64,000 nt of DNA from contig JAUSCZ010000035.1 of the NCBI GenBank assembly GCA_030674475.1, positions 74,682 through 138,681 of the forward strand. The letters are read 5' to 3'. This document shows positions 1-64,000 of this stretch, in pieces. The DNA comes from Candidatus Omnitrophota bacterium. GTDB taxonomy: Bacteria > Omnitrophota > Gorgyraeia > Gygaellales > UBA12090. Under the pieces are notes generated by a model that did not search any database, had not been told where the DNA came from, and saw only the letters and a list, made by a program, of their open reading frames with translations. How positions within the stretch are numbered: the stretch's first letter is position 1; each line of letters opens with the position of its first letter. The position numbers were made by a program, and so were the translations under genes.

Positions 1-105
1 ACTCTGCCAATTGTTCAATAGTGGTCTTAGCCATCTTTCAACCTCCGGTTTTTAATGAATAAGATTTCATTTGTGTAAGGTTATTTTATATGTTAGCATA
101 AAAAT

Positions 106-1200
106 ATGCTTGAGGAAATAAAAAATAACCTGGAGCTCTCGCTCTCAAACTACGTAAACAATCTGGATAAAACTTACCAATTATCCAAAATCTCCCCCTT
201 CTTACACCAAAGTATAAAAAACTTTATCTCGCGCAAAGGAAAAAGGCTCAGGCCGCTTCTTTTTTGCCTAAGCTATCTGGGCTACAGCAAAAAACCGGCT
301 AAAGGCCTTTATGAAAGCGCCATCGCTCTGGAGTTGACGCATAATTTCCTGCTTATCCATGACGATATAATTGACAAATCCGACCTAAGGCGGGGCGAAC
401 CGTCAATGCACAAAATGATGAACAATTTCCTTAAGGGCTATAAACCGGATGTCGATGGCGCACCTTCCGTTAGCCAGGACATTAGCCAAAGCCGCCAAAA
501 TATCAAATTCTCCGGTGACGACCTGGCAATAGTAGTCGGAGATATAATCTACGCGATGGCCGTGAATTTATTTTTAACTATTGACGAGAAAAAAGCGCGC
601 AAGGAAAAAGCGGCAAAGAAGTTTTCCGAGATAGTCATTTATACCGGAGCCGGACAGTTTATTGAGCTTTTATACGGGGCCCAGAATATAAGCCGGATTA
701 ATAAAGAAGATATCTACAAAATCTACGACTTAAAAACCGCCTACTATAGCTTTTCTTACCCCTTAAGCCTGGGTGCGGTTTTGGCTGGCGAAGAAGAAAA
801 AGAACTCCGAAAATTATTTGAATACGGAAGGTGCCTGGGCCGGGCCTTTCAAATAAAGGACGACATCCTTAATCTGTTTGCCCCGGAGAAAGAGACCGGT
901 AAACCCGCTCTTACCGACTTAAAAGAAGCAAAAAGAACCATTCTGCTTAAACTTACCTATCAAAAACTTAATCCTAAGAACAGATCCCGAATAAATAAGA
1001 CGCTAAGCAAAAAACACCTTGATTCGCGAGACCTCACTATCCTGCGCGAGATCATCTCTGAGAGCGGAAGCTTAAAATCAGCCGAACAAGAAATATCATG
1101 CTACCTGGACAAGGCCAAAAAAATAAGCGCGTCTTTAAAGATGCGCCCCCGCTATAAAAACCTGATAGAATCGTATACCGCCGAACTCCTGAAAGTATAA
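106..1200 (+). CDS. polyprenyl (isoprenyl) diphosphate synthase
   Basis: Both aspartate-rich motifs are visible: LLIHDDIIDKSD (DDxxD) and FQIKDDILN. The size is typical of the trans-IPPS family. Confidence 0.8.
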   Translation: MLEEIKNNLELSLSNYVNNLDKTYQLSKISPFLHQSIKNFISRKGKRLRPLLFCLSYLGYSKKPAKGLYESAIALELTHNFLLIHDDIIDKSDLRRGEPSMHKMMNNFLKGYKPDVDGAPSVSQDISQSRQNIKFSGDDLAIVVGDIIYAMAVNLFLTIDEKKARKEKAAKKFSEIVIYTGAGQFIELLYGAQNISRINKEDIYKIYDLKTAYYSFSYPLSLGAVLAGEEEKELRKLFEYGRCLGRAFQIKDDILNLFAPEKETGKPALTDLKEAKRTILLKLTYQKLNPKNRSRINKTLSKKHLDSRDLTILREIISESGSLKSAEQEISCYLDKAKKISASLKMRPRYKNLIESYTAELLKV

Positions 1201-1202
1201 AT

Positions 1203-1237
1203 AACCCTTCCTGCACCTACGAGGTGCAGGAAGGGTT
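1203..1237. terminator. perfect 16-bp inverted repeat (AACCCTTCCTGCACCT-ACG-AGGTGCAGGAAGGGTT) between convergent genes; bidirectional terminator
   Basis: Palindrome read directly from the sequence; it sits between the + gene stop at 1200 and the - gene stop at 1248. Confidence 0.7.
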
Positions 1238-1247
1238 ATATTCCGCG

Positions 1248-1748
1248 TTACCGGCTTATCTTTAAAATTTTATACTTAATAATTCCGGCCGGGACATTTA
1301 TCTCCACGATATCATTAACTTTTTTCTGCAGAATGGCCTTTCCTACGGGTGAGTCTAAGGAAATCTTTCCCACCTCATAATCAGCCTCTTCCTTAGACAC
1401 CAGCATATACTCACACTCTTCCGCGGTATCTAAATCTGAGAGTAGAACCTTGGCTCCAAAAAAAACCTGGTCCTGAGGAATGTTCTTGGAGTCAATAACC
1501 TTGGCCCGGGATAATTTATCCTTGAACTCGGCTATTCTTTTTTCGCAATGGGCCTGCTCGTTTTTGGCGGAGTCGTATTCGGCATTCTCGCTTATGTCCC
1601 CCAGGCTCCTGGCGTACTCTAGAGCCTTAGAAATTTCCCGGCGCTTGGTTTTTTCCAAATACTCCAGCTCTTCTTTTAATTTTTCGTACCCTTGGGGGGT
1701 CAAGTAAACATCATCCAAGCCCATCAATAAATCCTCCCTTAAAATCAA
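1248..1748 (-). CDS. greA: transcription elongation factor GreA (likely true start at 1724, MGLDDVYL, with an AGGGAGGA SD upstream)
   Basis: N-terminal coiled-coil LTPQGYEKLKEELEYL plus a C-terminal FKBP-like domain. ~158 aa from the internal Met. Confidence 0.85.
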   Translation of the reverse strand: MILREDLLMGLDDVYLTPQGYEKLKEELEYLEKTKRREISKALEYARSLGDISENAEYDSAKNEQAHCEKRIAEFKDKLSRAKVIDSKNIPQDQVFFGAKVLLSDLDTAEECEYMLVSKEEADYEVGKISLDSPVGKAILQKKVNDIVEINVPAGIIKYKILKISR

Positions 1749-2644
1749 TTATAAATCAAATACTTAAAAACACCTAAGGCGGCCTTGGCGCCTTCGCCGG
1801 CGGCAATCACAATCTGTTTTTCCGGCACATCCGTAACATCGCCCGCGGCAAATATTCCAGGCACATTGGTCTCGTTGCGGGAATTAACTATAATCTCACC
1901 TGAGTTATTTTTGTCTATTCCGGAAGTAAAATCAGAATTAGGAATAAGCCCAATCTCCACAAAAACCCCCTGAACCGAAAGCAGGTTTTCTTTATCCTCT
2001 TTTTTTATCCTGATCGCGCTGACCATTCTATCGCCCAAAACTTCCTCCACCTTGGTATTATTAAAAATACTTACTTTATCACTTCCCTGAACCGCCTCTC
2101 GCATAACCGCGTCCCCGGTAAGCGCGGGAGCGATATTAATAATATACACCTTATTGGCTATTCTCATCAATTGCAGTGCCGCGTCCAGGGCCGAATTTCC
2201 TCCTCCGATAATGGCCACATCCTTATGAGAAAAAAGCGGGCCGTCGCAGGTAGCGCAATAAGTCAAACCTTTATTCTTAAATTCCTTTTCTCCCGGAACA
2301 TTGAGTTCCCGGGATCTCTTACCAGAGGCGATTATCACGCTTTTAGCCTCATATAAAGCCTTATCGGTCTTAACCTGAATTAAGCCGCCGACTTTCTCGA
2401 TTTCTCGGACCGCCTCATTTTCTTTTAAGGCGATATTAAACTTACGCAGATGTTCCTCAAATTTAAGCACCAACTCCGGCCCGCTGATAAACTGGTATCC
2501 GGTATAATTTTCCACATCTCCGCTTAAGGCGGTCTGCCCCCCGATGTCTTTGGTAATAATCAAAGATTCTATTCTCTTGCGGACAGCGTAGATAGCCGCG
2601 GTGATACCGGCCGGGCCTGCCCCTATGATTATTACATCATACAT
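1745..2644 (-). CDS. trxB: thioredoxin-disulfide reductase
   Basis: GxGxxG FAD motif IIGAGPAG, redox-active CATC in YCATCDGPLF, and a second NAD(P) GGGNSA motif. Confidence 0.9.
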   Translation of the reverse strand: MYDVIIIGAGPAGITAAIYAVRKRIESLIITKDIGGQTALSGDVENYTGYQFISGPELVLKFEEHLRKFNIALKENEAVREIEKVGGLIQVKTDKALYEAKSVIIASGKRSRELNVPGEKEFKNKGLTYCATCDGPLFSHKDVAIIGGGNSALDAALQLMRIANKVYIINIAPALTGDAVMREAVQGSDKVSIFNNTKVEEVLGDRMVSAIRIKKEDKENLLSVQGVFVEIGLIPNSDFTSGIDKNNSGEIIVNSRNETNVPGIFAAGDVTDVPEKQIVIAAGEGAKAALGVFKYLIYN

Positions 2645-3106
2645 TTATTTCAAGTGCTTCGGCGTAAGGTCAATAACTTCTTCAACCTTAATCCGAATCA
2701 TATACTTGGGATTAGGCAGGAGCGCCTCAGGATGCAGATGGTGGCCTTTTTCTCCCCGGATATTCTTTAACAGGCGGCTGGTTACCCGGCTGACAATCGC
2801 CTCATCCCAGGACTTGATTAGCGACGGATCTAAATTTTCTTTAGGCACTATTTCTGCCCGGCCCTTGAGTGAATAGCCGCTAAAACTATGTTCATCGGCA
2901 AAAGTCAGGCTGATGACGGGATTTTTATTGAGATTGCGGTAAGTCCTGCCCATATACAAATCCAGAAGATAGATTTGCCCCTCAGGGACTATCTTGAGTA
3001 TGCCTTTACAGGCATTATGGATAGTGCCGTCGCTATCAAGGGTTGAAACAATAACATATCCCTGTTTTTTAAGAAAATGTATTGTATCTTCAGGAAGCAT
3101 ATTCAC
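2645..3106 (-). CDS. pyridoxamine 5'-phosphate oxidase-like FMN-binding split-barrel family protein
   Basis: About 150 aa with a general-stress-protein-26-like pattern (VSTLDSDG...ISLTF...GYSLKGRAEIV). Family-level call only. Confidence 0.5.
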   Translation of the reverse strand: MNMLPEDTIHFLKKQGYVIVSTLDSDGTIHNACKGILKIVPEGQIYLLDLYMGRTYRNLNKNPVISLTFADEHSFSGYSLKGRAEIVPKENLDPSLIKSWDEAIVSRVTSRLLKNIRGEKGHHLHPEALLPNPKYMIRIKVEEVIDLTPKHLK

Positions 3107-3132
3107 TGAGCCAACAAGGCAATATTATTAGA

Positions 3133-3200
3133 AAAATAGGGACACATCCCATTTTTACGTCTCCATCTTTCAAGAAAAAATGGGATGTGTCCCTATTTTT
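3133..3200. terminator. 20-bp perfect inverted repeat hairpin (AAAAATAGGGACACATCCCA ... TGGGATGTGTCCCTATTTTT) with T-runs on both sides
   Basis: Read from the sequence; lies between the bacterioferritin-like gene and the PNPOx-like gene. Confidence 0.7.
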
Positions 3201-3208
3201 CTACTGAA

Positions 3209-3685
3209 CTAACCTTCTAAATTCTCAAACATTTCTTCGTGGGTTATCTCTTCTCCCAGTATGTGAGTTACCAACTGATAAGTATCGTGGTCTTTACCAA
3301 AGGTTTTCTTGGCAATCTTATTATAGACCTCAATTGCCCCAGCCTCAGCCGCTTCCACTAATTTAATAATCCCATCGTAATCGGAAAGTTCCTTGACTAC
3401 TCCCGGATAAGGAGCATTGGCATTTTTCTCTAAGTTAACCGGATTATTAGTGGGAAGTCCGCCCAGCTCAATAATTCTATTAGCCACTTCCTGGGCATGC
3501 TCTAACTCATCCTTGGCAATTTTATTTAAAAACTCCGACATATCTTCATAACCCTTGCCTTCCACGGTTTGAGCCATATACCAATAGGCATAAAAAGCCA
3601 ACCACTCGTCGCAATAGGCCTTATCCAAATCCTTGATTAAATCTTTTAGATCTAAATCCGCTATTTCTTTAGCCTTTCTTCCCAT
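3209..3685 (-). CDS. bacterioferritin-like / ferritin-like di-iron carboxylate protein
   Basis: 158 aa with two E-x2-H motifs (DELEHAQ, EEITHEE) in a four-helix ferritin-like layout, similar to Bfr. Confidence 0.6.
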   Translation of the reverse strand: MGRKAKEIADLDLKDLIKDLDKAYCDEWLAFYAYWYMAQTVEGKGYEDMSEFLNKIAKDELEHAQEVANRIIELGGLPTNNPVNLEKNANAPYPGVVKELSDYDGIIKLVEAAEAGAIEVYNKIAKKTFGKDHDTYQLVTHILGEEITHEEMFENLEG

Positions 3686-3726
3686 TTACTCCTCCTATTT
3701 TTATCTTCTACTTTCCTGCTCTCCTG

Positions 3727-3885
3727 CTACACCTTTTCAAACATATCCTTGCCCACTCCGCACTCCGGACATACCCAGACATCCGGTAAGTCGGAAAAAG
3801 CAGTATCCGGTTTGATCCCTTGCGTTGAATCCCCTATCTTGGGGTCATAAATATATCCGCAGACAGTACAACGATATTTATCCAT
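3727..3885 (-). CDS. rub: rubredoxin (52 aa; absent from the ORF track because it is under 60 aa)
   Basis: Hand translation of the minus strand gives [52 protein letters not shown]. It carries the two canonical CxxCG / CPxCG iron-binding knuckles. Confidence 0.85.
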
Positions 3886-3972
3886 CAGCGCACCTCTTAA
3901 GCTATCTAATTTTCTACTTTGATTTTTATCATACCACCAATAAAAAAGATACGCAAGAGATTTCCTATTGAC

Positions 3973-5031
3973 CTAATGATGTTCGGGTAATTTCCCAATA
4001 GGTTCATAAACACAGTAGGGCTCTTGGCTAAGATAATCTCCGGTGGCCCAATAGCCGCGGGCGCGACAGCCTCCGCAAATCTTTTTATATTCGCATATTC
4101 CGCACTTACCGGATAGCCTGGAATCGTCCCTTAGGGCCTTAAAAAGTTCGCTTTCCAGCCAAATTTCCCGGAAAGTTTGTTTTCTTAAATCTCCTGCCGC
4201 AAGCGGCAGATACCCGCAGCCAAAAACCTCTCCCTTATAAGAGACAAAACAAACCCCTTGCCCAGCCAGGCACCCCTTAGTAACCGCGTGAAAGCCATTC
4301 TTGCTTACAGACGAATTATTTTTCTCTTTGACCGAACGTTGGCGCAGGATACGGTAATAATGGGGAGCGCAGGTAGGCTTGATATGGATGGGAAAATTCT
4401 GCTGGAAATCGTAGAGCCGATTAAAGGCTTCCTCGTATTCTAAAGGTGAAATCTCATCGCCTTCAAGGGCCAGGCCGCGGCCCACCGGCACCAGAAAAAA
4501 AACATGATAAGAGAGCGCTCCCAACTTTAAGGCCAGAGCGCCGATATTCTCTAACTCGCTTAAATTTTTCCTGGTGATGGTGGTATTTATCTGGAGTTTT
4601 ATTCCAGCGTTTTTTATATTTTCAATTCCGGCTAAGGTCCTGGCGAACGCCCCCGGCCGGCCGCAGAAATCATCGTGAGCCTGAGCGGTTGAACCGTAGA
4701 TAGATACCGCGGTCAAGACTATGCCGCTTTCCTTTAGCCGCCCGGCAGTTTCCTGGTCAATCAAGGCGGCGTTAGTTGCCAGGGTGGCCTTGAGGCCGCG
4801 CTGATGAGCATAATGAATAAGCTCGTAAATATCTTCCCGGACTAATGCCTCACCCCCGGAGAAAACCAGGATAGGCTTAGCCAAAGCGGAAAGCTGATCA
4901 ATAAACCTTTTGGCCTCTAAAGTGCTTAATTCATCAGGCGAGCGCGATTTCTGGGCCTGGGCCCGGCAGTGCGGACACTCAAGATTGCAGGCCCGGGTGG
5001 TTTCCCAAAACACTAAACGCAAGTCCATCAT
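3973..5031 (-). CDS. radical SAM protein with C-terminal SPASM-type cysteine cluster
   Basis: CNLECPHC (Cx3Cx2C) near the N-terminus, plus a C-terminal cluster GKCGICEYKKICGGCRARGY. Confidence 0.75.
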   Translation of the reverse strand: MMDLRLVFWETTRACNLECPHCRAQAQKSRSPDELSTLEAKRFIDQLSALAKPILVFSGGEALVREDIYELIHYAHQRGLKATLATNAALIDQETAGRLKESGIVLTAVSIYGSTAQAHDDFCGRPGAFARTLAGIENIKNAGIKLQINTTITRKNLSELENIGALALKLGALSYHVFFLVPVGRGLALEGDEISPLEYEEAFNRLYDFQQNFPIHIKPTCAPHYYRILRQRSVKEKNNSSVSKNGFHAVTKGCLAGQGVCFVSYKGEVFGCGYLPLAAGDLRKQTFREIWLESELFKALRDDSRLSGKCGICEYKKICGGCRARGYWATGDYLSQEPYCVYEPIGKLPEHH

Positions 5032-5039
5032 TTTTTGTT

Positions 5040-6035
5040 TTATCTCTCCGCGAATCCTTTCTTAAGGATGAAATCTCCCAGGCCAAGAAGGCACCGGCGG
5101 TATTTAGAGTCTTTAAGCGCCTTAAGCTTATCTTTGGCCAAGCTGATATAAGATGAGCTGATTTTTCTGGTATAAAGATAGGCGTCAGAATCAGCGAGTT
5201 CATTTCTTATTCTCTCTAAAGAATTAGTGTCTTTTGATTTAAGCATCTCTTTCAGGCGGCTCCTCTGGTTTTTATCAGAACTCTTTAAGAGATTTAAAAG
5301 CGGCAGGGTTACTTCACCCACGCTGATATCCTGTCCCGGGGCTTTACCTAAATTGTTTTCTCCCCCTGTCAGATCCAGATAATCATCAACTATTTGAAAG
5401 GCGATTCCGAAATTAAGGCCGTAGTGCCTGAGGGAACTTCGCAGAGAGCGGGAAGAATTAGCGGAAATCGCCCCCACTTCACAGGAAGCCGCGAATAGGC
5501 TGGCGGTCTTTTTTTTGATAATCATCAGGTAGCGGTCTTTAAGCAGAGAAAGATTATCCCTTTCCACTACCTGGCTCAGCTCTCCTTCGCACATACTCTT
5601 GGTGGCTGAGCTGATACAGCTTAAAATATCGGTGTTGCCGCAATTAGAAATCAGTTCAAAAGCCAAAGAATAAAGGTAATCCCCTAAGGTAATCGAGACA
5701 TCCATGCCCCAGCGGGAATTAACCGTGGGGTTGTTATGGCGCCGCTGGGAATGGTCAATTACATCGTCGTGGATCAAAGAGGCCATATGGATAAGCTCGA
5801 TGCTAGAGGCAATATTAATTAGCTGTTTATTGACCGGGGAATCGGCCTTTCCATTGGAGGCCTTGGCCGAAAGAATAACCAAAGCCGGGCGCATCCTCTT
5901 GCCGCCAGATTCCAACAGAAAGCGATTCACCTTTAAAATGGATGAATTCCTGGCCTCACTTAAAGAGGTTTTAATCACCTCCTCAACCTGAGTAAGCTCT
6001 TCGCGTATCGGCTGATAAATTTCTTTTAATCGCAT
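5040..6035 (-). CDS. all-trans polyprenyl diphosphate synthase (IspB/HepT-like)
   Basis: LIHDDVIDHSQRRH and FQIVDDYLDLTG motifs. Confidence 0.8.
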   Translation of the reverse strand: MRLKEIYQPIREELTQVEEVIKTSLSEARNSSILKVNRFLLESGGKRMRPALVILSAKASNGKADSPVNKQLINIASSIELIHMASLIHDDVIDHSQRRHNNPTVNSRWGMDVSITLGDYLYSLAFELISNCGNTDILSCISSATKSMCEGELSQVVERDNLSLLKDRYLMIIKKKTASLFAASCEVGAISANSSRSLRSSLRHYGLNFGIAFQIVDDYLDLTGGENNLGKAPGQDISVGEVTLPLLNLLKSSDKNQRSRLKEMLKSKDTNSLERIRNELADSDAYLYTRKISSSYISLAKDKLKALKDSKYRRCLLGLGDFILKKGFAER

Positions 6036-6050
6036 TTTATCCTTATGTTC

Positions 6051-7124
6051 CTAAAACTTATCATAATATATATGTATCTCCTTGACCCCTTTTTTGGTCA
6101 AGACTTTGATTGCCGCGTCAATCATTGGCGGAGGGCCGCAAAGATAGGCCTCGGTATTTCCGTTAGAACGGATAAAACGCTCAACCGCCTGGGTAACAAA
6201 GCCGGTTTCCCCGGCCCATTTATCCTCAGCCTTAGGCTCGGAAAGCACCGGGATATACTTAAAATTAGGACATTCCTTTTCTAAAGCTTCGAGCTCCTCA
6301 GTATAAAAAATGTCCTTTTTGCTCCTGGCCCCAAAAAAATAGCTGATTGGACGCGGCATACCTTTTTCTTTCAAGTGAAGAAGTATGGAGCGGATAGGAG
6401 CCATGCCGCAGCCTCCCCCGATGCACACTATTTCTCTCTGGGAATCCTCCCGCAAGTAAAAGCTTCCGTAGGGCCCGGTTACGGTTATTTCATCATCAAC
6501 ATCCAAAACCTCGTGTATATAGGAAGAACACAGGCCCCCGGGAACCAAGCGCACAATCAGCTCAATCACGCCCACTTGCGAAGGGGCCGAGGCAACGGAA
6601 TAAGCCCGAAATTCATCAACTTCCGGAATCCGGAATTGGATGTATTGACCGGCCTTAAAACTTATCTTATCCGGCTCCAGCAATTTCATCACCACATACT
6701 TGATATCGTGGGTTAAATCGGCAATCTTAAGCACCCGGGTCTTATATTCCCTGGCCTCTAAGAGGTCTTCGGAAATCAAGACCTCAATGTCATTCTTCAC
6801 CTTCACCTGACAGGCCAGCCGTATGCCTTTGAGCCTATCTTCACGATTCACAAAGACTTCTTCGGTAGGCAGGATATGTCCGCCTCCGCTTAAAACCTCA
6901 ACCTTACAATAGCCGCAGGTAGCCTTGCCTCCGCAGGCTGAGGGGACAAAAATCTTATTCTGGGCAAAATAGCTTAAAAGGCTGTCTCCGCCGTTAACCG
7001 TGAGTATCTTTTCCTTATTAATAGTTACTTTGCACTCTCCGTAGGTAACCAAAAAACGCTCAGCGATAATCAACAAAAGCGCCACCACCACCAGAATCAT
7101 ATCCATTACTAAGATCGAGAGCAT
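6051..7124 (-). CDS. NqrF-like membrane-anchored 2Fe-2S ferredoxin / FAD / NAD(H) oxidoreductase subunit
   Basis: N-terminal TM helix, then CGGKATCGYC...C (plant-type 2Fe-2S), the RAYSVAS FAD motif, and a GGGCGMAP NAD-binding motif. It occupies the position where rnfB normally sits. Confidence 0.7.
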   Translation of the reverse strand: MLSILVMDMILVVVALLLIIAERFLVTYGECKVTINKEKILTVNGGDSLLSYFAQNKIFVPSACGGKATCGYCKVEVLSGGGHILPTEEVFVNREDRLKGIRLACQVKVKNDIEVLISEDLLEAREYKTRVLKIADLTHDIKYVVMKLLEPDKISFKAGQYIQFRIPEVDEFRAYSVASAPSQVGVIELIVRLVPGGLCSSYIHEVLDVDDEITVTGPYGSFYLREDSQREIVCIGGGCGMAPIRSILLHLKEKGMPRPISYFFGARSKKDIFYTEELEALEKECPNFKYIPVLSEPKAEDKWAGETGFVTQAVERFIRSNGNTEAYLCGPPPMIDAAIKVLTKKGVKEIHIYYDKF

Positions 7125-7127
7125 TTT

Positions 7128-7712
7128 CTATTGTAAGGTAATAATACCGGCAAAGCCCATAAAGGCCAGGGCCATCAGGCCGGCGATAATCATTGTTATC
7201 CCCGGTCCGCGCAGGCCTTTGGGAATATCACTCACCAGCATCAGCTTTTCCTTTATCGCCGCCATCAAGATAATGGCCAGGGCCCAGCCGCAGGAGGTGC
7301 CGAAGGAATAACAGACCGTCTGGATAAAGTTATAATTACGTAAAACCATAAAAAGGCAGACCGCCAAAACAATGCAATTAACTGTAATCAAAGGCAAAAA
7401 TATCCCGAATGACGACTGTAGCGGGGGGAAAAACTTTTCAATAAGCATCTCTAACAACTGAACGGTGGCGGCGATGATAATGATAAAGATTAAAAAAGCC
7501 AGAATCTCAGAATGTAAGGGCACCAGCACCTTCCAGTATATCGGCCAATTGATAATCGCGGTTAAAGTTACCACAAAAATTATAGCTATGCCCATACCCA
7601 CGGCAGTTTTGTAATTCTTAGAAATGATTATAAACGGGCACATCCCCAAGATATAAACCAGGGCGATATTATGGGTAAAAATTGAGGCGATTAATATAGT
7701 TAAAGGATTCAT
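7128..7712 (-). CDS. rnfA: Rnf/Nqr ion-translocating complex subunit A (RnfA/NqrE family)
   Basis: 194-aa polytopic membrane protein. Family resemblance and operon position. Confidence 0.75.
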   Translation of the reverse strand: MNPLTILIASIFTHNIALVYILGMCPFIIISKNYKTAVGMGIAIIFVVTLTAIINWPIYWKVLVPLHSEILAFLIFIIIIAATVQLLEMLIEKFFPPLQSSFGIFLPLITVNCIVLAVCLFMVLRNYNFIQTVCYSFGTSCGWALAIILMAAIKEKLMLVSDIPKGLRGPGITMIIAGLMALAFMGFAGIITLQ

Positions 7713-7715
7713 CTC

Positions 7716-8345
7716 TTATTCCGTCTTCTTAGCAATAGTCCTGAATATCCACAAATAAACCCCTAAAAGGAAAAAGGCTCCGGGGGCGATGGTCAAAATC
7801 ACCCAGTTAGTCCAGGCCCCAGGCATCACCCTGTAACCTAAAATAGTGCCAAAGCCCAGAGGTTCGCGGATTAAAGCCATCAAAATCAGCATAAAGCTAT
7901 AACCAACACCATAGCCTAAACCATCCAAGAAAGAAAGCCAGGGCCCATTCTTGATCGCAAAGGCCTCGGCCCGGCCCATCAGGATACAGTTGGTAATAAT
8001 CAGGCCCACATAAGGGCCCATCTCTTCGCTGATAGGAGGAAAATAGGCCTTCAAAACCCTATCCACACAGATTACAAAGGTAGAGATAATTACCATATAA
8101 GCCAGCATCCGCACCCGGGAAGGTATGACATTACGAAAGAACGAAACAAAAAGACAGCTAAAGGCGGTGCATAAAGTAACCCCTATCCCCATAGCCAGGG
8201 CGTTCTCTAAGCGGTTAGTTATGGCCAGCATTGAGCAGATACCCAAAACCACGCAGAATGTGGGATGATCCTGCCACATCCCGATAGTTAAGGTCTTAAA
8301 CCACTTGGTCTGCTTTATGCTTCTTTTAAGCTGTTTCTTGGGCAT
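7716..8345 (-). CDS. rnfE: Rnf/Nqr complex subunit E (RnfE/NqrD family)
   Basis: 209-aa polytopic membrane protein paralogous to the A subunit; operon position. Confidence 0.75.
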   Translation of the reverse strand: MPKKQLKRSIKQTKWFKTLTIGMWQDHPTFCVVLGICSMLAITNRLENALAMGIGVTLCTAFSCLFVSFFRNVIPSRVRMLAYMVIISTFVICVDRVLKAYFPPISEEMGPYVGLIITNCILMGRAEAFAIKNGPWLSFLDGLGYGVGYSFMLILMALIREPLGFGTILGYRVMPGAWTNWVILTIAPGAFFLLGVYLWIFRTIAKKTE

Positions 8346-8435
8346 GGACCCTCGCTCCGCTCGGGAGTAGCCAGAGGCCAGTTGCCAGAGGCCAGATTTT
8401 TTTCTGGCTTCTGGCTTCTGGTTTCTGGTTACTAC
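8346..8435. repeat. 5'-UTR heptamer-repeat element: CCCTCGCTCCGCTCGGGAG-CCAGAGGCCAGTTGCCAGAGGCCAG-T7-CTGGCTTCTGGCTTCTGGTTTCTGGTTACT (copy 1 of 3)
   Basis: Near-identical to 58158-58243 and partially to 56055-56089. Lies immediately 5' of the rnfE ATG. The CCAGAGG and CTGGYTT arms can pair through G-U wobbles. Confidence 0.7.
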
Positions 8436-9007
8436 TTTCCGATCAGCAGGCTGAGCTTCTTTTGTATCGTTTCATTCAGCAATTTTTCTAAGGCCTTGCT
8501 GGAGCCAGTGGCGCCGGTAATCGCGTCTACTTCATTATTAGCCTTGGCCTTGCCGGAAGGCACAAAACTTATTCTAGGAATAATCTCTTTATTTCTAAAG
8601 CCTTTCAAATATTCAAATTCAGCGATCCTGCCGCCTAAACCAGGGGTTTCTTCTTGATGCAGTATCCTCAGCACCCGAATAGTCTTTAAATCCGAATTTA
8701 TGCTGAGTATGCCTTCAATAGTCCCCCATAATCCCGGCCCTTTAAATTTAAAGGCGGTGGTGCCGTCAACAGAAGCATAAAACACGCTATCTCCCTTCTC
8801 TAAGATCTTGACATTTTCATCAAAAAGCTCTAAGACATTTTCCGGACGGTAAGGAATCTCTAAAACATCCAAGACCGCGGATTTTAATTTCAATTCTTCA
8901 TTGCGGGCAATCATTGTCGCGGTTAAGGAGTTGATTCCAAAAAGCAATCCCCCGGAAATCGTTCCCATCGCGACCACAAAAATCAATATTCTTAAAGCGG
9001 ATTTCAT
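8432..9007 (-). CDS. rnfG: Rnf/Nqr complex subunit G (FMN-binding, RnfG/NqrC family)
   Basis: Single N-terminal TM helix, followed by the DAITGATGSS covalent-FMN attachment motif. Confidence 0.8.
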   Translation of the reverse strand: MKSALRILIFVVAMGTISGGLLFGINSLTATMIARNEELKLKSAVLDVLEIPYRPENVLELFDENVKILEKGDSVFYASVDGTTAFKFKGPGLWGTIEGILSINSDLKTIRVLRILHQEETPGLGGRIAEFEYLKGFRNKEIIPRISFVPSGKAKANNEVDAITGATGSSKALEKLLNETIQKKLSLLIGK

Positions 9008-10074
9008 TTCTTGATTTTGGGATATTTTACCCCTAACACCAGACGGTCAATCAAAGGGCTGAAGACATTAATCAAAAGCAGGCTAAACATTACCCCTTCC
9101 ACATAACCGGAAAGTCCGCGGATAAGCACCACCAGAAACCCAAAGAGAACCCCGCAAATCCATTTACCGGCTTTGGTAAAAGGGCTGGTTACCGGATCGG
9201 TGAGCATAAAAAACGCGCCTAACAACAGGCCTCCGCTGGATATCTGAAATAGTGCCGGAGCAAATTTGTCCGGGGCAAAAAAATTGCCAATCCCGGCGCA
9301 AATCACAACCGATAACAAAGCGCTAAGCGGAAGCCGCCAGTTGCTTATTTTGGCAAAAATCAGGAATATCCCGCCGATAAGTATCCCTAAACGGAAGGTC
9401 TCCCCAATACATCCCGGACTTCCTCCTAAAAGCAGATTCCCGAAATCAGCAATTAGGCGCTCATTTCTAAAGGTGATTAAAGGTGTGGCCTGACTGACAG
9501 CATCCGCGGAAAATTTTAAGAATCCTCCCGCGCCTTGATTGAAAGGCATGGGCCAGAAAGTAGTCATCGCCGAGGGAAAGGCCACGCTCAAGAAAATCCT
9601 ACCCACAATCGCCGGATTAAAGATATTCCTGCCGGTTCCCCCAAAAACCTCTTTACCAAAGACCACCCCAAATATTACTCCCAGCGCCACCATCCAAAGA
9701 GGAACATTCGGGGGAAGGATTAAGGGAAAGAGTAAGCCGGTAACCAGAAAACCTTCGTGAATCTCTTTTTTGCGCGCTATGGCAAAAATAGTTTCCACTA
9801 AACCACCGAAGATGTAAGAAACCGCGATTACCGCCAAAACCCTTAAGCCCCATAAATATACCGCGGCAACCACCACCGGAATAAGAGCGGCAATCACCAA
9901 GCTCATATAGCGCTTGATATCCATACAATCCAGTATGTGGGGAACGGTGGTAACCTTATCCGTTCCAAAGAATATCTCATCAGCCGCGCTGATTGCCGGC
10001 TTCCAGGGCGCCAGGAGCTTATTTTTTTGGCTCAGCTTATTTAGATTATTGAAAATATTCCTCAAGATTTTCAT
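9004..10074 (-). CDS. rnfD: Rnf/Nqr complex subunit D (RnfD/NqrB family)
   Basis: 356-aa polytopic membrane protein; operon position. Confidence 0.75.
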   Translation of the reverse strand: MKILRNIFNNLNKLSQKNKLLAPWKPAISAADEIFFGTDKVTTVPHILDCMDIKRYMSLVIAALIPVVVAAVYLWGLRVLAVIAVSYIFGGLVETIFAIARKKEIHEGFLVTGLLFPLILPPNVPLWMVALGVIFGVVFGKEVFGGTGRNIFNPAIVGRIFLSVAFPSAMTTFWPMPFNQGAGGFLKFSADAVSQATPLITFRNERLIADFGNLLLGGSPGCIGETFRLGILIGGIFLIFAKISNWRLPLSALLSVVICAGIGNFFAPDKFAPALFQISSGGLLLGAFFMLTDPVTSPFTKAGKWICGVLFGFLVVLIRGLSGYVEGVMFSLLLINVFSPLIDRLVLGVKYPKIKK

Positions 10075-10083
10075 TTTAGCTTG

Positions 10084-11580
10084 TTATAATTCCTTAGGTC
10101 CGCGGTATTCTTCAATGCCTTTAAGGTTATCAAAATAAGGCAGAATGCACTGGTTACGGTCACAGCCCTGGATAGTCAGCTTTTCCTGCCCTTCTCTTAT
10201 CTGTTTGGCCAAGGGAATCTTGGAAGGGCAAACATAACTACACAGGCCGCACTCAATACAGTTAAATATGCGCAGGTTCATTAAGGTTTCATCAAGGATA
10301 TTACACTGAACATATTTGACTAAAAGATGAGGAATAATCCCCACCGGGCAAACCTCTTCGCAGTAATTACAGCTTATGCAGGGACGCTCCTCACCGTGTT
10401 TATTGGTGTCGCAGGTCTTTTGAATCCTTGGGGAAAGCTTGGCCATAAAGGCATTGGAGTAAGAGTCGCTTTTTAACCCCGGATTCAGAAAAGACAAAAA
10501 CTTTCTTTCGCGGTTTTCCACCAGACCGATTATCTGAGAATAGGTCTTATCTATGGGAAGGCTTAGATCCTTAAGTTCAAATCCAGTCAGCAGGCCGTTA
10601 AGCACAAAGCGCGCGCTAAGGCCTTCCTTAATTCTTCCCTCAACCACCTCTTTTAAGGGAGTGCCGATCCTGGCCTTGATATGCAGGGGCTCCTTGAATG
10701 CCGGGCCGCAAAGAGCGATAGTCCTTTCAATCAGGGGCTTACCCTCAATCACCGCCTCATAACTAAGCAAAACCGCCTGAAGATTCAAAATCACCGCTCC
10801 TACATTTGCCGCGGAATAACCATAGGGGAACTTCTGCTTTAAGATAGTCGGGACCAGCATCTCATCATAGCCTTGAGGATACTTAGGCTCCAGGGGATAA
10901 AGCTCCAGCCAATCATAAGCAGAAGTAAGTTTTTCTATCTCCTCCAGGATTTTCCGGCTGTGGATGCTTAAAGCCAAATACACCCGGGCATGAGGCATAA
11001 TTTTACGCAGTATCTTTATGCCTTCAATCAGGTTTAAAATATTTTTACCTTTAAGTAAAAGTTCCGGAGAAATATTGTATGGCTCTGAACCCACCCCGTG
11101 AACAATCAGGCTTTTAGCCTCTTTAGGCAGAATTATCGAACTACGCATCCGGGTTGGGATGCCTTCCCGGTCAAGGGCGGTAACCCCGGAAAGGTAAAGT
11201 ATTTTTTCTATCTCCTCAGAAGCAAGGCTTTCCCAATTATTTATGGCTCCCGGCAATTTTTGGTATCGCGGATTGCCGTCTCCTTTAATTGAAACCATAA
11301 GGCAGTCGCGCTTAAAATAATTTACCCTCTTAACCTCTTCCACTACGCCGTTAACACTGGAATGCACCGGGCTGGACACACCATACTCGCTATGGCCGAT
11401 AATCTGCCCGGCCAAAACCCCCTCTCCAGCCTTAACCAAGCAGTCTCCTTCTCCGCCGAAACCCTGGCGCAGAGGTATGGTAACCCTAAGAGGAACTCTT
11501 ACCTCTTCTAAAGTATCCTTGGGCTGGCCTTCAAAGTTTATAAATCTGTATCCGCCTGAAAATGTCTTGGATTTTCGCAT
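10084..11580 (-). CDS. rnfC: Rnf complex subunit C (two 4Fe-4S ferredoxin motifs)
   Basis: RnfC/NqrA-type N-terminal domain, plus C-terminal CISCNYCEEVCP and CIECGLCSYVCP. The dicluster is RnfC-specific and absent from NqrA. Confidence 0.8.
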   Translation of the reverse strand: MRKSKTFSGGYRFINFEGQPKDTLEEVRVPLRVTIPLRQGFGGEGDCLVKAGEGVLAGQIIGHSEYGVSSPVHSSVNGVVEEVKRVNYFKRDCLMVSIKGDGNPRYQKLPGAINNWESLASEEIEKILYLSGVTALDREGIPTRMRSSIILPKEAKSLIVHGVGSEPYNISPELLLKGKNILNLIEGIKILRKIMPHARVYLALSIHSRKILEEIEKLTSAYDWLELYPLEPKYPQGYDEMLVPTILKQKFPYGYSAANVGAVILNLQAVLLSYEAVIEGKPLIERTIALCGPAFKEPLHIKARIGTPLKEVVEGRIKEGLSARFVLNGLLTGFELKDLSLPIDKTYSQIIGLVENRERKFLSFLNPGLKSDSYSNAFMAKLSPRIQKTCDTNKHGEERPCISCNYCEEVCPVGIIPHLLVKYVQCNILDETLMNLRIFNCIECGLCSYVCPSKIPLAKQIREGQEKLTIQGCDRNQCILPYFDNLKGIEEYRGPKEL

Positions 11581-11753
11581 GCTGGCTTGTTAATAATTTC
11601 ACAATCTAAATTTAAATAAAAAATGCTATTTTTGACGCAAACAGCATAACGGTTAAAATAACCCAAAAAACACCGTCTGTCAAGTTAAATCAGTAGGGGT
11701 GTCAAGCCAAATTAGAAATGTCGTATTATTATATTGGGATGACAGTTAAATCA

Positions 11754-11782
11754 GTAGGGGCAGGTTCAGAACCTGCCCCTAC
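11754..11782. repeat. REP-like palindrome variant GTAGGGGCAGGTTCAGAACCTGCCCCTAC overlapping the stop codon of the MiaB-like gene; likely terminator
   Basis: Perfect inverted repeat read from the sequence. Its left arm GTTAAATCAGTAGGGG is duplicated at 11684-11699. Confidence 0.65.
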
Positions 11783-13140
11783 ACTTTTTCCGCGATAAGG
11801 CCGTCTTTGTGGATTTTTAGCGGCCGGGCGGTAACAATTGTATTTACCGCGATTCCCGGCCCCTCAGGGAGAAATACCTTGATATAATTTCCGCTATGGC
11901 TGGGGAAAAATCCATCATCCGCGAAGCCGCCTGGCGATTCAACCAGCACGTCCAGATCCTTACCAATATATTGCCGGCAGAAATCCCGCGCTAATTCCTG
12001 AGCCAATTCCCGCGCCTGCTTTATCCTATCTTTGATAATCTCGGGCCTCACCGTTGCCGGAAATCTCCAAGCGGCTGTATTCTTACGTGGGCTAAAAGGA
12101 AAGATGTGTATCTTTGCCGGGCGGACTTCTCTTAAAAAATTAAGGGTATTCTTAAAATTTTCCTCTTCTTCCCCGGGAAAACCCACCATAATATCGGTAG
12201 TCAACCCGATATCCGGCATAAGCCTCCTCAGCTTAAGGATTAACTCGCGGCAATCTTCAGCTGAGGCCTTGCGGTTCATCAACTTCAATAGTGTATCATC
12301 CCCACTTTGAAAAGAAATATGCAGATGAGGCATCAGCTTCTTAGAGGAAGCCATCTTTTCTGTCAGGCAATCGCGGACATCCAGGGCTTCAATTGAGCTA
12401 AGCCGGATACGCGAAATCCCGTCAATTTCCTCTAAGGCTTCAATAACCCTAAGCAAGCCGTCTTTAAGGCCCAGATCCTTTCCATAAGCGCCTAAGCAAA
12501 TCCCGCAAAGCACTATCTCCTTATAGCCGTTTTCAGCTAAACCTCTGGCTTCCTCAATAATTTCCACTAAAAAGCGGCTGCGGGATGAACCGCGCAATCT
12601 GGGAATTATACAATAAGAACAGCCGTTATCACAACCGTCCTGAACCTTCAGGAATGCCCGGGTGTGCCTATGAAAAGCGCTGATGGTTCGACTACGCTCA
12701 CCATCAATCCTGAGCGAAATCGAAGGACTGATGGTTGGTTTTTTAATACCTGATAACAGTTCAACTCTGGGAAGTAACTGTGTCATTGCGAGGGGTTTTT
12801 CAGTGTTAGCTAAAATAAAATCGGCAAGACGGTCTTTCTCTTGGTTTCCTAAAACCCCTGCCACCCCTTTAAAGCGCTTTAGCTTCTCCGGGTCATTTTC
12901 CGCGGAACAACCGGTAACAAAAACCCGGGCCCGGGGGTGAGAGCGAGAGAGTTTGCGAATCTCCTCTTGAGATAAAGTATCGGCCCTGCGGGTAACCGCG
13001 CAGGTATTCACTATATACACATCCGCGCCGGGTGAATCCTTGCTCTCTTTAAATCCCAGGGCAATCATTCTCTCCCGCAGAACCTGGCTTTCATATTGAT
13101 TAACCTTACAACCTAAAGTTTTAACCTCAAATGTTTTCAT
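11779..13140 (-). CDS. MiaB/RimO-family radical SAM methylthiotransferase (ORF called to 13173; probable start at 13140, MKTFEVKTLGC)
   Basis: N-terminal MTTase cysteines (KTLGCKVNQYES), a radical SAM CSYC motif, and a C-terminal TRAM-like region. Confidence 0.8.
   Translation of the reverse strand: MKTFEVKTLGCKVNQYESQVLRERMIALGFKESKDSPGADVYIVNTCAVTRRADTLSQEEIRKLSRSHPRARVFVTGCSAENDPEKLKRFKGVAGVLGNQEKDRLADFILANTEKPLAMTQLLPRVELLSGIKKPTISPSISLRIDGERSRTISAFHRHTRAFLKVQDGCDNGCSYCIIPRLRGSSRSRFLVEIIEEARGLAENGYKEIVLCGICLGAYGKDLGLKDGLLRVIEALEEIDGISRIRLSSIEALDVRDCLTEKMASSKKLMPHLHISFQSGDDTLLKLMNRKASAEDCRELILKLRRLMPDIGLTTDIMVGFPGEEEENFKNTLNFLREVRPAKIHIFPFSPRKNTAAWRFPATVRPEIIKDRIKQARELAQELARDFCRQYIGKDLDVLVESPGGFADDGFFPSHSGNYIKVFLPEGPGIAVNTIVTARPLKIHKDGLIAEKV
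12680..12732. repeat. in-frame intragenic palindromic element, family A copy 1 (CTGATGGTTCGACTACGCTCACCATCAATCCTGAGCGAAATCGAAGGACTGAT)
   Basis: 52 of 53 nt identical to 13693-13745, which lies inside a different gene and reading frame. Confidence 0.8.
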
Positions 13141-13141
13141 A

Positions 13142-13930
13142 CTATGACGTGAATAAACGCAAAAAGGCCACAACGCTGATTGCCGCGGTATCTACCTTCA
13201 AAACCAAATCTCCCAAAGACGCCCCAATACAACCGTTTTCCTTGGCTGACTTGATTTCCCGTGGGCTAAAATCGCCTTCCGGGCCGATAAAAATTATTAT
13301 TGAGGAGGGCTTAGTGCGCTGTGTAATAAAATCGCAAAAAACCTCTTTTAGGGATTTATTTCCTGGGCCTAAATGCGGAATAACCGCCAGTTCATAATTT
13401 TTTACCTGAGAGACAACTTTACTAAATTCACTGATCGGCTCAATCTCCGGAAGTTTTATCCTGCCGCACTGCTTAGAGGCCTCAACCGCAATCGCCTGCC
13501 AGCGCTTCAGCTTTTCTTTAGCCTTCTCAGGAGAATATTTAACTATGGTTCTTTCAGTCTTTATAGGTATAATCCTATCCACACCCAGATCCACGGTCTT
13601 TTCAATAATATAGTCCATCTTGACTTTCTTAGGCAGGGCGCAGGCTAAAGTGAGAGCTAATTCTGCAGACATAGCTTTTCTGACTTTACCCACTGATGGT
13701 TCGACTACGCTCACCATCAATCCTGAGCGAAGTCGAAGGACTGATAACTCCACCTTATTCTTAGCAATACTATCAATCAGACACTCGTATTCCCGGGACT
13801 TACCGTCAAAAACCAGCACCTGGTCTCCTTTTTTAAGCCGCCTAACCGAAGACAAGTGATGAATCTGGCCGGGGTCTAAAATAGTTATTCTATCCCGGAT
13901 TATATTCGCGCGAGGGCAATAGATACGCAT
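13142..13930 (-). CDS. rsmE: 16S rRNA (uracil1498-N3)-methyltransferase RsmE
   Basis: PUA-like N-terminal domain plus a SPOUT C-terminal domain, ~260 aa. Confidence 0.7.
   Translation of the reverse strand: MRIYCPRANIIRDRITILDPGQIHHLSSVRRLKKGDQVLVFDGKSREYECLIDSIAKNKVELSVLRLRSGLMVSVVEPSVGKVRKAMSAELALTLACALPKKVKMDYIIEKTVDLGVDRIIPIKTERTIVKYSPEKAKEKLKRWQAIAVEASKQCGRIKLPEIEPISEFSKVVSQVKNYELAVIPHLGPGNKSLKEVFCDFITQRTKPSSIIIFIGPEGDFSPREIKSAKENGCIGASLGDLVLKVDTAAISVVAFLRLFTS
13693..13745. repeat. in-frame intragenic palindromic element, family A copy 2
   Basis: Same 53 nt as 12680-12732. Translated in rsmE as SVLRLRSGLMVSVVEPSV, versus ISPSISLRIDGERSRTISA in the MiaB-like gene. Confidence 0.8.
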
Positions 13931-14014
13931 AATAAGAAGAAACTAAAAAAACCATTAAAAAAACAAAAACAATTTTGGTAATAACCGCTGTTTAAGTTAT
14001 AATATAGGAAAGGA

Positions 14015-16219
14015 TTGGTGTTGTCAATGCTGTCACTTATAATGTCACTCATAATCTTCTGCTTAGGATTAGGTTCGATTATCTCCCAGTTCGTATTTCT
14101 GCGTGAACTGCACACCACCTTCCAGGGAAATGAACTCTCCTTGAGCCTGATATTATTCTCCTGGCTATTTGGTTCCGGAATAGGCGGCCTCTTAGGATTT
14201 TTCTTTTCCTTAAGGAAAAGAAAATCTATCCATTCGAATTACCTCAAAAATTTATTAAGCCTCATCCTGATATTCTCCGCCTTTTGGCTTTTTATCAGCC
14301 TATTCCTCAGCCGCGGCTTAAATCTGTTTCTCTCTATCAGTCCTTTTGAAATACTCCAGCCCGGGCAAATCCTCTTGATTTCAACCATAGTCATAGTCCC
14401 TCAGACAATTACCGTGGGATTATCCTTTATCCTTATCTGCTCAATAATCCAGAATCCCATTAAGGCTTATCTTTTAGAGGCCCTGGGGGCGTTTTTCGCC
14501 GGCCTGTTAAGCCTGATCCTGATAAAATATTTTAACAACTGCCAAATCATCTGGACAATAGCAATAATTTATACCGCATCCGGCCTTCTGCTTTTAAATA
14601 AAAAACTCACATATTATCGGCTCCTGCTAATAATATGGGCCTCCTGCGCTATCTTATCTCTAGCCATGCTTAGCAAGATTGAAGAGAGCACCCAAAATCT
14701 GCGCTTTGGACCTCAAAAACTTATTTACTCTACAGATTCTATCTATGCCAATATCGCGATTGTCAAAAACGCTGAATACTCCTACAGCCTTTATGAAAAT
14801 GGTAAACTCTCTTTCTCAACTGAAGACAGCGAATCAATTGAAGAATGGGCCCATATGCTTTTACTCAGCCACGCCACGCCGCGAAAGATTTTGCTTATCG
14901 GAGGAGGCGTCTCCGGAGTCATCTCCGAAATACTCAAACATCCAATTAAATCTATAGACTATCTGGAGCCGGATAAAAAGCTGATAGAATCTGTCCTAAA
15001 ACATATCCCCCAAAGCGCCTTTTATGGCCTTAGAGATAAAAAAGTAACTATATACAATCAAGACGCCCGGCCTTTCATCAAAGCTGCTTTTACTAAATAC
15101 GACTTAATTATTCTAAATTTAGGCGGCCCCTCCAGCTTGCAGTTAAACCGCTTCTACACCCAGGAGTTCTTTGAAAAGATAAAGAATATTTTAAGCCAAG
15201 AAGGCAGATTCTGTTTTTCTTTTGAATCCAAGGAAGATATCCTCGCCGGACAACTCCTGAAATATAACTCCTGTCTCTATAAAAGCGCTAAATCGGTATT
15301 CCCTTATCTTCAACTTATTCCCGGCGAACGCCTGACCCTCATCGGCTCAAGCGAAAATATCCCTAAAATAAACCCCGAAGAATTAGCCGCGAGATTTAAG
15401 GAAAGAGACATCCAAAGCAAATACTTTACGCCATATCATATCAAGGCAAAACTATTCCGGCAGGAGTATATCCAAAAAAGGCTGGAGGAAAATTTTAACC
15501 TTGCCAGCATAAACCGCGATTATTATCCTTCAGGTTTTTTCTATTATTTAGGCCTGCGGGGAAAACAAAGCTGGTTGAATTTCAACCGGATGTGGGAACT
15601 CTCCGGAAAAATAAAAATGATTTATGGCTTTGGCTGTATGGAAAGCCAAACCATTGCCTTGCTGGCTTACTGGATTGCCACGATGCTAATCCTTGGGGTT
15701 ATTGGACGCAAGAATATCGTTAATTTGTCCGTCTTCTCCAGCGGCTTCTATGGTATCGCCTTAGCAATAATTATCAGCCTGCTCTTTCAGATAAATCTGG
15801 GCTTTCTTTATTACCGCCTGGGAATGATTGTGGCTAATTTTATGTTAGGGCTTTCCTTAGGAGGGATTTTGTTTATATACCTGCGGAAAACAAAGCTATC
15901 CTGGGAAAGGGCGTTATTTTTATCGGAAATAGCCTTAGGAATTATTTCTCTACTGGCCGCGTTTATCTTAAAAGATAACCAACTCACTTATTTCCTGCTT
16001 ACCTTACTGGCGGGAATTATAATCGGCTTTGAATTCGGAATATTCTATAGCCGGAAAAAGACAATTACTATTTATATTTTAGATTTGTCCGGGGCCTGTC
16101 TGGGGAGCCTGTTGACCGGCTTAATCTTTGTTCCGGTATTAGGCATATATAACACCTGTTTACTTATTTCATCCGCCAAGCTTATCACTGCTTTTTTTCT
16201 GAGAATACCAAAGCGCTGA
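14015..16219 (+). CDS. multi-pass membrane protein fused to spermidine synthase-like (PABS) domain
   Basis: Many N- and C-terminal TM helices surround a central LLIGGGVSGV...IDYLEPD aminopropyltransferase-like Rossmann motif. Confidence 0.65.
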   Translation: MVLSMLSLIMSLIIFCLGLGSIISQFVFLRELHTTFQGNELSLSLILFSWLFGSGIGGLLGFFFSLRKRKSIHSNYLKNLLSLILIFSAFWLFISLFLSRGLNLFLSISPFEILQPGQILLISTIVIVPQTITVGLSFILICSIIQNPIKAYLLEALGAFFAGLLSLILIKYFNNCQIIWTIAIIYTASGLLLLNKKLTYYRLLLIIWASCAILSLAMLSKIEESTQNLRFGPQKLIYSTDSIYANIAIVKNAEYSYSLYENGKLSFSTEDSESIEEWAHMLLLSHATPRKILLIGGGVSGVISEILKHPIKSIDYLEPDKKLIESVLKHIPQSAFYGLRDKKVTIYNQDARPFIKAAFTKYDLIILNLGGPSSLQLNRFYTQEFFEKIKNILSQEGRFCFSFESKEDILAGQLLKYNSCLYKSAKSVFPYLQLIPGERLTLIGSSENIPKINPEELAARFKERDIQSKYFTPYHIKAKLFRQEYIQKRLEENFNLASINRDYYPSGFFYYLGLRGKQSWLNFNRMWELSGKIKMIYGFGCMESQTIALLAYWIATMLILGVIGRKNIVNLSVFSSGFYGIALAIIISLLFQINLGFLYYRLGMIVANFMLGLSLGGILFIYLRKTKLSWERALFLSEIALGIISLLAAFILKDNQLTYFLLTLLAGIIIGFEFGIFYSRKKTITIYILDLSGACLGSLLTGLIFVPVLGIYNTCLLISSAKLITAFFLRIPKR

Positions 16220-17864
16220 AAGTATATTTTTCGGTTTTCGCGTCCTTCCAGGAGTCAGCAGGCAAGCCTGCCTTATGAGCGCATAAATTAGAAAGGAACT
16301 CCTCCTTATTCCAGCCGGTCTCTTCAGCCACCTGAGGCAAAAATACCCCCTGGCTCCACCCCCGTTTGATCAACAAACCGTGCGTGCCTAACTGAAACTC
16401 AGCCACATCATCAATCTTTTTTAAAGGCGAGAGGACCGAAATTTCAATCTCAATATCCTTAAGCTCATCCTTGGTTACCGGCTCAAACCGGGGATCTCCG
16501 GTTGCCGACTCTATGGCCATATCCCTGATGGTTTCAAAAAGAGGCTTCTGGCCGATAATATTACCGATACAGCCTTTTAGCTTACCTTGCTTATGGATAG
16601 TTACAAAGGCACCGTTAATAGCCTTTAGCTGAGGATCATCTTCGCTAAAATCTAATTTTTTCCCGCTGGTTACATATTCCTGAATAGTCTTACGGGCAAT
16701 CTCCAGTAATCGCGCTTTCTGCGTATCATTCAACATAACTGTTTCTCCTGTCTTATCCTTATTAATTAAAGCTGATAAATACCCCACAGTCCACACCCCT
16801 TTTATCTTTTTACCGGAAACCTTAGCGGAATTAGTATGCCCCAAAAACTTTATTTGATTATAGCCTAAGCTTTGCGCGGTAAGTATCGCGCTGACCACCG
16901 GCAATCCCCCGCACATCTGGATTGAACCGTCTTTTAACTTCGCGTAAATATCCTGGGCAGACCCCGTTAGAAGCCTCTTACCGCTTTCAGATTGCTCCCC
17001 AGCTTCTAACGGGGCAGGCATCTTCCCTAAATAGGACAAAGTCAGCTTATCTACTCTCTCGGTTTCCTGGTAGTCATAACTGTGGCAAAGGTCCGTGGAA
17101 GCAATCAGCAACACATCTGAACGGCCCGCGATGGCTTTATTTAATATATCCGCCAAAACATTTAAACCGTGAAGGTCCGCGTCTCCAATCAAAATGGGAA
17201 CTATCTTAAAATCATCCAGGGTCTTTTGTAAGAAAGGAAGCTGAACCTCAATGGAATGTTCTTTTTCAAAAGCCTGAGGGATAAAGCTAATATTTTGGGA
17301 AGGAGAAATTATTTTTTGCGTAAAATCAGAGTCTACTTCTAGGTCTCCCAGGGGGGTTTGGAACTTACCGGATGGATATACTGAGACTCCCTTAAAATAA
17401 TACTGGTGACTGGGCCCCAGGAGGACCACGGTTTTATAAGGACGGCCTTTAATTAACTTATAGCCCAAGGCGGCGGTCGGCCCGGAGAAATCATAGCCGG
17501 CATGGGGAGAAATCAAACAAAATATTTCGCCTGTGGTGAGCGGTGGGTTGGCCGCGTTAAGCAGGTTTTCAACTTTATGGCTAAGCTCATCTTTATCCGC
17601 GGGATAAAACTGCCCGGCCACATTCGGTTTTTTTATCTCCTCGCCAAAGCTTAGGACATTAAAGCCAAAAAGCGCTCCCCCAAAAAAAAGGAAAAAAACA
17701 ATTGCTGTCCCTACTTTTCTCTTTGAAAAAAAGGAACTTCCCCCTTTCGTAAAGGGGGATGGAGGGGGATTTTCTAGGTTAGGGGAAATTTGGGAGCATT
17801 TACACAATGCACTAAGCCCAGATTCCGGCGATTGTTTCCTGACAAAACTTGCAATGCCCATCAA
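16185..17864 (-). CDS. AmmeMemoRadiSam system fusion protein: Memo1-like (protein B) plus AMMECR1 (protein A) domains, with N-terminal hydrophobic segment; start codon uncertain
   Basis: The Memo-like core is ISPHAGYDFSG...LCHSYDY. The AMMECR1 core is GAFVTIHKQGKLKGCIGNI...DPRF. A radical SAM partner is adjacent. Confidence 0.7.
   Translation of the reverse strand: MMGIASFVRKQSPESGLSALCKCSQISPNLENPPPSPFTKGGSSFFSKRKVGTAIVFFLFFGGALFGFNVLSFGEEIKKPNVAGQFYPADKDELSHKVENLLNAANPPLTTGEIFCLISPHAGYDFSGPTAALGYKLIKGRPYKTVVLLGPSHQYYFKGVSVYPSGKFQTPLGDLEVDSDFTQKIISPSQNISFIPQAFEKEHSIEVQLPFLQKTLDDFKIVPILIGDADLHGLNVLADILNKAIAGRSDVLLIASTDLCHSYDYQETERVDKLTLSYLGKMPAPLEAGEQSESGKRLLTGSAQDIYAKLKDGSIQMCGGLPVVSAILTAQSLGYNQIKFLGHTNSAKVSGKKIKGVWTVGYLSALINKDKTGETVMLNDTQKARLLEIARKTIQEYVTSGKKLDFSEDDPQLKAINGAFVTIHKQGKLKGCIGNIIGQKPLFETIRDMAIESATGDPRFEPVTKDELKDIEIEISVLSPLKKIDDVAEFQLGTHGLLIKRGWSQGVFLPQVAEETGWNKEEFLSNLCAHKAGLPADSWKDAKTEKYTFSALVFSEKKQ
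16961..17019. repeat. in-frame intragenic palindromic element, family B copy 1 (ACCCCGTTAGAAGCCTCTT...CTTCTAACGGGGCAGGC)
   Basis: About 85% identical to 35410-35470. Encodes MPAPLEAGEQSESGKRLLTGS in the middle of the Memo-AMMECR1 protein. Confidence 0.75.
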
Positions 17865-18954
17865 TAAGATTATTTACGGTAACACTATAGCCGACCCTGA
17901 CCAATAAGGCCTGAGCGCATTTTGGGCAAAAGGTGGTCTCGCCCTGATGTCCGGGGACATTCCCGATATAGGCGTATTTAAGGCCGGCCTTCTTAGCCAA
18001 GCTTTGAGCTTTCTCTAAAGTTGCCACTGGGGTCGGGGCTAAATTCGCCAGCTTATACATCGGCCAAAAGCGGGAAAAATGTATTGGCGTGTCCGGACCC
18101 AAGTTATCCCTTATCCATACGCACATCTCCTCCATCTCTTCTGAAGAATCATTTAACCCGGGTAAAACCAGATTAGTCAGTTCTAAGTGCACCTTTTCTT
18201 CTTTGATTATCTTTAAGGTTTGGAGGATATTCTCTAAATTTCCAAAACAAATATCTTCATAGTATTTCTGGCGGAAGGCCTTTAAGTCAATGTTAGCCGC
18301 GTCCAAATGTTTACAGAGATTGCGCAGGGGCTCTTCATTGATGAAGCCGGCGGAATGCATTATATTCTTAAGGCCGCTTGAGCGGGCCAAGGCCGCGGTA
18401 TCCAGCATATACTCATAAAAAATAGTCGGCTCGGTATAGGTATAGGCGACAGTCTGGGAGCCGGACTCTTTGGCCTGTTTAACTATATCTTGCGAACTAA
18501 GAAAAACCGGCTGAACATCCTCGGGCTTGCTTTGAGAAATCTCCCAGTTCTGGCAGAATTTGCACCTTAAATTACATCCGGCGGTGGCGATGGAAAATGC
18601 GGATGTCGCGGGAAGAAAATGAAAAAGCGGCTTTTTCTCTATCGGGTCAATATGCACTGCCGCCGCCTGAGAATGCACCAGGGTATATAAAACCCCCTGA
18701 TTATTTTCCCTCACCCCGCAAAAGCCTCTCTGCTTCTCAGTTATCAGGCATTTACGCGGACAAAGCTGACATTGCAGAGACTTTTCGTCTATGGGCTTCC
18801 AATATAAAGCCTTACTTTTATCTAAAGAGGCCCAAGCCGATTGAATCTTATCCGCGCCCAAACCCAAAAGGCCCATTCCCCCGCTTATCACAACCACCTG
18901 TTTTAAAAAATCTTTTCTGGTCATCATAATCGTTTTGGGGTCAGACCTCAACAA
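17812..18954 (-). CDS. AmmeMemoRadiSam system radical SAM enzyme with Tat-like N-terminal signal peptide
   Basis: CPRKC...C and CNLRCKFCQNWEIS clusters. The N-terminus MMTRKDFLKQVVVISGGMGLLGLGA...AWA resembles a twin-arginine signal (RK variant). Confidence 0.7.
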   Translation of the reverse strand: MLRSDPKTIMMTRKDFLKQVVVISGGMGLLGLGADKIQSAWASLDKSKALYWKPIDEKSLQCQLCPRKCLITEKQRGFCGVRENNQGVLYTLVHSQAAAVHIDPIEKKPLFHFLPATSAFSIATAGCNLRCKFCQNWEISQSKPEDVQPVFLSSQDIVKQAKESGSQTVAYTYTEPTIFYEYMLDTAALARSSGLKNIMHSAGFINEEPLRNLCKHLDAANIDLKAFRQKYYEDICFGNLENILQTLKIIKEEKVHLELTNLVLPGLNDSSEEMEEMCVWIRDNLGPDTPIHFSRFWPMYKLANLAPTPVATLEKAQSLAKKAGLKYAYIGNVPGHQGETTFCPKCAQALLVRVGYSVTVNNLIDGHCKFCQETIAGIWA

Positions 18955-19005
18955 TAGAAACTAACTTCTAAGGTTGAGGTCTACTAACTTCTAAGGTTGA
19001 GGTCT
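18935..19005. terminator. 16-bp inverted repeat GGGGTCAGACCTCAAC ... GTTGAGGTCTGACCCC enclosing a 20-nt direct duplication
   Basis: Read from the sequence; lies downstream of the pilin gene at 19040-19495. Confidence 0.6.
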
Positions 19006-19039
19006 GACCCCTAATTTTCCTAATTTTCTAATTTTCTTT

Positions 19040-19495
19040 TTACCAGGAATAATCCGCGATTGTTTCTCCGTCGGTAATGTTTATAGAAATAACACCGGGA
19101 TCTGTTCCGCCTTTTTTATGTTTCCCACGTAAGCGCGCCGCGGTGGCAGTTGCTCTGGCAGCTAGCCCCGTGCCGCTGACTCCGGTTACCGCATATTCCC
19201 AGTCAGCGTTATTATAAATATCCACATTCAAAGTTGACCTTGCGGTATTACCGTTATTGTCTGACCCAAAAGTGGCAGAAGTATAGTTATTATTATCAAT
19301 CTTGTACATCTGCTCAGCACTGCGGATAGTTCCCAGAGCAGTCTTGGCTTCTTTTTTGTGCATTTCGTCAACTGTTTTATTGTAAAGAGGCATGGCAATA
19401 GCTGTTACTATGGCTACAATTATCAGGGTAACCATAATCTCCATTATGGTAAAGCCGACCACGGATATACTGTTAAGGGTTCTTGGTTTATTCAT
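19040..19495 (-). CDS. type IV pilin / pseudopilin (prepilin-type N-terminal methylation domain)
   Basis: GFTIMEIMVTLIIVAIV N-terminal hydrophobic helix following a short leader. Confidence 0.75.
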   Translation of the reverse strand: MNKPRTLNSISVVGFTIMEIMVTLIIVAIVTAIAMPLYNKTVDEMHKKEAKTALGTIRSAEQMYKIDNNNYTSATFGSDNNGNTARSTLNVDIYNNADWEYAVTGVSGTGLAARATATAARLRGKHKKGGTDPGVISINITDGETIADYSW

Positions 19496-19728
19496 TGCGG
19501 GTAATATTTAAAAGAGGAGATTAAATCAAGCGGATTTAGCAGTAATTTTACCTGGGAAAGATAACTAATGCGCCGTAAAATTAGTTTTTAGTGGTAAAAC
19601 TGTCGTTTTGAACAATAGAACAATCAGAACATTAGACCGCAATTGAGTTTTTGTTTGTCTATTGTTCTATTGTCTATTGCTCAATTGCTCTGCGCGCTGT
19701 CATATTAAAAATTAATTGGACAGCGCGC

Positions 19729-19804
19729 TGGTGGACCCGAGCGGGATCGAACCGCTGACCTCTACAATGCGAATGTAGCGTTCTCCCAGCTGAACTACGG
19801 GCCC
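19729..19804 (-). tRNA. tRNA-Ala (anticodon CGC), CCA encoded
   Basis: Hand-folded cloverleaf: acceptor GGGCCCG/CGGGTCC with the G3-U70 Ala identity pair, anticodon stem CTACA/TGTAG with loop TTCGCAT, and a TTCGATC T-loop. Confidence 0.85.
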
Positions 19805-19839
19805 GCGGGAAAAAAGTCTAAGAATAGAATTTAAGGCGG

Positions 19840-20253
19840 CTAAGGACAACTCACCGCAGAACAACTTGCACAACCAGCGCCAGTCTTACTGGTCGTGCCG
19901 TTCTCATACATGTTTATAGTATAGTTGGTAGTGCCACAGGGATTTTTTTCCGAATTTCTTAGCGCCCGAGCTACAACAGTATTCGCAGACTCATCAACTA
20001 CCGTATAGGTAAAATAGGTGCCATTGGTAGTATTGTCAATATCTAAATTATCAAAACTATTAGTATAATTCCCGTTTTCTAAATAATAGCGCGTCTGGGC
20101 GCCGCGGATAGCGGCTAAGTTGGTTAGGGCTTCGCTCTGGCGGGAGCGCTCCACGGTTTTGGTATACTGGGGTATGGCCAGGGCGGACAGGATGCCAATG
20201 ATCACCACCACTACCACCAGTTCGATTATATTAAAGCCGGAATTTTTATTCAT
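19840..20253 (-). CDS. type IV pilin / pseudopilin
   Basis: GFNIIELVVVVVIIGILSALAIPQY prepilin N-terminus. Confidence 0.75.
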   Translation of the reverse strand: MNKNSGFNIIELVVVVVIIGILSALAIPQYTKTVERSRQSEALTNLAAIRGAQTRYYLENGNYTNSFDNLDIDNTTNGTYFTYTVVDESANTVVARALRNSEKNPCGTTNYTINMYENGTTSKTGAGCASCSAVSCP

Positions 20254-20257
20254 TTTT

Positions 20258-20327
20258 ACCCCTCCCCGCCTCCCCTTGCTAAGGGGAGGATTTCTTGTCG
20301 TAGGGGCGGGTTCGAACCCGCCCCTAC
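20258..20327. repeat. composite intergenic element: SD-sequestering hairpin module (CCCCTCCCCGCCTCCCCTTGCTAAGGGGAGGATTTCTT) plus REP palindrome GTAGGGGCGGGTTCGAACCCGCCCCTAC
   Basis: Fills the whole 76-nt intergenic gap and ends 4 nt from the pilin ATG. Copies occur at 37752-37821, 38456-38495 and 59380-59424, with related arms at 26623-26760. Confidence 0.8.
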
Positions 20328-20329
20328 TA

Positions 20330-20725
20330 TTAGAATCCCATTCTTTTAATCACCTCGGTCTGCGCGGAATCAAACTGGCCGGACTTATTCCGGGTGGCGA
20401 TCAATTCACAATTGCCGTCATCAATTAACCTTATCCGGTAACTCCAGCCGGAGTTAGAGCTTTTTTTACCCAGGGCATCTTTTAGCCCCGGAGCTTCAGT
20501 AGCCAGCTCGTCAATTGTAGAGGCGTATTTGCCGTATATGCCGCGATACATTGTCTGAATCTGCCCTAAGTAAGACAAGTTGGACTCAACCTTGGTCAGC
20601 GCGGTTTTATCCATCAGCTTAAAGTAATGTGGCATAGCCAAAAACCACAAGATCACAATGAGCACCGCCAGGACCGTTAGTTGTAACGACCTCTGACCTT
20701 TATCCTGAGAGCTGTCTTCGGGCAT
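20330..20725 (-). CDS. hypothetical small membrane protein, degenerate pilin-like
   Basis: Single TM segment (LTVLAVLIVILWFLAMP) followed by a small beta-rich domain, located within the pilin operon. Confidence 0.4.
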   Translation of the reverse strand: MPEDSSQDKGQRSLQLTVLAVLIVILWFLAMPHYFKLMDKTALTKVESNLSYLGQIQTMYRGIYGKYASTIDELATEAPGLKDALGKKSSNSGWSYRIRLIDDGNCELIATRNKSGQFDSAQTEVIKRMGF

Positions 20726-20753
20726 AAAAGTTTAGTTAAGCACTATCAAATGG

Positions 20754-21149
20754 TTACCACGGAATAGCAGTACTATTATAAGTTAAGTTTCCATCATTCG
20801 TGATATTCATATACTCACCGGCGTAAACCCCTTTTAACCTCTTAGCTGCTGCGGTGAATGTCTCGTTATTATTACCCATACTACCTATAGTATAGTTCCA
20901 CTCAGGCGAAGTACTTAGTCTTAATATTTCCGGAACCTCCACAGCTAACGCTGTCGTATTATCAGTATACCTTGACTCCAAAGTAAAATATGTTGCCTCA
21001 GCCTTGCGAATCATATTCAAGGCATTTTTGGCTGTAGAACCATGGCCTCTTTCCATAAACCTGGTATATTGGGGCAAGGCCAGGGCGGCCATAATGGCGA
21101 TAATGATAACCACGGTAATTAACTCAATCAAAGTAAAACCTTTCTTCAT
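20754..21149 (-). CDS. type IV pilin / pseudopilin
   Basis: MKKGFTLIELITVVIIIAIMAALALPQY, a canonical prepilin N-terminus. Confidence 0.8.
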   Translation of the reverse strand: MKKGFTLIELITVVIIIAIMAALALPQYTRFMERGHGSTAKNALNMIRKAEATYFTLESRYTDNTTALAVEVPEILRLSTSPEWNYTIGSMGNNNETFTAAAKRLKGVYAGEYMNITNDGNLTYNSTAIPW

Positions 21150-21238
21150 TTTATCCTCCTTAATTTGTAGGGACAGAACAATGTTCTGTCCCTACCTTAG
21201 CCTTGGCCTTAACCTTCGCAATTATTTACTATTACTAA

Positions 21239-22477
21239 TCAATTAGAACCGATGGTGGCTAATTTGAATATCGGCAAAAACATTGATACTACCATTGAAC
21301 CTATGGTGGCGCCCATCACCACTATCATAATCGGCTCAAACATCGAGGCGAAACGGGTAATCTGAGTCTCCATAATCTCGGCGTAATAAGTGGCGATTTT
21401 CTTGAACATCTTATCCAAGTCGCCCACCTCCTCACCGATGTTGATCATCTGGGTAACCATGGGCGGGAAAAACGCGCTTTCATCCAGCGGCTGGGTCAGG
21501 GTCCTCCCCTCGCGCACCGCGTTCTTTACGCTACGGATAATCTTAGCTACAATCACCGTGCCGGCGGACTTCTCGGCGATTTCCAGGGCATAGAGTATGG
21601 GCACCCCGGACTCTAAGAGGGTGGCCATAGTAGAGGAAAATCTCTCGGTCTCGGCCAGGCGCAGATATTCCTTAATCACCGGAAATTTAAACATCAAATT
21701 ATCAAAGAACGCCTTACCGTTGGTAGTCTGGCGGAATTTTATTATCGCGATAATTATACCAACTATCAAGACCGAAAGCAACAAAAAATTACCCCGCAAA
21801 AAGTCACTGGTGGCAATCAACAGTTTGGTGGGCACGGGAAGCTCAATGTCAAAATTAGAGAAAATCTCGGTGAACTTGGGGATTACCGCCAGGATAAAAA
21901 TTACTACCGCTCCCGCCGCTACGGCAACTAAAATTATAGGATAGACCATGGCCGAGACAATCTTCCTCTGAAAGGCGGCCCGCCTTTCCAAATAACCGGC
22001 CAGCCTCTCTAATATTGTCGGCAGGTTACCGGAAGCCTCCCCGGTTTCAATAAGATTAATCCAAAGGTTAGAAAAAACCCGGGAATGTTTGGCCAGGGAA
22101 TCGCGGAAACTGAAACCCGACTCCACGTCATAGCTTATTTTGGTTACTACATCATGGAATTTCCGGGAGGGTATCTGGCGCAGGATTGAACCTAAGCTCT
22201 TTAGAAGCGGCACCCCTGAATCTAAGGATATGGCCAGCTGGCGGGCAAAAACCGTGAGATCGTCGGCCTTTATCCCGCTGTGGGAGAATTTATGGCCTTT
22301 GGCTTTTTGCGGGGTATGCTTGGCGCTTTTGGCCGGGACATCAGCCTGAACCTTAATGCCCGTAACAAATAACCCCCGCAACTGCAGCCGGGCAATCAGG
22401 TCGTCGGCGGTATCCGCTTCTTCGCTGGCCGCTATACGTTCGCCGCTGGCGTTCCGGGCGGCATAGATAAATCGCAT
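21239..22477 (-). CDS. pilC: type IV pilus / T2SS inner-membrane platform protein (PilC/GspF family)
   Basis: ~410 aa with two GspF-like repeats and three TM segments. Confidence 0.8.
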   Translation of the reverse strand: MRFIYAARNASGERIAASEEADTADDLIARLQLRGLFVTGIKVQADVPAKSAKHTPQKAKGHKFSHSGIKADDLTVFARQLAISLDSGVPLLKSLGSILRQIPSRKFHDVVTKISYDVESGFSFRDSLAKHSRVFSNLWINLIETGEASGNLPTILERLAGYLERRAAFQRKIVSAMVYPIILVAVAAGAVVIFILAVIPKFTEIFSNFDIELPVPTKLLIATSDFLRGNFLLLSVLIVGIIIAIIKFRQTTNGKAFFDNLMFKFPVIKEYLRLAETERFSSTMATLLESGVPILYALEIAEKSAGTVIVAKIIRSVKNAVREGRTLTQPLDESAFFPPMVTQMINIGEEVGDLDKMFKKIATYYAEIMETQITRFASMFEPIMIVVMGATIGSMVVSMFLPIFKLATIGSN

Positions 22478-22481
22478 ACTT

Positions 22482-24200
22482 TTACTCTATTCCTGTAGTT
22501 ACCGATAAAATCTCTTCCAGGGAGGTAAGGCCGCTTTCAACTTTTTTTATTCCGCTCTGTAAAATTGTCTCCATCCCCGCGTCAATGGCGGCCTTGCGTA
22601 ATTCTTTGCTGGTAACCCGTTTTCCGATTAATTCCCGGATAGTGCTGTTTATGGTCATCACCTCGGCAACCAACATTCTACCCCGGTAGCCGATCTGATT
22701 ACAACTGGCGCAGCCTTTAGGCCGGTAAATCAGCTCCGCCTGAAGATTGAAATTACTGATATGCTCTTTGGTTGGCTCATAAGCCTCCTTGCAATCCGGA
22801 CAAAGTTTACGCACTAAGCGCTGAGCAACTACCACCAGAAGCGAAGGCATCAAAAGATACGATTCTATGCCTATATCCATAAGCCGGGTAATCGCTGAAG
22901 GCGCGTCGTTGGTATGTAAGGTAGAGAGCACTAGATGGCCGGTAAGCGCGGAACGAATGCAGATATCAGCTGTTTCCATATCCCGGACCTCGCCCACCAG
23001 CATTATATCCGGATCCTGCCTTAAAAATGAGCGTAGGGCGGCGGCAAAGGTAAGGCCTATTTCCGCTTTTACCTGCACCTGGTTAATCCCGTCTAAACGG
23101 TATTCCACCGGATCCTCGACAGTAATAATATTTTTAGTAGGGTCCTTAATCTCATTCAGGGCCGCGTATAAAGTAGTAGTCTTTCCGCTTCCGGTGGGCC
23201 CGGTAAGAAATACCAGGCCGTAGGGGGAATTAATTCCCTTACGGAAGGCCTCTAACTGCTTAGACTCAAAGCCCATGCCCGGAAGGTCAACATCCACCCG
23301 GGAACGGTCAAGTATCCTCATAACCACCTTCTCGCCGTAAATAAGCGGGATAATGGAGACGCGCAGATCTATTGACCGATCCCCCATGTTAACCCGGAAG
23401 GCCCCATCCTGAGGAAGGCGCTTTTCGGCTATATCCAACTTGGATAAAATCTTGATCCGGGAAATGATAGCCACGTGCAAGTGCCTGGCCGGAGGAGGAA
23501 TATCATAAAGCTTTCCGTCAATACGGTAGCGCAGGCGAATCTTATCCCGGTAAGGCTCGATATGAATATCCGACGCCCTTTCGTCTATGGACTGGCGGAT
23601 AATCAAATCTACCAGCTTTACCACCGGCGCGTCCTCGGCACTGGCAATCAGCCGGTCAATGCTCAGCATTGAATCAGGGCCGGCGGCGCTGGAATCCGCC
23701 CCCATATCATCTAAAGAATAAGAGTGTTTGACCGCCTCTTGAAGCAGATTAGACTTTCCATAGAAATAATCCGCCACCTGCAGGATGTCGGTCCTGGTGG
23801 CGATAACCGGATTAATATCACAGCCGGTCATCTTCTTAAGGTTATCCATCAGGGTCAGGTCCAGAGGGTCGGACAGGGCGCAGGTAAGGGAATTTAAATT
23901 TCGGGAAAGGGGCAGGACGATATTCTTCAAAGCAAAATCCATTGGGATAAGTTTATCTAATTCCTGGTCAAGCGCCGGCTTAAGCAGATTGGACTTTAAG
24001 GAGGCGTAAGGTATATTTAACTGCTTGGCCAACAGGCTGACAATATCCGCCTCACTGACCATGCCCAGCCTGGCCAGCACCTCGCCGAGGCGGCCACCTT
24101 CTTTTTTCTGGACCAGCATAGCCTGCTCCAGCTGATCCACGGTAATCAGACGCTCTTTTAAAAGCATCTCGCCAAGTTTAAGATAAATTGAATAAGACAT
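22482..24200 (-). CDS. pilB: type IV pilus / T2SS assembly ATPase (PilB/GspE family)
   Basis: GspII_E N-terminal domain, Walker A GPTGSGKTTTL, and a tetracysteine CPDC...CASC motif. Confidence 0.85.
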   Translation of the reverse strand: MSYSIYLKLGEMLLKERLITVDQLEQAMLVQKKEGGRLGEVLARLGMVSEADIVSLLAKQLNIPYASLKSNLLKPALDQELDKLIPMDFALKNIVLPLSRNLNSLTCALSDPLDLTLMDNLKKMTGCDINPVIATRTDILQVADYFYGKSNLLQEAVKHSYSLDDMGADSSAAGPDSMLSIDRLIASAEDAPVVKLVDLIIRQSIDERASDIHIEPYRDKIRLRYRIDGKLYDIPPPARHLHVAIISRIKILSKLDIAEKRLPQDGAFRVNMGDRSIDLRVSIIPLIYGEKVVMRILDRSRVDVDLPGMGFESKQLEAFRKGINSPYGLVFLTGPTGSGKTTTLYAALNEIKDPTKNIITVEDPVEYRLDGINQVQVKAEIGLTFAAALRSFLRQDPDIMLVGEVRDMETADICIRSALTGHLVLSTLHTNDAPSAITRLMDIGIESYLLMPSLLVVVAQRLVRKLCPDCKEAYEPTKEHISNFNLQAELIYRPKGCASCNQIGYRGRMLVAEVMTINSTIRELIGKRVTSKELRKAAIDAGMETILQSGIKKVESGLTSLEEILSVTTGIE

Positions 24201-25666
24201 TATTTTTTGACTTCATAGCCGCGCAAAACCTGGGATACTATTTCCTTGCGTTTAATATCCACAAAAGGGTCCTGCTCGCGTTCACCGATTATCTTTGGGA
24301 TAACACTTTTTTTAACCGCGACCTCGCCAGTGGAAGGCTGCGGTTGATTTCTCATAATCCGCGGAGTAATAAAAACCAGGATCTCCCGGTCTTTGCGCGG
24401 CCCGTCTTCTTTATGGCGGAAAAACATCCCTAAAATCGGTATCTCACTAAAAAAAGGAACATTGGTCCCGGTAAAGGTAGACTTCTTACGGATCAGTCCG
24501 CCGAGAATCACTGTCTGGCCGTCCTTAATCCTGATGGTAGACTTAAAACTGCGTTCTTCAACGTCCTTGGTAGTTTGAGTGCCGATAGTTAAACCGGTTA
24601 CCGCCTCTTTTACCGTAGGCTCCAGGGTCATAGTTATCTCGCCGGTGGCCATACTTATCTGAGGGGTAACCTTCAGGCTTACTCCGGTTTGTGCCCTTTC
24701 TGCCGCAACTGTAGTAGTAGCCGCCGTGCTCCCGGTAGCGGCAGTAATACTCTGAGAACCGATTGCCTCATTAGCGCTCAGCTTCAACTCCGCGGTCTCG
24801 TTATTCAACACGAATATCTTGGGCCGGGCCAGGAATTTTGTGCTGCTGCGGGTCTGCAGGAAATCCAGGGCCACGGTTAAACTACTCATATTCCAGGCGG
24901 CCCGGGTAGAACCGGTATCACCAAGCAAACCACTAGCCAGGGTAGCCCCGGAAAAAGGATATATCGCGCCGAAATTCGGCCCGGAATACTTCAACCAGTC
25001 GGTCCCGGAGAATTTCAACCCCAATTTATCCACATCCGACTTATCCACATCCAGTATCTCCACTTCAATCATCACCTGAGGAACCGAAACATCCAGATTA
25101 GCAATCACTTTCTCAATCACCGGGAATTTGCTGGGCATATCAGTAATAATGATACTGTTAGTAGCCGGGTCCTCAATAATCTTACCCTTGGTGCTGATTA
25201 CACTGCCTAAGGCATCCCTCATCCCGCCGGAAGCAGTCCCAATCCGGGAATTAGTTACCGCCACATACTTGAGAAAGTAAACCCGGGTATCCACTTCCAA
25301 GCTGGGGCTTCCCCAGTCTTTAACGATAAAAATATTACTTCCCCGGTCTAATTCATAGGTAAGATTATTCACGGCAAATATCTTATCCATGGCCGCCTTA
25401 AGCATCACATTATCCAAAAACAAAGTAATCCTGCGGTCGGCAACCGCCTCCGAGGAAATAAAATTCAGGCCCGACTGCACCGAAAGCATCTTCAGGACAT
25501 CTCTTAAAGAGGCGTCCTTCAAATCCAGGGTAACCCTGACATTCTCCTTATTACCCAAAAGATCTTCCGGACTAGATGCGGCAAGGAGATAACCCTGGCC
25601 GCACTGCAATATTAAGGCCGGAACAATAAAAAAAGTCAGAACTCTCATCCGGATTTTATTTATCAT
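24200..25666 (-). CDS. pilQ: secretin (PilQ/GspD family outer-membrane channel)
   Basis: Signal peptide, then a C-terminal secretin domain (VILGGLIRKKSTF...VPFFSEIPILGMFF). Confidence 0.8.
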   Translation of the reverse strand: MINKIRMRVLTFFIVPALILQCGQGYLLAASSPEDLLGNKENVRVTLDLKDASLRDVLKMLSVQSGLNFISSEAVADRRITLFLDNVMLKAAMDKIFAVNNLTYELDRGSNIFIVKDWGSPSLEVDTRVYFLKYVAVTNSRIGTASGGMRDALGSVISTKGKIIEDPATNSIIITDMPSKFPVIEKVIANLDVSVPQVMIEVEILDVDKSDVDKLGLKFSGTDWLKYSGPNFGAIYPFSGATLASGLLGDTGSTRAAWNMSSLTVALDFLQTRSSTKFLARPKIFVLNNETAELKLSANEAIGSQSITAATGSTAATTTVAAERAQTGVSLKVTPQISMATGEITMTLEPTVKEAVTGLTIGTQTTKDVEERSFKSTIRIKDGQTVILGGLIRKKSTFTGTNVPFFSEIPILGMFFRHKEDGPRKDREILVFITPRIMRNQPQPSTGEVAVKKSVIPKIIGEREQDPFVDIKRKEIVSQVLRGYEVKK

Positions 25667-26078
25667 TTTCTTCCTCCCTTTTAATCACCATCGCCCTGGA
25701 TGGCGCAGGATATGAAAACATCTCTAATTTATAAACCACCTCAATTCCCTCTTTGGTTATGGCGGTAATAGCCGCGTCTTGCACCTTGTCCCCGATTCTA
25801 AAAATCTTACCCCCAATAATCACCTGAGGCACCGGCCCTCCGGCCACCAGCCCCTCCACAAGGATTGCCGGAGGCACAATTTTTTCTTTAACAGAAACGG
25901 CTTCCGGCGGCTTAACCACAGGCGCGGCCCCGGGAAGCTGTTTTTCAAAGGGGTCACGCAGATTAAAGGCGGCATATTCCGTTTTCACGGTTTGGGCTTG
26001 GGCCAGGGATAGAAACCCAAGAATAAACAAATAAATACTCAAACCCGATATGGGCATTCTTGAAGCGCTATGTCTCAT
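25656..26078 (-). CDS. PilP-like pilus assembly lipoprotein (hypothetical)
   Basis: Signal peptide, proline-rich linker and a small beta domain. Located between the secretin and PilO-like genes. Confidence 0.45.
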   Translation of the reverse strand: MRHSASRMPISGLSIYLFILGFLSLAQAQTVKTEYAAFNLRDPFEKQLPGAAPVVKPPEAVSVKEKIVPPAILVEGLVAGGPVPQVIIGGKIFRIGDKVQDAAITAITKEGIEVVYKLEMFSYPAPSRAMVIKREEENDK

Positions 26079-26611
26079 TGCCCCTTAATATAGGTAATAC
26101 CCACCGTCATAGTCAAGGATAGAATATTTGGTTCAGCCGGATTATCGCTATTTTTAAGCGAAATGCTTTCAATCTGCAGTATATCTTTCTGAGACTCTAA
26201 AACGCTTATAAATTTAGCCAGGTTATGATAACTGCCTTTAAGCGCCAGCTCAAACAATGCCGCGCTGGAAAAATCACTATTTTGCTCTTTAGCGGGAGAA
26301 ACAGAGGCCACCTTCACTCCGGCTTTAGACGCGAATTCGTGAAAGGACTGCGCGCTCCAAGCCGGCTCTTTCTTAAGATACGGCCCGGCGTCCTGAGATA
26401 TTTTCTTATCCAACCCGGCCAACTCCTGAGCCAACTGAATCCTTTGCTCTTGGATGGCTATCTCTTCTTTTAAGGCCGCGGTTTTATCTTTTTGGATCTT
26501 ATATATCCGCGAGGCCGCCAGTAAAGCCAAAATTAGAATCACCAAAAAAATAAGCTTATCCTTATTTTTTAATATTGCCTGAAGATTTATATTATTAATT
26601 GAAAAAGCCAT
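26075..26611 (-). CDS. PilO/PilN-like bitopic pilus alignment protein (ORF track extends to 26806 through repeat DNA; start likely at 26611, MAFSINN)
   Basis: TM helix, a coiled-coil (AALKEEIAIQEQRIQLAQELAGL) and a C-terminal alpha/beta domain. The upstream in-frame extension is the repeat element region. Confidence 0.55.
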   Translation of the reverse strand: MAFSINNINLQAILKNKDKLIFLVILILALLAASRIYKIQKDKTAALKEEIAIQEQRIQLAQELAGLDKKISQDAGPYLKKEPAWSAQSFHEFASKAGVKVASVSPAKEQNSDFSSAALFELALKGSYHNLAKFISVLESQKDILQIESISLKNSDNPAEPNILSLTMTVGITYIKGQ

Positions 26612-26622
26612 AGTCTTTACCC

Positions 26623-26760
26623 GTAGGGGCGGGTTCGAACCCGCCCCTACCCCCGATAAGGGGAGGATTTCTTTCCGCCTGCCCCGCCAGCGGCGGTGGC
26701 CTCCCCCTGATAAAGGAAGTTTTCTTATCCCCTCCTTTACAAGGAGGGGTAGGGGAGGTA
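26623..26760. repeat. composite repeat: REP palindrome GTAGGGGCGGGTTCGAACCCGCCCCTAC followed by several CCCC/GGGGAGG-type hairpins
   Basis: Read directly from the sequence. Sits in the intergenic region between the PilM-like stop (26766) and the PilO-like start (26611). Confidence 0.75.
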
Positions 26761-26765
26761 TTTTT

Positions 26766-28319
26766 TTAGCTGCCGGAAATTTCAAAAACCGTAATCTTGT
26801 ATCCACCGCTCTGGGTATTGCGGGTAGAGGTTATCTCCAGGCGGCTTAAGCCAGCCATAAAATCAGGGCTCTCTTTAAGCTTTTTTAAGAAATCAGCTAT
26901 TGCCTCTTCCTCTCGCGCCTTATCCCCCAGATAAATCGCGCCTTTAAGTAAAAGCGATTTTGCTTTATCCTTTACCCCGGCCACAAGGTCAAACTGCTCA
27001 ATCCACAAGCCGGTGCGGACTGTCTCAGGCAGGACATTAAAAGACACAGTCAAGGACACCCGGGAAGCAATTAATTCCTGGATAAATAAAAGTTTTTTCT
27101 TATATTCCACCCTTCTCTGACGCAGGCCATCCAAATCCAGAATGCCTAAGTTCGCCGGGGCCAAGGCGCTTTCAGCCTCAGATTTTATGCGCTCTAAATT
27201 CTTAGCAGTGCTGAACTGTTCGGGCAAAGGAAAACCATAGGCCGCGGCCACTACTACCGCCGCCAGCACTAAAGGCCGCTTAACCGTATCAAAGCTAAGA
27301 GTGAATGCCGGAGCGGGAGCTGATATGTCTTTAGGCGCGCTCAAGCGGTATTCTTTGCGCGATTTTAATAAATCTACAGATAAATTTACCTTTATGGTAT
27401 CTCTGAGGCCTACGGCACAGGCCTTAAACGCGTCCAAGTCAGTCAAGGTGTTTAAAGCGCTATTCTGATCTAATTCCAATAACTGCACCTCTATACTTAA
27501 GTTTTTGCTCAATTCGGAGATTAGCCCGGGATTAGCATTTTTAGCCACCAGGATAATCTTATCCACCGAAGAGCCGGAAAATTGCCGGCGGAAATAACCT
27601 AGGGAAACCCTGAGCTCGCTGGTTAAGCGTTCCTGAGAAACCACCTCCGCGCCGCTTCCTGTGGAAGGCGCGTCCTGGGCCCGGGCGAGCCGGACATCCC
27701 GGCTAAAACAGGGAAAACCCGCGTTCACTATGGAAAACTCCATATCCAAATCATCATCAATAGCCATAAACGCGATAGACTGCTTAAGGTCAAGCTGTTT
27801 AGCGGCTGAAATTATCCTGAGCAAGGCAAAACTGGCCGATTCAATAGCCTTTAACTGAATACCCATTTGCTTAAATAAGCTAAGATAATAATCAAAGTTA
27901 CTCCTGGTAGCCGCCACATAGAAGATATCCATCTTGTCTGAACCTTTATTTAAGCGATGCTGATAGTCAAAAACCAGGTCCTCGGTTTTAAAAGGGAGAT
28001 ACTTCCTGGCCTCAAAGCTTATCCCGGAGGCAATTTCGGATTTTACCAGAGAAGGAATCTGAAAACCCCGGATAAAAAGGTCCTTGCTGGTAAGGCCAAG
28101 CACTGCTTCCCGAGCGCTAAATTTATTCTCTTTAAGAAATCCCTTGATCTCCCGCGACAAGTTGGCCTGAGCGCTGTCTTCGGCTGTCGGAGTGCCGGTT
28201 AAAGCCTTATCCGCCGCAACCGCTATAGCTAAGCTGGCCTGCCGGATAATATCCTTGCCCCGCAGTTCAACCGCGACAATCTTATCTTTGCCAAAATATA
28301 TTCCTAATTTATTTCCCAT
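26766..28319 (-). CDS. pilM: type IV pilus assembly protein PilM (actin-like ATPase fold), probably fused to PilN-like C-terminal TM segment
   Basis: PilM-like N-terminus (MGNKLGIYFGKDKIVAVEL), with a C-terminal TM segment LVLAAVVVAAAYGF. Confidence 0.65.
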   Translation of the reverse strand: MGNKLGIYFGKDKIVAVELRGKDIIRQASLAIAVAADKALTGTPTAEDSAQANLSREIKGFLKENKFSAREAVLGLTSKDLFIRGFQIPSLVKSEIASGISFEARKYLPFKTEDLVFDYQHRLNKGSDKMDIFYVAATRSNFDYYLSLFKQMGIQLKAIESASFALLRIISAAKQLDLKQSIAFMAIDDDLDMEFSIVNAGFPCFSRDVRLARAQDAPSTGSGAEVVSQERLTSELRVSLGYFRRQFSGSSVDKIILVAKNANPGLISELSKNLSIEVQLLELDQNSALNTLTDLDAFKACAVGLRDTIKVNLSVDLLKSRKEYRLSAPKDISAPAPAFTLSFDTVKRPLVLAAVVVAAAYGFPLPEQFSTAKNLERIKSEAESALAPANLGILDLDGLRQRRVEYKKKLLFIQELIASRVSLTVSFNVLPETVRTGLWIEQFDLVAGVKDKAKSLLLKGAIYLGDKAREEEAIADFLKKLKESPDFMAGLSRLEITSTRNTQSGGYKITVFEISGS

Positions 28320-28352
28320 TATATTTAGTCTATGGCCTACTGACCGATTTAT

Positions 28353-28529
28353 TTAGCTTGCTTTCTGCTGTTTACTTTTAATCCAGATATTAACCTCTTT
28401 GCGGTCAAAACGCCAAACCCCTCCCACTTTAATCCCGGCAATCTTCTTTTCATGCAGCCAGTTATAAATGGTTTGACGGCGCAATTTAAGGTAGCGCGCT
28501 AATTCATCAACATCCATTAATTCGTTCAT
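28353..28529 (-). CDS. excisionase-family helix-turn-helix DNA-binding protein (58 aa; not in ORF track)
   Basis: Hand translation gives MNELMDVDELARYLKLRRQTIYNWLHEKKIAGIKVGGVWRFDRKEVNIWIKSKQQKAS*, which matches the excisionase-family/MerR-superfamily HTH pattern. Confidence 0.65.
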   Translation of the reverse strand: MNELMDVDELARYLKLRRQTIYNWLHEKKIAGIKVGGVWRFDRKEVNIWIKSKQQKAS

Positions 28530-28641
28530 TCTTGACCCTTTCTGTTAAAGAAAATCATATCTTATAATTAATCTTCATATTCAAGATATGATTATTATAA
28601 CTGATTAATATATATCATAACAGATTTACTTTGTCAAGTAA

Positions 28642-28758
28642 AATCTGCCTCTGGCGCTTAGATTTTACTTGATTCTGAGCTCTGCGAAGAATCTTAAGGA
28701 ACAATCTGCCTCTGGCGCTTAGATTTTACTTGATTCTGAGCTCTGCGAAGAATCTTAA
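28642..28758. repeat. two tandem 61-bp direct repeats (AATCTGCCTCTGGCGCTTAGATTTTACTTGATTCTGAGCTCTGCGAAGAATCTTAA...), motif AGATTTTACTTG present 3 times
   Basis: Read from the sequence. Lies upstream of the excisionase-like gene, so these are candidate operator/iteron sites or a small RNA. Confidence 0.7.
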
Positions 28759-28913
28759 TAATTTTGTTATGAAACGCATAAAATAATACCGCGCGCGAAA
28801 ACTCAAAAAAAAACACCAGCAAGCCAAACCTGTTTTGCTGGCGGATACCATAGCTCATATATAATTAAAATTATTTCATAACTAACTGCTATAAATATAG
28901 TTATAAAGAGTTC

Positions 28914-29297
28914 CTATTTAAACAGCTCATCAATAATCGCGAAGTGCTTATCTAAGGTGAGAATTACTGCTTTATTCTCTTTGGCCAAAACTGCTAAATA
29001 ACAATCAATTAACGATATGGTTTTACCCTGTTTCCTGAGTTTGTTCGCTAAAAACCCTGCCTGTTGCCAGGTGGAATCACTCTCGTTCAAAATTTTAACT
29101 ACTGAAGCTAAATCCGAGATAAGCTCAGTTTCTTTTTCAGACCTAACCCCCTGGATCAATTCGGCCAGGACAAGCTGACAAGTGGCGGCAACATTAAGAA
29201 GGAGGGCTGATTCTATCTCTTTAGTTATGGGGTGAGAAGTTTTCTTAAGATACTCTATCCAGGCTGAGGTATCAATAAGAACTAATTTAGCGCTCAT
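28914..29297 (-). CDS. vapC: type II toxin VapC (PIN domain ribonuclease)
   Basis: LIDTSAWIEY with the conserved acidic Asp, ~127 aa, overlapping an upstream antitoxin gene. Confidence 0.8.
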   Translation of the reverse strand: MSAKLVLIDTSAWIEYLKKTSHPITKEIESALLLNVAATCQLVLAELIQGVRSEKETELISDLASVVKILNESDSTWQQAGFLANKLRKQGKTISLIDCYLAVLAKENKAVILTLDKHFAIIDELFK

Positions 29298-29532
29298 TAT
29301 GGCGGGCCTTCAAGATTGTCTTATCAAAAGAGAAATTACCCCTTAAAAGATCTATTTTTTTTAGTCTTTCTTTTCTGAGAAATTCCTCGATAGCAATTCT
29401 TACCGCCTTGCTTTTATTTTTTAGATGTGTAGCAGTGAGTAACTGAGTTAATTCCTCTTTTTCTAAATTTATGGTTGTTCTCATTCTTATTGCCTCCGGA
29501 TAAATTATACAATGATAATCATAACAAGTCAA
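29287..29532 (-). CDS. vapB: type II antitoxin VapB-like (probable start at 29484, MRTTINLEK, GGAGG SD upstream)
   Basis: Small DNA-binding antitoxin with a 4-codon overlap to the PIN gene. Confidence 0.7.
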   Translation of the reverse strand: MTCYDYHCIIYPEAIRMRTTINLEKEELTQLLTATHLKNKSKAVRIAIEEFLRKERLKKIDLLRGNFSFDKTILKARHNER

Positions 29533-29694
29533 ATATTTTTATGATTCAGATGTATTCATTTTACTGCTGTTTTCCTGAAGTTATAATCCCTATTCCTACC
29601 AAGTGAGCCCAATCTATTTTGCTGGCGGATAACGCAGCCATCAATTAATTCATAACTAACTGCTATAAATATAGTTGTAAAGAATGTCCCTGGC

Positions 29695-30090
29695 TCAACT
29701 AATGATATTTACTGACAGGTGCTTCCTGTAATTTTCAAAGTCGTTATCGGTAGTGAAAATTATGAGGTTTTCCAAATGAGCCACAGCGCAGATTAAAAAG
29801 TCTGTTGTAGAACCTTGAATCCCCCTGCTTCTGCAGATATTGCTGAATTCCGCCGCTTTCTCAAAATGCTCTTTTTTAAGAACAATATCTTCAAAAGCGG
29901 AAAGTATGTCTTTTAACTTATTGAACTGCTTGGAATCGGGGATCCCGGATAGAATTTCCTGCCTTACGGGACCTATTATAAAGACCCTGCCGTCATTGAT
30001 GAGGCCTTTTAACCTGGAGGTTAATTCTGCGTCAGGATTTCTATGCCGCAGGACAGCTGACCAAACGCAGGTATCAACCAGCACCTTCAT
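29695..30090 (-). CDS. vapC: type II toxin VapC (PIN domain), second copy
   Basis: MKVLVDTCVWSAVLRH..., ~131 aa, overlapping an upstream antitoxin. Confidence 0.8.
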   Translation of the reverse strand: MKVLVDTCVWSAVLRHRNPDAELTSRLKGLINDGRVFIIGPVRQEILSGIPDSKQFNKLKDILSAFEDIVLKKEHFEKAAEFSNICRSRGIQGSTTDFLICAVAHLENLIIFTTDNDFENYRKHLSVNIIS

Positions 30091-30317
30091 CGCCTTCTAG
30101 CTTTCTTGTAATCATAATCTTTATCAAAATCAACACTGCCGAACAAATCGGCAATCTCCTGGCGCTTCTTATGCGCGATATACTCAAGCATAGCGGCAGT
30201 TACCGCCTCTTTTTTAGTCCTATGATGCCCTATCTTCTGAGTCTGAATAATCAACTTGTCATCTAAGGCCAGATTGGTCGCCATCTTACACACCTCCTTA
30301 CACATAAAGGATAACAC
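30087..30317 (-). CDS. vapB: type II antitoxin VapB-like (probable start at 30284, MATNLALDD)
   Basis: NLALDDKLI...KKEAVTAAMLEYI VapB-type pattern, with a GGAGG SD upstream. Confidence 0.7.
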   Translation of the reverse strand: MLSFMCKEVCKMATNLALDDKLIIQTQKIGHHRTKKEAVTAAMLEYIAHKKRQEIADLFGSVDFDKDYDYKKARRR

Positions 30318-30511
30318 CTACTATCGCGCCGGTCAAGCGCGTTTTTATAGACGATTGAACGCTTAATTCTAATAGTTTCTAAAATTGAGGCCCTTACTTC
30401 TCTCCAACCTACAGACAATTATCGCGACTGACACTTTTCAGCCAATTAGTTTACCAAAAGCTTATCTTGGCACGCCAATGGGTGACCCCTTGTTCCGATC
30501 ATTACACCTTT

Positions 30512-30859
30512 TTATTTATCAGCGCTGACCGTTATGCTCTCAACGCCTGTAGTACTATTTATCGCTACTGTAATATTTGAGGTTATATTGACTATGTTGA
30601 TACGATCACCATCGGAATCAACTGTATAAGTAAAAAGGGATGTGGTGGTGTTAGTATTAGGAGCTATTGTTGTGTTAGTATTTAAAACACCGGCGCGCAA
30701 ATAGACATCACCGCGCTGCATTGCCTCCAACTCCGCGTTTTGAATGGCCTTGGAGACAAAATCCTTATACGTAAGTTTATACGCATTGGGGGCAAAACCG
30801 ATAAACACCGCGCTCAAGGCAAAGCAAAACATCAGGATTATGGAAACTATAAAAATCAT
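30512..30859 (-). CDS. hypothetical small membrane protein at distal end of minor-pilin operon
   Basis: N-terminal TM helix (IFIVSIILMFCFALSAVFIGF); no recognizable domain. Confidence 0.35.
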   Translation of the reverse strand: MIFIVSIILMFCFALSAVFIGFAPNAYKLTYKDFVSKAIQNAELEAMQRGDVYLRAGVLNTNTTIAPNTNTTTSLFTYTVDSDGDRINIVNITSNITVAINSTTGVESITVSADK

Positions 30860-31428
30860 TCTTTTACATTAGTAAACCAAAGGCGCATACTTTCCTTTTT
30901 AGACACCTGGGTATCCGAACGCCCGGTTGTGATATTGGCAGTAATAGCCACAGTGAGTACATTAGGCTCATTCATAGGCACATAACTAAAGGTTATTCCG
31001 GGCTTATATTTACCATCAACCAGGGTTTCAGTAATCACGCCGGTAGTATTCGTAGCATTAAGCATAAGATTACCGCCCGCGTCAAGATAATAACAATAAT
31101 CCAGATTATTACTATAATTGTTAGGGGTGATATTATAGATGTCTCCCTCGCCTTCAAAGCAAAAATCAGTCCGGTTTAAGCTATCAGGAAGATCATCTTC
31201 ATTTAGAGTGTAACCATCCTTTACCCTCACCGCGCTTAAGGTATGCAGGCGGATATTCTCCATGGCATAGGCAATCTGCAGGCCGGCATTGCCGCGTTCC
31301 ATATTGCTCTTGATTTGAACAAAAAGAAAATTATATCCGGCCATTGCCGCGGCCATTGCCACACTACAAAGCACAATCGCTATAATCAATTCCACTAAGG
31401 TCAGGCCGCTTTCTGTTTTTATCCGCAT
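30856..31428 (-). CDS. minor pseudopilin (prepilin-type N-terminal domain)
   Basis: GLTLVELIIAIVLCSVAMAAA. Confidence 0.7.
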   Translation of the reverse strand: MRIKTESGLTLVELIIAIVLCSVAMAAAMAGYNFLFVQIKSNMERGNAGLQIAYAMENIRLHTLSAVRVKDGYTLNEDDLPDSLNRTDFCFEGEGDIYNITPNNYSNNLDYCYYLDAGGNLMLNATNTTGVITETLVDGKYKPGITFSYVPMNEPNVLTVAITANITTGRSDTQVSKKESMRLWFTNVKE

Positions 31429-31442
31429 CGAGAAACTTAAGG

Positions 31443-32258
31443 TTAATCGCTCTCAGTTGCTATTATGCTTAAGGCGGCCTCTCTAAGACTTATAGTTCCC
31501 GCTTCAGTATCTTTCAGCCACCGGATATCTATAGGATGAGGCCCGCTAGATACATCATCTATTTTAACCATATGACTGAATGTCGGCTGAGTAATTATGG
31601 GGGTGCGCGCGGTTAAGTTACCTACCTGCGCCCCATCAAGAAAACAAGTTGAATATATAGTATCGAGAGAAGTTAAGTTAACAAGGGGGCCATCATTAAC
31701 ATTGACCGCAATAGTATACATCACTAAAATATCCTTTTGCACCTCATAATTAATATCAATACTTAATTTATCCGTATTCCCTACAACAGCGTAATCATCA
31801 GGATCCATAGGATCGCTACTAGGAACAAAGGCAGTAGTATCTGTGGTTAGTTTATACTTGCTATGCACCTTAGGATAGGGAACAATATTGGTTAAACGGA
31901 TATGTTTGGTGTCTAAGCCGCCACTGCCGTCTTCCTCCGGGTAAGAAACCACCACCGTAATATTCTTATAGGGTATAGTTTTGGTGTTGGTAGCGTTCTG
32001 AGTAACCACCCTGGCGGTCCAGTTATAAGAGCCTTCCTGAGTAATCGGCACCACGGTATCATTTAATACACCATAAGCCCGGGCTGAATATTCTTCTATT
32101 TTGCTGGAAGCTAAACTCATAGCCTGGCTGCGGTATTCCGCCTGCCTCAAAAAACGTTTTCCGGCCACCACCGTAACCCCCAAGGCCCCCAACCCCACCA
32201 TTATCAGCAAAGCGCTGATCATTACCTCCAGAAGAGTAAACCCTTTCTGTCTAAACAT
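31443..32258 (-). CDS. minor pseudopilin (prepilin-type N-terminal domain)
   Basis: KGFTLLEVMISALLIMVGLGAL. Confidence 0.7.
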   Translation of the reverse strand: MFRQKGFTLLEVMISALLIMVGLGALGVTVVAGKRFLRQAEYRSQAMSLASSKIEEYSARAYGVLNDTVVPITQEGSYNWTARVVTQNATNTKTIPYKNITVVVSYPEEDGSGGLDTKHIRLTNIVPYPKVHSKYKLTTDTTAFVPSSDPMDPDDYAVVGNTDKLSIDINYEVQKDILVMYTIAVNVNDGPLVNLTSLDTIYSTCFLDGAQVGNLTARTPIITQPTFSHMVKIDDVSSGPHPIDIRWLKDTEAGTISLREAALSIIATESD

Positions 32259-32309
32259 TCTTGGCTTTTCCTTTAATGGAAAGGAAATTATACCCTACTG
32301 GTTCGGCTG

Positions 32310-33302
32310 TCACTCATTTTCCTCGTCCTCAATATCAGTAATCGGCATCAACATCGCGACCACATTACGCTGATTTGCCAGACTCTCTACTACTAAAGGA
32401 GAATCGTTATGCCACATTAGTTTAAAATAAATTATGGGGGGTAAGGTGTTTTTACCTGTAATGGAATTTAGAAAATCATCTTTAGTAACTATGTAACTAC
32501 CGGTGATTGTCGGATCACCGGGTTCATTTACTACCCCTGGGGGTCCAGCAGGGACAGTCATCGAAGCAATAAAATCAAGAGGCGCCCATCCAGCACTATC
32601 ACTATCCGCATTTTTTGCTATTATTGTCCCTGATCCCTTAATATAAAGCTGAGTTTGAACCTGACCTCCGGAAAAATCCTGAGTGATTTTTCCGTTATGC
32701 CAGGGATGACACAACAAAGGCCATATCGCTAAACCATTGAGTTCTTTTCCTCCATTACGCGAACATTCATTTGGCCTATTTCCTACTACCCGCACCGTCC
32801 AGGTAAATAGCACCTTGGCTATATTCCTATATCCTGCAGGTATATTAATACTATTCACTGAGTTTGAATTCAATTCAAGCGAAACATATTCCTGGTTACC
32901 ACAGTCTATGCTTCCACATTCCTCAGGTGCGCTTATGCCGTTTTTTATACAATCATATTGACCAGTAGTCTCATTAAATTCATTGTGATATCGACAATGC
33001 TTGTCCTCACTCCTGCCATAGCCAGGAAGTATCCCGCTCGCGTTGATGTAATACGCACGATCAGGCAGTGTGTCTGGATCACTACTCATGGTAAACTCTA
33101 AGTACCGCGCACACCTTTTATTATCAGAACTGCCATTAGAAAATTTCGGAAACTTTGTCGGTGAAAGATACACAGTCGTGTTACCGATAAATTCGCCGAT
33201 AGTTGCCTCCGGGTTGACCTTTACCGCTGACTCTGAAAATGCCAAAGCTGCTATGGCCAGAAAAACAAACATCATTGCCACTACGCCTATTTTTCTTTTC
33301 AT
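32310..33302 (-). CDS. hypothetical secreted protein (signal peptide) in minor-pilin operon, possible PilX/PilY-like
   Basis: Signal peptide MKRKIGVVAMMFVFLAIAALAFSES; no recognizable domain. Confidence 0.4.
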   Translation of the reverse strand: MKRKIGVVAMMFVFLAIAALAFSESAVKVNPEATIGEFIGNTTVYLSPTKFPKFSNGSSDNKRCARYLEFTMSSDPDTLPDRAYYINASGILPGYGRSEDKHCRYHNEFNETTGQYDCIKNGISAPEECGSIDCGNQEYVSLELNSNSVNSINIPAGYRNIAKVLFTWTVRVVGNRPNECSRNGGKELNGLAIWPLLCHPWHNGKITQDFSGGQVQTQLYIKGSGTIIAKNADSDSAGWAPLDFIASMTVPAGPPGVVNEPGDPTITGSYIVTKDDFLNSITGKNTLPPIIYFKLMWHNDSPLVVESLANQRNVVAMLMPITDIEDEENE

Positions 33303-33317
33303 AGCAAACCCTCCTCT

Positions 33318-35054
33318 TTATTCCTTTATCTTTACAACATTTAAAGACAGGTATTCTACATTTACTTCAAAATCATCATAAAGCACACCGCAATATTCCA
33401 CTTTTGGAAGGAAATAATAAAGCCTTGCCTCGTAAGTCTTGCCCGGAGCTAAAACAATAGAGGGAACATAGGTCGTGCCAAGTATTGAGAATGTCGCGGA
33501 CAGACTCCTCACATTCATCATGCTTTTATGTACCGGCACACCTGATCCTTTCTCTGTAATTCCAACCAGGGTATAAAAATTTATTCCTTCATCAGTAATG
33601 TCGTGGTTAATTAATACCTGCCAGATAATATTCAAAGCTTCACCGGTCTTAGCTACAAATTCATAGGTAACCCCTTCATGTGTAGTGTCGGGGTAGGTAC
33701 CTTTAATTTCTCTAAACAGCCCTGGGTTATCAACCAAACACGAAGTAACATCACTGGCATATCCGGCACATTGGCCAGCAGTGTATGCAAGGCTATCACA
33801 ACCCGGACAGGCAGTCCTCTCCTCGCACTTACTTTCAGTACAATTTTTATCGAAACCTGGGTCTCTTGTTGTTTCCCCATCTTCAAGCATTACACCAGAG
33901 CACACATTCTCTTCGCAGCAGGACTTACTGTCCTCGCATCTCTCATAATTATTGGCATAAGCGCTACAAGCACTAATGCAAGTCTTAAACGCATCTTTGA
34001 GCTTGTAAGTATAGGATGCCACTTTCACCTTGGCGATGCATTCTACATATCCGTTACAAGTACAAGTATCGCAGGTAGTAACATAAGTTGTACTGCAAGA
34101 AGGAGGCGGCGGAGTCCAGGGAGGAGGCGGCGGAGTCCAAGAAGTACAAGTAGTTACAGGAACACTAACACAGTTACAACTATACGTGCAAGAGTCAGAC
34201 ACATTATCTACTATATTACTGCAAGAAGTAGCACTACTACTATTGCAATCCCCAGCCGGATCCCGAGAAGGACAACTATTGTCTAAGGTACAAGAAGAAC
34301 ATCCGACTGGTGTGCGAGATGTTCCGTCATTTTCCCAGACATAGGTTACATCATAATAAGAAGTCAAACCATCGCATCTGGGCGGGCCCGAATTCTCGGA
34401 ACAGGCCTGAAAAATAGGGCTGAGGCTTGGCCCGCAGGTTGCCGGACAACTCCAGATCCTATACCCATCAATATCGGTTCCTGTTACGGTACAGTCATCA
34501 GAGCAGTTTGGCGTCAGCTCATCGCTATCCGCGTCCGGACAACCTCGTCTCTGCAGGCCATAAGGAGAACCTGATGAAACTGAGCCAGAACTACAGGTAA
34601 GATTTTCACAATAAGTAGAATCGTCGCTTGATCTCGAACCGCCAGTACCTGTTGTGCCTACACCACATTCAGTTTGCGCGCAATCATCAACCTGAAAAGG
34701 AGGCTCAGTGCAATTATAATTAGCCAACGTATCATGATCACCTGAACTGCACTTAATTGCTTTGGGAAAAGAAGCAGTGGTCAAACAGCAATCCGGACAT
34801 TCCTTCTTAAGCTCAACACATTTATTACATTCTGAAACACTGCTAAGTGCGGTCGAACAATCTCCTCCGGTTAACAGATCTTTTCCGTCTAACTGGCTAA
34901 GAATTATTGGGTCAGTCCCGTAATCCTTGCTCTCTGTATCAGAAGTATAATTAGACGGCAGGTATTTTATGCGCTTATCCTTAGGATAGGCTGGGCTATT
35001 AAAGAAAGCCAGAAATAACAAGAGTAGAATTAAGGCCTTTTTATTTTTTACCAT
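33318..35054 (-). CDS. large secreted cysteine/threonine/serine-rich protein with PPPPWTPPPP motif; candidate pilus-tip adhesin
   Basis: Signal peptide, then a ~400-aa segment carrying dozens of Cys (CSSC, CTCNGYVEC, CCEENVC). The operon context with pseudopilins supports a pilus-associated role. Confidence 0.5.
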   Translation of the reverse strand: MVKNKKALILLLLFLAFFNSPAYPKDKRIKYLPSNYTSDTESKDYGTDPIILSQLDGKDLLTGGDCSTALSSVSECNKCVELKKECPDCCLTTASFPKAIKCSSGDHDTLANYNCTEPPFQVDDCAQTECGVGTTGTGGSRSSDDSTYCENLTCSSGSVSSGSPYGLQRRGCPDADSDELTPNCSDDCTVTGTDIDGYRIWSCPATCGPSLSPIFQACSENSGPPRCDGLTSYYDVTYVWENDGTSRTPVGCSSCTLDNSCPSRDPAGDCNSSSATSCSNIVDNVSDSCTYSCNCVSVPVTTCTSWTPPPPPWTPPPPSCSTTYVTTCDTCTCNGYVECIAKVKVASYTYKLKDAFKTCISACSAYANNYERCEDSKSCCEENVCSGVMLEDGETTRDPGFDKNCTESKCEERTACPGCDSLAYTAGQCAGYASDVTSCLVDNPGLFREIKGTYPDTTHEGVTYEFVAKTGEALNIIWQVLINHDITDEGINFYTLVGITEKGSGVPVHKSMMNVRSLSATFSILGTTYVPSIVLAPGKTYEARLYYFLPKVEYCGVLYDDFEVNVEYLSLNVVKIKE

Positions 35055-35473
35055 TGGTCACATCCAGTTCTATTAATAAGGCCGCCTTGGTTAGTAATAG
35101 TCATATTCCTACCACTACAGGCCAAACCGGAAACCGCGCGGGTAGCCGTGGCAGTAAAGCTTGGGCTGGTGGTGGCGTTAATAGAATAAGTAAAACTGTC
35201 TCCTTCTAAATCAATCCCTAAATTCTCAGTATCATTAGTATACTCTCCCTCGTTCAAATAATACCTCTGCTGGGCAGAGTAGATTAATTGCAGGTTAGCC
35301 TCGGCTTCTTTGGCCTTATTTTTCTCTGAAGATCGGCTAAAATTACCCATATTCAGGCTAACCAAAATCCCGATAATTACCAAAACCACCAGCAACTCAA
35401 TCATAGTAAACCCCGTTAGAAGCCTCTTGCCTCTTACAGGTTGCTCATTAACTTCTAACGGGGCAGGCCCCAT
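35048..35473 (-). CDS. type IV pilin with 21-aa leader (ORF track starts at TTG 35485; ATG at 35473 has an AGGAGA SD upstream)
   Basis: ...GKRLLTG|FTMIELLVVLVIIGILVS prepilin cleavage/methylation site. Confidence 0.7.
   Translation of the reverse strand: MGPAPLEVNEQPVRGKRLLTGFTMIELLVVLVIIGILVSLNMGNFSRSSEKNKAKEAEANLQLIYSAQQRYYLNEGEYTNDTENLGIDLEGDSFTYSINATTSPSFTATATRAVSGLACSGRNMTITNQGGLINRTGCDQW
35410..35470. repeat. family B palindromic element copy 2, encoding the pilin leader peptide
   Basis: About 85% identical to 16961-17019. The CCCCGTTAGAAG / CTTCTAACGGGG arms are an inverted repeat. Confidence 0.75.
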
Positions 35474-36091
35474 TTTCACTTGCAAATCTCCTTATAAGTG
35501 CGATAAATCGCACCGCTACGCAACATGAGATAAATCGCCTACCTGCGGTAAGCAGGCACCGCTACGCGACATGAGTGACCCACGGTAGGCGGAGGTAAAA
35601 CCCGCGCCCTTATCACTCCCAAGGAGCAACTGCATCTCAGAGTATCGGTATAACCAACTCAAGAACAGACTTTTAAAAACTCCTGCTATAATAAAAAACC
35701 AAGCTCTACTTTTTAAGGGTAGCTTGGCTTCGCACTCTAAGAATAAAACCGAGTGCTCTTTTCTTGTTTGAGCTTAACAACTTGGCTTTATTCTGGTTTT
35801 AAAGTTAAGTTGTCGGTGCGCCAGGCTACCTTATCCAGAGGGCTTTCCCCTCCTTTACTTCTGGTAAGACTTAGGTCCTTTAGCTTTGCGCCCCGCGGTT
35901 TCCCGCGGTTTGCCCCGGCCTTAATTTCCTGTGCCGGCCTACCGGTTTCCTGTTTGCGCGGTAGATTTTCGGATGTGGTAATTAAAGTATACACCATAAA
36001 AGAACTAATTACAAGGGTAAAACCGCCTTTTCAGGAAAGCGCTTTCTTGGGAGGAATTTTATCGGTTGAACTCTTTGGTTATCGCTTAGCT

Positions 36092-36949
36092 TTACCTTTC
36101 CCGCAGGAAATTCTCCTTTATGAAATCAATCAGGTATTCGTAAAGCGGCTGGGAGGTTTTTATAAATCCCTCTATCTGCTGCCAGCGGATATCCAGATAT
36201 TCATGGGTAATCATATTCCTTAACCCCGCGAACCTGCCCAGCTTCTCGGCAGTGTTTTTATCAAAATCTTTCAGCAAAGACAGCGATTTCAGGATCTCTT
36301 TATATTTCTCCGGCAGGCGGATTTTCTCTGAGGCCAGAACAATCTCGGCGATGTCAATCGAACAAAGCGCGATGCCTTCCGCCCAATGCTCAACATTTCT
36401 TTTTTTGCCGCGATCAGACTCATAAAGGGATTGATTAAGCTCCCGGAATTCCTCGTAAGATTTTAATTCTTCTTCCAGGAAATCAATCAAAACCTCCAAC
36501 TGTTCTTTATCTTCCAGGCTTAATGATTTTGACCTTTCCCGAATCCGCCTATAGTCTTGAATAAATTCTTTAAAATCCGCGGACGCGGAATTAATGGTTA
36601 GGAAGAATCGCCAATACAGGGAACGGTCTTTTATAAATATGGGCAGGCCGGTCTTTAGAACCTTGGAAGCCATCGTGCTTGCTGCCCGGTTTAAAACCAG
36701 AAGGTCAACTTCTCTATCCAGAAGATTTTCCAGTTCCCGCCATATCCGGTCTTCTTCGGGATAAAAGGTGTCTTCTTCCCATTCAAGAGCCCTGCCCGCC
36801 GGATTAAAATAAACCGCGATATCCATATCAGAATCCGGCAGGTGCTGGCCTTTGGCAAAAGAGCCGAAAATAAAGGCCATAGAGATATTTTTTTGGTTTT
36901 TGAAATACTCTTTTAACTCTTGGATCTTGACCTTTACCGGCGTTATCAT
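36092..36949 (-). CDS. nucleotidyltransferase (MNT, Pol-beta superfamily) fused to HEPN (DUF86-like) domain
   Basis: N-terminal GSFAKG...DSDMDIAV nucleotidyltransferase motif, with a C-terminal RNMITHEY (Rx4H HEPN motif). Confidence 0.65.
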   Translation of the reverse strand: MITPVKVKIQELKEYFKNQKNISMAFIFGSFAKGQHLPDSDMDIAVYFNPAGRALEWEEDTFYPEEDRIWRELENLLDREVDLLVLNRAASTMASKVLKTGLPIFIKDRSLYWRFFLTINSASADFKEFIQDYRRIRERSKSLSLEDKEQLEVLIDFLEEELKSYEEFRELNQSLYESDRGKKRNVEHWAEGIALCSIDIAEIVLASEKIRLPEKYKEILKSLSLLKDFDKNTAEKLGRFAGLRNMITHEYLDIRWQQIEGFIKTSQPLYEYLIDFIKENFLRER

Positions 36950-36976
36950 TTTATTCTTTATTTTTTTCGCCTTATT

Positions 36977-37186
36977 TTATCTCCTCAGGGAAATATTATA
37001 ATCACTGCCCTCCTGGCTTAAGATTATATGGCCTTCCCTGGCCAGCCAGCCCATACTCATTAAAAGTAAGTCCTTGGGCTGGTCTATGTCTTTGCATAGG
37101 CGGCTCAAGACTGCGCTTCCATGATGCTGATCCAGATAATGCCAGATATCTCCGGCGGTAATGCCTATTTCAGTAATCATATCCAC
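36977..37186 (-). CDS. hypothetical small protein, possible winged-helix regulator partner of the MNT-HEPN gene
   Basis: 69 aa, 27 nt upstream of the MNT-HEPN gene on the same strand. Confidence 0.35.
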   Translation of the reverse strand: MDMITEIGITAGDIWHYLDQHHGSAVLSRLCKDIDQPKDLLLMSMGWLAREGHIILSQEGSDYNISLRR

Positions 37187-37345
37187 CCCCTTTTTTTTAG
37201 TTCTGTGGTTCTTAAACTATTAGCTATTAAAGAACTTGCGAACTAACGAACTGGCGAATTTATAGCCTGTTACTAACAATATATACCATACTTTTGACTT
37301 ATTTCAAAATAAATTTTGTCTGCCCGACGGGGTAGTCAGGGTATT

Positions 37346-37747
37346 TTAATCCCGGTCGGTGGCGATATTTACCTGTTCAACCCCTAAATCCCGGGCCATA
37401 TCCCAGACCTCAACCACCCGGCCCAGCCTTGCTCCCTGATCCGCCATAATCAAAACCGGGCGTTTGGTTTTCTTGGCCTCATTAAGAACAATCTTAATCT
37501 CTTTGGCAGTTAAAACCTTTTTATCCAAATAAATGACATTTTCCCGGCTGATAGTAATAATAATGGTGTCTCCTTCGCTGGCCTCCGCGCTTACCGCCTT
37601 GGGTAGATTCACCTTGATTCCCGACTGCACGATAAAACTTGAGGTCAGCATAAAAAATATCAAAAGCTGAAACACCATATCTATCAAAGGGGTAATATCA
37701 ATCTGGCGCAGGCCATGCTCCAATTCCATATGTCTTTTAAAGCGCAT
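37346..37747 (-). CDS. exbD: biopolymer transport protein ExbD/TolR
   Basis: Single TM segment (IDITPLIDMVFQLLIFFMLTS) plus a periplasmic domain; 133 aa. Confidence 0.85.
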   Translation of the reverse strand: MRFKRHMELEHGLRQIDITPLIDMVFQLLIFFMLTSSFIVQSGIKVNLPKAVSAEASEGDTIIITISRENVIYLDKKVLTAKEIKIVLNEAKKTKRPVLIMADQGARLGRVVEVWDMARDLGVEQVNIATDRD

Positions 37748-37751
37748 TTTT

Positions 37752-37821
37752 ACCCCTCCCCGCCTCCCTTTGTTAAGGGGAGGATTTCTCCCCGTAGGGG
37801 CGGGTTCGAACCCGCCCCTAC
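37752..37821. repeat. composite intergenic element (SD-hairpin module plus REP palindrome) between exbB stop and exbD start
   Basis: ACCCCTCCCCGCCTCCCTTTGTTAAGGGGAGGATTTCTCCCCGTAGGGGCGGGTTCGAACCCGCCCCTAC. The exbB stop codon TAG lies inside the palindrome. Confidence 0.8.
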
Positions 37822-38450
37822 TCCGTAAGGAAATTGACTAATTCGGTTGCCGCTTTTTCCATCTCTAAAATCACGGAGTTAACCCGGCCTACCAGGTAAT
37901 TATAAGTGATAAAAGCCGGTATGGCCACCACCAGGCCTGCCACCGTGGTTAAAAGCGCCTCCCAAATTCCCCCGGCCAGGTCTCCCGGGCTGACCGGGTG
38001 GCTGGCGGTAGACTTGACTTGAATAGTATTAAAACAAGTAACCATTCCGGTAACCGTGCCTAAAAGCCCTAAAAGAGGGGCAATGTGGGCAATGGTGGCC
38101 AAAACGTTTAAATTCTTTTCTAATATCGGTATCTCATACAAAGAGGCGTCTTCAATAGCCTCCTTAATATCCTGACGGCTCCTGCCATGCTTTAGTATCC
38201 CGGCCTTTAAAATCTGGCCTACCGGGCTTAAGGTTTTATCACAGTCATAAATTGCCTCTTTTATCTTCTGTTGTTTTAACTTCTCCAATACATTCCTCAG
38301 GAAATAAGTAGAATTTATTTTTATCTTTCTCAGATACCACAATTTCTCTATAGTTATTGCCAGGGCCCATATTGAACTGATAAGTATGGGCCACATAACC
38401 GGCCCGCCAGCCAAAAAAAGCTTCCAAAAATTCATCTGCCAGATATTCAT
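37818..38450 (-). CDS. exbB: MotA/TolQ/ExbB proton-channel family protein
   Basis: Three TM helices with a conserved ExbB core (GLLGTVTGMV). Confidence 0.85.
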   Translation of the reverse strand: MNIWQMNFWKLFLAGGPVMWPILISSIWALAITIEKLWYLRKIKINSTYFLRNVLEKLKQQKIKEAIYDCDKTLSPVGQILKAGILKHGRSRQDIKEAIEDASLYEIPILEKNLNVLATIAHIAPLLGLLGTVTGMVTCFNTIQVKSTASHPVSPGDLAGGIWEALLTTVAGLVVAIPAFITYNYLVGRVNSVILEMEKAATELVNFLTE

Positions 38451-38455
38451 TTTCT

Positions 38456-38495
38456 TACCCCTCCCCGCCTCCCCTTGTTAAGGGGAGGATTTTTT
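38456..38495. repeat. SD-hairpin module copy (CCCCTCCCCGCCTCCCCTTGTTAAGGGGAGGATTTTTT) directly upstream of exbB ATG
   Basis: Read from the sequence; this copy has no REP palindrome attached. Confidence 0.8.
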
Positions 38496-38499
38496 GCCT

Positions 38500-38640
38500 C
38501 CAACAAGTTATTAAACTCTAAATCCTAAATTCTAAACTCGAAACCCTAAACAAATCCCAAACCCAAAACATTATATTTTTAGTTTTGAGTTTATGATTTT
38601 GCCTGCCTGCCGGCAGGCAGGAGTTTGTTTAGGATTTAGG
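38500..38640. terminator. large inverted-repeat region (CTAAATCCTAAA... / ...TTTAGGATTTAGGG arms around the perfect palindrome GCCTGCCTGCCGGCAGGCAGG)
   Basis: Read from the sequence; lies downstream of the TPR gene stop. Confidence 0.55.
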
Positions 38641-41077
38641 GTTTAGGATTTAGGGTTTTTTGTATTTCCAGGAGCCTCTCCTGGGCGAATTTAGACTCTT
38701 CAACATCAAGGCTGACTATTTTTTCATACATCTCAACTGCCTTCTGAATATCTTCTTTGTCCTCATAAATCTTGCCCGCGCGCAGTAAACCTTTTACCAA
38801 TATATCCTTATCGGCTTCGGAGCTGATAGCGCGATATTCCAGGACCGCTTCGTCCAATAAACCCGCCTCTTCCAAACATTCCGCCAGGCCAAACCGCGCC
38901 TGAGCCTTGTTTTCAGAACCGCCTTCCTGAAGAACCTTCCGGTAGTAAGAGGCCGCGTCTAGAAAATTACCCGAAGATTTATAGATATCGGCTATCTTAG
39001 GATACACCTTTTGCTTATCGCGCTCTATCTTTTTAAACGCCTCCAGGGCTTCTTCGTAGCGGCCGTCCTTCTCGAAAGCCCGGCCCAATAAATAATACGC
39101 ATCGTCCCGCGCTAAAGGATCCTGCCCGCTCTGAATAATATCTAACAGATAGCGCCGGGATAAGTCAAGCTTATTTTCCTGGAAATAATGTTCGGCCAGG
39201 CGCCAGAGAACCGCGGATGAAACCTCAGAACTGCTGTATTTAGAGCGCAGATACTCCAGCTTGCTTAAGGCCTCCTCAATCCGGCCCAGAGAATACAAAC
39301 AGTCCGCCATCTCAAACTCCGCCCTGGCCGATAGCTTCGCGTCTTGAGCGTCCAGCTTAGCCGCCTGCTTAAAAATCTCGTAAGCATCCTGAAACCGGCC
39401 CAAGGATTTAAGGCTTAACCCCTGAAAGTTAAGCGCCCGGGCCTTATGGGCACTCCGGGGATAACGGGTTACAAAACTTCTCAACTGCATATAGCTGTTT
39501 AGAAAATCACCCTGTTCGTAATAAGCCGTTCCCAAATAAAAGTTGATTGTCTCTCTCGCTGGCGATTCGGAATATTTAGCTATTGCCGATTTTAAAACTT
39601 CTATTGCCCGGCCGTATTCCCGGGATTTCAATAAAGCTAAACCCAAACCGCTATAGACATAGCCGCAATTCGCGCAATCAGGATAGTCTTTCAAAATACC
39701 CTCGTAAATACCAATGGCCTTCTTGTTATCCCCTGATTCCAGGAAAACCTCGGCCATTTCAGTCAGCGCCGAAACCTTAAGGCTATCATCCTTGGAATTC
39801 TGGGCCAATAAAGAGAATTCTTTTAAGGCCTGGCCAGTATTTCCCGACTTTAAGTAACTTAGGCCCAGACCATAACTTATCCTATCCGAAAATGAACCGC
39901 TCACCTCAGGATTGATTCGGCCCTCTGCCTCTTTATACGCCGAGATTGATTGAGAATAGTCTCCTTGATTGTAAAGCGCCTCGGCTTTTCCTATATACGC
40001 CTCTAAGACAATAGCGGCATCCTTAGAGCGGCTGATAAGCTTATCATAGTTTTCTATGGCTTCAGGAAACTTTAAGCTCATCCCCAGGGCCAAGGCCCGG
40101 CCTAAAAGCGCGTTTTCAAAATAACCGCCGCTTTCGGCAGAAAGAGGTTTATCAAAATTCATCAGCGCCGAGGCATAATCCCCTGATTTCAAATAACTCC
40201 ATCCCAAGCCTAAATAAACCGGGTTCTTGAAATCGTCATCACTATCCTGAGCCAAGGCCTGTATATAGTTATCTATAGCATAAGGATAGTCTTTTAAATA
40301 AAAACCGCTTTCGGCTAAATAAAATTTAATTAATCTTTTCCCGGACGCGTCCGAAAGAACCTCCGGAATATTCCCGGATTGAGCCGAATTTGGCCTTAAA
40401 TAATAGTTCTTTTCCAGATATTCAGCGTAACTTTTAAGCTGAGAGTAATCCTTTAAGCTGTAAAGACATTCGGCAATCTTATAATCCGCCTCTCTTACCA
40501 GAAGATTCCCGGGAAACTTATCCTTGAAAGCGCTGAATTTATCCTGCGCCTCTTTAAATTTACCCTGTTCAAATAAACACCAGCCCAGGGAATAATAGGC
40601 CTGAGCCAAATAAGCTGAATCCAGACACTCCAGGGTTAACTTTTCATAAAAATTTAACGCCGAAGGCATATCCTGGCTTCTAAGATAACTCTCGGCCAGC
40701 CAATAATAAATTTTATCCTTAGATACTGCCGCATCCTTTAAATTTATGGTTCGACCGCGCGGTTCACCATCAAGCAGACGATTAAATTGTTCTATTGCCG
40801 GAGCGTATTTTTTCTGATTAAAATAACACCTGCCAATATATAAATCCGCTTCCGGTGAAAGCGCGCTTTGGGGAAATCGCGAGATAAATTTATTTAAAAG
40901 GTTAAGGCTGGTATCGTAAAAACCATTCTCGAAAGCGCCCACAGCCAAAGAAAGCTCTTCTTGTTCTTTTTTGTCAGAATCCGTCTCCTGGGCACGCGCG
41001 GCAGAGAACGAAAAACAAATAACGGAAAGTAGAAGAAAAGATAAAATTAATATTTTTGACTTTTTATTTTTCAACAT
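38636..41077 (-). CDS. secreted tetratricopeptide-repeat (TPR) protein, 813 aa
   Basis: Signal peptide followed by more than 15 TPR-like helical repeats (recurrent A..Y/F..G.Y..A patterns). Confidence 0.7.
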   Translation of the reverse strand: MLKNKKSKILILSFLLLSVICFSFSAARAQETDSDKKEQEELSLAVGAFENGFYDTSLNLLNKFISRFPQSALSPEADLYIGRCYFNQKKYAPAIEQFNRLLDGEPRGRTINLKDAAVSKDKIYYWLAESYLRSQDMPSALNFYEKLTLECLDSAYLAQAYYSLGWCLFEQGKFKEAQDKFSAFKDKFPGNLLVREADYKIAECLYSLKDYSQLKSYAEYLEKNYYLRPNSAQSGNIPEVLSDASGKRLIKFYLAESGFYLKDYPYAIDNYIQALAQDSDDDFKNPVYLGLGWSYLKSGDYASALMNFDKPLSAESGGYFENALLGRALALGMSLKFPEAIENYDKLISRSKDAAIVLEAYIGKAEALYNQGDYSQSISAYKEAEGRINPEVSGSFSDRISYGLGLSYLKSGNTGQALKEFSLLAQNSKDDSLKVSALTEMAEVFLESGDNKKAIGIYEGILKDYPDCANCGYVYSGLGLALLKSREYGRAIEVLKSAIAKYSESPARETINFYLGTAYYEQGDFLNSYMQLRSFVTRYPRSAHKARALNFQGLSLKSLGRFQDAYEIFKQAAKLDAQDAKLSARAEFEMADCLYSLGRIEEALSKLEYLRSKYSSSEVSSAVLWRLAEHYFQENKLDLSRRYLLDIIQSGQDPLARDDAYYLLGRAFEKDGRYEEALEAFKKIERDKQKVYPKIADIYKSSGNFLDAASYYRKVLQEGGSENKAQARFGLAECLEEAGLLDEAVLEYRAISSEADKDILVKGLLRAGKIYEDKEDIQKAVEMYEKIVSLDVEESKFAQERLLEIQKTLNPKP

Positions 41078-41273
41078 TACTGTCTAAATTAGTTGTAACA
41101 TGTCATTCCCGCAATCTTTAGGCGGGAATCCACGACGATAGAAGAACCTAGATGCCCGCCGCAGCCTGCCCTCGAATGTTTTAATCGGGGGCGGGCATGA
41201 CAGTTTTGATATCTCGAAATGATTTATCGCCGACAGATAGCGGTTTATTTGGACACGAGTGATTTTTCATTCC

Positions 41274-44060
41274 TTACGCGTCCAGCACCTTCTTCAAATA
41301 GCTTCCGGTGTAAGACTTATTTGATTGAATAATATCCCGCGGCCTGCCGCAAGCAACTACCTCACCGCCCAAATCCCCTCCCTCGGGCCCTAAATCAATT
41401 ATATAGTCGGCTCCTTTTATCACATCCAGATTATGCTCAATCACAATCACGCTGTTGCCTTTATCAACCAAACGGTGCAGGACTGATAAGAGTTTATCCA
41501 CATCGGCAAAGTGCAGTCCGGTAGTCGGCTCATCCAGGACATACAGGGTATTCCCGGTTGAGCGCTTGCTCAGCTCCGAGGAAAGCTTAATCCTCTGGGC
41601 CTCGCCTCCGGAAAGGGTAGTCGCGGACTGGCCTAACTGAATATATCCTAAACCCACGTCGCTAAGGGTATCCAGGATATTTTTTATTTTGGGGATGGAG
41701 GAAAAAAACTCTCCCGCCTCCTCAACCGTCATATCCAGGACATTGGCTATGGTTTTTCCCTTGTAGTTGACCTCCAGGGTCTGCTGGTTAAAGCGCTGTC
41801 CCTGACAGACATCACATTTCACATACACACAGGGGAGAAAATGCATCTCAATTTTCTTTATCCCGTCTCCGGCACAGGCCTCGCATCTGCCGCCCGGGAC
41901 ATTAAAAGAGAATCTACCCGGACGGTAACCCCTGACCTTAGCCTCAGGCAGGCTGGAAAAGATATCGCGAATATAAGAATAGACCCCGGTATAAGTAGCC
42001 GGATTGGAACGAGGAGTCCTTCCGATGGGTGATTGATCCACCACAATCACCTTATCAATAAACTGATGCCCCTCTATTCTTTTGTGCCGGCCGGCTTTAA
42101 GTTTACTCTTATAAAGCCTTTGCATTAAAGCCGGGTATAAAATATCATACACCAGGGTGGATTTTCCCGAACCCGACACCCCGGTAACGCAGACCAATAA
42201 ACCCAGGGGTATTTCCACATCTATATCTTTAAGATTATGTTCGGCGCCGCCGATAACCTTAAGCATCTTTTTAGTATTTATAGGCCTGTTACTTAATTTA
42301 GGACCTATTTTCAGCTCTTTGTTTAAATACCGCGAGGTTAGGGAATCTTTATTTTTTAGCAATTCCCCAACCGGGCCGCTAAAGATTACCTTGCCTCCAT
42401 GCCTACCCGCGCCCGGGCCCAAATCCACCACCCAATCCGCGCTACGGATAGTTGCCTCATCGTGCTCAACCACTATTAAAGTATTGCCTAATTCTTTAAG
42501 CGCTTTAAGGGTAGCCAGAAGCTTATCATTATCTCTTTGATGTAAGCCAATACTTGGCTCATCCAAAACATACAAAACTCCTACCAGGCCCATTCCCACC
42601 TGAGCCGCCAGACGAATTCTCTGGGACTCCCCTCCGGAAAGCGTGGAGCTAAGCCGGTCTAAACTTAAATAACCCAGGCCCACATCAACACAGAATTTTA
42701 ATTTTAAGATTATCTCCTTTAAAACCTGGTGGGCGATAAGTTTCTCTCTTTCCTGAAGCCGCAAAGTCCTGAAAAAATCCATAGCCCGGACCAGAGACAT
42801 CTTAGTTACCTCGTATATGGATAAGCCGTTTACTTGAACGCTTAAACTCTCAGCTTTAAGGCGCGCGCCCTTACATTGAGGACACGGCTGATCCGACATA
42901 AAACGGGAAATCTCTTCCTTTAGATAATCCGACTTGGTTTCTTTAAACAGCCTTTCCAGGTGGGGAAGGACCCCTTCATAGCGCTTGCCCCAAATCAATT
43001 CATCAGTGCCATAGAGAATTATCTTTCGCTCCGAAACGGTTAATTTTTTAAAAGGCTTTTCTATGTCGATCCTCAAAACGCGGCATAATTCCCTCAAAAA
43101 GCCGCGATAATACATACTATAGCCTCTGGGGCCCTTTCTCCAGGGCTCGATTGCCTCAATCACCGGCCTCTCTTTATCCGGAATAATAAAATCCGGATCA
43201 AATTCAAATTTCACCCCCAAACCATTACAAGCCGGACAGGCCCCGTAAGGAGAATTAAAAGAGAAAACCCGCGGCTGGACCTCGGCGTAACTTATGCCGC
43301 ATTTCAGGCAGGAATATTCCTGGTTGTAGAGTTTATCTCTTGAGCCTGATGAAACTATAACTACCCCCTTGCCGACTTTCAGGGCCGTCTCCAGCGAATC
43401 CGCCAACCTCTTCTTATCCTCTTCCCTGACTATAAGCCTATCCACCACCGCCTCAATATTGTGGAGCTTATATTTACCCAGATCCGGGAATTCATCTAAT
43501 TCATAGATGTTCCCGTCAACCCTGACCCGCGCAAAGCCGGCCTTACGCACCTGAGCCGGAATTTCCCGGTATTGGCCCTTCTTGCCCCTGATTAAGGGTG
43601 TAAGTATTTCTATTTTCTGATTCTTAAGCCCGGATAAGACATCAGCGCTGATTTCATCCAAGCTCTGACGGGATATCGCCTGTTGGCACTTATAACAATG
43701 CACGATCCCAATCCGGGCAAAAAGAAGCCTTAAGTAATCGTGGATTTCGGTCTGGGTGGCCACGGTGGAACGGGGGCTTCCTCCGGCAGTCCTCTGCTCA
43801 ATAGAGATAGCCGGCGACAGGCCCTCAATAGACTCCACATCCGGCTTCTGCAGCTGCTCTAAAAACTGGCGGGCGTAACTGGAGAGGCTTTCCACATAGC
43901 GGCGCTGGCCTTCGGCGTAAATAGTATCAAAGGCCAGTGAAGACTTGCCTGAGCCGGATAAACCGGTAATCACAATCAGTTGGTCGCGCGGCAGGCTTAA
44001 GTCAATATTCTTCAGGTTATGGACCTTGGCCCCGCGGATAATTATTTGGTCAGTGGGCAT
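41274..44060 (-). CDS. uvrA: excinuclease ABC subunit A
   Basis: Two ABC ATPase modules ([20 protein letters not shown]), zinc-finger cysteines, and LSGGE signature motifs; 928 aa. Confidence 0.95.
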
Positions 44061-44758
44061 CTTTTAAACAACAACCTTGGCCCCAAAAAAAACGCCTCCC
44101 GGACTATTTCCCGGGACATTTTTGAGGAACCGGCCCTGCGATCGGTAAAGGTAATCGGGATTTCTTTCAACGATAAACCTAATCTTTGGCACCAGAAATT
44201 AACTTCAATCTGAAAGGCATAACCATTAGATTTAATTAAACTTATCGGCAAGGCTTCTAATGCTTTCCGGGAAAAACATTTATAACCGCTGGTTAGATCG
44301 GTTAACTTTAGTCCGCTCATCAGGCGGGCGTAGATATTTGCCGCGTAACTTAAAATAAGCCTGGATAACGGCCAGTTCATAATCCTGATTCCATCCAGAT
44401 AACGCGAGCCGATAACCACATCCGCGGATTGGACAGCTTCCAGGAAAACCGGAATCTCCCGCGGGTCATGAGAAAAATCGGCATCCATTTCAAAAATATA
44501 CTCGTAGTTATCGCCTAAGGCAAACCTAAATCCTTCAATATACGCCGAACCTAATCCTAACTTCGCGGGGCGCTCTATCAAAAATACTTTTTCTTTATAT
44601 CTTTCAATCAGGCCGGAAGCTATCTCCCTGGTCCCGTCAATAGAATTATCGTCTATTATCAGAATATCCGCCTCTAGCCTCAAACTTACAATCTTTTCAA
44701 CAACCCCCTTTAAATTCTGAGCCTCATTATAAGTCGGCAAAATGATGAGTACGCGCAT
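44042..44758 (-). CDS. family-2 glycosyltransferase (polyprenol-phosphate mannosyl/glucosyl transferase-like; ORF track extends to 44818, start likely 44758 [12 protein letters not shown])
   Basis: PTYNE...DDNSxDGT GT2/Dpm1-like motifs. Confidence 0.75.
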
Positions 44759-44837
44759 AAGAATTTTTGGTTCATTCGTAAATAATATAGAGTATTCTCC
44801 ACACACATTACAATACAAGATGAGACATCAAAATGAC

Positions 44838-45062
44838 ATTACGTAACGAAACTAATGGTTTTTGAGCGAATGACGATTTTAGCCAAAGCAGCTTGAGTAT
44901 TTTGGGAATCCCAGTGGAGCGAAGCGACAACACTGGGACGGCGAGGATGTTTGAGGGGTATTTGTGAGAACAAATACCCCGAGTTCCGCAGCCGCCAAAA
45001 TGCGAAAGACCTTTGGCGTTAAAAAATCGTCTTTGAGCGAAAAGACCATTAGTTTCGTTCAC
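44838..45062. repeat. ~225-nt structured element bounded by ~40-nt imperfect terminal inverted repeats (ACGAAACTAATGGT...GACGATTTT), with internal hairpins; candidate MITE or structured ncRNA
   Basis: Terminal IRs read from the sequence. Internal hairpins include GGGGTATTTGT-GAGA-ACAAATACCCC and CCCAGTG...CACTGGG. A hairpin with a T-tract follows at 45132-45190. Confidence 0.55.
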
Positions 45063-45186
45063 AGAACTCTCCACAATAATTACGAAAGAACCGGATTTCA
45101 TAATCCTGACACTTTAGTTTTAAAAACAAGGACAGTGCCCATTCCTTAATTTACGCGGATTACTAATGGACACTGTCCTTATTTTT

Positions 45187-45438
45187 TTATTTTTTGGACT
45201 TCTTCTTTTTCTTGCCGCCCCTGACCATCTTGGCGCAGGAGATATCACCCTGTTTATCCACAAAATAGAGATAACCGGATTCCTTCTCCACCCCTACCTT
45301 GGCCACCTTCTCAGGCTTACCGCCTTTTTTGCCGCCCCTGGCCATCTTGGCGCAGGAGATATCACCGGCCTTGTCCACAAAGTAGAGATACCCATCTTTC
45401 CTCTTTATCCCGGCCTTTGCTACTTTTTTTTGTGCCAT
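45187..45438 (-). CDS. small lysine-rich protein with internal ~40-aa tandem duplication (GYLYFVDKxGDISCAKMxRGGKK x2)
   Basis: A strong SD (GAGGGGAGGTG) lies 8 nt upstream of the ATG. The antisense + ORF is judged spurious. Confidence 0.55.
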   Translation of the reverse strand: MAQKKVAKAGIKRKDGYLYFVDKAGDISCAKMARGGKKGGKPEKVAKVGVEKESGYLYFVDKQGDISCAKMVRGGKKKKKSKK

Positions 45439-45538
45439 ATTTTTTCACCTCCCCTCTTTTTTTAGTTTTCAGCTATCCGCTTTCGGCATTCAGCTTTTTT
45501 ATTTTTGCTGACGGCTGACAGCTGATAGCTTTTTTTAC

Positions 45539-46354
45539 TTAGGTTCCTATTTTTATCGGGTTAAAAATATCCTTTAACACCGCGATTGCCGATAAAACCG
45601 CCAAATAGCTTGTTTTAGGATTATCCGGACAGGGGCTGTTTTCACAACGGATAAAAGTTTTTCCGGCGCTGGATTCAATTTCTATCTCGTGAATATTCTT
45701 GGAATAACCCGGCGAACAGAAAATCTTTACCCGGGTTTTTTCTTTGCCTATTCCGGCCAGGCTTAAGAGCGCGGCCACATTTATGTTCTGAGGAAAAAAG
45801 GTAACTGCCTTTTGAGCGCTTCCTTCAAAAATCATGGTCTCCTCTTTTATGTTATCCAGATCTATCTTTTTTTGAATTACATAAGGCGCGCCGGAAAGTG
45901 CCTGAGGGGATTTACGGGTTATCAAAATTACCCTCTTGATATTAGCTAATTTATGCGCCTTTAAGGCATCTATCCCGGCAATGGCCCCGGAAGGCACATA
46001 TACGGAACAGTTTTTTTCCCTGGCTAAGTCAAATATATCCTCGGCCCCAAGTAACCCCCCCACACTCATTATCAGACAATCGCGCCGGTTTCTAAGCGCC
46101 TCGCGGGCGATATCCGCCGCGGCCCCGGCTGATGAGGCCTCAACCACAAGGTCAGACCTTCTGATTAGCCGCGCTAAACTCAAAACAATTATGTTTTTCT
46201 TTCTTAATTTACCGGCTAAATCCCGCGCCTTGGCTGAGTCAATATCATACAGCGCGCTTAACTTAGCCTTATCTTTTAAATCAGAGCTTATGGCTTCGGC
46301 AATCTTTGAACCTATGGCCCCACAGCCAACTATCCCGATTCTTTTAAGCTTCAT
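45539..46354 (-). CDS. L-aspartate dehydrogenase-like (NadX / DUF108 family) NAD(P)-binding protein
   Basis: IGIVGCGAIG Rossmann motif, and a central segment ...MSVGGL...VYVPSGAIAGIDALKA... that fits the NadX family. Confidence 0.5.
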   Translation of the reverse strand: MKLKRIGIVGCGAIGSKIAEAISSDLKDKAKLSALYDIDSAKARDLAGKLRKKNIIVLSLARLIRRSDLVVEASSAGAAADIAREALRNRRDCLIMSVGGLLGAEDIFDLAREKNCSVYVPSGAIAGIDALKAHKLANIKRVILITRKSPQALSGAPYVIQKKIDLDNIKEETMIFEGSAQKAVTFFPQNINVAALLSLAGIGKEKTRVKIFCSPGYSKNIHEIEIESSAGKTFIRCENSPCPDNPKTSYLAVLSAIAVLKDIFNPIKIGT

Positions 46355-46356
46355 CT

Positions 46357-47628
46357 TTAGCCAACAATAATGTTGTCAATGAGCCTGGTCTTTCCGAAGT
46401 ATACCGCTAAGGCAATTAAGGCCTTTTGCTTAACATATTCCAACGGTTCCAATGTTTCAACATCCGCGATTGCCGTATAATCAATTCTGGCTGATTTCTT
46501 CCGGCTGATTTCATTTCTCATCGCGGCGATTATTTTCCCGGCTTTTCTCTCTCCCCCAAAAATTATCTCTTTAGCCTTCTGTAAAGATCGGGACAAAACC
46601 AGGGCGTCGGATCTTTCCTGAGCGCTTAAATAGACATTGCGGGAACTCAAGGCTAAACCGTCGGAATCTCTCACAATCGGCATCACCTTTATTTTTAAAG
46701 GCATATTTAAATCCTTTACCATCTTCTTAATTACCAATGCCTGCTGAAAATCCTTCTGCCCGAAATAGGCAATATCCGGCTGGATGATGTTAAATAACTT
46801 GGCGACCACCGTGGTTACCCCCCTGAAATGTCCGGGCCGGGAAGCGCCGCAAAGATAATCGGTTTTTTTCTCCACGTTCACATAGGTAGAATATCCCAAG
46901 CCATACATATCTTTGGCCTGAGGATAAAATACGCAATCACCTCCGGCAGATTTGGCCAGGATGCTGTCAACTTCTAAATCCCGGGGGTATTTTTTATAAT
47001 CTTCCTGGGGCCCGAATTGAATAGGATTGACAAATATGCTTACTAAGCAAATATCGCAGTCTTTTTTGGCCTGGCGGACTAGAGAAAGATGCCCTGGATG
47101 CAGATAACCCATTGTAGGAACAAAGCCGATAGTTTTACCGCTGGATTTAACCTTGGCGGCATATTTACGCATTGCCTCAATGTGAGAAATAACCTTGGCT
47201 TCTTTAGCTAAGGATTTTATCAGGGAAGGGGCGATTTCTTTTAAAGGCTTAAGAACAAAACTTCTTTCCTTAAGACGAGGATGGGGAATTTTTAAACGGG
47301 GTGAATTTATTTTTTTATTGCCGTAAAACAATATATCCAGGTCAATGGGCCGGCTGGAATTTTTTCTCTCATCTTTCCGGCCTAAGTCCGACTCTAGGAC
47401 TTTTAATTCATTCAAAAGGGACAACGGGGACAAATTCGTCTTTATTTTGGCGGTTAAATTCAGAAAGCGCGGGCTTCCCGGAGGACAATTACACGGATCA
47501 GTTTCGTAAATACCGGATATTCTCACTAATTTAGTGTTTTTTAAACTCCCGATGTGTTGAAGCGCCAATCTTATATTTTGCTGTCTGTCGCCTAAGTTTG
47601 AACCCAACCCAAGATAACAAATAATCAT
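46357..47628 (-). CDS. bifunctional fusion: HPPK (FolK) N-terminal domain plus pantoate--beta-alanine ligase (PanC) C-terminal domain
   Basis: The FolK part is CYLGLGSNLGDR...RPIDLDILFYG. The PanC part is GFVPTMGYLHPGHLSL...GQKDFQQ...LALSSRN. Confidence 0.75.
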   Translation of the reverse strand: MIICYLGLGSNLGDRQQNIRLALQHIGSLKNTKLVRISGIYETDPCNCPPGSPRFLNLTAKIKTNLSPLSLLNELKVLESDLGRKDERKNSSRPIDLDILFYGNKKINSPRLKIPHPRLKERSFVLKPLKEIAPSLIKSLAKEAKVISHIEAMRKYAAKVKSSGKTIGFVPTMGYLHPGHLSLVRQAKKDCDICLVSIFVNPIQFGPQEDYKKYPRDLEVDSILAKSAGGDCVFYPQAKDMYGLGYSTYVNVEKKTDYLCGASRPGHFRGVTTVVAKLFNIIQPDIAYFGQKDFQQALVIKKMVKDLNMPLKIKVMPIVRDSDGLALSSRNVYLSAQERSDALVLSRSLQKAKEIIFGGERKAGKIIAAMRNEISRKKSARIDYTAIADVETLEPLEYVKQKALIALAVYFGKTRLIDNIIVG

Positions 47629-48788
47629 ACGCGCTTCTGGATTCGTTCCATAGCCTCCTGAACGCGTTCTTTAGAAACGGTAAGAGCAAAACGGATATAG
47701 CCTTCACCGCACTTCCCAAAACCTACTCCGGGGGTAACCACTATATCGCATTTCTCAAGCAGAAGCGCGGCAAAACCCCGGGAATCATAACCTTTAGGCA
47801 CCGAAACCCAGACATAAAAGGTGGCTTCGGGTTTAAGGAAATTCCAGCCTATGGACTTTAATCCCGCGCACAGGACATCTCTTCTTTCCTGATAAATCGC
47901 GCGCATCTTCTGAATATGCTCCTGGGGGCCGCTTAAGGCCTCAACCCCGGCAATTTGAATCGCGCTGAAAATCCCGGAGTCAATATTAGACTTAACTTTG
48001 GCAATACCTGATACTACCTGGGCATTTCCGCATACCCAGCCGATACGCCAGCCGGTCATATTATAAGTCTTGGACAAAGAATGAAATTCCACACCCGTAT
48101 CCTTTGCTCCTTCAGCTTCCAGGAAGCTCATTGGCTTGTAACCATCATAAGACATCTCAGAATAGGCCGCGTCGTGAGCAATGATAATATTATACTTAGA
48201 GGCAAAGTCTATCGCCTTACGGTAGAATCCGGCGTCCGCGATTGCCCCGGTGGGATTATTAGGATAATTCAAGAACATCAACTTTGCCTTTTTACGCGCC
48301 GGAAGTGGGATTTTCTTGAAATCCGGCAGGAAATTATTCTTTTCTAAAAGCGGCATATCCTGGACCTTGCCGTCAGAAAGAATAGTAGAACCCCGATAAG
48401 GCGGATAAGACGGATTGGGGGCCAGCACATAATCTCCCCGGTTAACAAATGCCAGAGGCATATGGGCAATTCCTTCTTTTGAGCCGATAAGAGGCAGGAT
48501 TTCAGTTTCAGGGTTTAAGCTGACGCTGAAACGTTTTTTGTACCAATCGGCAATTGCCTGACGCAAGACAGGCATGCCCTGATCCAAGGCGTACTTATGA
48601 TTCCGGGGATCTTTAGATGCGTGATATAATTTCTCAATGATGTTGCCTGGCGTGGGCAGGTCCGGGTCACCTATTCCCAAATCAATTAAATCCCTTCCCT
48701 GCTTTCGGACTTCTCTTTTAGCCTTATCAATCTCCACGAATAAATACGGTGGGAGATTCTTCAGCCGTTTAGAAAATCTGATTTCCAT
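47625..48788 (-). CDS. dapL: LL-diaminopimelate aminotransferase (DapL-type class I aminotransferase)
   Basis: LPPYLF, LGIGDPDLPTP and the SKTYNMTGWRIG PLP-lysine region. Located inside a dap operon. Confidence 0.75.
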   Translation of the reverse strand: MEIRFSKRLKNLPPYLFVEIDKAKREVRKQGRDLIDLGIGDPDLPTPGNIIEKLYHASKDPRNHKYALDQGMPVLRQAIADWYKKRFSVSLNPETEILPLIGSKEGIAHMPLAFVNRGDYVLAPNPSYPPYRGSTILSDGKVQDMPLLEKNNFLPDFKKIPLPARKKAKLMFLNYPNNPTGAIADAGFYRKAIDFASKYNIIIAHDAAYSEMSYDGYKPMSFLEAEGAKDTGVEFHSLSKTYNMTGWRIGWVCGNAQVVSGIAKVKSNIDSGIFSAIQIAGVEALSGPQEHIQKMRAIYQERRDVLCAGLKSIGWNFLKPEATFYVWVSVPKGYDSRGFAALLLEKCDIVVTPGVGFGKCGEGYIRFALTVSKERVQEAMERIQKRV

Positions 48789-48791
48789 TTT

Positions 48792-49505
48792 TTATCCCTT
48801 CAACACATCTTGCATGGAATACAATCCCACAGGTTTGCTGGCAATCCATTTAGCCGCCTTTAAGGACCCCAGGGCAAAGACATCCCGGGAATGAGCCTGA
48901 TGCTTTATTTCAATCCGCTCGCCTCCTCCAGCATAGATAACCGTATGGTCTCCAATGATATCCCCGGCGCGAATAGCGTGCACCGGTATATTTCTTCCGG
49001 TATCATTGGCAATAACCTGGGCCAGCTTCTTGGCTGTTCCCGAAGGAGCGTCTTTTTTAGCCTTATGGTGGGCCTCCACCATCTCAATATCATATCCGGG
49101 GCCAAGCTTTTTGGCAATTTCGCCTACTATGCCAAAAAGAAGGTTTACTCCTACGGACATATTAGGAGAAAATACTATTGCTATGGATTTGGCGGCATCC
49201 CGGATTTTAACCGTCTGCTCCTCATTAAAACCGGTGGTGGCTAACACCAAAGGTTTCTGGTATTGCAAACAATAAGCCAAATTCTCCATAGATGCCTCGG
49301 GAATGGTAAAATCTATTACCGCGTCGGTAAGAAATATACCATCGGGGCTGGAGGAAATTTTGACCTTATCTATGTTCTTGCCGATTAAATGGTGGCCTTT
49401 CCTTTCCAAAGCCAGGATAACCTCCAACTCCTTATCATTAAGGGCAAGCTCAATAATCCGCCTGCCCATCCTGCCGCCCGCGCCCAAAACCCCTAATTTA
49501 ATCAT
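48792..49505 (-). CDS. dapB: 4-hydroxy-tetrahydrodipicolinate reductase
   Basis: GAGGRMG N-terminal motif and an EAHHKAKKDAPSGTA C-terminal motif. Confidence 0.85.
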   Translation of the reverse strand: MIKLGVLGAGGRMGRRIIELALNDKELEVILALERKGHHLIGKNIDKVKISSSPDGIFLTDAVIDFTIPEASMENLAYCLQYQKPLVLATTGFNEEQTVKIRDAAKSIAIVFSPNMSVGVNLLFGIVGEIAKKLGPGYDIEMVEAHHKAKKDAPSGTAKKLAQVIANDTGRNIPVHAIRAGDIIGDHTVIYAGGGERIEIKHQAHSRDVFALGSLKAAKWIASKPVGLYSMQDVLKG

Positions 49506-49628
49506 CAGTTACTCCAGTTCATTGCTGTCCCAATTAACTGTCCTGCCCGTGAAAACGGGCATCCAGAGATACTTAATCCGACAAGGCTGGATTCCCGCTT
49601 TCGCGGGAATGACACAGTTGACCATTGA

Positions 49629-50504
49629 CTATAATAGCCCGTAATCTTTTAAGGCCTTTCTTAACTTCTCTTGATTTTCAGCCGACAACTCGCACATCGG
49701 AAGCCGTAAATCCGGCTGGCAAAGCTTAAGCAATCCCATCGCTGTTTTCACCGGAATGGGGTTAGTCTCAATAAACATTGCTTTTATCAATGGCAGTAAT
49801 TTATAATGCGATTCTTGAGCTTTTTTTAAATTTCCTTTTTCAAAGGCCTCAATCATATTCGCCACATCCTTGGGCACGATGTTAGCCACAACCGAAATAA
49901 CTCCTGTCCCGCCAATTGCCAATACCGGTAAAGTCAAGGCGTCGTCTCCGGAAATAAGGGCGAATTCCGCCGGGCAAAGCGCTCTGATCTTAGACATCTG
50001 TTCTAAGGAACCGGAGGCCTCTTTCACCCCCACGATATTTTTACAATCCCGGGCTAATTTGGCTATTGTTTCCGGCTCAATATTTACCCCGGTCCGGGAG
50101 GCAATATTATAAAGAATTACCGGTATATCCGCGCACTCAGCTACTGCCTTAAAATGCAGATATAAACCTTTTTGAGTAGGACGGTTATAATAAGGCGAAA
50201 CGTGCAAGGTGGCATCCGCGCCGGATTTAGCCGCCTGTTTAGTCAGCATTACCGCCTCATCGGTAGAATTTGAGCCGGTTCCGGCAATCACCGGGACCCT
50301 TTTCTCCACCGTCTCAATCACCACCTCAATCACCCGCTCATGCTCAGCCCAGGATAAAGTCGCGGATTCACCGGTCGTGCCGCAAGGAACAATGCCGGAA
50401 GTTTTATTTTTAATCTGAAACTCAACCAGCTCTTTTAATTTCTTCTCATCAACCTTACCGTTCTTAAAAGGAGTAACCATCGCCACCATTGAGCCCTTAA
50501 ACAT
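49629..50504 (-). CDS. dapA: 4-hydroxy-tetrahydrodipicolinate synthase (ORF track extends to 50525; start likely MFKGSMVAMVTPF)
   Basis: Classic DapA N-terminus with the GTTGE motif. Confidence 0.85.
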   Translation of the reverse strand: MFKGSMVAMVTPFKNGKVDEKKLKELVEFQIKNKTSGIVPCGTTGESATLSWAEHERVIEVVIETVEKRVPVIAGTGSNSTDEAVMLTKQAAKSGADATLHVSPYYNRPTQKGLYLHFKAVAECADIPVILYNIASRTGVNIEPETIAKLARDCKNIVGVKEASGSLEQMSKIRALCPAEFALISGDDALTLPVLAIGGTGVISVVANIVPKDVANMIEAFEKGNLKKAQESHYKLLPLIKAMFIETNPIPVKTAMGLLKLCQPDLRLPMCELSAENQEKLRKALKDYGLL

Positions 50505-51312
50505 AATATTCCCCCCCATACACAATTCTCACCTTGCCCTCCAGCCAGACATCGCTTATTCTGTCGGCTTCTTTATTGAAACATACCTTTAAAGTCTCCC
50601 CGCCTTGAGTAATAACATTAATTATCTCACGAATACCAGAGGATGGAGATTGAAGGCTAAAGATTATCGCCGAGGCGACAGATCCGGTTCCGCAGGCCAG
50701 GGTTTCCCCCTCAACTCCGCGTTCATAGGTGCGCAAGCGGATAGTATCTTTATCTACGACTTCCACAAAGTTTACATTGGCGCCTTCGGGCGCGAAATTC
50801 TTGTGATAACGGACTGCCCTGCCGATTTCGGCGGCATTGATTTTATTTATCCCCGCGACAAATATCACCGCGTGCGGCACACCGGTATTGATGAAATTCA
50901 CTTTTAATTCGCGGTTATTTATTTTTATACTCAAATCCGGCCGGTAATTCTCGGGCTTCGTCAGCTTTATCTTCGCCTTTTCACCTTTCACTTCTGCTTC
51001 AATTATCCCTGCTTTCGTTTCTATTCTTAACCTGGAGCCTGGAGACCGGAGACCGGAGCGTGCATAAAAAGCGACGCAACGCGCCCCGTTCCCGCACATT
51101 TGTGCCTCAGTACCATCCGCGTTAAAGACGCGCATTCGGACATCGGCGATTTTTGACTTCTCTAAAACCAACAATCCATCCGCTCCCGCGCCAAACTTCC
51201 GGTCGCAAATTTTTTTCGCTAAATTTATTAATTCCGCGTTCTTAGCTCTTAGTTCTGTAATTATGAAGTCATTTCCTGAAGCGACAATTTTCGTAAATTT
51301 TATTTTTTTCAT
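50497..51312 (-). CDS. dapF: diaminopimelate epimerase
   Basis: ASGNDFI and GNGARC motifs. The CDS carries an internal heptamer-repeat tract at 51031-51059. Confidence 0.85.
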   Translation of the reverse strand: MKKIKFTKIVASGNDFIITELRAKNAELINLAKKICDRKFGAGADGLLVLEKSKIADVRMRVFNADGTEAQMCGNGARCVAFYARSGLRSPGSRLRIETKAGIIEAEVKGEKAKIKLTKPENYRPDLSIKINNRELKVNFINTGVPHAVIFVAGINKINAAEIGRAVRYHKNFAPEGANVNFVEVVDKDTIRLRTYERGVEGETLACGTGSVASAIIFSLQSPSSGIREIINVITQGGETLKVCFNKEADRISDVWLEGKVRIVYGGEYYV

Positions 51313-51322
51313 TTTCGCGGTG

Positions 51323-52602
51323 TTATCTCAAAAAATCCGGAATAACATCTTTTTTCACTAAATCCAGGTAGCTGTCGCGCTTACGCGTGGTATAAAATTT
51401 ATTCCCTTTAACCATTATCTCGGCTGGCTTCAGACGGCAGTTATAATTGGAAGCCATGGAAAATCCGTAAGAACCGGCGCTCATCACCGCCAGGTAATCG
51501 CCTTCATTAAGCTCAGGCATTTGCCTGTCCTTAGCCAGGAAGTCCCCGGATTCGCATATCGGGCCCACCACGTCAAACCTTTCCGCTTTCCGCTTTCCCT
51601 GCCTGCTCGTCCGGCAGGCGCTTTCTGCAAAGGCAAAATATCGTGATGCGCGCCATAGAGAGACGGCCGGATTAAATCATTCATCCCGGCATCCACGATT
51701 ATAAAATTCTTCAGCGGAGTTTTCTTGATATAAAGAATTTTGGCAACCAGTATACCGGAAGGACCCACTATGAACCTCCCCGGCTCTAAGATAATTTTCA
51801 ATCCGGTGCTTTTCAATAAAGGAAGTATTTTCCCGGCGAATTCTTCGGCAGTCTGGGGCTTCTCATTATTATAAATAATGCCTAATCCGCCGCCAATATT
51901 AAGATATTGAATATCTATCGCTTCTTCTTTCAGTCTTTTGATAAATTTTATCATCTTCTTGATGGCCAAAATATAAGGAGCGCCGTCAATTATCTGAGAG
52001 CCTATATGCATATGCAGGCCGCTAAACTTTAAATGAACGAATTCAGCCCGGTTTTTAAAAATGTTATAAGCGGTATCTAAATCAATGCCAAACTTGTTGG
52101 TGAGCTTGCCGGTAGTTATGTAGCTGTGGGTTTTGGGCTCAACATCGGGATTTATCCTTAAAGCGACTGAGGCGTTCACCCCCAAATCGCACGCCACCCT
52201 ATTAATCAGCTCTAATTCCGACAGCGACTCCACGTTGAAAAAGAGTATCTGTTTGGCGATTGCCTGGCGGATTTCCTCTTCGGTTTTTCCCACTGACGCG
52301 TAGACTATTTTCTTTGGGTCACAGCCGACCAGAAGCGCCTTATACAACTCGCCTCCGGAGACAATATCCAAGCCCGAGCCCGCCTTTACCAGCGCCCGCA
52401 GAATAGCCAGATTAGAGTTTGCCTTCATTGAGTAGCAGATAACCGGACTTAATGCCCTAAAGGCCGCGGCTAATTTACGATAATGGCTCAAAAGGGTATT
52501 ATAACTATAAAGATAAAATGGGGTAGAAACCTTATCCGCGATATCGGCTATCTTTACCGCCTCGCAATAAAGCTCATTGTTTTTATATTTAAAGTCGTGC
52601 AT
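51323..52602 (-). pseudogene. lysA: diaminopimelate decarboxylase (lysA) split by a single frameshift into 372-aa and 82-aa ORFs
   Basis: The upstream ORF carries the LysA core as far as YGAHHDILPL; the downstream ORF carries DVVGPICESGDFL and the C-terminus. The shift lies within or next to the tandem CTTTCCG repeats at 51579-51600. Confidence 0.75.
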
Positions 52603-52616
52603 TTTCTCTTGGGCAA

Positions 52617-53930
52617 TTATCCAAAAATTTCTTTTATTATTTTGTGATTCAGGTGCGCGGAAAATGTATTCAACAAGCTGTCTTCCATATCCTTTATCTT
52701 ACATTTATTATCTTCAGCATAGCGGATCACTTTCCCAATAATCTCGTGGGCCTGGGCAAAAGGGATTTTCTTCTCTTTTACCAGATATTCCGCCAGATCA
52801 ACGGTATACAAACTTTCATCTTCTAGCGCCTTTTCTATAACTTTCTCGTTAAGTTTTATTCCTTTTATAAACCGGGCCAGGATTTTAAGCTCGTCCTTAA
52901 TAATATCCACCGAAGAAAATAAAGGCTCTTTATCTAACTGCATATCCCGGTTATAGGTTAAAGGCAGGCCCTTCATTATGGTTAACAAAGCCATAAGGTT
53001 ACCGTAAATCCTTCCGGTATAGCCCCTGACCAATTCCAGGAAATCCGGGTTTTTCTTATGCGGCATAAGACTGCTTCCGGTGCAAAATTCCTCCGGCAAA
53101 TCCACGAAATTAAACTCTTGGGTGGAAAACAGTATCATATCCTCAGCAAAACGGGATAGATGCATCTGCAATATAGAAAGAATACTCAAGAACTCAACAA
53201 TAAAATCCCGGTCGCTTACATGCTCAAGAGGATTTTCCACAGTTTGCAGCTTAATTGTTTCATCTAGAGCGAGTTTTTTAATAATTCCCTGTAAGGCGTT
53301 ATCATAATGTTTAGTTAAAATTGTTCCTTTAAAAGCTCCTGAACCAAGGCTTGCGACAATTTTATTACTAAAATCATCACATCTTTTCCGGTCTCTTTCA
53401 AAAATACAGACAAAAGAACCTAAGTAATCCTTGAAGTCAACTTTCTGGGCCCTTTGGGTGTGGGTATAGCCCACAATAGAAAAACCAATGTATCGTCTAC
53501 TTAATTCTAAAAATGATTTTATGACTTCTAAAATTAATTTTTCAATTTCTAATGATTGTTTTCGGCAATAAAATTTCTCATCAAAGGCAATCTGGTCATT
53601 TCTTGAGCGCAAGGTATGCAGTTTATCGGCTAACTTTCCCACTTTTTTTTCAACCCGATTTTGAATTTCCGTATGTATGTCTTCGGATTGTAAGTTTGGC
53701 TTAAATTTATTTTCTTTTATTTCTGTATATATTTCTTGTAAAGCAAAATGCAATTTCTTCTCTTCCTTAGGGGTTAAAATGCCGGCATCTTTTAATGCTA
53801 ATATATGTATCTGAGAGTGCGTAACATCATAAAGGGCGAGCCTATAGTCATACTGTATAGATTTCTGGAACTCAAAGAAATCTATATCAATTTCTTTCTT
53901 AAACCTTCCGCCCCACAATTTCTTGGCCAT
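52617..53930 (-). CDS. argH: argininosuccinate lyase (ORF track extends to 54026; start at 53930 MAKKLWGGRF)
   Basis: KLWGGRF and HTLRSRNDQIAFD (fumarate lyase signature region). Confidence 0.85.
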   Translation of the reverse strand: MAKKLWGGRFKKEIDIDFFEFQKSIQYDYRLALYDVTHSQIHILALKDAGILTPKEEKKLHFALQEIYTEIKENKFKPNLQSEDIHTEIQNRVEKKVGKLADKLHTLRSRNDQIAFDEKFYCRKQSLEIEKLILEVIKSFLELSRRYIGFSIVGYTHTQRAQKVDFKDYLGSFVCIFERDRKRCDDFSNKIVASLGSGAFKGTILTKHYDNALQGIIKKLALDETIKLQTVENPLEHVSDRDFIVEFLSILSILQMHLSRFAEDMILFSTQEFNFVDLPEEFCTGSSLMPHKKNPDFLELVRGYTGRIYGNLMALLTIMKGLPLTYNRDMQLDKEPLFSSVDIIKDELKILARFIKGIKLNEKVIEKALEDESLYTVDLAEYLVKEKKIPFAQAHEIIGKVIRYAEDNKCKIKDMEDSLLNTFSAHLNHKIIKEIFG

Positions 53931-53940
53931 TTTCTTCTCT

Positions 53941-55137
53941 CTATTTTTTACTTTTGATTTTTGATTTTTGATTTTCAAACGGCATCCCAAAAATCCGGAT
54001 AAACCCTTCGGAAAGTTTCTGGTCAAATTTGTCTTTCGCGGTATAGGTGGCTAATTCTTCCCGGTAGAGCGAACGCGGCGATTTTCTGCCCACCACACTG
54101 CAATTTCCCTTATACAACTTAAGCCTTACCGTGCCGCTGACTGTTTTTTGGGTTTCTTCAATAAACTTATCCAGGGCTGTCCTTAATTTGGAATACCACA
54201 GGCCGTAATAAATAAGCTCCGCGTATTTAAGGGCCACGGTTTCTTTGTAATGGCAGGTTTCCCGGTCCAGAACTAAAGCCTCTAATTCCCGGTGGGCGAT
54301 ATGCAGAATAGTCCCGGCCGGGGCCTCATAAATCTCCCGGGATTTTATCCCTACCAGCCGGTTTTCCATCATATCACTTCTGCCGATACCGTGGATTGAG
54401 CCTAGATTACACAGTTTATCAATCAATTCAAGAGGAGAACAACTCTTTCCGTTTATCTTTTTAGGGATTCCTCTTTCGAATTCTATCTCTACGTATACGG
54501 GCTTATTCGGGGCTTCTTCCGGCGAATTGGTCCACTGATAACAATCCTCCGGCGGACTTACCCAGGGGTCTTCTAAAACCCCGGATTCTATGGAAACCCC
54601 CCATAAATTCTTGTCTAAGCTGTAAGACTTTTTCTTGGTAACATCAATGGGAATTCTTTTGGCCTTAGCGTATTCTATCTCTTCTTCCCGGGATTTAAAC
54701 TCCCAAATTCTTACCGGGGCGATAATTTCTAACTCAGGGTCAAGAATCCTGGAGGTAACCTCAAAGCGCACCTGGTCATTGCCTTTTCCGGTACAACCAT
54801 GGGCAATCGCGGCGGCCTTTTCCTTATGCGCCACCTCAACCAGATATTTGGCAATCAAAGGCCTGCCCAGCGCGGTAGCCAGGAGATATTTACCTTCATA
54901 AACCGCGTCTGCTTTTAAGGAAGGGAAAATAAAATCCTCAACAAATTCTTTTCTTAGGTCTTGGATATAAACCTTGGAAGCCCCTCCTAAAAGGGCGCGT
55001 TTTTCTATCTTTATAAAATCCTCGCCCTGTCCTAAGTCGGCAATAAAACAGATAACCTCATAACCCTTATCCTTAAGCCAATGCACCGCGCAAGAGGTAT
55101 CTAAACCGCCTGAATATGCCAATACCACCTTTTTCAT
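53941..55137 (-). CDS. argG: argininosuccinate synthase
   Basis: AYSGGLDTS PP-loop. Confidence 0.9.
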   Translation of the reverse strand: MKKVVLAYSGGLDTSCAVHWLKDKGYEVICFIADLGQGEDFIKIEKRALLGGASKVYIQDLRKEFVEDFIFPSLKADAVYEGKYLLATALGRPLIAKYLVEVAHKEKAAAIAHGCTGKGNDQVRFEVTSRILDPELEIIAPVRIWEFKSREEEIEYAKAKRIPIDVTKKKSYSLDKNLWGVSIESGVLEDPWVSPPEDCYQWTNSPEEAPNKPVYVEIEFERGIPKKINGKSCSPLELIDKLCNLGSIHGIGRSDMMENRLVGIKSREIYEAPAGTILHIAHRELEALVLDRETCHYKETVALKYAELIYYGLWYSKLRTALDKFIEETQKTVSGTVRLKLYKGNCSVVGRKSPRSLYREELATYTAKDKFDQKLSEGFIRIFGMPFENQKSKIKSKK

Positions 55138-56054
55138 ATTCCTCCTAATAACTTTAAAAGAATCGCCTTTTGCGCGTGCAATCTGTTTTCCGCTTGGTCA
55201 AAGACTACCGATTTTGAGGAATCAATCACCTCATCGGTTATTTCTTCTCCCCGGTGCGCCGGCAGACAATGCATAATCAAACAATTTTTCTTGGCGGAGG
55301 AAACAAGTTTTTGATTAATTTGATAATCCCGGAATATTTTCCTTCGCGCCTTGGCCTCTTTTTCCTGGCCCATGCTCGTCCAGACATCAGTATAAATCAC
55401 ATCCGCGTTTTTGCAAGCTTTTAATGGGTCGCGGCTTAAGCTGATCAAGGCCCCGGAAATCGAAGCCATACCCAAGGCCTCTTTAAAAACTGTCTTATCC
55501 GGCTCAAATTTTTTGGGTGTGGCGATATTCAGGTTTAAGCCGATTTTCGCGCAGCCGTAAAGAAGAGAATGGGTAACATTGTTACCATCGCCGCAATAAG
55601 TTAAGGTCCTGCCTTTAAACGAGCCGAATTTCTCTCTTATGGTATATAAATCCGCTAAGGCCTGGCAGGGATGCGAAAGGTCGGAAAGCCCGTTAATCAC
55701 CGGCACACTGGCGTATTTTGCCAGTTCTATAATATTCTTATGCTCAAAGGTCCGCAGAACTATTCCGTCAACATAGCGAGAGAGCGTCTGAGCCACATCC
55801 CTGATTGCCTCTCTCACCCCTAAATTTATTTCCCCCGGACCCAAATAAATGCTTAACCCCCCAAGCTGAAATATGCCCACCGCGAAAGATACCCTGGTCC
55901 TGTTGGACGGCTTCTGAAAAATAAGGGCCAGGGTCTTTCCTTTTAAACTCTGGGAGTATTTTTGCTTGTTTTCTTTAAGCTTGTCCGTAAGCAGAAAAAT
56001 CTCTTCTATTTCCTTCAAGCTTAAATCCTTAACTGATATTAAATCTTTTTTCAT
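55134..56054 (-). CDS. argF: ornithine carbamoyltransferase
   Basis: STRTR carbamoyl-phosphate motif and HCLP ornithine-binding motif. Confidence 0.85.
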   Translation of the reverse strand: MKKDLISVKDLSLKEIEEIFLLTDKLKENKQKYSQSLKGKTLALIFQKPSNRTRVSFAVGIFQLGGLSIYLGPGEINLGVREAIRDVAQTLSRYVDGIVLRTFEHKNIIELAKYASVPVINGLSDLSHPCQALADLYTIREKFGSFKGRTLTYCGDGNNVTHSLLYGCAKIGLNLNIATPKKFEPDKTVFKEALGMASISGALISLSRDPLKACKNADVIYTDVWTSMGQEKEAKARRKIFRDYQINQKLVSSAKKNCLIMHCLPAHRGEEITDEVIDSSKSVVFDQAENRLHAQKAILLKLLGGI

Positions 56055-56068
56055 TCTCTGGTTGCTGG

Positions 56069-57256
56069 TTACTGGTTTCTGGTTACTACAGTCAACACCA
56101 TATCCAATATCCCCACTGCCTTATCAATCTGCTTGCAAGTTACATTTAAGGCCGGCATCAGCCTTAAGACCGTTTCGTGAGTGCAGTTAATCAATAAACC
56201 TCTTTTAATACACTCCTCGACTACCGGCTTCCCTGCCGTATTCAGTTCAATGCCAATCATCAACCCCAGGCCGCGGACTTCTTTGATTATAGAATATTTC
56301 TTAGCCAACTCTGATAATCTCTTTTTTAAATATTCCCCCATTTCCCGGGCATTGGCAATCAGCTTTTCTTTACGCAGGGCCTTAAATACCCCTAAAGAGG
56401 CCCTACAGACCAGAGGGCTCCCTCCAAAGGTAGAGGCATGTCTTCCCGGGCCCAGGATATCAGCAATTTCTTTTCTCGCCACCATTGCTCCGATAGGTAA
56501 ACCCCCTCCCAGGGCCTTGGCTAAGGTCATTATATCCGGAGTGATTCCGTAGTGCTGATACGCGAACATCTTGGCAGTCCGGCCTAGGCCGGTCTGGACC
56601 TCATCCGCGATCAAAAGTATCTTTTTCTCATCGCAAAGCTTTCTTAAATATAAGACAAAATCCTGATCGGCAACATTTATCCCTCCTTCGCCCTGCACCA
56701 GCTCAATAATAATTCCCGCGGTTTTATCCGATAGCGCGTTTTTCAAGGCATCCCTGTCATTATAGGCAACGCTTTTAAAACCCTCAGGAAGCGGTTCGAA
56801 GCCCTCTTGATATTTGCTCTGACCGGTCATAGTCAGGGACGCCAGGGTCCTGCCGTGAAAGGAATTCTCAAATGAGATTATCTCATATCTGCCCGCGCCA
56901 TACGCCCGGGTGAGCTTTACCGCGGCCTCATTGGCCTCAGCCCCGGAATTGGCAAAAAACACCTTACCGGGAAAGGAGTGATAAATTATTTCTTTGGCTA
57001 ATTTTGCCTGGGGAATAGACAGGTAATTGTTAGGCAGATGAATCAGCTTATCTATCTGGTCCCGGACCGCCGAGACCACATCCGGATGGCAATGCCCCAA
57101 AGAACTCACCCCCCAGCCGGGAAAGAAATCCAGGTATTCCTTGCCGTCAACATCAATAACCTTCATCCCCTTTCCTTTGACAAAAATCAAAGGTATCCGG
57201 GTATAGGTAGGCATGATGTAATCCTGATAGGCCTGAAAGATTTCTTGCTTCTTCAT
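56069..57256 (-). CDS. argD: acetylornithine aminotransferase (class III)
   Basis: Class III PLP-aminotransferase signature (...ADEVQTGLGRTA...). Confidence 0.85.
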   Translation of the reverse strand: MKKQEIFQAYQDYIMPTYTRIPLIFVKGKGMKVIDVDGKEYLDFFPGWGVSSLGHCHPDVVSAVRDQIDKLIHLPNNYLSIPQAKLAKEIIYHSFPGKVFFANSGAEANEAAVKLTRAYGAGRYEIISFENSFHGRTLASLTMTGQSKYQEGFEPLPEGFKSVAYNDRDALKNALSDKTAGIIIELVQGEGGINVADQDFVLYLRKLCDEKKILLIADEVQTGLGRTAKMFAYQHYGITPDIMTLAKALGGGLPIGAMVARKEIADILGPGRHASTFGGSPLVCRASLGVFKALRKEKLIANAREMGEYLKKRLSELAKKYSIIKEVRGLGLMIGIELNTAGKPVVEECIKRGLLINCTHETVLRLMPALNVTCKQIDKAVGILDMVLTVVTRNQ

Positions 57257-57302
57257 CTAATTTTTAGATCGTAATTTTGCGTTTTTAGTTTTAACTTTTA
57301 AC

Positions 57303-58157
57303 TTATTTAATGATTTCGGTGCCGATTCCCTGCTTGGTAAAGATCTCTAAGAGCAAGGCGTGGGGAATCCGGGCATCTATAATATGGGTCTTCTTTACCG
57401 TGGCCTCTAAAGCGGATATACAGCTCTTCACCTTAGGGATCATCCCTTGATGCACTGCCCCTTCCTTAATCAAACCATTGGCCTCGGAAATAGTCAAGGT
57501 GGAAATAAGCGAACTAGTGTCTGAGGTAGAGCGCATAATTCCCCGCACATTAGTCAAAACTACTAATTTTTCCGCGCACAGGCTGGAGGCAACCCTGGAG
57601 GCCGCCTCATCAGCATTAATATTATAGGTTTTTCCGTCTTTGCCTTTTCCCATCGGACACAATACCGGGATAGAGTAATTCTTAGTTTCCCGAAGTATCG
57701 GCTCAGTATCTATCGCTTCCACCTCCCCCACCAGGCCCAAATCCTTAGCCTCTTGTCTTTTACGGGCTAAGATTACCCCGCTATCTTTACTGGAGAACCC
57801 TGTCGCCTTTTGGCCTAATTCCTGAAGCTCCGAAACAATTATCGCGTTAAGCTTCTCCAGCTCTTCCTCGACCACCGCCAGGGTCTTCGCGTCAGTAACC
57901 CGCATCCCGTCCACAAACTCGGTCTTCATACCCTCCTGCTTCATCCTCTCGGATATATTCGGCCCGCCGCCGTGAACCAGGACCGGGCACAAACCCATAT
58001 AGCTTAAGAAAACTATATCCTCCAAAACCCCCTGGCGGATTTTTTCATCGCCTAAAATGCTCCCACCATATTTTATCACCATCACCTTGCGGTGAAATTC
58101 CTTAATATAAGGCAAAGCCTCAATCAAAACATCCGCTTTTCTAATCGCGTCTTCCAT
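57303..58157 (-). CDS. argB: acetylglutamate kinase
   Basis: Amino-acid kinase family (VIKYGGS...VLVHGGGP). Confidence 0.85.
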   Translation of the reverse strand: MEDAIRKADVLIEALPYIKEFHRKVMVIKYGGSILGDEKIRQGVLEDIVFLSYMGLCPVLVHGGGPNISERMKQEGMKTEFVDGMRVTDAKTLAVVEEELEKLNAIIVSELQELGQKATGFSSKDSGVILARKRQEAKDLGLVGEVEAIDTEPILRETKNYSIPVLCPMGKGKDGKTYNINADEAASRVASSLCAEKLVVLTNVRGIMRSTSDTSSLISTLTISEANGLIKEGAVHQGMIPKVKSCISALEATVKKTHIIDARIPHALLLEIFTKQGIGTEIIK

Positions 58158-58243
58158 GTGCCCTCGCTCCGCTCGGGAGAAACCAGAGGCCAGTTGCCAG
58201 AGACCAGATTTTTCTGGTTACTGGTTACTGGTTTCTGGTTACT
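58158..58243. repeat. 5'-UTR heptamer-repeat element copy 2 (same as 8346-8435), immediately upstream of argB ATG
   Basis: CCCTCGCTCCGCTCGGGAGAAACCAGAGGCCAGTTGCCAGAGACCAGATTTTTCTGGTTACTGGTTACTGGTTTCTGGTTACT. Confidence 0.75.
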
Positions 58244-59379
58244 TAGTTATATTTCGCGTTTATCCTGATATATTCCGGGGTCAGGTCTGAAGTGTAAACT
58301 ACGGCCTTACCTCTGCCAAGTCTTAAATCTATCTTGACTATTATATCCTTTTTCCGGAAAGAATCACCCTCTATTTTTATTTTTTCTCTTACCTCTACCC
58401 CGGATGCCCCCACCGCCGCCACTATCCTTCCCCAGTTAGCGCCTCCGCCGTAAACAGCGGTCTTGAAAAGATTGGAATTGGCCACGGCCAAAGCCGCTTT
58501 TTTAGCCTGCGTATTATCCTTGGCTCCGGATACCTGAATAGTTATAAACTTGCTGGCTCCTTCAGCATCCAAAATAATCATCTTGGCTAAACCCAGGCAA
58601 ATTTCACTTAAGGCAGTTTTAAATTTAGAAAAATTACGCGTGCCTAAACAGACTTTCTTGTTTTCCGCTAACCCGTTAGCCAAAATAATCACGCTGTCAT
58701 TAGTGCTCATACATCCGTCAATAGTAATCATATTAAAAGAATATTCAACTGCCTGCTTCAAGGCCTCTTTTAATGCCGAATACTCGATCAAGACATCCGT
58801 AGTGATAAAGCAAAGCATCGTAGCCATATCCGGAGCAATCATTCCCGCGCCCTTGGCAATTGCCCCGATAGTTACTTTTTTTCCGCCTATCTCTAACTCC
58901 CGCGCTAAGGCCTTGGGCTTAGTATCGGTAGTCATTATAGCCTGGGCTGTCTTATTACCGCTGCTTCTATCTAAAGAGCCAACCAAAGACGGCAAGGCCT
59001 TCTTTATCTTGGAGAAATCAAGCGGACGGCCAATAATTCCGGTTGAGGCAACCAGCACCATTTTTTTATCTATTCCCAACAACTCCGCGCTAAGGCAGGT
59101 GGTGTTCTTGGCCGTTTCCATTCCCGGCTTTCCGGTATAGCAATTAGCATTCCCACTGTTGACTATTATAGCTTGGGCTTTTTTTGATTTCAGATATTCC
59201 CGGCAAAGCTCAACCGGAGCCGCGGCAAACTTATTTTTGGTAAACATACCACAGGCGGATGCCGGGACATCGGAATATATCAAAGCCAAATCCAGGCCGC
59301 TGGATTTCTTTATCCCCGCCTCTATTGCCTGAGATCTAAACCCCTTAGCCAGGGTTATAGCGTTTTTATACTCTTTCAT
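58243..59379 (-). CDS. argJ: bifunctional ornithine acetyltransferase / N-acetylglutamate synthase
   Basis: ATMLCFITTD autoproteolytic site region. Confidence 0.85.
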   Translation of the reverse strand: MKEYKNAITLAKGFRSQAIEAGIKKSSGLDLALIYSDVPASACGMFTKNKFAAAPVELCREYLKSKKAQAIIVNSGNANCYTGKPGMETAKNTTCLSAELLGIDKKMVLVASTGIIGRPLDFSKIKKALPSLVGSLDRSSGNKTAQAIMTTDTKPKALARELEIGGKKVTIGAIAKGAGMIAPDMATMLCFITTDVLIEYSALKEALKQAVEYSFNMITIDGCMSTNDSVIILANGLAENKKVCLGTRNFSKFKTALSEICLGLAKMIILDAEGASKFITIQVSGAKDNTQAKKAALAVANSNLFKTAVYGGGANWGRIVAAVGASGVEVREKIKIEGDSFRKKDIIVKIDLRLGRGKAVVYTSDLTPEYIRINAKYN

Positions 59380-60440
59380 ACCCCTCCCCGCCTCCCCTTG
59401 TTAAGGGGAAGATTTCTTAACAGGCCCTCGGTTTCTTTAAAGCCGCAGAGCAAATTCATATTCTGCACTGCTTGAGCCGAAGCGCCCTTAAGCAAATTAT
59501 CTATCGCGGAAATTATAATAATTGTTTTCTGATCCGTACTAATCTTAACGCCGATATCGCAAAAGCTGGTTCCCTGAACATCCCTCAAACAAGGAAATTC
59601 GCCTTCGTTTTTTATCCTCACCAAAGGCTTATCCTTATAGTATTTTTTATAAATATTTATTAACTGGTGGCTGGTGGCTGGTGGCTGATGGCTGACTTTC
59701 ATATATATCGTTTCCAAAATTCCCCTTTCTATGGGCAAAAGATGGGGAACAAAGGTAACCTTTATCTTTTTCTTGGCCAGCTTAGACAGCTCCTGCTCTA
59801 TTTCAGGCGTATGCTGATGGGCATCAACCTTATAGGCCTTGAAATTGTCCTTTAGTTCGAGCCAGAAAGGATCATCCGCCGGCTTTCTGCCGGCTCCGCT
59901 GTAACCGCTTTTGGCATCAATAATAATCTCTCGCGGGCTAAGTTTTTCTTTTAATAAGGGAGCCAGGGCCAAAATCGCCGCGGTGGGGTAACATCCGGGA
60001 TTAGCTATAAAATCCGCCTTTTCTATCTTTAAACCGTTAATCTCCGGCAAGCCATAAATTGCCTTTTTAATATTCGCCTTATCCTTATGCTTGACCTTAT
60101 ACCAGGCTTCATAAAGCTCCCAGTCATTCAGCCGGTAATCCGCGCTTAAATCAATAACCTTTTTCCCTCCCCTTAGCAGGACGGGAACCACATCCATAGA
60201 GTTGGTATGCGGCAAGGCCAGGAAAAACAAATCCGCGGATTGGACGGCCTTAGTTAGATTAAGATTATCGCAATACAGATCCAACCGGCCCTTAAATTGA
60301 GGAAAAATTTCAGCTATCGGAACCGGCTTATCCAGCCTGGCCGTGAGATAACTTATCTTTACCTGGGGATGTCTTAACAAAATCCTGATTAACTCTTCCC
60401 CGGTATATCCCCTTACCCCGATTATTCCTACCCTCACCAT
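59376..60440 (-). CDS. argC: N-acetyl-gamma-glutamyl-phosphate reductase
   Basis: Semialdehyde dehydrogenase family (GVRGYTG, active-site Cys region). Carries two embedded repeat tracts: a (CTGGTGG)n run at 59664-59694 and the SD-hairpin module at 59380-59424. Confidence 0.85.
   Translation of the reverse strand: MVRVGIIGVRGYTGEELIRILLRHPQVKISYLTARLDKPVPIAEIFPQFKGRLDLYCDNLNLTKAVQSADLFFLALPHTNSMDVVPVLLRGGKKVIDLSADYRLNDWELYEAWYKVKHKDKANIKKAIYGLPEINGLKIEKADFIANPGCYPTAAILALAPLLKEKLSPREIIIDAKSGYSGAGRKPADDPFWLELKDNFKAYKVDAHQHTPEIEQELSKLAKKKIKVTFVPHLLPIERGILETIYMKVSHQPPATSHQLINIYKKYYKDKPLVRIKNEGEFPCLRDVQGTSFCDIGVKISTDQKTIIIISAIDNLLKGASAQAVQNMNLLCGFKETEGLLRNLPLNKGRRGGV
59380..59424. repeat. SD-hairpin module copy embedded in the 3' end of argC, supplying the argC C-terminus (LLRNLPLNKGRRGGV*) and the RBS/start of argJ
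   Basis: ACCCCTCCCCGCCTCCCCTTGTTAAGGGGAAGATTTCTTAACAGG. The argC TGA stop overlaps the argJ ATG (ATGA). Confidence 0.8.
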
Positions 60441-60556
60441 AATAATTTCCTATTTTCTTACTCTCGCATTCTCTTACTAATCAATCCGCTTAACTTTATC
60501 AATATATCATAATCCGTAATGAAATCAATGTTTTTTTCGTCGGTAAAATAAAAAGT

Positions 60557-60585
60557 CCCGCTTAAAACAAGCGGGACTTTTCCAT
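60557..60585 (-). terminator. rho-independent terminator after rpsI (GUCCCGCUU-loop-AAGCGGGAC followed by U-run)
   Basis: Read from the sequence; lies downstream of the rpsI stop on the minus strand. Confidence 0.7.
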
Positions 60586-60621
60586 ATCTTAGCTCTGAGC
60601 TCTTAACTCTTAGTTCTGTTT

Positions 60622-61017
60622 TTACCTCTTAGTCCACTGGAAGCGTTTACGCGCGCCTTTTTGGCCGTATTTCTTACGCTCCTTCATCCGCGAATCCCGG
60701 GTTAAGAAATTTCCTTTTCTAAGAATTGTCTTGTAGGCAGGATCAACATCAAGAAGAGCCCTGGCAATTCCTAAGCGCAAGGCTCCGGCCTGGCCGGATA
60801 ATCCGCCGCCGCAAAGGTTAGCAAAACAATCAAATTTATTTAAGGTATTAGTTATTTGAAAAGGCTGTTTGATTAAAATCCTGTCGGTTTCCCGGCCAAA
60901 GTATTTATCTATGGAAGATTTATTAACTACTATCTTTCCTTTTCCGGGCATCAGCCTGACCCTGGCTATGGCCTCTTTACGCCTTCCGCAGGCGGAATAA
61001 GTAACTGCTGAATCCAT
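60622..61017 (-). CDS. rpsI: 30S ribosomal protein S9
   Basis: GRRKEAIARVRL...GGGLSGQAGA...ARKRFQ. Confidence 0.95.
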   Translation of the reverse strand: MDSAVTYSACGRRKEAIARVRLMPGKGKIVVNKSSIDKYFGRETDRILIKQPFQITNTLNKFDCFANLCGGGLSGQAGALRLGIARALLDVDPAYKTILRKGNFLTRDSRMKERKKYGQKGARKRFQWTKR

Positions 61018-61062
61018 TATTTACCTCCAATGAACACGTAACTTATAGAACAAAGTGCCCCA

Positions 61063-61536
61063 TTACCCACGAGCGGATTTCGAAGAAATGCGCGAAGTTT
61101 TTTGGTAATCGGGCAATGCAATCGGCTTGATTGATGTATAGGGATGTTTATCCTGGGCATAAATCTTAAGTTTCTTGAGCAAATCCCTGCCTAAGGGCCC
61201 TCCGGGGAGCATCCTTTGCACTGCCAATTTTATCACCTGGGTAGGCGCCTTTTTTAGCATATCCTCTAAATAGACCTCCCTCAAGCCAGCGGGATAACCG
61301 GAATACCGGCGGTAGACCTTTTGAGCCAGCTTTCTTCCGGTAACCTTAATCTTAGCGGCATTGATGATAATAACATTATCTCCGCAGTCAATGTTGGAAG
61401 TGAACCGCGGCTTGTGCTTGCCGCGTAAAACCTTGGCCACCTCAACCGCCAGCCGGCCTAAGATTTTATCCTTGGCATCAGCTATATACCAGCTTCTTTT
61501 AAAATCGCCTTTTTTGGCTAAATATGTCTTTTGCAT
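61063..61536 (-). CDS. rplM: 50S ribosomal protein L13
   Basis: WYIADAKDKILGRLA...LRGKHKP. Confidence 0.95.
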   Translation of the reverse strand: MQKTYLAKKGDFKRSWYIADAKDKILGRLAVEVAKVLRGKHKPRFTSNIDCGDNVIIINAAKIKVTGRKLAQKVYRRYSGYPAGLREVYLEDMLKKAPTQVIKLAVQRMLPGGPLGRDLLKKLKIYAQDKHPYTSIKPIALPDYQKTSRISSKSARG

Positions 61537-61662
61537 AAGATATTAATTATATCTTATTTTTAATCTTTGTCAATATATTTATGAAAATTATTTTGGAAGG
61601 CTCTTTCCTCAGAAAACCACCCCATGTCAAATCATTTCACATTTCAAAAGCTTTTGCTTTAC

Positions 61663-62220
61663 CTACTTTCCTTGAGGTCTGACCCCCGCTTTTATAATCT
61701 TTTCCGGTTTTCTCAATTTATCAGTAAAGACCTCTACATTCTTATTAAAAATAAATATCGCGGTGTCTCGGGGAGAATTCTTTACTGCCTGATTAGCCGC
61801 TCTAATTATATCTTTTGCCTTCAAGGAAAATTTCCCGGCTATAAAAAGAGAATCATTCAAATCCGCTTCAGTGCCCCGTCTAAGCTTGGCAATAACAAAA
61901 TCTATTGGGGAGAGCACCTTTACCTTTAATTTATCATCCGAATAAACAGTTGTTGCCCTTTTTTTGTATCCCGGAGGCAAGGAAATAAGCGACCATCTGG
62001 ATATGTCTTCGCCGATATCAGAAGGGATTCTATTCTTTCTTAAGAAATCTGAGAGCTTGTCCACATCGCCTTTCACCTCGGCGTCAATATCCAGGGTAGC
62101 TTTACCCCGCAGGCCGTAATATTCCAGGCTTAAACCGCCGATGAGAATAATCTCCAAGCGGCTATCCCTGGAGAATTTCTTCAGCAATTGAATAACATTA
62201 TCTAATTTAATCCCGGACAA
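61663..62220 (-). CDS. small nucleotidyltransferase-fold protein (minimal MNT / DUF6036-like)
   Basis: LIGGLSLEYYG...TLDIDAEV (the GG...DxD nucleotidyltransferase signature). Confidence 0.5.
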   Translation of the reverse strand: MSGIKLDNVIQLLKKFSRDSRLEIILIGGLSLEYYGLRGKATLDIDAEVKGDVDKLSDFLRKNRIPSDIGEDISRWSLISLPPGYKKRATTVYSDDKLKVKVLSPIDFVIAKLRRGTEADLNDSLFIAGKFSLKAKDIIRAANQAVKNSPRDTAIFIFNKNVEVFTDKLRKPEKIIKAGVRPQGK

Positions 62221-62539
62221 AGTTTAAGGCCTCCTGGAACCTTCTATACTCCGCAAAATCAACTTTTCCCCTTCTAAATTCCAACGGCTCCCTCTTTAGG
62301 CAGCCGTTAATCAAACTCTTAAAGCTATGATACCACACACAGGCCTTTACATAAGCTTCTTTTACGGCTGAATATTTTATCTCCTTCCAGCAAATACCGT
62401 CGTTAAAGAGTATCTCTAACCATAGAAGCGAGCTACTCTTATCATCCTTAAGCGCCTGCTTAAGGGTTTCTTTCCCAGTATAAAAGGGAATTATCTTTAA
62501 TTTATTTTTTACTATTTCTTTTCTTTTAACCGTAGGCAT
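62207..62539 (-). CDS. hypothetical protein, upstream partner overlapping the nucleotidyltransferase gene by 14 nt
   Basis: 110 aa with no recognizable motif. The coupled arrangement suggests a two-gene module. Confidence 0.4.
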   Translation of the reverse strand: MPTVKRKEIVKNKLKIIPFYTGKETLKQALKDDKSSSLLWLEILFNDGICWKEIKYSAVKEAYVKACVWYHSFKSLINGCLKREPLEFRRGKVDFAEYRRFQEALNFVRD

Positions 62540-62616
62540 AATATTTTAAACCATCGAACAAAGGAACAAAGAAGAACAAAGAAGACGCTTTATATAACTT
62601 ATTAATAGGCAATAAA

Positions 62617-63303
62617 TTACCTATTAACTATTTCTCTTCGCGGCCTACCATTCCGAGGCATAAATACTCCTCGCTCTAATACTAATCTTCTTAAGAATTC
62701 ACCTGAACCCAGCGGTTTTTCAAAATCATCAAATAATTCCTCTTCTTTTTCATCAAATTCCAGTAGAAAACTCTGATATTTCAATCTTCTTCCTTCAGCC
62801 GTTAGTCCAAAAGTGGCAAATAAAGGATTCTCCTCTGTAAGACTGTCCACTTTACCATAAATATAATATGCCGCGCTGCTAAACGGATATTCAGCCGCTG
62901 ACTGAACAAGCCCGGCATTAATCGGATTTCTCTCAATATATCTTCCGCAGGTTAATAGATATTCTTCCTTCTCGACAGCCTGGCATTTAAATCTACCCTG
63001 AAAAAGATGCCCAACGGAGTTATATTTTTTATGATAATAGTAAACATAAGAACGCGCGATACCGGCCATAATGGACGATATTTCTTTAGGATTATCCAAC
63101 GCCAGCAGGAGATGGTAGTGATTAGACATAATGACCCAGTGATGAATCCTTAAGTTACGCTGGCGGGTATATTTAGTTAATATCTCAATAAAACGGTTAT
63201 AATCTTCGTTATCATGGAAAATATTATTCTTGGCGTTTCCTCTATTAAAGATATGATAGATCAGCGACCCAGTTATACTATAAGAACGGGCTGTATAAGG
63301 CAT
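62617..63303 (-). CDS. IS200/IS605-family Y1 (HUH) transposase, REP-associated tyrosine transposase (RAYT)-like
   Basis: HUH motif (SNHYHLLL), a downstream catalytic Tyr region (YVYYYHKKY), and a ~228 aa size. Confidence 0.7.
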   Translation of the reverse strand: MPYTARSYSITGSLIYHIFNRGNAKNNIFHDNEDYNRFIEILTKYTRQRNLRIHHWVIMSNHYHLLLALDNPKEISSIMAGIARSYVYYYHKKYNSVGHLFQGRFKCQAVEKEEYLLTCGRYIERNPINAGLVQSAAEYPFSSAAYYIYGKVDSLTEENPLFATFGLTAEGRRLKYQSFLLEFDEKEEELFDDFEKPLGSGEFLRRLVLERGVFMPRNGRPRREIVNR

Positions 63304-63370
63304 AGATTAAACTATATTGGAGAATGATAATGTTGTCAAATAGTTTTTGTGTATCTATAAGGTATTCAAT

Positions 63371-63445
63371 TTGTTATGTAAAGCGTCTTCTTAAAACTTT
63401 AAAAATTTGTTATGTAAAGCGTCTTCTTAAACTTTTAAATTTTAA
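63371..63445. repeat. tandem direct repeat (AATTTGTTATGTAAAGCGTCTTCTTAAAACTTTAAA x2) upstream of the transposase gene
   Basis: Read from the sequence. Confidence 0.7.
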
Positions 63446-63461
63446 ACTTTCTTAAACTACC

Positions 63462-63968
63462 TTATTCTGTAAGACAACATTTTAACTCTATAGCGTGGGT
63501 ATCACCCCCGCAACCCTGGCCTGTTCTAATTGCAGTCACCACTGTGTCTGCTGGACAACTTATTTGCCTACCGCCTCCGGTCAAACACATTGGACCAGTC
63601 CAGGTACAGGAAGAGCTTAGTATTCCTGCTCTACTTGCCCATCTAGCATTACCACTCCTTGGTGTTTTTAAATAAATGTCGTCTACCGCCGCATATCCTC
63701 CTACATCAAATTTTGCTTCTTTACCATCATAACTCCCGGGATTTGTTATTCCAATACCAACATCACCGTCTCGTTCTACGACTAACCTATTCTCGCTGTT
63801 GGTTAAATCTCGGACTACAAACCTGCCCGGCAACGCATCAGCTGTCCCTCCTACCCTCACGCTGTAGCTATGATTGTCTGACTCAAGCCGCACAGCAACT
63901 CCCCGATTACCTGCATTATAGATGCTCGCCGCGGTAGAGGCAGCATTATCTGTTCTCTGTATATCCAA
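63462..63968 (-). CDS. hypothetical protein with glycine-rich N-terminal region and cysteine-rich C-terminus; locally higher GC
   Basis: ORF only; sits at the window edge next to the transposase. Confidence 0.3.
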   Translation of the reverse strand: MDIQRTDNAASTAASIYNAGNRGVAVRLESDNHSYSVRVGGTADALPGRFVVRDLTNSENRLVVERDGDVGIGITNPGSYDGKEAKFDVGGYAAVDDIYLKTPRSGNARWASRAGILSSSCTWTGPMCLTGGGRQISCPADTVVTAIRTGQGCGGDTHAIELKCCLTE

Positions 63969-64000
63969 AGCGTATACAGGATCAGTATTTCCTATCCCCA

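Follow-up and report, generated by a model that had tools for sequence, protein, structure and literature searches.

We consider it likely that the interval analysed here (positions 28,353 to 30,317 of a 64-kb stretch of an Omnitrophota genome, hereafter the window) is a variable junction of two type IV pilus operons, holding three unrelated things, and not the remnant of one element. The HTH_17 gene at one end would lead a pilM-pilO-secretin-pilB-pilC operon, and its product may autoregulate that operon by binding, in head-to-tail fashion, to phased AAGTAA(A/G)T repeats. The 61-bp tandem repeat found upstream would be a recent slippage duplication of motif-bearing DNA, with one more motif copy in each unit. 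Two unrelated vapBC modules, each with its own promoter, appear to have been inserted between the last pseudopilin gene and the HTH-pilM promoter, in a place where relatives hold a gene for a TMEM260-like glycosyltransferase. Regarding the sequence repeated beside the modules (S), copy S1 would be the stub remaining after a deletion of about 1.95 kb in the TMEM260-like gene, and S2 a diverged duplicate at the joint of the two vapBC modules. We infer that modules were gained or lost by recombination between related strains, with the S copies marking the joints; this recombination may be homologous, illegitimate or site-specific.

Genomic context of the interval

Pilus genes are present on both sides of the interval, and the window belongs to the chromosomal core. 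The islet has a G+C content of 0.375-0.39 versus approximately 0.45, and its nucleotide identity between the window and the loci L005 and L086 is 97-99%, compared with 93% for pilM and 78-79% for the pseudopilin genes. Among the 54 larger open reading frames of the window that were scanned, none was identified as encoding an integrase or a serine recombinase; the window has only an IS200-like Y1 transposase, at a distance of about 33 kb. The interval has no DNA similarity to plasmid or phage records. A tRNA or tmRNA gene as insertion target was considered and rejected; the sole tRNA gene of the window, a tRNA-Ala (19729-19804), lies about 9 kb from the islet. Searches of Rfam with the interval gave only weak, sub-threshold chance matches (the best being Esr41, with 22 bits against a cut-off of 102 bits), and the loci L093, L004 and L094 gave no match. 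A search of the literature on Omnitrophota with pili, HTH or pilM, or on vapBC flanked by direct repeats, found nothing relevant. The features of the interval are listed in Table 1.

Table 1. Features identified in and next to the interval (positions are those of the window)
Feature	Position	Strand	Description
HTH_17 gene, 58 aa	28353-28529	-	Pfam HTH_17, 7.8e-15; leader of pilM operon
Putative HTH-pilM promoter	28609-28637	-	TTGACA 28637-28632, 17-nt spacer holding AAGTAAATCT, TG, TATATA 28614-28609; read from sequence
Operator-like AAGTAA(A)ATCT motifs	28622-28731	-	Copies at 28731-28721, 28670-28660 and 28631-28622
Inverted AAGTAA(A)ATCT copy	28636-28646	+	Overlaps -35
61-bp tandem repeat (VNTR)	28642-28758		Period 61, 1.9 copies, 100% identical; abuts -35
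S1 flank copy	28806-28912	-	Apparent upstream region and stub of deleted TMEM260-like gene; ATG 28858, ~19 codons, MSYGIRQQNRFGLLVFF...
vapB1-vapC1 module	28914-29484	-	vapC1 28914-29297, vapB1 29287-29484, 11-nt overlap
vapB1 promoter	29504-29532	-	TTGACT-17-TATAAT, 11/12 consensus; spacer palindrome ATGATTATCAT
S2 flank copy	29606-29692	-	Diverged copy (A core + B2 half) between vapC2 and vapB1
vapB2-vapC2 module	29695-30284	-	vapC2 29695-30090, vapB2 30087-30284, 4-nt overlap
vapB2 promoter	30308-30336	-	TTGACC-17-TATCCT, upstream TG, 9/12 consensus; left edge of mobile ~650-bp unit

The HTH_17 gene and the pilM operon

An earlier note on this DNA, made by reading the sequence, had placed a 58-aa gene of the excisionase family in an accessory islet. 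The gene exists as described there, with a significant Pfam HTH_17 match, but its membership of the islet is refuted. Of the 80 related metagenomic loci, 76 have pilM downstream of it at a median distance of 35 nt, and the gene is kept in the islet-free loci L004 and L003 as well as in more than 70 loci without the vapBC islet. Given this constant pilM partner and its presence where the islet is absent, the HTH_17 gene does not behave as an excisionase of the islet; it is the fixed first gene of the pilM operon and lies outside the islet. Across the related loci the median amino acid identity is 69% for the HTH_17 protein versus 29% for PilM, and 23 of the 58 residues are invariant in an alignment of 26 homologs.

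The structure of the HTH_17 protein was predicted with AF2 as a single-sequence model (pLDDT 84). The best fold matches of this model are RacA, BldC, Pukovnik Xis and Tn916 Xis, with TM values of 0.53-0.70 and weak E-values of 0.02-0.2, and according to it the protein would be a small winged helix of the BldC/Xis/RacA fold class. Sequence searches of the PDB, using either the protein alone or a profile of 26 sequences, gave no significant match, the best relevant one being Pukovnik Xis (E 0.14).

Promoter, AAGTAA(A/G)T motif and 61-bp repeat

The upstream regions of 73 distinct relatives were aligned by anchoring on TTGACA-N14-YR, revealing a conserved promoter of the form TTGACA-N14-TG-N-T(T/C)TAAT. 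In L006, L010 and L058 the promoter is 96-97% identical over 30 nt by blastn, despite PilM proteins that are only 33-40% identical in amino acids. The earlier note had also drawn attention to a thrice-repeated motif, AGATTTTACTTG, that looked like an iteron or operator; it is the reverse complement of the conserved promoter element AAGTAA(A/G)T. Three exact copies are present, at 28660 and 28721 on the forward strand and at 28635-28646 on the reverse strand; therefore, one of the three is inverted and not direct, and pairs with the first copy as a perfect inverted repeat of 13 bp. A fourth, degenerate copy (28622-28631, reverse strand) falls inside the promoter spacer.

At least two RAGTAA copies occur within the 45 nt before the -35 box in 50 of the 73 upstream regions, against a background rate of 0.028 per 45 nt. 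The pair sits just upstream of the -35 box, and its spacing is exactly 10 nt in all of these regions except one (49/50). RAGTAA pairs at this spacing number 66 in 696 kb; 61 of them precede the HTH gene by no more than 260 nt and share its strand. In the nearest relatives (L004, L006, L010 and L012) the two upstream copies are missing and the spacer copy alone is kept; thus, the architecture is not uniform. The operator side of the earlier suggestion gains from the promoter conservation in 73 relatives; the 61-bp repeat itself is not conserved. Sequence comparison supports AAGTAA(A/G)T as a putative operator-like element, although the motif could instead serve another factor or act as a UP-like promoter element.

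The two perfect 61-bp tandem repeats that had been reported before the HTH gene are indeed there, as two perfect 56-nt copies and a 5-nt linker. The number of units is zero in L004, L089 and L086, one (a variant unit) in L005 and L085, two in the window and three in L093, which comes from another sample and has a shared substitution in two of its three units. Close relatives thus differ in copy number at this locus, as in a VNTR. In an independent Logan assembly of SRR13727527 the locus is split into two contigs inside the repeat. The 61-bp repeat is a strain-specific VNTR and not an assembly artefact. Assembly errors typically yield perfectly identical copies such as these, and the repeated motifs look iteron-like, yet both an artefact and the iterons of a replication origin are extremely improbable as explanations: the independent assembly branches exactly at the repeat, the units of L093 were recovered from a different sample, no replication gene is nearby, the cumulative GC skew is steady through the region with no turning point, and the neighbours are pilus genes, with a number of units that ranges from 0 to 3 among strains. 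The 61-bp unit also has matches (AGAGCTCAGA; CTAAGCG...CAGAGGC) to the glycosyltransferase gene of L004 at its 3' end, which are too short for a conclusion.

The two vapBC modules

The presence of two vapB-vapC pairs, as originally proposed, is confirmed by Pfam. PIN (PF01850) matches are full-length in both toxins (VapC1, 6.5e-16; VapC2, 7e-14), and VapB_antitoxin (PF09957) is matched by VapB2 with 3.7e-15 and by VapB1 with 1e-4, at 22.5 bits just below the cut-off of 23.4 bits. The conserved acidic positions (DT, E, D, D) are visible by eye in both VapC translations. VapC1 and VapC2 are only 25% identical and the two VapB proteins give no alignment, refuting the idea that one module is a duplicate of the other. 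Judged by their sequences, the two modules are ordinary type II toxin-antitoxin systems, accessory and mutually unrelated.

Their distribution among related loci is patchy. Both modules are present in the window and in L005, L085, L086 and L088; vapBC1 alone is found in L094 and L089, in the latter as a remnant; vapBC2 alone is found in L093; and neither is found in L004 or L003. In L005, L085 and L088 vapC1 is a pseudogene. The comparison of synteny that the earlier note had called for gives a divided answer, as the vapBC modules are accessory, being absent in L004 and L003, but the HTH gene stays there. The VapBC2 family has 4336 homologs at E<=1e-20, and the four source-named ones among the matches listed span four prokaryotic phyla. 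The vapBC2 unit of approximately 650 bp recurs at unrelated loci with 88-91% nucleotide identity, and its homology to L097, L098 and L099 has sharp limits, from the -35 box to the vapC2 stop codon.

The repeated flank and the TMEM260-like gene

Each vapBC pair is followed by a conserved flank, as had been noticed, with 95% identity over 41 nt (28869-28909 versus 29643-29683) and 82% identity over 33 nt (28822-28854 versus 29606-29638). A 28-mer of the flank occurs exactly twice in the 64 kb, where no occurrence is expected by chance. S1 includes a hairpin followed by a run of nine T residues (about 28843-28806), which folds at -15.8 kcal/mol, and it aligns with 87-88% identity to positions 3365-3487 of L004, that is, to the upstream region and start of a 667-aa gene with a TMEM260-like match (9.5e-41) and TPR. 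The flank of approximately 85-90 bp can thus be assigned, by alignment, to a gene for a TMEM260-like glycosyltransferase, of which it comprises the upstream region and the first ~15-19 codons. It is not a VapC coding or terminator sequence found at every vapBC, the case that had been named as fatal to the mobile-element reading; it belongs to a third gene, the TMEM260-like one. A dif/XerCD-like reading of the 28-nt identical core was rejected by eye, as its arms are not inverted repeats and it has no CATAA/TTATG core.

In L094 the gene order is pp115, vapBC1, a single S, an intact TMEM260-like gene, HTH and pilM. An alignment of all S copies distinguishes S1-type, S2-type and S3-delta copies, and the S of L093 is a hybrid, S2 on the left and S1 on the right. 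The B2-type half precedes vapB2 (S3-delta in L085, L086 and L093) and vapB1 (S2); the B1-type half is found only beside the TMEM260-like gene or its stub. In sister strains the S2 core reads TATAACAGTCAG versus TATAGCAGTTAG in the S1 core, and in the window the two are identical. Duplication of the 5' end of the downstream gene at vapBC is seen at two independent loci: in the interval, where it affects the TMEM260-like gene, and in L097, where the gene that follows nadC is affected. These data support the flank as a sequence common to recombination joints, and it is probably regulatory as well. The suggestion of a shared attachment or regulatory site is retained to this extent, and that of a module-plus-flank unit is abandoned, since vapBC2 occurs elsewhere without the flank.

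Alternative explanations

The earlier note had regarded the islet as a possible remnant of an integrative element, in which the HTH protein would be the excisionase, the 61-bp repeats its binding sites and the ~85-bp flanks the attachment sites. The HTH_17 match with a fold resembling Xis proteins, the bracketing of the modules by flank copies and the lower G+C content of the islet would all fit such an element. This proposal is not borne out and seems to us very improbable, because synteny contradicts it: the HTH gene accompanies pilM whether or not the islet is present. In addition, the 61-bp unit is missing in the islet-bearing sister L086, and the scan of the 54 larger open reading frames for an integrase or serine recombinase and the comparison with phage and plasmid records were both negative. 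An integron-like CALIN array, with the vapBC pairs as gene cassettes and the flank as attC, has a practically negligible probability. Toxin-antitoxin cassettes are common in chromosomal integrons, and the occurrence of two unrelated modules, each followed by a similar sequence of ~85 bp, recalls such an array; however, neither strand of either flank copy folds like attC (z-scores between -0.7 and -1.2, and the ends do not pair with each other), no RYYYAAC...GTTRRRY pair is visible by eye at the flank ends, the flank belongs to the 5' end of a gene that encodes a protein, and there is no IntI.

Unlikely as well, though with more in its favour, is that S is a site-specific att or cassette site lying over the 5' end of the TMEM260-like gene, at which vapBC cassettes were integrated serially by a recombinase acting in trans. 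Hybrid sites, in which the left half is of the element type (B2) and the right half of the gene type (B1), are predicted by this hypothesis, and the placement of the two halves, including the S2/S1 hybrid of L093, agrees with it. Modules were gained and lost independently, and the A core of 28-41 nt is the most conserved segment of S, being more alike between copies (95%) than the B half (82%), which an attL/attR origin would also predict. On the other hand, L094 has vapBC1 with one S only and no left-hand site, the vapBC2 unit is elsewhere wholly without S, no recombinase is nearby, and homologous recombination at the A core with gene conversion explains the hybrids equally well.

Significance

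Our preferred explanation, a variable junction between pilus operons, may be extended to a bolder proposal that we put forward tentatively and with some doubt: the HTH_17 protein may be a clade-wide autoregulator of the pil operon in Omnitrophota and relatives, a BldC-like switch that polymerises on repeats and is tuned by the VNTR, and, separately, vapBC insertion may duplicate the 5' end of the downstream gene. The toxin-antitoxin islet is routine, and the modest new lead is the pairing of HTH and pilM with phased repeats. Showing that the "excisionase" is a core gene of the pilus operon avoids a false mobile-element annotation, which the label HTH_17 or "excisionase family" invites. An Xis/BldC-like protein, far better conserved than the pilus assembly proteins and with a promoter-specific pair of repeats, is a testable candidate regulator of pili, which in the uncultured phylum Omnitrophota are thought to be important for attachment to hosts or partners. 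The strains, which have neither module, either one alone or the two together, constitute an unusually clean record of toxin-antitoxin turnover at a single site. If true, the 5'-end duplication at vapBC insertion would be a clue to the movement of toxin-antitoxin modules that have no transposase.

Comparison with known systems

As in type II VapBC systems, each module here has an overlapping VapB gene before the PIN toxin and its own sigma-70-like promoter, and patchy distribution and horizontal mobility are likewise shared. The modules are unlike routine VapBC only in lying between duplicated copies of the 5' end of a downstream gene.

Pseudomonas aeruginosa carries variable accessory genes after its pilin genes, for instance tfpO and tfpW-Z of pilin glycosylation. 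The interval resembles that region in being a strain-variable slot after pilin-like genes, which in some strains holds a membrane glycosyltransferase, and the pseudopilin genes here are far more diverged than the neighbouring pilus assembly genes. It differs in that the glycosyltransferase is TMEM260-like (DUF2723) with TPR and that the slot in this lineage holds toxin-antitoxin modules. A role of the TMEM260-like glycosyltransferase in pilin glycosylation is our guess.

Excisionases and other recombination directionality factors (RDFs) bind arrays of direct repeats. Pukovnik Xis (4J2N) and Tn916 Xis (1Y6U) have Pfam HTH_17 and the winged-helix fold in common with the HTH protein. The HTH_17 gene differs from excisionases in having no integrase partner and in being fixed in the pilus operon with or without an insert instead of present in elements only.

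BldC of Streptomyces is a small protein consisting of a winged helix only, as is predicted for the HTH_17 protein, with 68 aa compared with 58 aa here. The Foldseek match between the HTH_17 model and BldC (PDB 6AMA/6AMK) has TM values of ~0.53-0.67 and probabilities of 0.93-0.99, but E-values of 0.075-0.14, and there is no significant sequence match between the two proteins. BldC, a MerR-like regulator with a wHTH only, oligomerises head to tail on direct repeats of DNA (PMC5859096), and the candidate target here also consists of promoter direct repeats about one helical turn apart. The repeat unit is 10 bp, AAGTAA(A/G)T, in contrast to the 9-bp AATTNNNN(C) of BldC. The regulon of BldC is broad, whereas the motif pairs described here are essentially limited to the promoter of the HTH gene itself.

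Genomic context

The islet between the last pseudopilin gene and pilM is real but ordinary, and it is no single element. An earlier note had listed its features, all of which are present in the sequence, and had suggested that it may be a remnant integrative element. That reading is not supported, because the HTH gene is fixed beside pilM, the two vapBC modules are independent, and the 54 larger ORFs scanned in the window gave no match to an integrase or serine recombinase. The sole transposase-like match among them is an IS200-like Y1 gene (228 aa, PF01797 at 1.1e-14) approximately 33 kb from the islet; the many small palindromic inserts of relatives raise the possibility of a REP-associated (RAYT-type) enzyme.

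The source MAG belongs to Candidatus Omnitrophota (locus tag Q7J72_08355), and the window sits on a 190,996-bp contig. The interval is enclosed by a type IV pilus cluster that runs almost entirely on the minus strand, and the remainder of the window is housekeeping (Rnf, arginine and lysine biosynthesis, UvrA). A c-di-GMP-I riboswitch lies directly 5' of a pilin-like gene and of the pseudopilin operon, which extends up to the islet, a position that suggests c-di-GMP control of the minor-pilin operon. Just upstream of it, a Polbeta/MNT nucleotidyltransferase domain and a HepT-like RNase domain, which as a rule form the two separate partners of a toxin-antitoxin pair, are joined in one 285-aa ORF. 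In the PilM-like protein, whose length of ~500-517 aa is kept in relatives, the PilM_2 domain covers residues 6-209 only; Pfam assigns nothing to the ~300 C-terminal residues, which may represent a fused PilN-like part. The pseudopilin genes (30512-32258) share 72-83% nt identity with those of the related loci L086, L005 and L093, versus 92-93% for pilM of the same strains. The spacer after the 115-aa pseudopilin gene (pp115) occurs in two unrelated versions, one in the window and L090-L092, the other in L085-L088 and L093. The minor-pilin genes are mosaic and hypervariable.

Features of the islet and its surroundings (window coordinates unless a locus is named; L numbers denote related metagenomic or MAG loci)
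Feature	Position	Strand	Remarks
Genes 3' of the interval			in order: PilM (517 aa), PilO-like, 140-aa protein, secretin, PilB ATPase, PilC, more pilins
pilM-like gene	26766-28319	-	517 aa
HTH gene	28353-28529	-	58-aa protein; Pfam HTH_17, 7.8e-15
Fourth, degenerate copy of AGATTTTACTTG	28622-28631	-
The same site as spacer copy, AAAGTAAATCT	28631-28622
Inverted repeat of AGATTTTACTTG	28634-28646 / 28660-28672		perfect, 13 bp
Tandem repeat	28642-28758		period 61 nt
Hairpin and T-run	28806-28843	-
Hairpin and T-run, L004	3372-3410	-
Hairpin and T-run, L094	~5745-5790
Flank copy S1	28806-28912		stub ATG at 28858
vapBC1	28914-29484	-	vapB1 ATG at 29484
Flank copy S2	29606-29692
vapBC2	29695-30284	-	vapB2 ATG at 30284
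Pilin-like genes, then three pseudopilin-like genes	upstream of interval	-	271, 190, 115 aa
Pilin-like gene	35048-35485
c-di-GMP-I riboswitch	35812-35924	-	47 bits, gathering cutoff 35; first in the cluster's transcription order
Fused Polbeta/MNT-HepT ORF	36092-36949	-	285 aa
Y1 transposase gene	62617-63303	-
Small inserts, L005	1768-1920
Small inserts, L085	~5206-5340
Small inserts, L086	~4134-4290; ~3430-3500
Small inserts, L089	~7735-7905
Small inserts, L093	~4490-4700; ~5546-5610

HTH gene and promoter

Scanning metagenome contigs with the HTH protein retrieved 80 loci, in 76 of which a pilM homolog starts at a median of 35 nt downstream of the HTH gene; in the other four the downstream sequence is too short to tell. 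Across the metagenomic loci, the HTH protein has a median amino acid identity of 69% to its window counterpart, against 29% for PilM, and 23 of the 58 HTH residues are invariant over 26 homologs, including the QTIYNWL recognition-helix stretch. The gene is also found in L004 (Omnitrophica GWA2_41_15 MAG) and L003, both free of vapBC genes, and is present in relatives irrespective of the vapBC insert. A winged helix was predicted (single-sequence AlphaFold model, pLDDT 84), with the RacA DNA-binding domain, BldC, Pukovnik Xis, Tn916 Xis and the pSK1 Par DNA-binding domain as best PDB matches (TM-scores about 0.53-0.72, E-values weak at 0.02-0.2). "Excisionase family" is a description of the fold, whereas synteny ties the gene firmly to the pilus assembly operon; the pilM pairing, the vapBC-free loci and the lack of an integrase among the ORFs scanned all speak against an islet excisionase. 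No report of HTH-pilM pairing in Omnitrophota was found in a literature search.

The motif AGATTTTACTTG, previously described as thrice repeated, indeed has exactly three copies in the window; one is on the opposite strand and forms an inverted repeat with the first. It is the reverse complement of CAAGTAAAATCT, a conserved promoter element. Alignment of 73 distinct HTH upstream regions, anchored on the -35 hexamer, gave the consensus taAGTAAGT.TaAGTAA.TATATATAAAAAAACAC-TTGACA-AAATAAAT.TTTTA-TG-T-TTTAAT. At least two RAGTAA occur within 45 nt before the -35 in 50 of the 73 regions (background 0.028 per 45 nt), spaced exactly 10 nt apart in 49 of these 50, and 61 of the 66 such pairs in 696 kb of fetched DNA (both strands) lie at most 260 nt upstream of the HTH gene on the same strand. 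The proximal copy in the window has the register of consensus motif 1. The closest relatives (L004, L006, L010, L012, L058) have instead a single copy, AAAGTAAATCT, within the spacer, and the window likewise has it. BldC is known to oligomerise head to tail on direct repeats (PMC5859096). Given phased repeats at its own promoter and a BldC/Xis-type fold, the HTH protein may bind these repeats head to tail and would then autoregulate its operon. The useful by-product is a candidate type IV pilus regulator that is conserved and testable and has a distinctive promoter.

The 61-bp repeat

Tandem Repeats Finder reported 1.9 copies at 100% identity, that is, two perfect 56-nt copies with a 5-nt linker between them. 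Assembly error as the source was ruled out by an independent assembly (SRR13727527), split into two contigs inside the repeat, and by another (L093) with three units. Copy number is zero in L004, L089 and L086, one in L005 and L085 (a variant unit with a different inner hairpin), two in the window and three in L093, where one is interrupted by a small hairpin insert. The repeat is a strain-level VNTR and, as copy number varies among sister strains, the perfect identity reflects recent duplication. Window and L004 become homologous again precisely at TTGACA. One AAGTAAAATCT is present in every unit, and the internal junction AGATTGTTCCTTAAGA is similar to that at the promoter, AGATTTTACTTGACA, as slippage would predict. 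Of the proposed iteron or operator, the motif stands as a conserved promoter element, but the repeat, at 0-3 copies, is no conserved iteron array.

L093, an NCBI MAG contig, has another layout: beyond the TTGACA at which its three units end come unrelated DNA and a gene for a secreted protein in place of HTH-pilM (5755-6020). Either the rearrangement is real, with a breakpoint inside the -35, or the assembly is chimeric. A structured-looking leader there matches no Rfam family.

The vapBC modules

Pfam confirms both vapB-vapC pairs. The true vapB starts are each preceded by GGAGG, and the resulting 65-aa products agree with gene calls in relatives. The modules are not duplicates, as had been suggested, but independent acquisitions: the two VapC proteins share 25% identity, and no alignment is obtained between VapB1 and VapB2. 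Their presence also varies independently, with neither in L004, vapBC1 only in L094 (and a remnant in L089), vapBC2 only in L093, and both in the window, L005, L085, L086 and L088. In L005, L085 and L088, vapC1 carries a frameshift and a MITE-like insert of ~155 bp and is a pseudogene. Nucleotide identity of the window to L005/L086 is 97-99% for the modules, 93% for pilM and 78-79% for the pseudopilin genes; vapBC1 is 90-93% identical to that of L094, whose pil genes are at 75-80%. Modules more alike than the surrounding pil genes indicate exchange among lineages.

The vapBC2 family has 4336 proteins at E<=1e-20, and the four source-named matches among those listed represent four prokaryotic phyla. 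The nearest copies (86-92% aa) occupy other loci: in L097 and L098 they follow ValRS and nadC, and L099 has its copy at a different site. Their homology (88-91% nt) starts precisely at the vapB2 -35 and stops with the vapC2 stop codon; the flank S does not travel with them.

Small hairpin or MITE-like inserts of several kinds, with terminal inverted repeats, occur in the same junction of sister strains; one disrupts vapC1 and another sits within a 61-bp unit.

The flank and its duplication

The conserved flank is present at two places as claimed, with segments of 41 nt (95% identical) and 33 nt (82%) and a 28-mer occurring exactly twice in 64 kb (0 expected by chance). It is no fixed part of the module, as vapBC2 occurs elsewhere without it, but the 5' end of an adjacent TMEM260-like gene. 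Among species-representative genomes its core matches only L004 and L003, where it lies directly 3' of the pseudopilin stop codon and continues into the beginning of a 667-aa gene (PF11028, 9.5e-41, plus TPR) whose product begins MGYSIRQQNRFGLLVFF. In the window, the start codon and ~19 codons survive (MSYGIRQQNRFGLLVFF), and ~1.95 kb of the gene body is missing. An intermediate arrangement is found in L094: pp115, vapB1C1, a single S, an intact 683-aa gene, HTH and pilM. L003 (CAYHTN010000044.1), labelled 'uncultured Gammaproteobacteria', is essentially identical to L004 over the compared region (TMEM260-like protein, 100%) and is probably mis-binned or mislabelled.

Alignment of all copies distinguished an S1-type (A core plus true gene start, B1), adjoining the gene or its stub, and an S2-type (A core plus a diverged B2 half) between vapC2 and vapB1. 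A third, S3-delta, comprises a boundary piece plus B2, without the A core, between the pseudopilin gene and vapB2 in L085, L086 and L093. The only full S of L093 is S2-type on its left and S1-type on its right. Sister strains have TATAACAGTCAG as S2 core and TATAGCAGTTAG as S1 core, whereas both window cores are TATAGCAGTTAG; this suggests gene conversion between the copies, which would explain the 28-nt perfect match. By eye, the A core holds an extended -10-like box, TG-N-AATAAT (GATAAT in L004), about 12 nt before the start codon, plausibly the promoter of the lost gene. Codons 5-19 contain a hairpin, CCAGCAA-N12-TTGCTGG, followed by a T8-9 run, which intact copies of the gene have conserved. 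It resembles an intrinsic terminator or attenuator inside the coding start (RNA folding energy -15.8 to -16.8 kcal/mol; z-scores a modest -1.5 to -2.2).

Two histories fit the duplication. Homologous or illegitimate recombination among related strains could have stacked a vapBC2-S segment before vapBC1-S, with S-S recombination or gene conversion then giving the vapBC2-only form of L093. Alternatively, successive site-specific integrations at an att-like site overlapping the 5' end of the TMEM260-like gene would predict the observed B2-left/B1-right hybrids; however, vapBC1 in L094 has one S only, vapBC2 at other loci has none, no recombinase lies nearby among the ORFs scanned and the flank has no attC-like fold. 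At the unrelated ValRS-nadC locus of L097, and also in L098, a diverged second copy of the first ~15 codons of the downstream gene brackets the vapBC2 unit of ~650 bp (TTAAGAAATCAGGAATTAT at 2405-2423 versus 3195-3213; MIKKSGIILSLVVAL versus MFKKTGIILLLVLAA), mirroring the S duplication. With two loci showing it, this one and that of the window, duplication of a downstream gene start may be a general insertion signature of such modules.

Comparison with known systems

Both modules are ordinary VapBC type II toxin-antitoxin systems. The fold of the HTH protein is also that of excisionases, but these are expected to have an integrase partner, lacking among the 54 larger window ORFs, and to be tied to their element, whereas the HTH gene is present with or without the insert. 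Closest in layout are the repeat-binding winged-HTH regulators of the BldC type, a likeness of fold and promoter layout only, with no significant sequence match. In Pseudomonas, a strain-variable accessory slot lies downstream of the pilin genes, and the present locus may resemble it.

Follow-up and report, generated by a model that had tools for sequence, protein, structure and literature searches.

An in-frame, MITE-like palindromic element at the prepilin cleavage junction of a type IV pilin gene from Candidatus Omnitrophota

Introduction

A type IV pilin-like gene lies on the minus strand of a 64,000-nucleotide stretch of DNA from a Candidatus Omnitrophota bacterium (the whole stretch is called the window below). 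Its predicted leader is long, and most of it recurs as DNA inside a Memo-AMMECR1 gene of the same window. This raises the question of what the repeated DNA contributed to the pilin gene. According to the original prediction, a mobile element donated the start codon, the ribosome-binding context and the leader peptide. Alternatively, the element could have entered a prepilin gene that was already complete. The comparison of the two copies, of orthologous loci with and without the element and of the element family in other genomes leads us to the second answer: very probably a MITE-like palindromic element was inserted in-frame into a complete prepilin gene, where the start codon is the native one and the long leader would still be cleaved.

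Results

The pilin gene and its leader

The features of the pilin locus are as follows; a vertical arrow (↓) marks the cleavage site in proteins and the corresponding insertion point in DNA.

35048..35485, minus strand: pilin open reading frame, including leader and stop codon
35048..35410, minus strand: mature type IV pilin-like protein FTMIELLVV... with stop codon (Pfam matches; ortholog identity)
35407..35410, minus strand: target 4-mer TTTA, i.e. the Phe+1 codon and the first base of Thr+2 (TTTA/TAAA rank with the most frequent flanking duplications in the family)
35411..35463, minus strand: element core of the pilin copy, 53 nt, consisting of CCCCGTTAGAAG, a 29-nt interior and CTTCTAACGGGG (repeat D9, predicted hairpin, 57-column gap)
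35464..35467, minus strand: CCTG on the gene strand, a 4-nt flank in place of the expected TTTA copy (identical to the flank on this side of the Memo copy)
35468..35479, minus strand: native start and 4-residue leader GTG-AAA-ATG-GGG (M-K-M-G), assigned from element-free orthologs
35487..35492, minus strand: AGGAGA, native Shine-Dalgarno sequence of the pilin gene, 7 nt upstream of GTG 35479 and outside the repeat
35812..35924, minus strand: c-di-GMP-I riboswitch aptamer of the pilin transcript, in its 5' leader and separate from the element (Rfam RF01051)

On the gene strand the 5' region reads AGGAGA (35492-35487) TTTGCAA GTG (35479-35477) AAA ATG (35473-35471) GGG. It is followed by the insert, CCT GCC CCG TTA GAA GTT AAT GAG CAA CCT GTA AGA GGC AAG AGG CTT CTA ACG GGG, and directly 3' of it by TTT ACT ATG ATT GAG TTG. 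The insert comprises the 53-nt core and the 4-nt flank, together 57 nt or 19 codons, and lies between the native Gly and Phe+1. Translation of the core gives (A)PLEVNEQPVRGKRLLTG, with the last codon GGG as Gly-1. The predicted leader with insert has 23 residues, MKMG and 19 element-encoded ones. Thus, the claim that the leader is the translation of the element holds for 19 of the 23 residues, including Gly-1 and the K-R pair at -6/-5 just before it, but the first four residues are native. The mature pilin was expected to begin right after the element, and G↓FTMIELLVV indeed adjoins the insert directly.

A prepilin signal could be recognized as ...LLTG↓FTMIELLVVLVIIGILVSL, with Gly-1, Phe+1, Glu+5 and a hydrophobic stretch. 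The G-1/F+1/E+5 motif and the hydrophobic helix are unaltered by the insertion. The Pfam family N_methyl (PF07963) matches residues 23-41 with 21.8 bits (cut-off 21.2), and Pilin_GH and ComP_DUS also exceed their cut-offs. The pilin is intact and shares an overlap of 7 nt with a conserved gene downstream. Upstream of it, on the same strand, the riboswitch match covers the full-length model with 47 bits (gathering score 35, E = 5e-8); the same aptamer sequence was found upstream of the orthologous pilins in loci L002, L003, L004 and L008. Four other pilin-like genes lie within the window, and the pilin 35048..35485 is the only one of its five pilin-like G↓F or G↓L junctions that is occupied by the element.

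The two copies in the window

The second copy lies in the Memo-AMMECR1 gene.

16185..17864, minus strand: Memo-AMMECR1 open reading frame, a fusion protein
16962..17014, minus strand: second element core, in-frame, in the Memo domain of the Memo-AMMECR1 (AmmeMemoRadiSam B/A) protein (repeat search; ORF)
17015..17018, minus strand: flank CCTG (gene strand) on the 5' side of the insertion, one base off the target TCTG and equal to the flank of the pilin copy
16958..16961, minus strand: flank TCTG (gene strand) on the 3' side of the insertion, a copy of the target site

The repeat reported earlier for the two genes is real: 16961-17019 pairs with 35410-35468 over 59 nt with 86% identity (repeat family D9). 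Both copies are on the minus strand, inside ORFs and in the same reading frame, and encode the peptides PAPLEVNEQPVRGKRLLTG (pilin) and PAPLEAGEQSESGKRLLTG (Memo). A search with the pilin copy at up to 3 mismatches retrieved only itself, with 0 matches expected in 100 shuffles. Both copies end in 12-nt perfect inverted repeats, CCCCGTTAGAAG/CTTCTAACGGGG. For the pilin copy a hairpin with a 15-pair stem is predicted, 12 pairs of which come from the inverted ends; the 101-nt stretch containing it folds at -32.2 kcal/mol (z = -3.1), and in the mRNA the predicted hairpin begins 13 nt after the start codon. No match of Rfam 15 overlaps this copy.

The shared DNA ends at 35468 on the plus strand, which is GCCTG at its start on the gene strand, and therefore excludes ATG 35471-35473 and the ribosome-binding site. 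The two flanks agree in 3/4 positions at the Memo copy (CCTG/TCTG) and in 1/4 at the pilin copy (CCTG/TTTA). Since the left flank at the pilin copy is CCTG and not TTTA, there is no clean target-site duplication at this site.

A protein 100% identical to the Memo-AMMECR1 protein of the window is named AmmeMemoRadiSam system protein B and comes from a Candidatus Omnitrophota MAG, by which the window is assigned to this phylum. Of 51 aligned sequences, only P0024-27 and P0029 have the 19-residue insert. It is missing in six close orthologs, namely P0028 and P0030-33 (75-82% identity) and the fragment P0071 (83%), as well as in all 39 more distant homologues aligned (LEKM↓SAQDIY and variants). 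P0034 has only a short PAPL remnant at this site. The empty site of L132 reads ATG↓TCCG↓CC (ATG TCC GCC), the filled site of the window and of L134 ATG CCTG [core] TCTG CC. The flanks are a 4-nt duplication of TCYG with one mismatch. All empty-site Memo orthologs keep ...LEKM↓, and the Met before the Memo copy is therefore native. What the Memo-AMMECR1 gene contains is an ordinary in-frame insertion of the element that is also found in the pilin gene.

Empty, filled and tandem alleles at the pilin locus

Twenty close pilin homologues with 52-91% identity were retrieved; the orthologs are 71-91% identical. The locus is syntenic, with a DUF2582-like gene and a toxin-antitoxin pair upstream, the c-di-GMP riboswitch in the leader and a large Cys-rich ORF overlapping the pilin stop. 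The original prediction had named the leaders of the orthologs as its own check, and this comparison turned out against it: without the element the leaders have four residues, and the long leader is a later insertion. Short leaders directly before FTMIELL were found in seven orthologous proteins (four times MKTG, once each MKAG, VKAG and MAEKTG), and a further ortholog has ...EKTG↓ after a long called extension.

The DNA of two element-free loci reads GTG AAA ACG GGG↓TTT ACT ATG (L007) and GTG AAG GCA GGA↓TTT ACT ATG (L002). Both have the start region (A/T)GGAGATTTG(T/C)AA-GTG-AAR, followed by xxx-GGR↓TTT ACT ATG. The form AGGAGATTTG(T/C)AAGTGAAR is present in L002 (empty) and in L005, and one-base variants of it occur in L007 (empty; TGGAGA) and L008. 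L002 and L007 can be written as RBS-GTG-AAR-xxx-GGR↓TTTACTATG, and the window, L006 and L005 have 57 additional nucleotides at exactly that point. Correspondingly, the alignment of the loci contains one 57-column gap relative to the empty-site orthologs, exactly between the Gly codon and TTT. The protein P0007 (locus L001) also has no PAPLE...LLTG element and ends in ...KMG↓F (DNA ...AAG ATG GGA↓TTT). L001 is not a clean empty site, as its upstream region differs and holds a degenerate CTTCTAAC; the empty-site argument therefore rests on L002 and L007.

From the conserved start region and the empty sites it follows that the ancestral gene already had the RBS, the GTG start, the 4-residue leader and G↓F. 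Judged by these alignments, the conserved start of the pilin is GTG 35477-35479, 7 nt after AGGAGA, and the long leader arose recently, by a lineage-specific insertion into a prepilin gene that was already complete. ATG 35473, which had been proposed as the start, is codon 3 of the native leader and lies 13 nt from AGGAGA, compared to 7 nt for GTG 35479. The start codon and RBS context were thus not donated by the element: both are upstream of the insertion and are kept in element-free orthologs. The idea of an element-derived signal sequence is correct for most of the leader, but the extent of the element was over-read and the initiation signals are native.

Related organisms have three element-bearing alleles at this locus: the short element, a longer relative with the ends CCCCGTTAGAGAT, and both in tandem. 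The leader of P0004 is that of the window. P0008 and P0010 have the longer relative at the same place, and P0001, P0002, P0003 and P0005 contain both, MKMG-[PAPLEIYGKSLF...DLSLMG]-[PAPLEVNEQPVRGKRLLTG]↓FTMIELL, with P0005 beginning with VRMG. The element-bearing allele persists across P0001-P0005, which share only 79-91% protein identity. CTTG and CCTG are found at the two junctions upstream of the elements in L005. In L008 the longer element carries an in-frame TGA, which blocks the native start; for this reason the gene call begins inside the element, at an internal ATG with no evident Shine-Dalgarno sequence. Such insertions are therefore not always harmless. Empty and filled sites among close relatives, as expected for a MITE, were found at both the pilin and the Memo locus.

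The element in other genomes

One genome per species was scanned for the pattern CCCCGTTAGAAG-N20-50-CTTCTAACGGGG, and at least 118 stretches were obtained. The 12-nt inverted ends of the 119 listed copies are required by this pattern. Among the matches listed, hosts are Patescibacteria/Saccharibacteria, Pirellulales and other Planctomycetota, Omnitrophota, Elusimicrobiota, Nitrospirota, Riflebacteria and a few Proteobacteria, and the element measures 44-74 nt. For a MITE it is unusual that the same 12-nt ends occur in distant phyla. Viral contigs yielded only 2 matches when scanned, and thus no sign of phages as main carriers.

Identical 4-nt flanks were present in 70 of 117 copies among the matches listed, with 6.8 expected for random pairing and 0-1 in shifted controls. 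Their consensus is YNNR (TAAA 13 times; TTGA, TTTA and TCAA 9 times each, among the matches listed), and G is favoured at -5, just before the 4-mer, in the same set. The flanks of 30 of the 117 listed copies differ at two or more positions. Both sides nevertheless have the YNNR form in 35 of the 47 copies with mismatched flanks (again among the matches listed), and CCTG/CAGG recurs among these flanks (L017, L034, L076). A scan of metagenomes specific for the subfamily of the window added 3 loci with canonical TTTA junctions, too few to settle the origin of the CCTG flank.

The length of the element follows a rule: 83 of 119 listed copies have lengths of 2 mod 3 (binomial p = 6e-16). Together with the 4-nt duplication, a length of 3n+2 gives a multiple of three, so that the reading frame is kept. 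Half (50%) of the 3n+2 copies among the matches listed lie inside long ORFs, compared to 0-7% for other lengths. Read as sequence, each end contains a stop in just one of the frames; with a length of 3n+2, two frames run through both ends without a stop, and it is these two, PLE...LLTG and PVRS...SNGV, that are found in host proteins. Members of the family are also intergenic, on both strands, and in the two frames of unrelated proteins.

Among the matches listed the interiors are wholly different between copies and the ends identical. Most interiors form two GC-rich hairpins with varying sequence and conserved pairing; two hairpins are predicted in 64 of the 119 listed copies and in 26% of shuffles. 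The subfamily of the window, shared with Riflebacteria L027, has an unstructured interior. Rfam 15 assigned no family at gathering or permissive thresholds (canonical copy L119, best E = 1.3), so that known ribozymes and other known RNA motifs are without a match.

In about 0.8 Mb of family loci no pairs of ends 400-4000 nt apart with matching flanks, as expected for an autonomous parent, and no transposase were found; mobility is hence deduced from sequence signatures. A full-text literature search for the end sequences returned no relevant paper and one unrelated mouse paper, and a search for MITEs in connection with pilins, leader peptides or the relevant phyla returned nothing on this element family. 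Two other classes were considered. An integron attC site, suggested by GTTAGAA/TTCTAAC, was rejected because the half-sites are in the wrong order and the copies lie inside genes with 4-nt direct flanks. REP/BIME was rejected as well: such sequences are extragenic, have no target duplication and carry a conserved GTAG-type head that is recognized by a RAYT transposase, whereas the copies described here lie inside ORFs with 4-nt flanking repeats. Terminal inverted repeats and a target-site duplication of fixed length, clear at family level and partial at the window copies, are features of MITEs. By its family properties the element is best read as a MITE which behaves like Rickettsia palindromic elements.

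Prepilin junctions as insertion sites

Among the matches listed (119 copies), 7 or 8 independent ones, 7 of them clear, are located at prepilin G↓F-T junctions (GGN-TTTA-C). The seven directly precede [FY]-T-x-x-E and a hydrophobic helix, and a native ...K/R-G-F/Y-T is present just upstream of the element. They are L022 and L041 (Planctomycetota, mutually orthologous), three genes of Saccharibacteria (two in L036, one in L061), L074 (Sedimentisphaerales) and L099. By taxon they belong to Phycisphaerae, Pirellulales, Saccharibacteria (three) and Sedimentisphaerales; L099 is without a recorded taxon. Furthermore, two tandem elements precede G↓FT in L027/L129 (Riflebacteria) and in L127/L128, the latter with TTTA at all three junctions. 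Only 27 prepilin-like junctions are present in the 811 kb of scanned loci, and random placement would give far less than one copy at such sites.

The junction DNA GGN-TTT-ACN matches the target of the family (G followed by T-N-N-A and C/T). In either orientation, insertion gives G-F-T-P-L-E....L-L-T-G↓F-T, by which the cleavage motif is rebuilt and the mature protein stays the same. Target preference and survivorship probably both contribute, since the extra peptide would go with the removed leader. The prepilin cleavage junction is best read as a tolerated insertion hot spot for an in-frame MITE resembling the Rickettsia elements.

Discussion

For the pilin gene of the window the following course is proposed. 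A small non-autonomous palindromic element landed at the TTTA spanning Phe+1 and Thr+2, directly after the Gly-1 codon. Its 3n+2 core with 4 added nucleotides keeps the pilin frame, and its stop-free inverted ends are read as ..P-L-E.. and ..L-L-T-G. The right end, ..CTA ACG GGG, joined to TTT A rebuilds a T-G↓F-T site for the prepilin peptidase. Translation would still initiate at the native GTG (35479) behind the native AGGAGA. By cleavage behind the element-encoded Gly, the mature pilin would be released in unchanged form, which would account for the tolerance of the insertion and for the repeated use of the junction in many phyla. We infer translation of the 23-residue leader from GTG 35479 and its cleavage after the element-encoded Gly from the conserved initiation region, from the intact G-1/F+1/E+5 motif with the N_methyl match and from the persistence of the element-bearing allele in orthologs.

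It has to be discussed whether the insertion instead crippled the pilin, either because the leader is no longer processed or because the hairpin blocks translation, with drift towards a pseudogene. The stable hairpin predicted just downstream of the start could lower expression, the in-frame stop inside the element of L008 is an example of damage, and the four other pilin-like genes in the window could compensate for a loss. Nevertheless, we regard this as improbable. The ORF is intact, the allele with the element was kept in P0001-P0005 (79-91% identical), the cleavage motif and hydrophobic helix are unaltered, and insertions of the same kind are found in intact prepilin genes of several phyla. 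Moreover, prepilin peptidases depend mainly on Gly-1 and are generally known to process type IVb leaders of 15-30 residues.

It is very unlikely that start codon, RBS context and the entire leader came with the element and that the prepilin signal was created in this way. The reading MGPAPLE...LLTG↓F from ATG 35473 resembles M-PAPLE...LLTG-S in the Memo protein, and the gene call of L008 begins at an ATG inside the longer element. Yet the shared DNA stops short of the ATG, ATG and Met are native in both the pilin and the Memo gene, AGGAGA is spaced 13 nt from ATG 35473 but 7 nt from GTG 35479, and RBS and GTG are conserved in element-free orthologs with 4-residue leaders. Least credible of all is a functional peptide module under protein-level selection, by convergence or domain shuffling: both window copies are in the same open frame and the peptide is nearly invariant among element-bearing pilin orthologs, but what is similar is palindromic DNA that has inverted ends and is flanked by 4-nt repeats, the family is intergenic, on both strands and in two frames of unrelated proteins, and its interiors differ wholly while the ends are identical.

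Insertion into a complete prepilin gene leaves the CCTG flank to be explained. It would fit that the unit in this lineage is 57 nt long (CCTG and core) and inserts without duplication. We prefer a cut-and-paste mechanism similar to piggyBac/IS1380, since it would account for the flank pattern of the whole family as well: a 4-nt overhang of the donor site may travel with the element and become fixed on one side once replication has taken place. PiggyBac uses TTAA as target and has ends starting with CCC. As no transposase or autonomous copy was found, the carry-over of the overhang is put forward as a hypothesis.

A more general picture is conceivable, though we consider it rather doubtful: a cross-phylum family of tiny cut-and-paste elements that are shaped for compatibility with translation, by a 3n+2 length with 4-nt duplication and by ends free of stops in two of three frames on either strand, for which the prepilin site GGN↓TTTA↓C would be a safe harbour with intein-like post-translational clean-up, and whose chimeric flanks such as CCTG/TTTA would reflect overhang carry-over as in piggyBac/IS1380. 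If this were true, the prepilin peptidase of the host would strip the element peptide from every molecule.

The results describe a palindromic element of very small size whose ends are identical in candidate phyla and Planctomycetota. It bears statistical signatures of selection for frame-preserving insertion and is repeatedly found at the one prepilin position where added residues would be cut off. It offers a testable example of selfish DNA that persists cheaply inside essential-looking coding sequence. For annotation, an element insertion has to be considered where a prepilin leader of Omnitrophota, Patescibacteria or Planctomycetota is unusually long or odd, and starts such as MGPAPLE..., MVNKNEYY... 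and MIELLVV... are possibly mis-called for this reason. The repeat family is now defined by its ends, flanks and length rule and can be searched for its transposase.

Comparison with known systems

Compared to type IVb and other long-leader prepilins, the pilin of the window has in common a leader within about 15-30 residues and a Gly before a hydrophobic helix with Glu+5. In contrast to type IVb pilins, the long leader is here a recent secondary insertion into a type IVa-like gene, the orthologs of which have 4-residue leaders, and is no trait of the family.

Transposons of the IS1380 family and of the piggyBac type share with the element a 4-bp target duplication and C-rich ends starting beside a T..A-type target, and a piggyBac-like donor overhang would account for copies with two different well-formed flanks, e.g. 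CCTG/TTTA. The target of the element, YNNR, is looser, however, and no transposase was identified; the likeness is a lead from the flank pattern. IS1380 has been used as the prokaryotic outgroup for piggyBac (PMC10813416).

Bacterial MITEs such as Correia/NEMIS, ERIC and Nezha (PMC10969869) likewise carry terminal inverted repeats and a target-site duplication, exist in many copies per genome, encode no protein themselves and are occasionally fused in-frame with host ORFs. A typical MITE is restricted to one genus or family and has a parent IS, whereas the present element has the same ends across phyla and no parent IS was found. Its 3n+2 length bias and its two-hairpin interior with compensatory changes are likewise unusual for a MITE.

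Rickettsia palindromic elements (RPEs; Ogata et al. 2000) are described in the review PMC10969869 as lying in-frame in ORFs, with about 150 bp. Like the element they are small palindromes which are found in-frame in unrelated genes, are translated as an extra peptide, keep the host ORF and are present or absent between close relatives. This likeness concerns behaviour only, i.e. in-frame insertion into ORFs. RPEs have about 150 bp and Rickettsia hosts; the element has 44-74 nt (53 in the window) and occurs in Omnitrophota and many other phyla. It differs furthermore by its defined 12-nt inverted ends, its 4-nt flanking duplication and its recurrent prepilin junction site. The element is best read as an RPE-like in-frame MITE that is unusually small, cross-phylum, frame-preserving and recurrent at the prepilin junction.

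Region upstream of the pilin gene

Upstream of the pilin gene the following features were found on the minus strand:

35812-35924, minus strand: c-di-GMP-I riboswitch aptamer (RF01051, 47 bits)
about 35690-35735, minus strand, 3' of the aptamer: 7-bp stem with a U6 tract (CCAAGCU...AGCUUGG UUUUUUAUU)
36092-36949, minus strand: nucleotidyltransferase (Polbeta/NTP_transf_2) fused to a HepT-like RNase domain

About 330 nt separate the aptamer from the pilin start downstream. Judged by its sequence, the stem with the U6 tract reads like a candidate expression-platform terminator. It was absent from the terminator scan of the window, because its loop is longer than the limit of the scan. In four of the fetched loci (L002-L004 and L008) the aptamer and a terminator stem, stronger than that of the window, are both kept 5' of the orthologous pilins. 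This conservation suggests that the Omnitrophota pilin operon is under c-di-GMP control.

A hairpin, GTGCGATAAATCGCAC, is located immediately 5' of the pilin RBS (35499-35514). It is kept in orthologs with compensatory changes, reading GCGCGATTTATCGCGC in the empty-site loci L002 and L007 and in L008. Furthermore, the motif GCACCGCTACGC(A/G)ACATGAG is present twice in the 5' leader (35510-35529 and 35557-35576). Hairpin and duplicated motif may be part of the riboswitch expression platform or represent another small repeat.

The nucleotidyltransferase-HepT-like fusion, a toxin-antitoxin-type module, is situated between the riboswitch and a DUF2582-like gene; the orthologous locus L002 carries a HicA/HicB pair there.

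The element at pilin junctions

In related organisms a longer relative of the element was detected at the pilin junction:

L008, 256-720: pilin P0010, with the longer relative
L005, 175-741: pilin P0003, with the longer relative

It occurs alone in L008 and in tandem with the short element in L005, where its core comprises 122 nt with the ends CCCCGTTAGAGAT and ATCTCTAACGGGG and an AT-rich interior. The copy of L008 contains an in-frame TGA, hence the gene call for the pilin of this locus begins at an ATG within the inserted copy.

Four further pilin- or pseudopilin-like genes with G|F or G|L junctions are encoded in the window:

19456, 21140, 31407 and 32243, minus strand: pilin/pseudopilin-like genes

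The preferred target of the element, GGN|TTTAC, is present at three of these junctions, and none of the four is occupied by an insertion.

Possible traces of the element were observed at two sites. The Memo-AMMECR1 ortholog P0034 reads LEKMPAPLEAYEKL at the position where empty sites read LEKM-SPEDIYEKL and filled sites carry an insert of 19 residues; this may represent what an internal deletion has left of the element, a remnant or footprint. In locus L001 the sequence 5' of the KMG|F junction of the pilin P0007 (1-70) is unlike that of other orthologs and includes CAGCTTCTAACCTGTTACGGG, which is similar to the element's right end in a degenerate form. Thus, the pilin site of L001 may not be truly naive.

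Other repeats and family members

Further repeat families were found by repeat search:

20251-20328, 26620-26679, 37745-37822, 38450-38527 and 59373-59450: repeat copies

The window contains three copies of a perfect 28-nt palindrome, GTAGGGGCGGGTTCGAACCCGCCCCTAC, and four to five copies of an adjoining hairpin, CCCCGCCTCCCCTTGTTAAGGGGAGGATTT. Both are mostly located at gene ends and presumably correspond to "family A" of the original prediction.

A 44-nt member of the element's own family lies in-frame in two other loci:

L058, 1155-1198: family member encoding PVRSKTFKKKASNGV
L065, 4723-4766: family member encoding PVRSKTSKGKASNGV

Both copies occupy the same position in the host protein, within the apparent zinc-finger region of a probable NAD-dependent DNA ligase. 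One of the carriers is labelled as an Omnitrophota MAG, the other as Planctomycetia. The ligase copy appears to be an old insertion, retained as part of an essential protein.

Follow-up and report, generated by a model that had tools for sequence, protein, structure and literature searches.

The 64,000-nucleotide stretch of DNA analyzed here (hereafter, the window) contains, at positions 35486-36091, an interval flanked on both sides by minus-strand genes. On one side lies the gene for an MNT-HEPN fusion protein (36092-36949; Pfam matches Polbeta/NTP_transf_2 and HepT-like), and on the other side the gene for a type IV pilin-like protein (35048-35485, or 35048-35479 if translated from its probable GTG start; Pfam matches N_methyl, Pilin_GH, and ComP_DUS), which is the first gene under the riboswitch described below. 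The pilin gene is followed by genes for two proteins of 578 and 330 amino acids without assigned function and then by minor pilin genes. Further downstream, the cluster includes two inserted PIN toxin genes and encodes PilM, PilO, a secretin, PilB, PilC, and more pilins. Its PilB ATPase includes an MshEN domain, in which the tandem motif for c-di-GMP binding is near-complete. A pattern search of the window ORFs for GGDEF, EAL, HD-GYP, and PilZ gave nothing convincing, so this search located no genes of c-di-GMP metabolism in the window.

The original prediction described the interval as gene-free, without a convincing ORF, and this is borne out: its three interior ORFs, 35753-36223 (plus strand), 35788-35997 (minus strand), and 35516-35662 (minus strand), match no Pfam family, even at E<=1. 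It was also said to be GC-richer than its surroundings, which is modestly true (0.49 to 0.51 in two 200-nt sub-windows versus about 0.40 to 0.45 nearby), and structured, which applies to one half of it much more than to the other. The part that comprises the aptamer and its expression platform (35690-35930, minus strand) has a folding z score of -4.2, with 0 of 200 shuffles as stable, whereas the distal half (35480-35690) barely stands out (z = -1.85; 8 of 200 shuffles as stable). The sequence elements listed for the interval can all be found there. The direct repeats are located at 35510-35529 and 35556-35575, a few bases away from where they were first placed, and are 95% identical. The inverted pair CGCCTACC (35537-35544) and GGTAGGCG (35584-35591) is present, with perfect complementarity over 8 bp only, and so are the hairpin GCACTC-N13-GAGTGC (35733-35757) and the GC-rich tract (35892-35917), which includes two tandem copies of CCCGCGGTTT (35892-35911). 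The AGGAAAGC/GCTTTCCT palindrome exists in imperfect form, reading CAGGAAAGCGCTTTCTTG at 36032-36049 with 90% complementarity.

The nature of the interval becomes clear from an Infernal scan against Rfam. At gathering thresholds, the whole window yields two hits, a tRNA elsewhere and a class I c-di-GMP aptamer (c-di-GMP-I, or GEMM-I; RF01051) on the minus strand at 35812-35924. The latter scores 47.0 bits versus a gathering score of 35, with an E value of 4.7e-6 for the whole window and 7.3e-8 in a permissive local scan, and spans model positions 1 to 87 of 87, not truncated. The other matches in the permissive local scan are noise (E>0.8, far under the gathering scores). RNase P, tmRNA, and group I and group II introns were not found by the Rfam scans, in agreement with the earlier statement that the motifs of the first two are missing. 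Of the two descriptions originally offered for the interval, an unclassified noncoding RNA is therefore wrong, as the core is a c-di-GMP-I riboswitch above the curated Rfam threshold, and a long structured leader is right: this is a minus-strand RNA, on the strand of the pilin operon, with a conserved promoter before it and the start codon of the pilin gene after it.

The strongly conserved positions of the consensus are all matched (GGCAAAC, the GAAA tetraloop, CGCAAAGC, CCUAAG, AGCC..GGC, and CCGA). Helix P2 is CCGCGG-GAAA-CCGCGG (35893-35908), capped by a GNRA tetraloop, and its reverse complement is what had been noticed as the GC-rich tract. Helix P3 carries the tetraloop-receptor motif of type 1 GEMM, with CCUAAG on the 5' strand and AUAAGG on the 3' strand; compared to the consensus uAuGa, the 3' strand has one change, at a variable position. 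The junction segments GGGGCAAACC, CGCAAAGC, and CACCGAC agree with the upper-case RF01051 consensus and carry the equivalents of G20, A47, and C92, which contact the ligand in Vc2. The sole unusual feature of the aptamer is that the tip of P3 is extended by 28 nt (35834-35861), which is specific to the lineage. It is a member of the c-di-GMP-I family by every testable feature of sequence and structure, and on the strength of these features it would be expected to bind c-di-GMP. Its placement, in the 5' untranslated region on the strand of the pilin gene, between a promoter-like site and that gene and with an expression platform, is that of a regulatory element. Judged from its sequence, the leader element is a class I c-di-GMP riboswitch with a terminator, i.e., a known kind of RNA switch, here in a groundwater bacterium of the Omnitrophota type.

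Relatives of this locus were gathered through homologs of the 578-aa downstream protein, which led to syntenic groundwater-metagenome contigs (loci L008 to L018) that have the same order of the pilin and downstream genes. Locus L013 encodes the same riboswitch, with a score of 51.8 bits. The contig of L015 begins within the aptamer, in its 3' half; the spacer that follows is much shorter, and a terminator comes after it. L017 has the same promoter block, start of the transcribed leader, and ribosome-binding region, without a riboswitch or terminator. In L009 to L011, the pilin gene comes directly after an HD-GYP-type (HD_5) gene, and there is no riboswitch; it is likewise missing from the more distant loci L019 to L029, which were reached through the adjacent DUF2582 gene. 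Since L017 drives the operon from the same promoter without a riboswitch, and distant relatives also lack one, the switch is dispensable for the operon. The two copies recovered in relatives (L013 and the partial one in L015) are both close, with flanking genes 89 to 95% identical. Between the window and L013, the level of identity is 95% in the DUF2582 gene, 92% in the promoter block, 100% in the aptamer core, 91% in the spacer, 94% in the terminator, and 89% in the pilin coding sequence, whereas no alignment is possible for the 5' linker, the P3 tip, and the distal leader, which makes for mosaic conservation. Pairing changes could be scored in L013, with its identical core, and the partial L015 only, so that support from covariation is very slight; the few informative ones are an A-U to U.G change in P1, a spacer mismatch turned into a G-C pair, and changes in the L015 terminator that keep the pairing.

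A gene for a DUF2582 winged-helix protein precedes the pilus genes, both in the window and in all recovered loci with enough upstream sequence; the source names of its homologs assign the lineage to “Candidatus Omnitrophica.” In L013 and L017 it lies directly upstream of the leader, which indicates that the MNT-HEPN gene, separating the two in the window, is an insertion in this genome. A look-up of the exact MNT-HEPN protein sequence found it on the source contig and nowhere else. One small gene separates the DUF2582 gene from the pilus genes in the more distant relatives.

Upstream of the aptamer, the promoter scan finds one promoter-like site only, a sigma-70-like TTGTAA-17 nt-TATACT (35986-36014, minus strand; -35 at 36014 and -10 at 35986). 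Both hexamers are kept in L013 and L017, and transcription probably starts near 35979. The promoter is preceded by a conserved block (36015-36055, minus strand) with the near-palindrome GAAAGCGCTTTC at 36034-36045; this block is about 92% identical to that of L013 and is also kept in L017, while further upstream the sequences are completely different. It may represent an operator or an UP-like element. Between the transcription start and the aptamer, folds predict a 5'-proximal stem, CUACCG...CGGUAG (35938-35965, minus strand), whose arms are retained in the relatives with different loops (CUACC..GGUAG in L013 and CUAC-CGCG-GUAG in L017).

Downstream of the aptamer, three elements make up the expression platform, all on the minus strand. 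The spacer hairpin AGAAUAAAGCCAAGU/ACUCGGUUUUAUUCU (35740-35794), an inverted repeat of 15 nt with 87% complementarity, is found in both predicted states. In L013, its single mismatch is replaced by a G-C pair; L015, where the spacer is 21 nt versus 76 nt in the window, lacks the hairpin. The 3' strand of aptamer helix P3 together with the junction, AGGUAGCCUGGCGCAC (35816-35831), is complementary to 35719-35737 and forms the 5' strand of a predicted antiterminator. Its partner, GUGCGAAGCCAAGCUACC (35719-35737), belongs to both structures in the predicted folds, as the 3' strand in the antiterminator and as the 5' strand in the intrinsic terminator (35690-35731), in which the stem AAGCCAAGCU.../...AGCUUGGUUU (35695-35731) is followed by UUUUUUAUU (U-run at 35693-35698). 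L013 and L015 have equivalent terminator hairpins with a U-run, and their base changes keep the pairing; the hairpin energy is -14.5 kcal/mol in the window and ranges from -14.5 to -16.3 kcal/mol across the loci. The antiterminator duplex is predicted at -21 to -22 kcal/mol. Within the 326 nt downstream, the best duplex partner of the aptamer 3' strand is the terminator 5' strand, which 9 of 300 shuffles match or beat. When transcripts are cut before the terminator 3' strand, minimum-energy folding without constraints yields the antiterminator helix for the window, L013, and L015, in the latter despite the 21-nt spacer. The terminator forms when the aptamer pairs are enforced; as the full-length minimum-energy fold shows it even without a ligand constraint, the thermodynamic predictions, whose energies are those of base pairing and take in no ligand or tertiary terms, do not settle the direction of switching.

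The GCACUC/GAGUGC hairpin and a ACAACUUAACUUUA/UAAAGCCAAGUUGU hairpin were considered as switching elements and rejected, as neither overlaps the terminator so as to block it. In place of these two, the folds made with constraints contain the spacer hairpin and the antiterminator, and the GCACTC/GAGTGC hairpin is probably not a working structure, its arms being taken by those two elements in the predicted folds. A second promoter after the terminator was also rejected: the sole promoter-like match there overlaps the AT-rich tail of the terminator, and the number of matches is at the chance level.

From the terminator to the start codon, the leader continues for about 210 nt. Most of this distal leader (35514-35689, minus strand) is hypervariable: past the first ~25 nt after the terminator, it has no counterpart in L013, L015, and L017, except for a motif of ~22 nt next to the ribosome-binding site, and it has no Rfam match at E<=10. 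It holds the 20-nt direct repeats and a CGCCUACC/GGUAGGCG stem. The repeat sequence, GCACCGCTACGC(A/G)ACATGAG, has 2 matches in the window versus 0.01 expected, and it results from a duplication in place of about 46 nt, with a 19-nt insert in one of the two copies. Searches of genome and metagenome collections with the repeat query GCACCGCTACGCRACATGAG gave four and two single-copy matches, respectively, in unrelated organisms and with unalignable flanks, which by our own estimate (19 fixed bases in ~600 Gb) is about the number expected by chance. The related leaders lack the direct repeats and the CGCCTACC inverted pair, the elements given most weight in the original prediction; neither belongs to the riboswitch. 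On this comparative evidence, the duplication is specific to the lineage of the window and lies outside the conserved RNA.

The adjoining segment is better preserved. A hairpin GUGCGA-UUUA-UCGCAC (35498-35513, minus strand), preceded by GUAGCG, abuts the ribosome-binding site and is conserved in relatives: the motif GUAGCGGYGCGAUUUAUCGCRC is matched just upstream of this site in L008, L015, and L017. L015 displays a double change in the hairpin (GCGCGA..UCGCGC), a compensatory replacement of a U-A pair by C-G. Next comes AAGGAG (35488-35493), the Shine-Dalgarno sequence, and then GTG (35477-35479), the probable start codon; the two span 35477-35493 on the minus strand with a spacing of 8 nt from GGAG to GTG. 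This choice of start follows the pilin starts of the relatives, GTG/TTG-AAA-AC(A/G)-GG(G/A), translated as (V/L)KTG|FTMIEL.

The reading that we favor, with a probability of about 80%, is that a type IV pilus-like operon has its 5' leader here, on the minus strand, with a c-di-GMP-I aptamer, a terminator, and OFF switching. Transcription would start near 35979 from the conserved sigma-70-like promoter, and the leader would first fold the class I aptamer (35924 to 35812), followed by the intrinsic terminator (35731 to 35695, with the U-run). When c-di-GMP is absent, the aptamer 3' strand (35831-35816) would pair with the terminator 5' strand (35737-35719) to form the antiterminator, and RNA polymerase would go on into the pilin gene. 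Binding of c-di-GMP would keep the aptamer 3' strand within the aptamer, allowing the terminator to form and transcription to stop before the pilin gene. Given a functional riboswitch, the predicted folds make the OFF direction fairly probable, and class I c-di-GMP riboswitches of Clostridioides difficile are OFF switches (PMC6200980).

The same riboswitch could work as an ON switch, with the ligand favoring read-through or translation of the pilin operon. That would fit the MshEN domain of the PilB encoded in the cluster, whose c-di-GMP-binding motif is consistent with pili favored at high c-di-GMP, the presence of the terminator in the full-length fold made without a ligand constraint, and the rise in type IV pilus expression that c-di-GMP causes in C. 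difficile; however, the pilA1 ON switch of that organism belongs to class II, and its class I switches turn expression off (PMC6200980). No sequence was found that would sequester either strand of the terminator specifically when the aptamer is folded, and the terminator still forms with the aptamer enforced. The sole strong competitor for the terminator 5' strand is the aptamer 3' strand, free only when the aptamer is unfolded, and ON switching is unlikely. Another question is whether the aptamer, as a variant of GEMM-I, responds to a cyclic dinucleotide other than c-di-GMP, for example, 3'3'-cGAMP. Altered specificity does occur among GEMM-I aptamers, and the cGAMP-selective variant in the Geobacter riboswitches has an A at the equivalent of Vc2 G20. 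In the window, the GGGG run 5' of the conserved CAAA (35913-35916, minus-strand RNA) puts a G at this equivalent position. This G favors c-di-GMP over cGAMP, and plain c-di-GMP-I is the top-scoring family in its clan; although the position is a selectivity factor and not a hard filter (PMC9262584), a change of ligand is very unlikely. Finally, the absence of the riboswitch from L017 and the more distant relatives, where the operon works without it, is what would be seen if the aptamer were a decaying relic without a regulatory role and the region a long spacer. Such a relic is highly improbable with all conserved core positions intact and a score 12 bits above the gathering threshold, with a core 100% identical to that of L013 while neighboring leader segments have been replaced, and with the antiterminator/terminator pair kept in three loci, one of them with a different spacer.

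The remaining alternatives concern the rest of the interval. The distal leader (35486-35690) could contain a second regulatory RNA or a protein-binding element acting in series with the riboswitch. It carries the duplicated motif CUCAUGUYGCGUAGCGGUGC, the 20-nt repeat is much more frequent in the window than chance would allow, GUAGCGGYGCGAUUUAUCGCRC is shared by four related leaders and shows a compensatory change at one pair, and CGAUUUAUC occurs twice in the window and twice in L015. However, besides the ~22-nt motif, there is no counterpart of this segment in L013, L015, and L017, its folding z score is only -1.85, Rfam gives no match at E<=10, and scans of the collections with the repeat returned isolated chance matches only, so we consider a second element quite unlikely. 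Still less likely is a two-stage regulator, in which the riboswitch cassette would be combined with a second regulator bound to the RBS-adjacent motif (duplicated here), so that the pilin gene would integrate c-di-GMP and a second signal. The cassette may then be a module gained or lost between the promoter-proximal stem and the RBS-adjacent GUAGCGGYGCGAUUUAUCGCRC, and the second regulator may be the DUF2582 winged-helix protein or an RNA-binding factor. As for a small protein, ORFs 35753-36223 (plus strand) and 35788-35997 (minus strand) do provide 156 and 69 codons, but they are antisense to each other, neither has a Pfam match, the longer one extends into the MNT-HEPN gene, which is encoded on the other strand, and conservation in the region follows the RNA modules and not a reading frame; a coding function is scarcely credible and was rejected.

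With OFF switching by a class I aptamer as the preferred reading, what had been an unknown structured RNA can be annotated in testable terms, as a c-di-GMP riboswitch of class I that gates the type IV pilus-like operon of a groundwater Omnitrophota-like bacterium. This riboswitch class has long been associated with motility and surface genes, pili included, and the annotation would indicate that the lineage controls surface appendages through c-di-GMP. Surface appendages are thought to be relevant to attachment or to the host-dependent lifestyle proposed for such small cells. Known riboswitch mechanisms are left unaltered by these findings; the element is mildly unusual in its host lineage, in the long hypervariable leader after the terminator, and in the presence or absence of the cassette among close relatives. 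It is of modest evolutionary interest that close relatives with one shared promoter differ in having this cassette and that the leader evolves fast, by small palindromic insertions.

The closest known systems are Vc2 of Vibrio cholerae and Cd1 (Cdi-1-3) of C. difficile, both in RF01051, which have the same GAAA tetraloop in P2, CCUAAG receptor in P3, and junction nucleotides and are likewise located in the same-strand 5' untranslated region of a surface or motility gene, with a terminator-based platform. The C. difficile class I examples are OFF switches (PMC6200980), as predicted for the element in the window. Unlike Vc2 and Cd1, this element has the 28-nt extension at the P3 tip, an uncultivated Omnitrophota-like host, a pilin operon as its target, a 76-nt gap between aptamer and terminator that is bridged by the spacer hairpin, and ~210 nt of variable leader after the terminator. 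An unusually long platform or leader is shared with Bc1, a c-di-GMP-I riboswitch of the Bacillus cereus group (PMC11218506); Bc1 has two terminators 28 bp apart, whereas the leader in the window has one convincing terminator and a long remainder that is not conserved. In contrast to the C. difficile allosteric group I ribozyme, which is coupled to a c-di-GMP riboswitch, the aptamer in the window has no group I intron beside it, with no match in 35300-36300 even at E<=10. Cdi-2-4, the c-di-GMP-II riboswitch upstream of C. difficile pilA1, is also found in a type IV pilin leader and acts on transcription read-through (PMC6200980), but it belongs to class II, with an unrelated fold, and is an ON switch through which c-di-GMP raises type IV pilus expression (PMC6200980), whereas the element in the window is of class I, with OFF as its predicted direction. 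If c-di-GMP did turn pili off, this would be the opposite of the pilA1 case.

The PilB-type ATPase of the pilus cluster (22482-24200, minus strand) carries an MshEN domain (Pfam), with two 24-residue motifs separated by a 5-residue spacer at residues 8 to 60, in the order motif I, KLGEMLLKERLITVDQLEQAMLVQ, the spacer KKEGG, and motif II, RLGEVLARLGMVSEADIVSLLAKQ. Motif II is a close match to the published consensus for c-di-GMP binding, two of its hydrophobic positions being occupied by Ala and Ile. In motif I, the R of this consensus is replaced by K and the conserved Gly is missing. The MshEN domain may offer a second route for c-di-GMP to act on the pilus machine whose operon leader contains the class I c-di-GMP riboswitch. 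A further tie of the pilus system to c-di-GMP turnover may come from the more distant, riboswitch-less relative L009, where two HD-domain genes, one of them of the HD_5 (HD-GYP-like) type, directly precede the pilin operon (positions 4239-5576; also seen in L010).

In the window, a gene for a DUF2582 winged-helix protein (36977-37186) lies upstream of the pilus genes, and the same holds for all recovered loci that reach far enough in that direction (L013, L017, and L019 to L029). It lies immediately upstream of the leader in the related groundwater-metagenome loci L013 and L017; in the window, the gene for the MNT-HEPN fusion (nucleotidyltransferase plus HepT-like domain) is inserted in between. 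More distant relatives have one small gene between the DUF2582 gene and the pilus genes. By inference, the DUF2582 protein is a candidate for controlling transcription of the pilus operon, with a possible operator in the near-palindrome GAAAGCGCTTTC (36034-36045), which is conserved and precedes the -35 hexamer.

Since the MNT-HEPN gene (36092-36949) is missing between the DUF2582 gene and the pilin leader in both L013 and L017, it represents a recent insertion in the window's genome. Compared with L009 and the related locus L012, the pilus cluster of the window is also interrupted by PIN toxin genes, located at 28914-29297 and 29695-30090.

Much smaller insertions are found within genes. A palindromic element of ~57 nt, whose 12-bp arms match perfectly (CCCCGTTAGAAG ... 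CTTCTAACGGGG), interrupts in frame two unrelated genes of the window, the pilin gene (35411-35463) and the gene for a 559-aa Memo/AMMECR1 fusion protein (16962-17014), and the two copies show 86% identity in a 59-nt comparison. In the pilin, the element extends the prepilin leader peptide, which reads (V/L)KTG|FTMIEL in the relatives versus VKMG-PAPLEVNEQPVRGKRLLTG|FTMIEL in the window; in the Memo/AMMECR1 fusion, it encodes the peptide MPAPLEAGEQSESGKRLLTGS. The element resembles the Rickettsia palindromic elements, which insert in frame. Other small palindromes nearby, containing G/C runs, include AATCCCC..CCCCCTTTGTAAAAGGGGG..GGGGGATT, inserted in the leader of L013 (1005-1055), and CCCCCTTTCGTAAAGGGGG near the start of the Memo-like open reading frame in the window (17740-17758). 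In this lineage, palindromic mini-insertions seem to hit leaders and the starts of genes frequently.

The pilin gene start of L013 differs in another way, with two additional A's in an A-run within 1060-1090 (GTGAAAAAACGGGG versus GTGAAAACGGGG). These put the usual GTG start out of frame, so that the called pilin gene begins 113 nt upstream and runs through the palindromic insertion. The A-run difference may reflect a sequencing error or slippage, or it may be a genuine variant.

Several independent metagenome contigs (L008, L012, L014, L015, L016, and L018) break inside or adjoining the leader or the pilin gene start, which fits assembly fragmentation from strain-level heterogeneity of the leader. 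Among these, L008 begins precisely at GTAGCGGTGCGATTTATC, the start of L015 falls within the riboswitch aptamer, and L018 begins with the FTMIEL codons.
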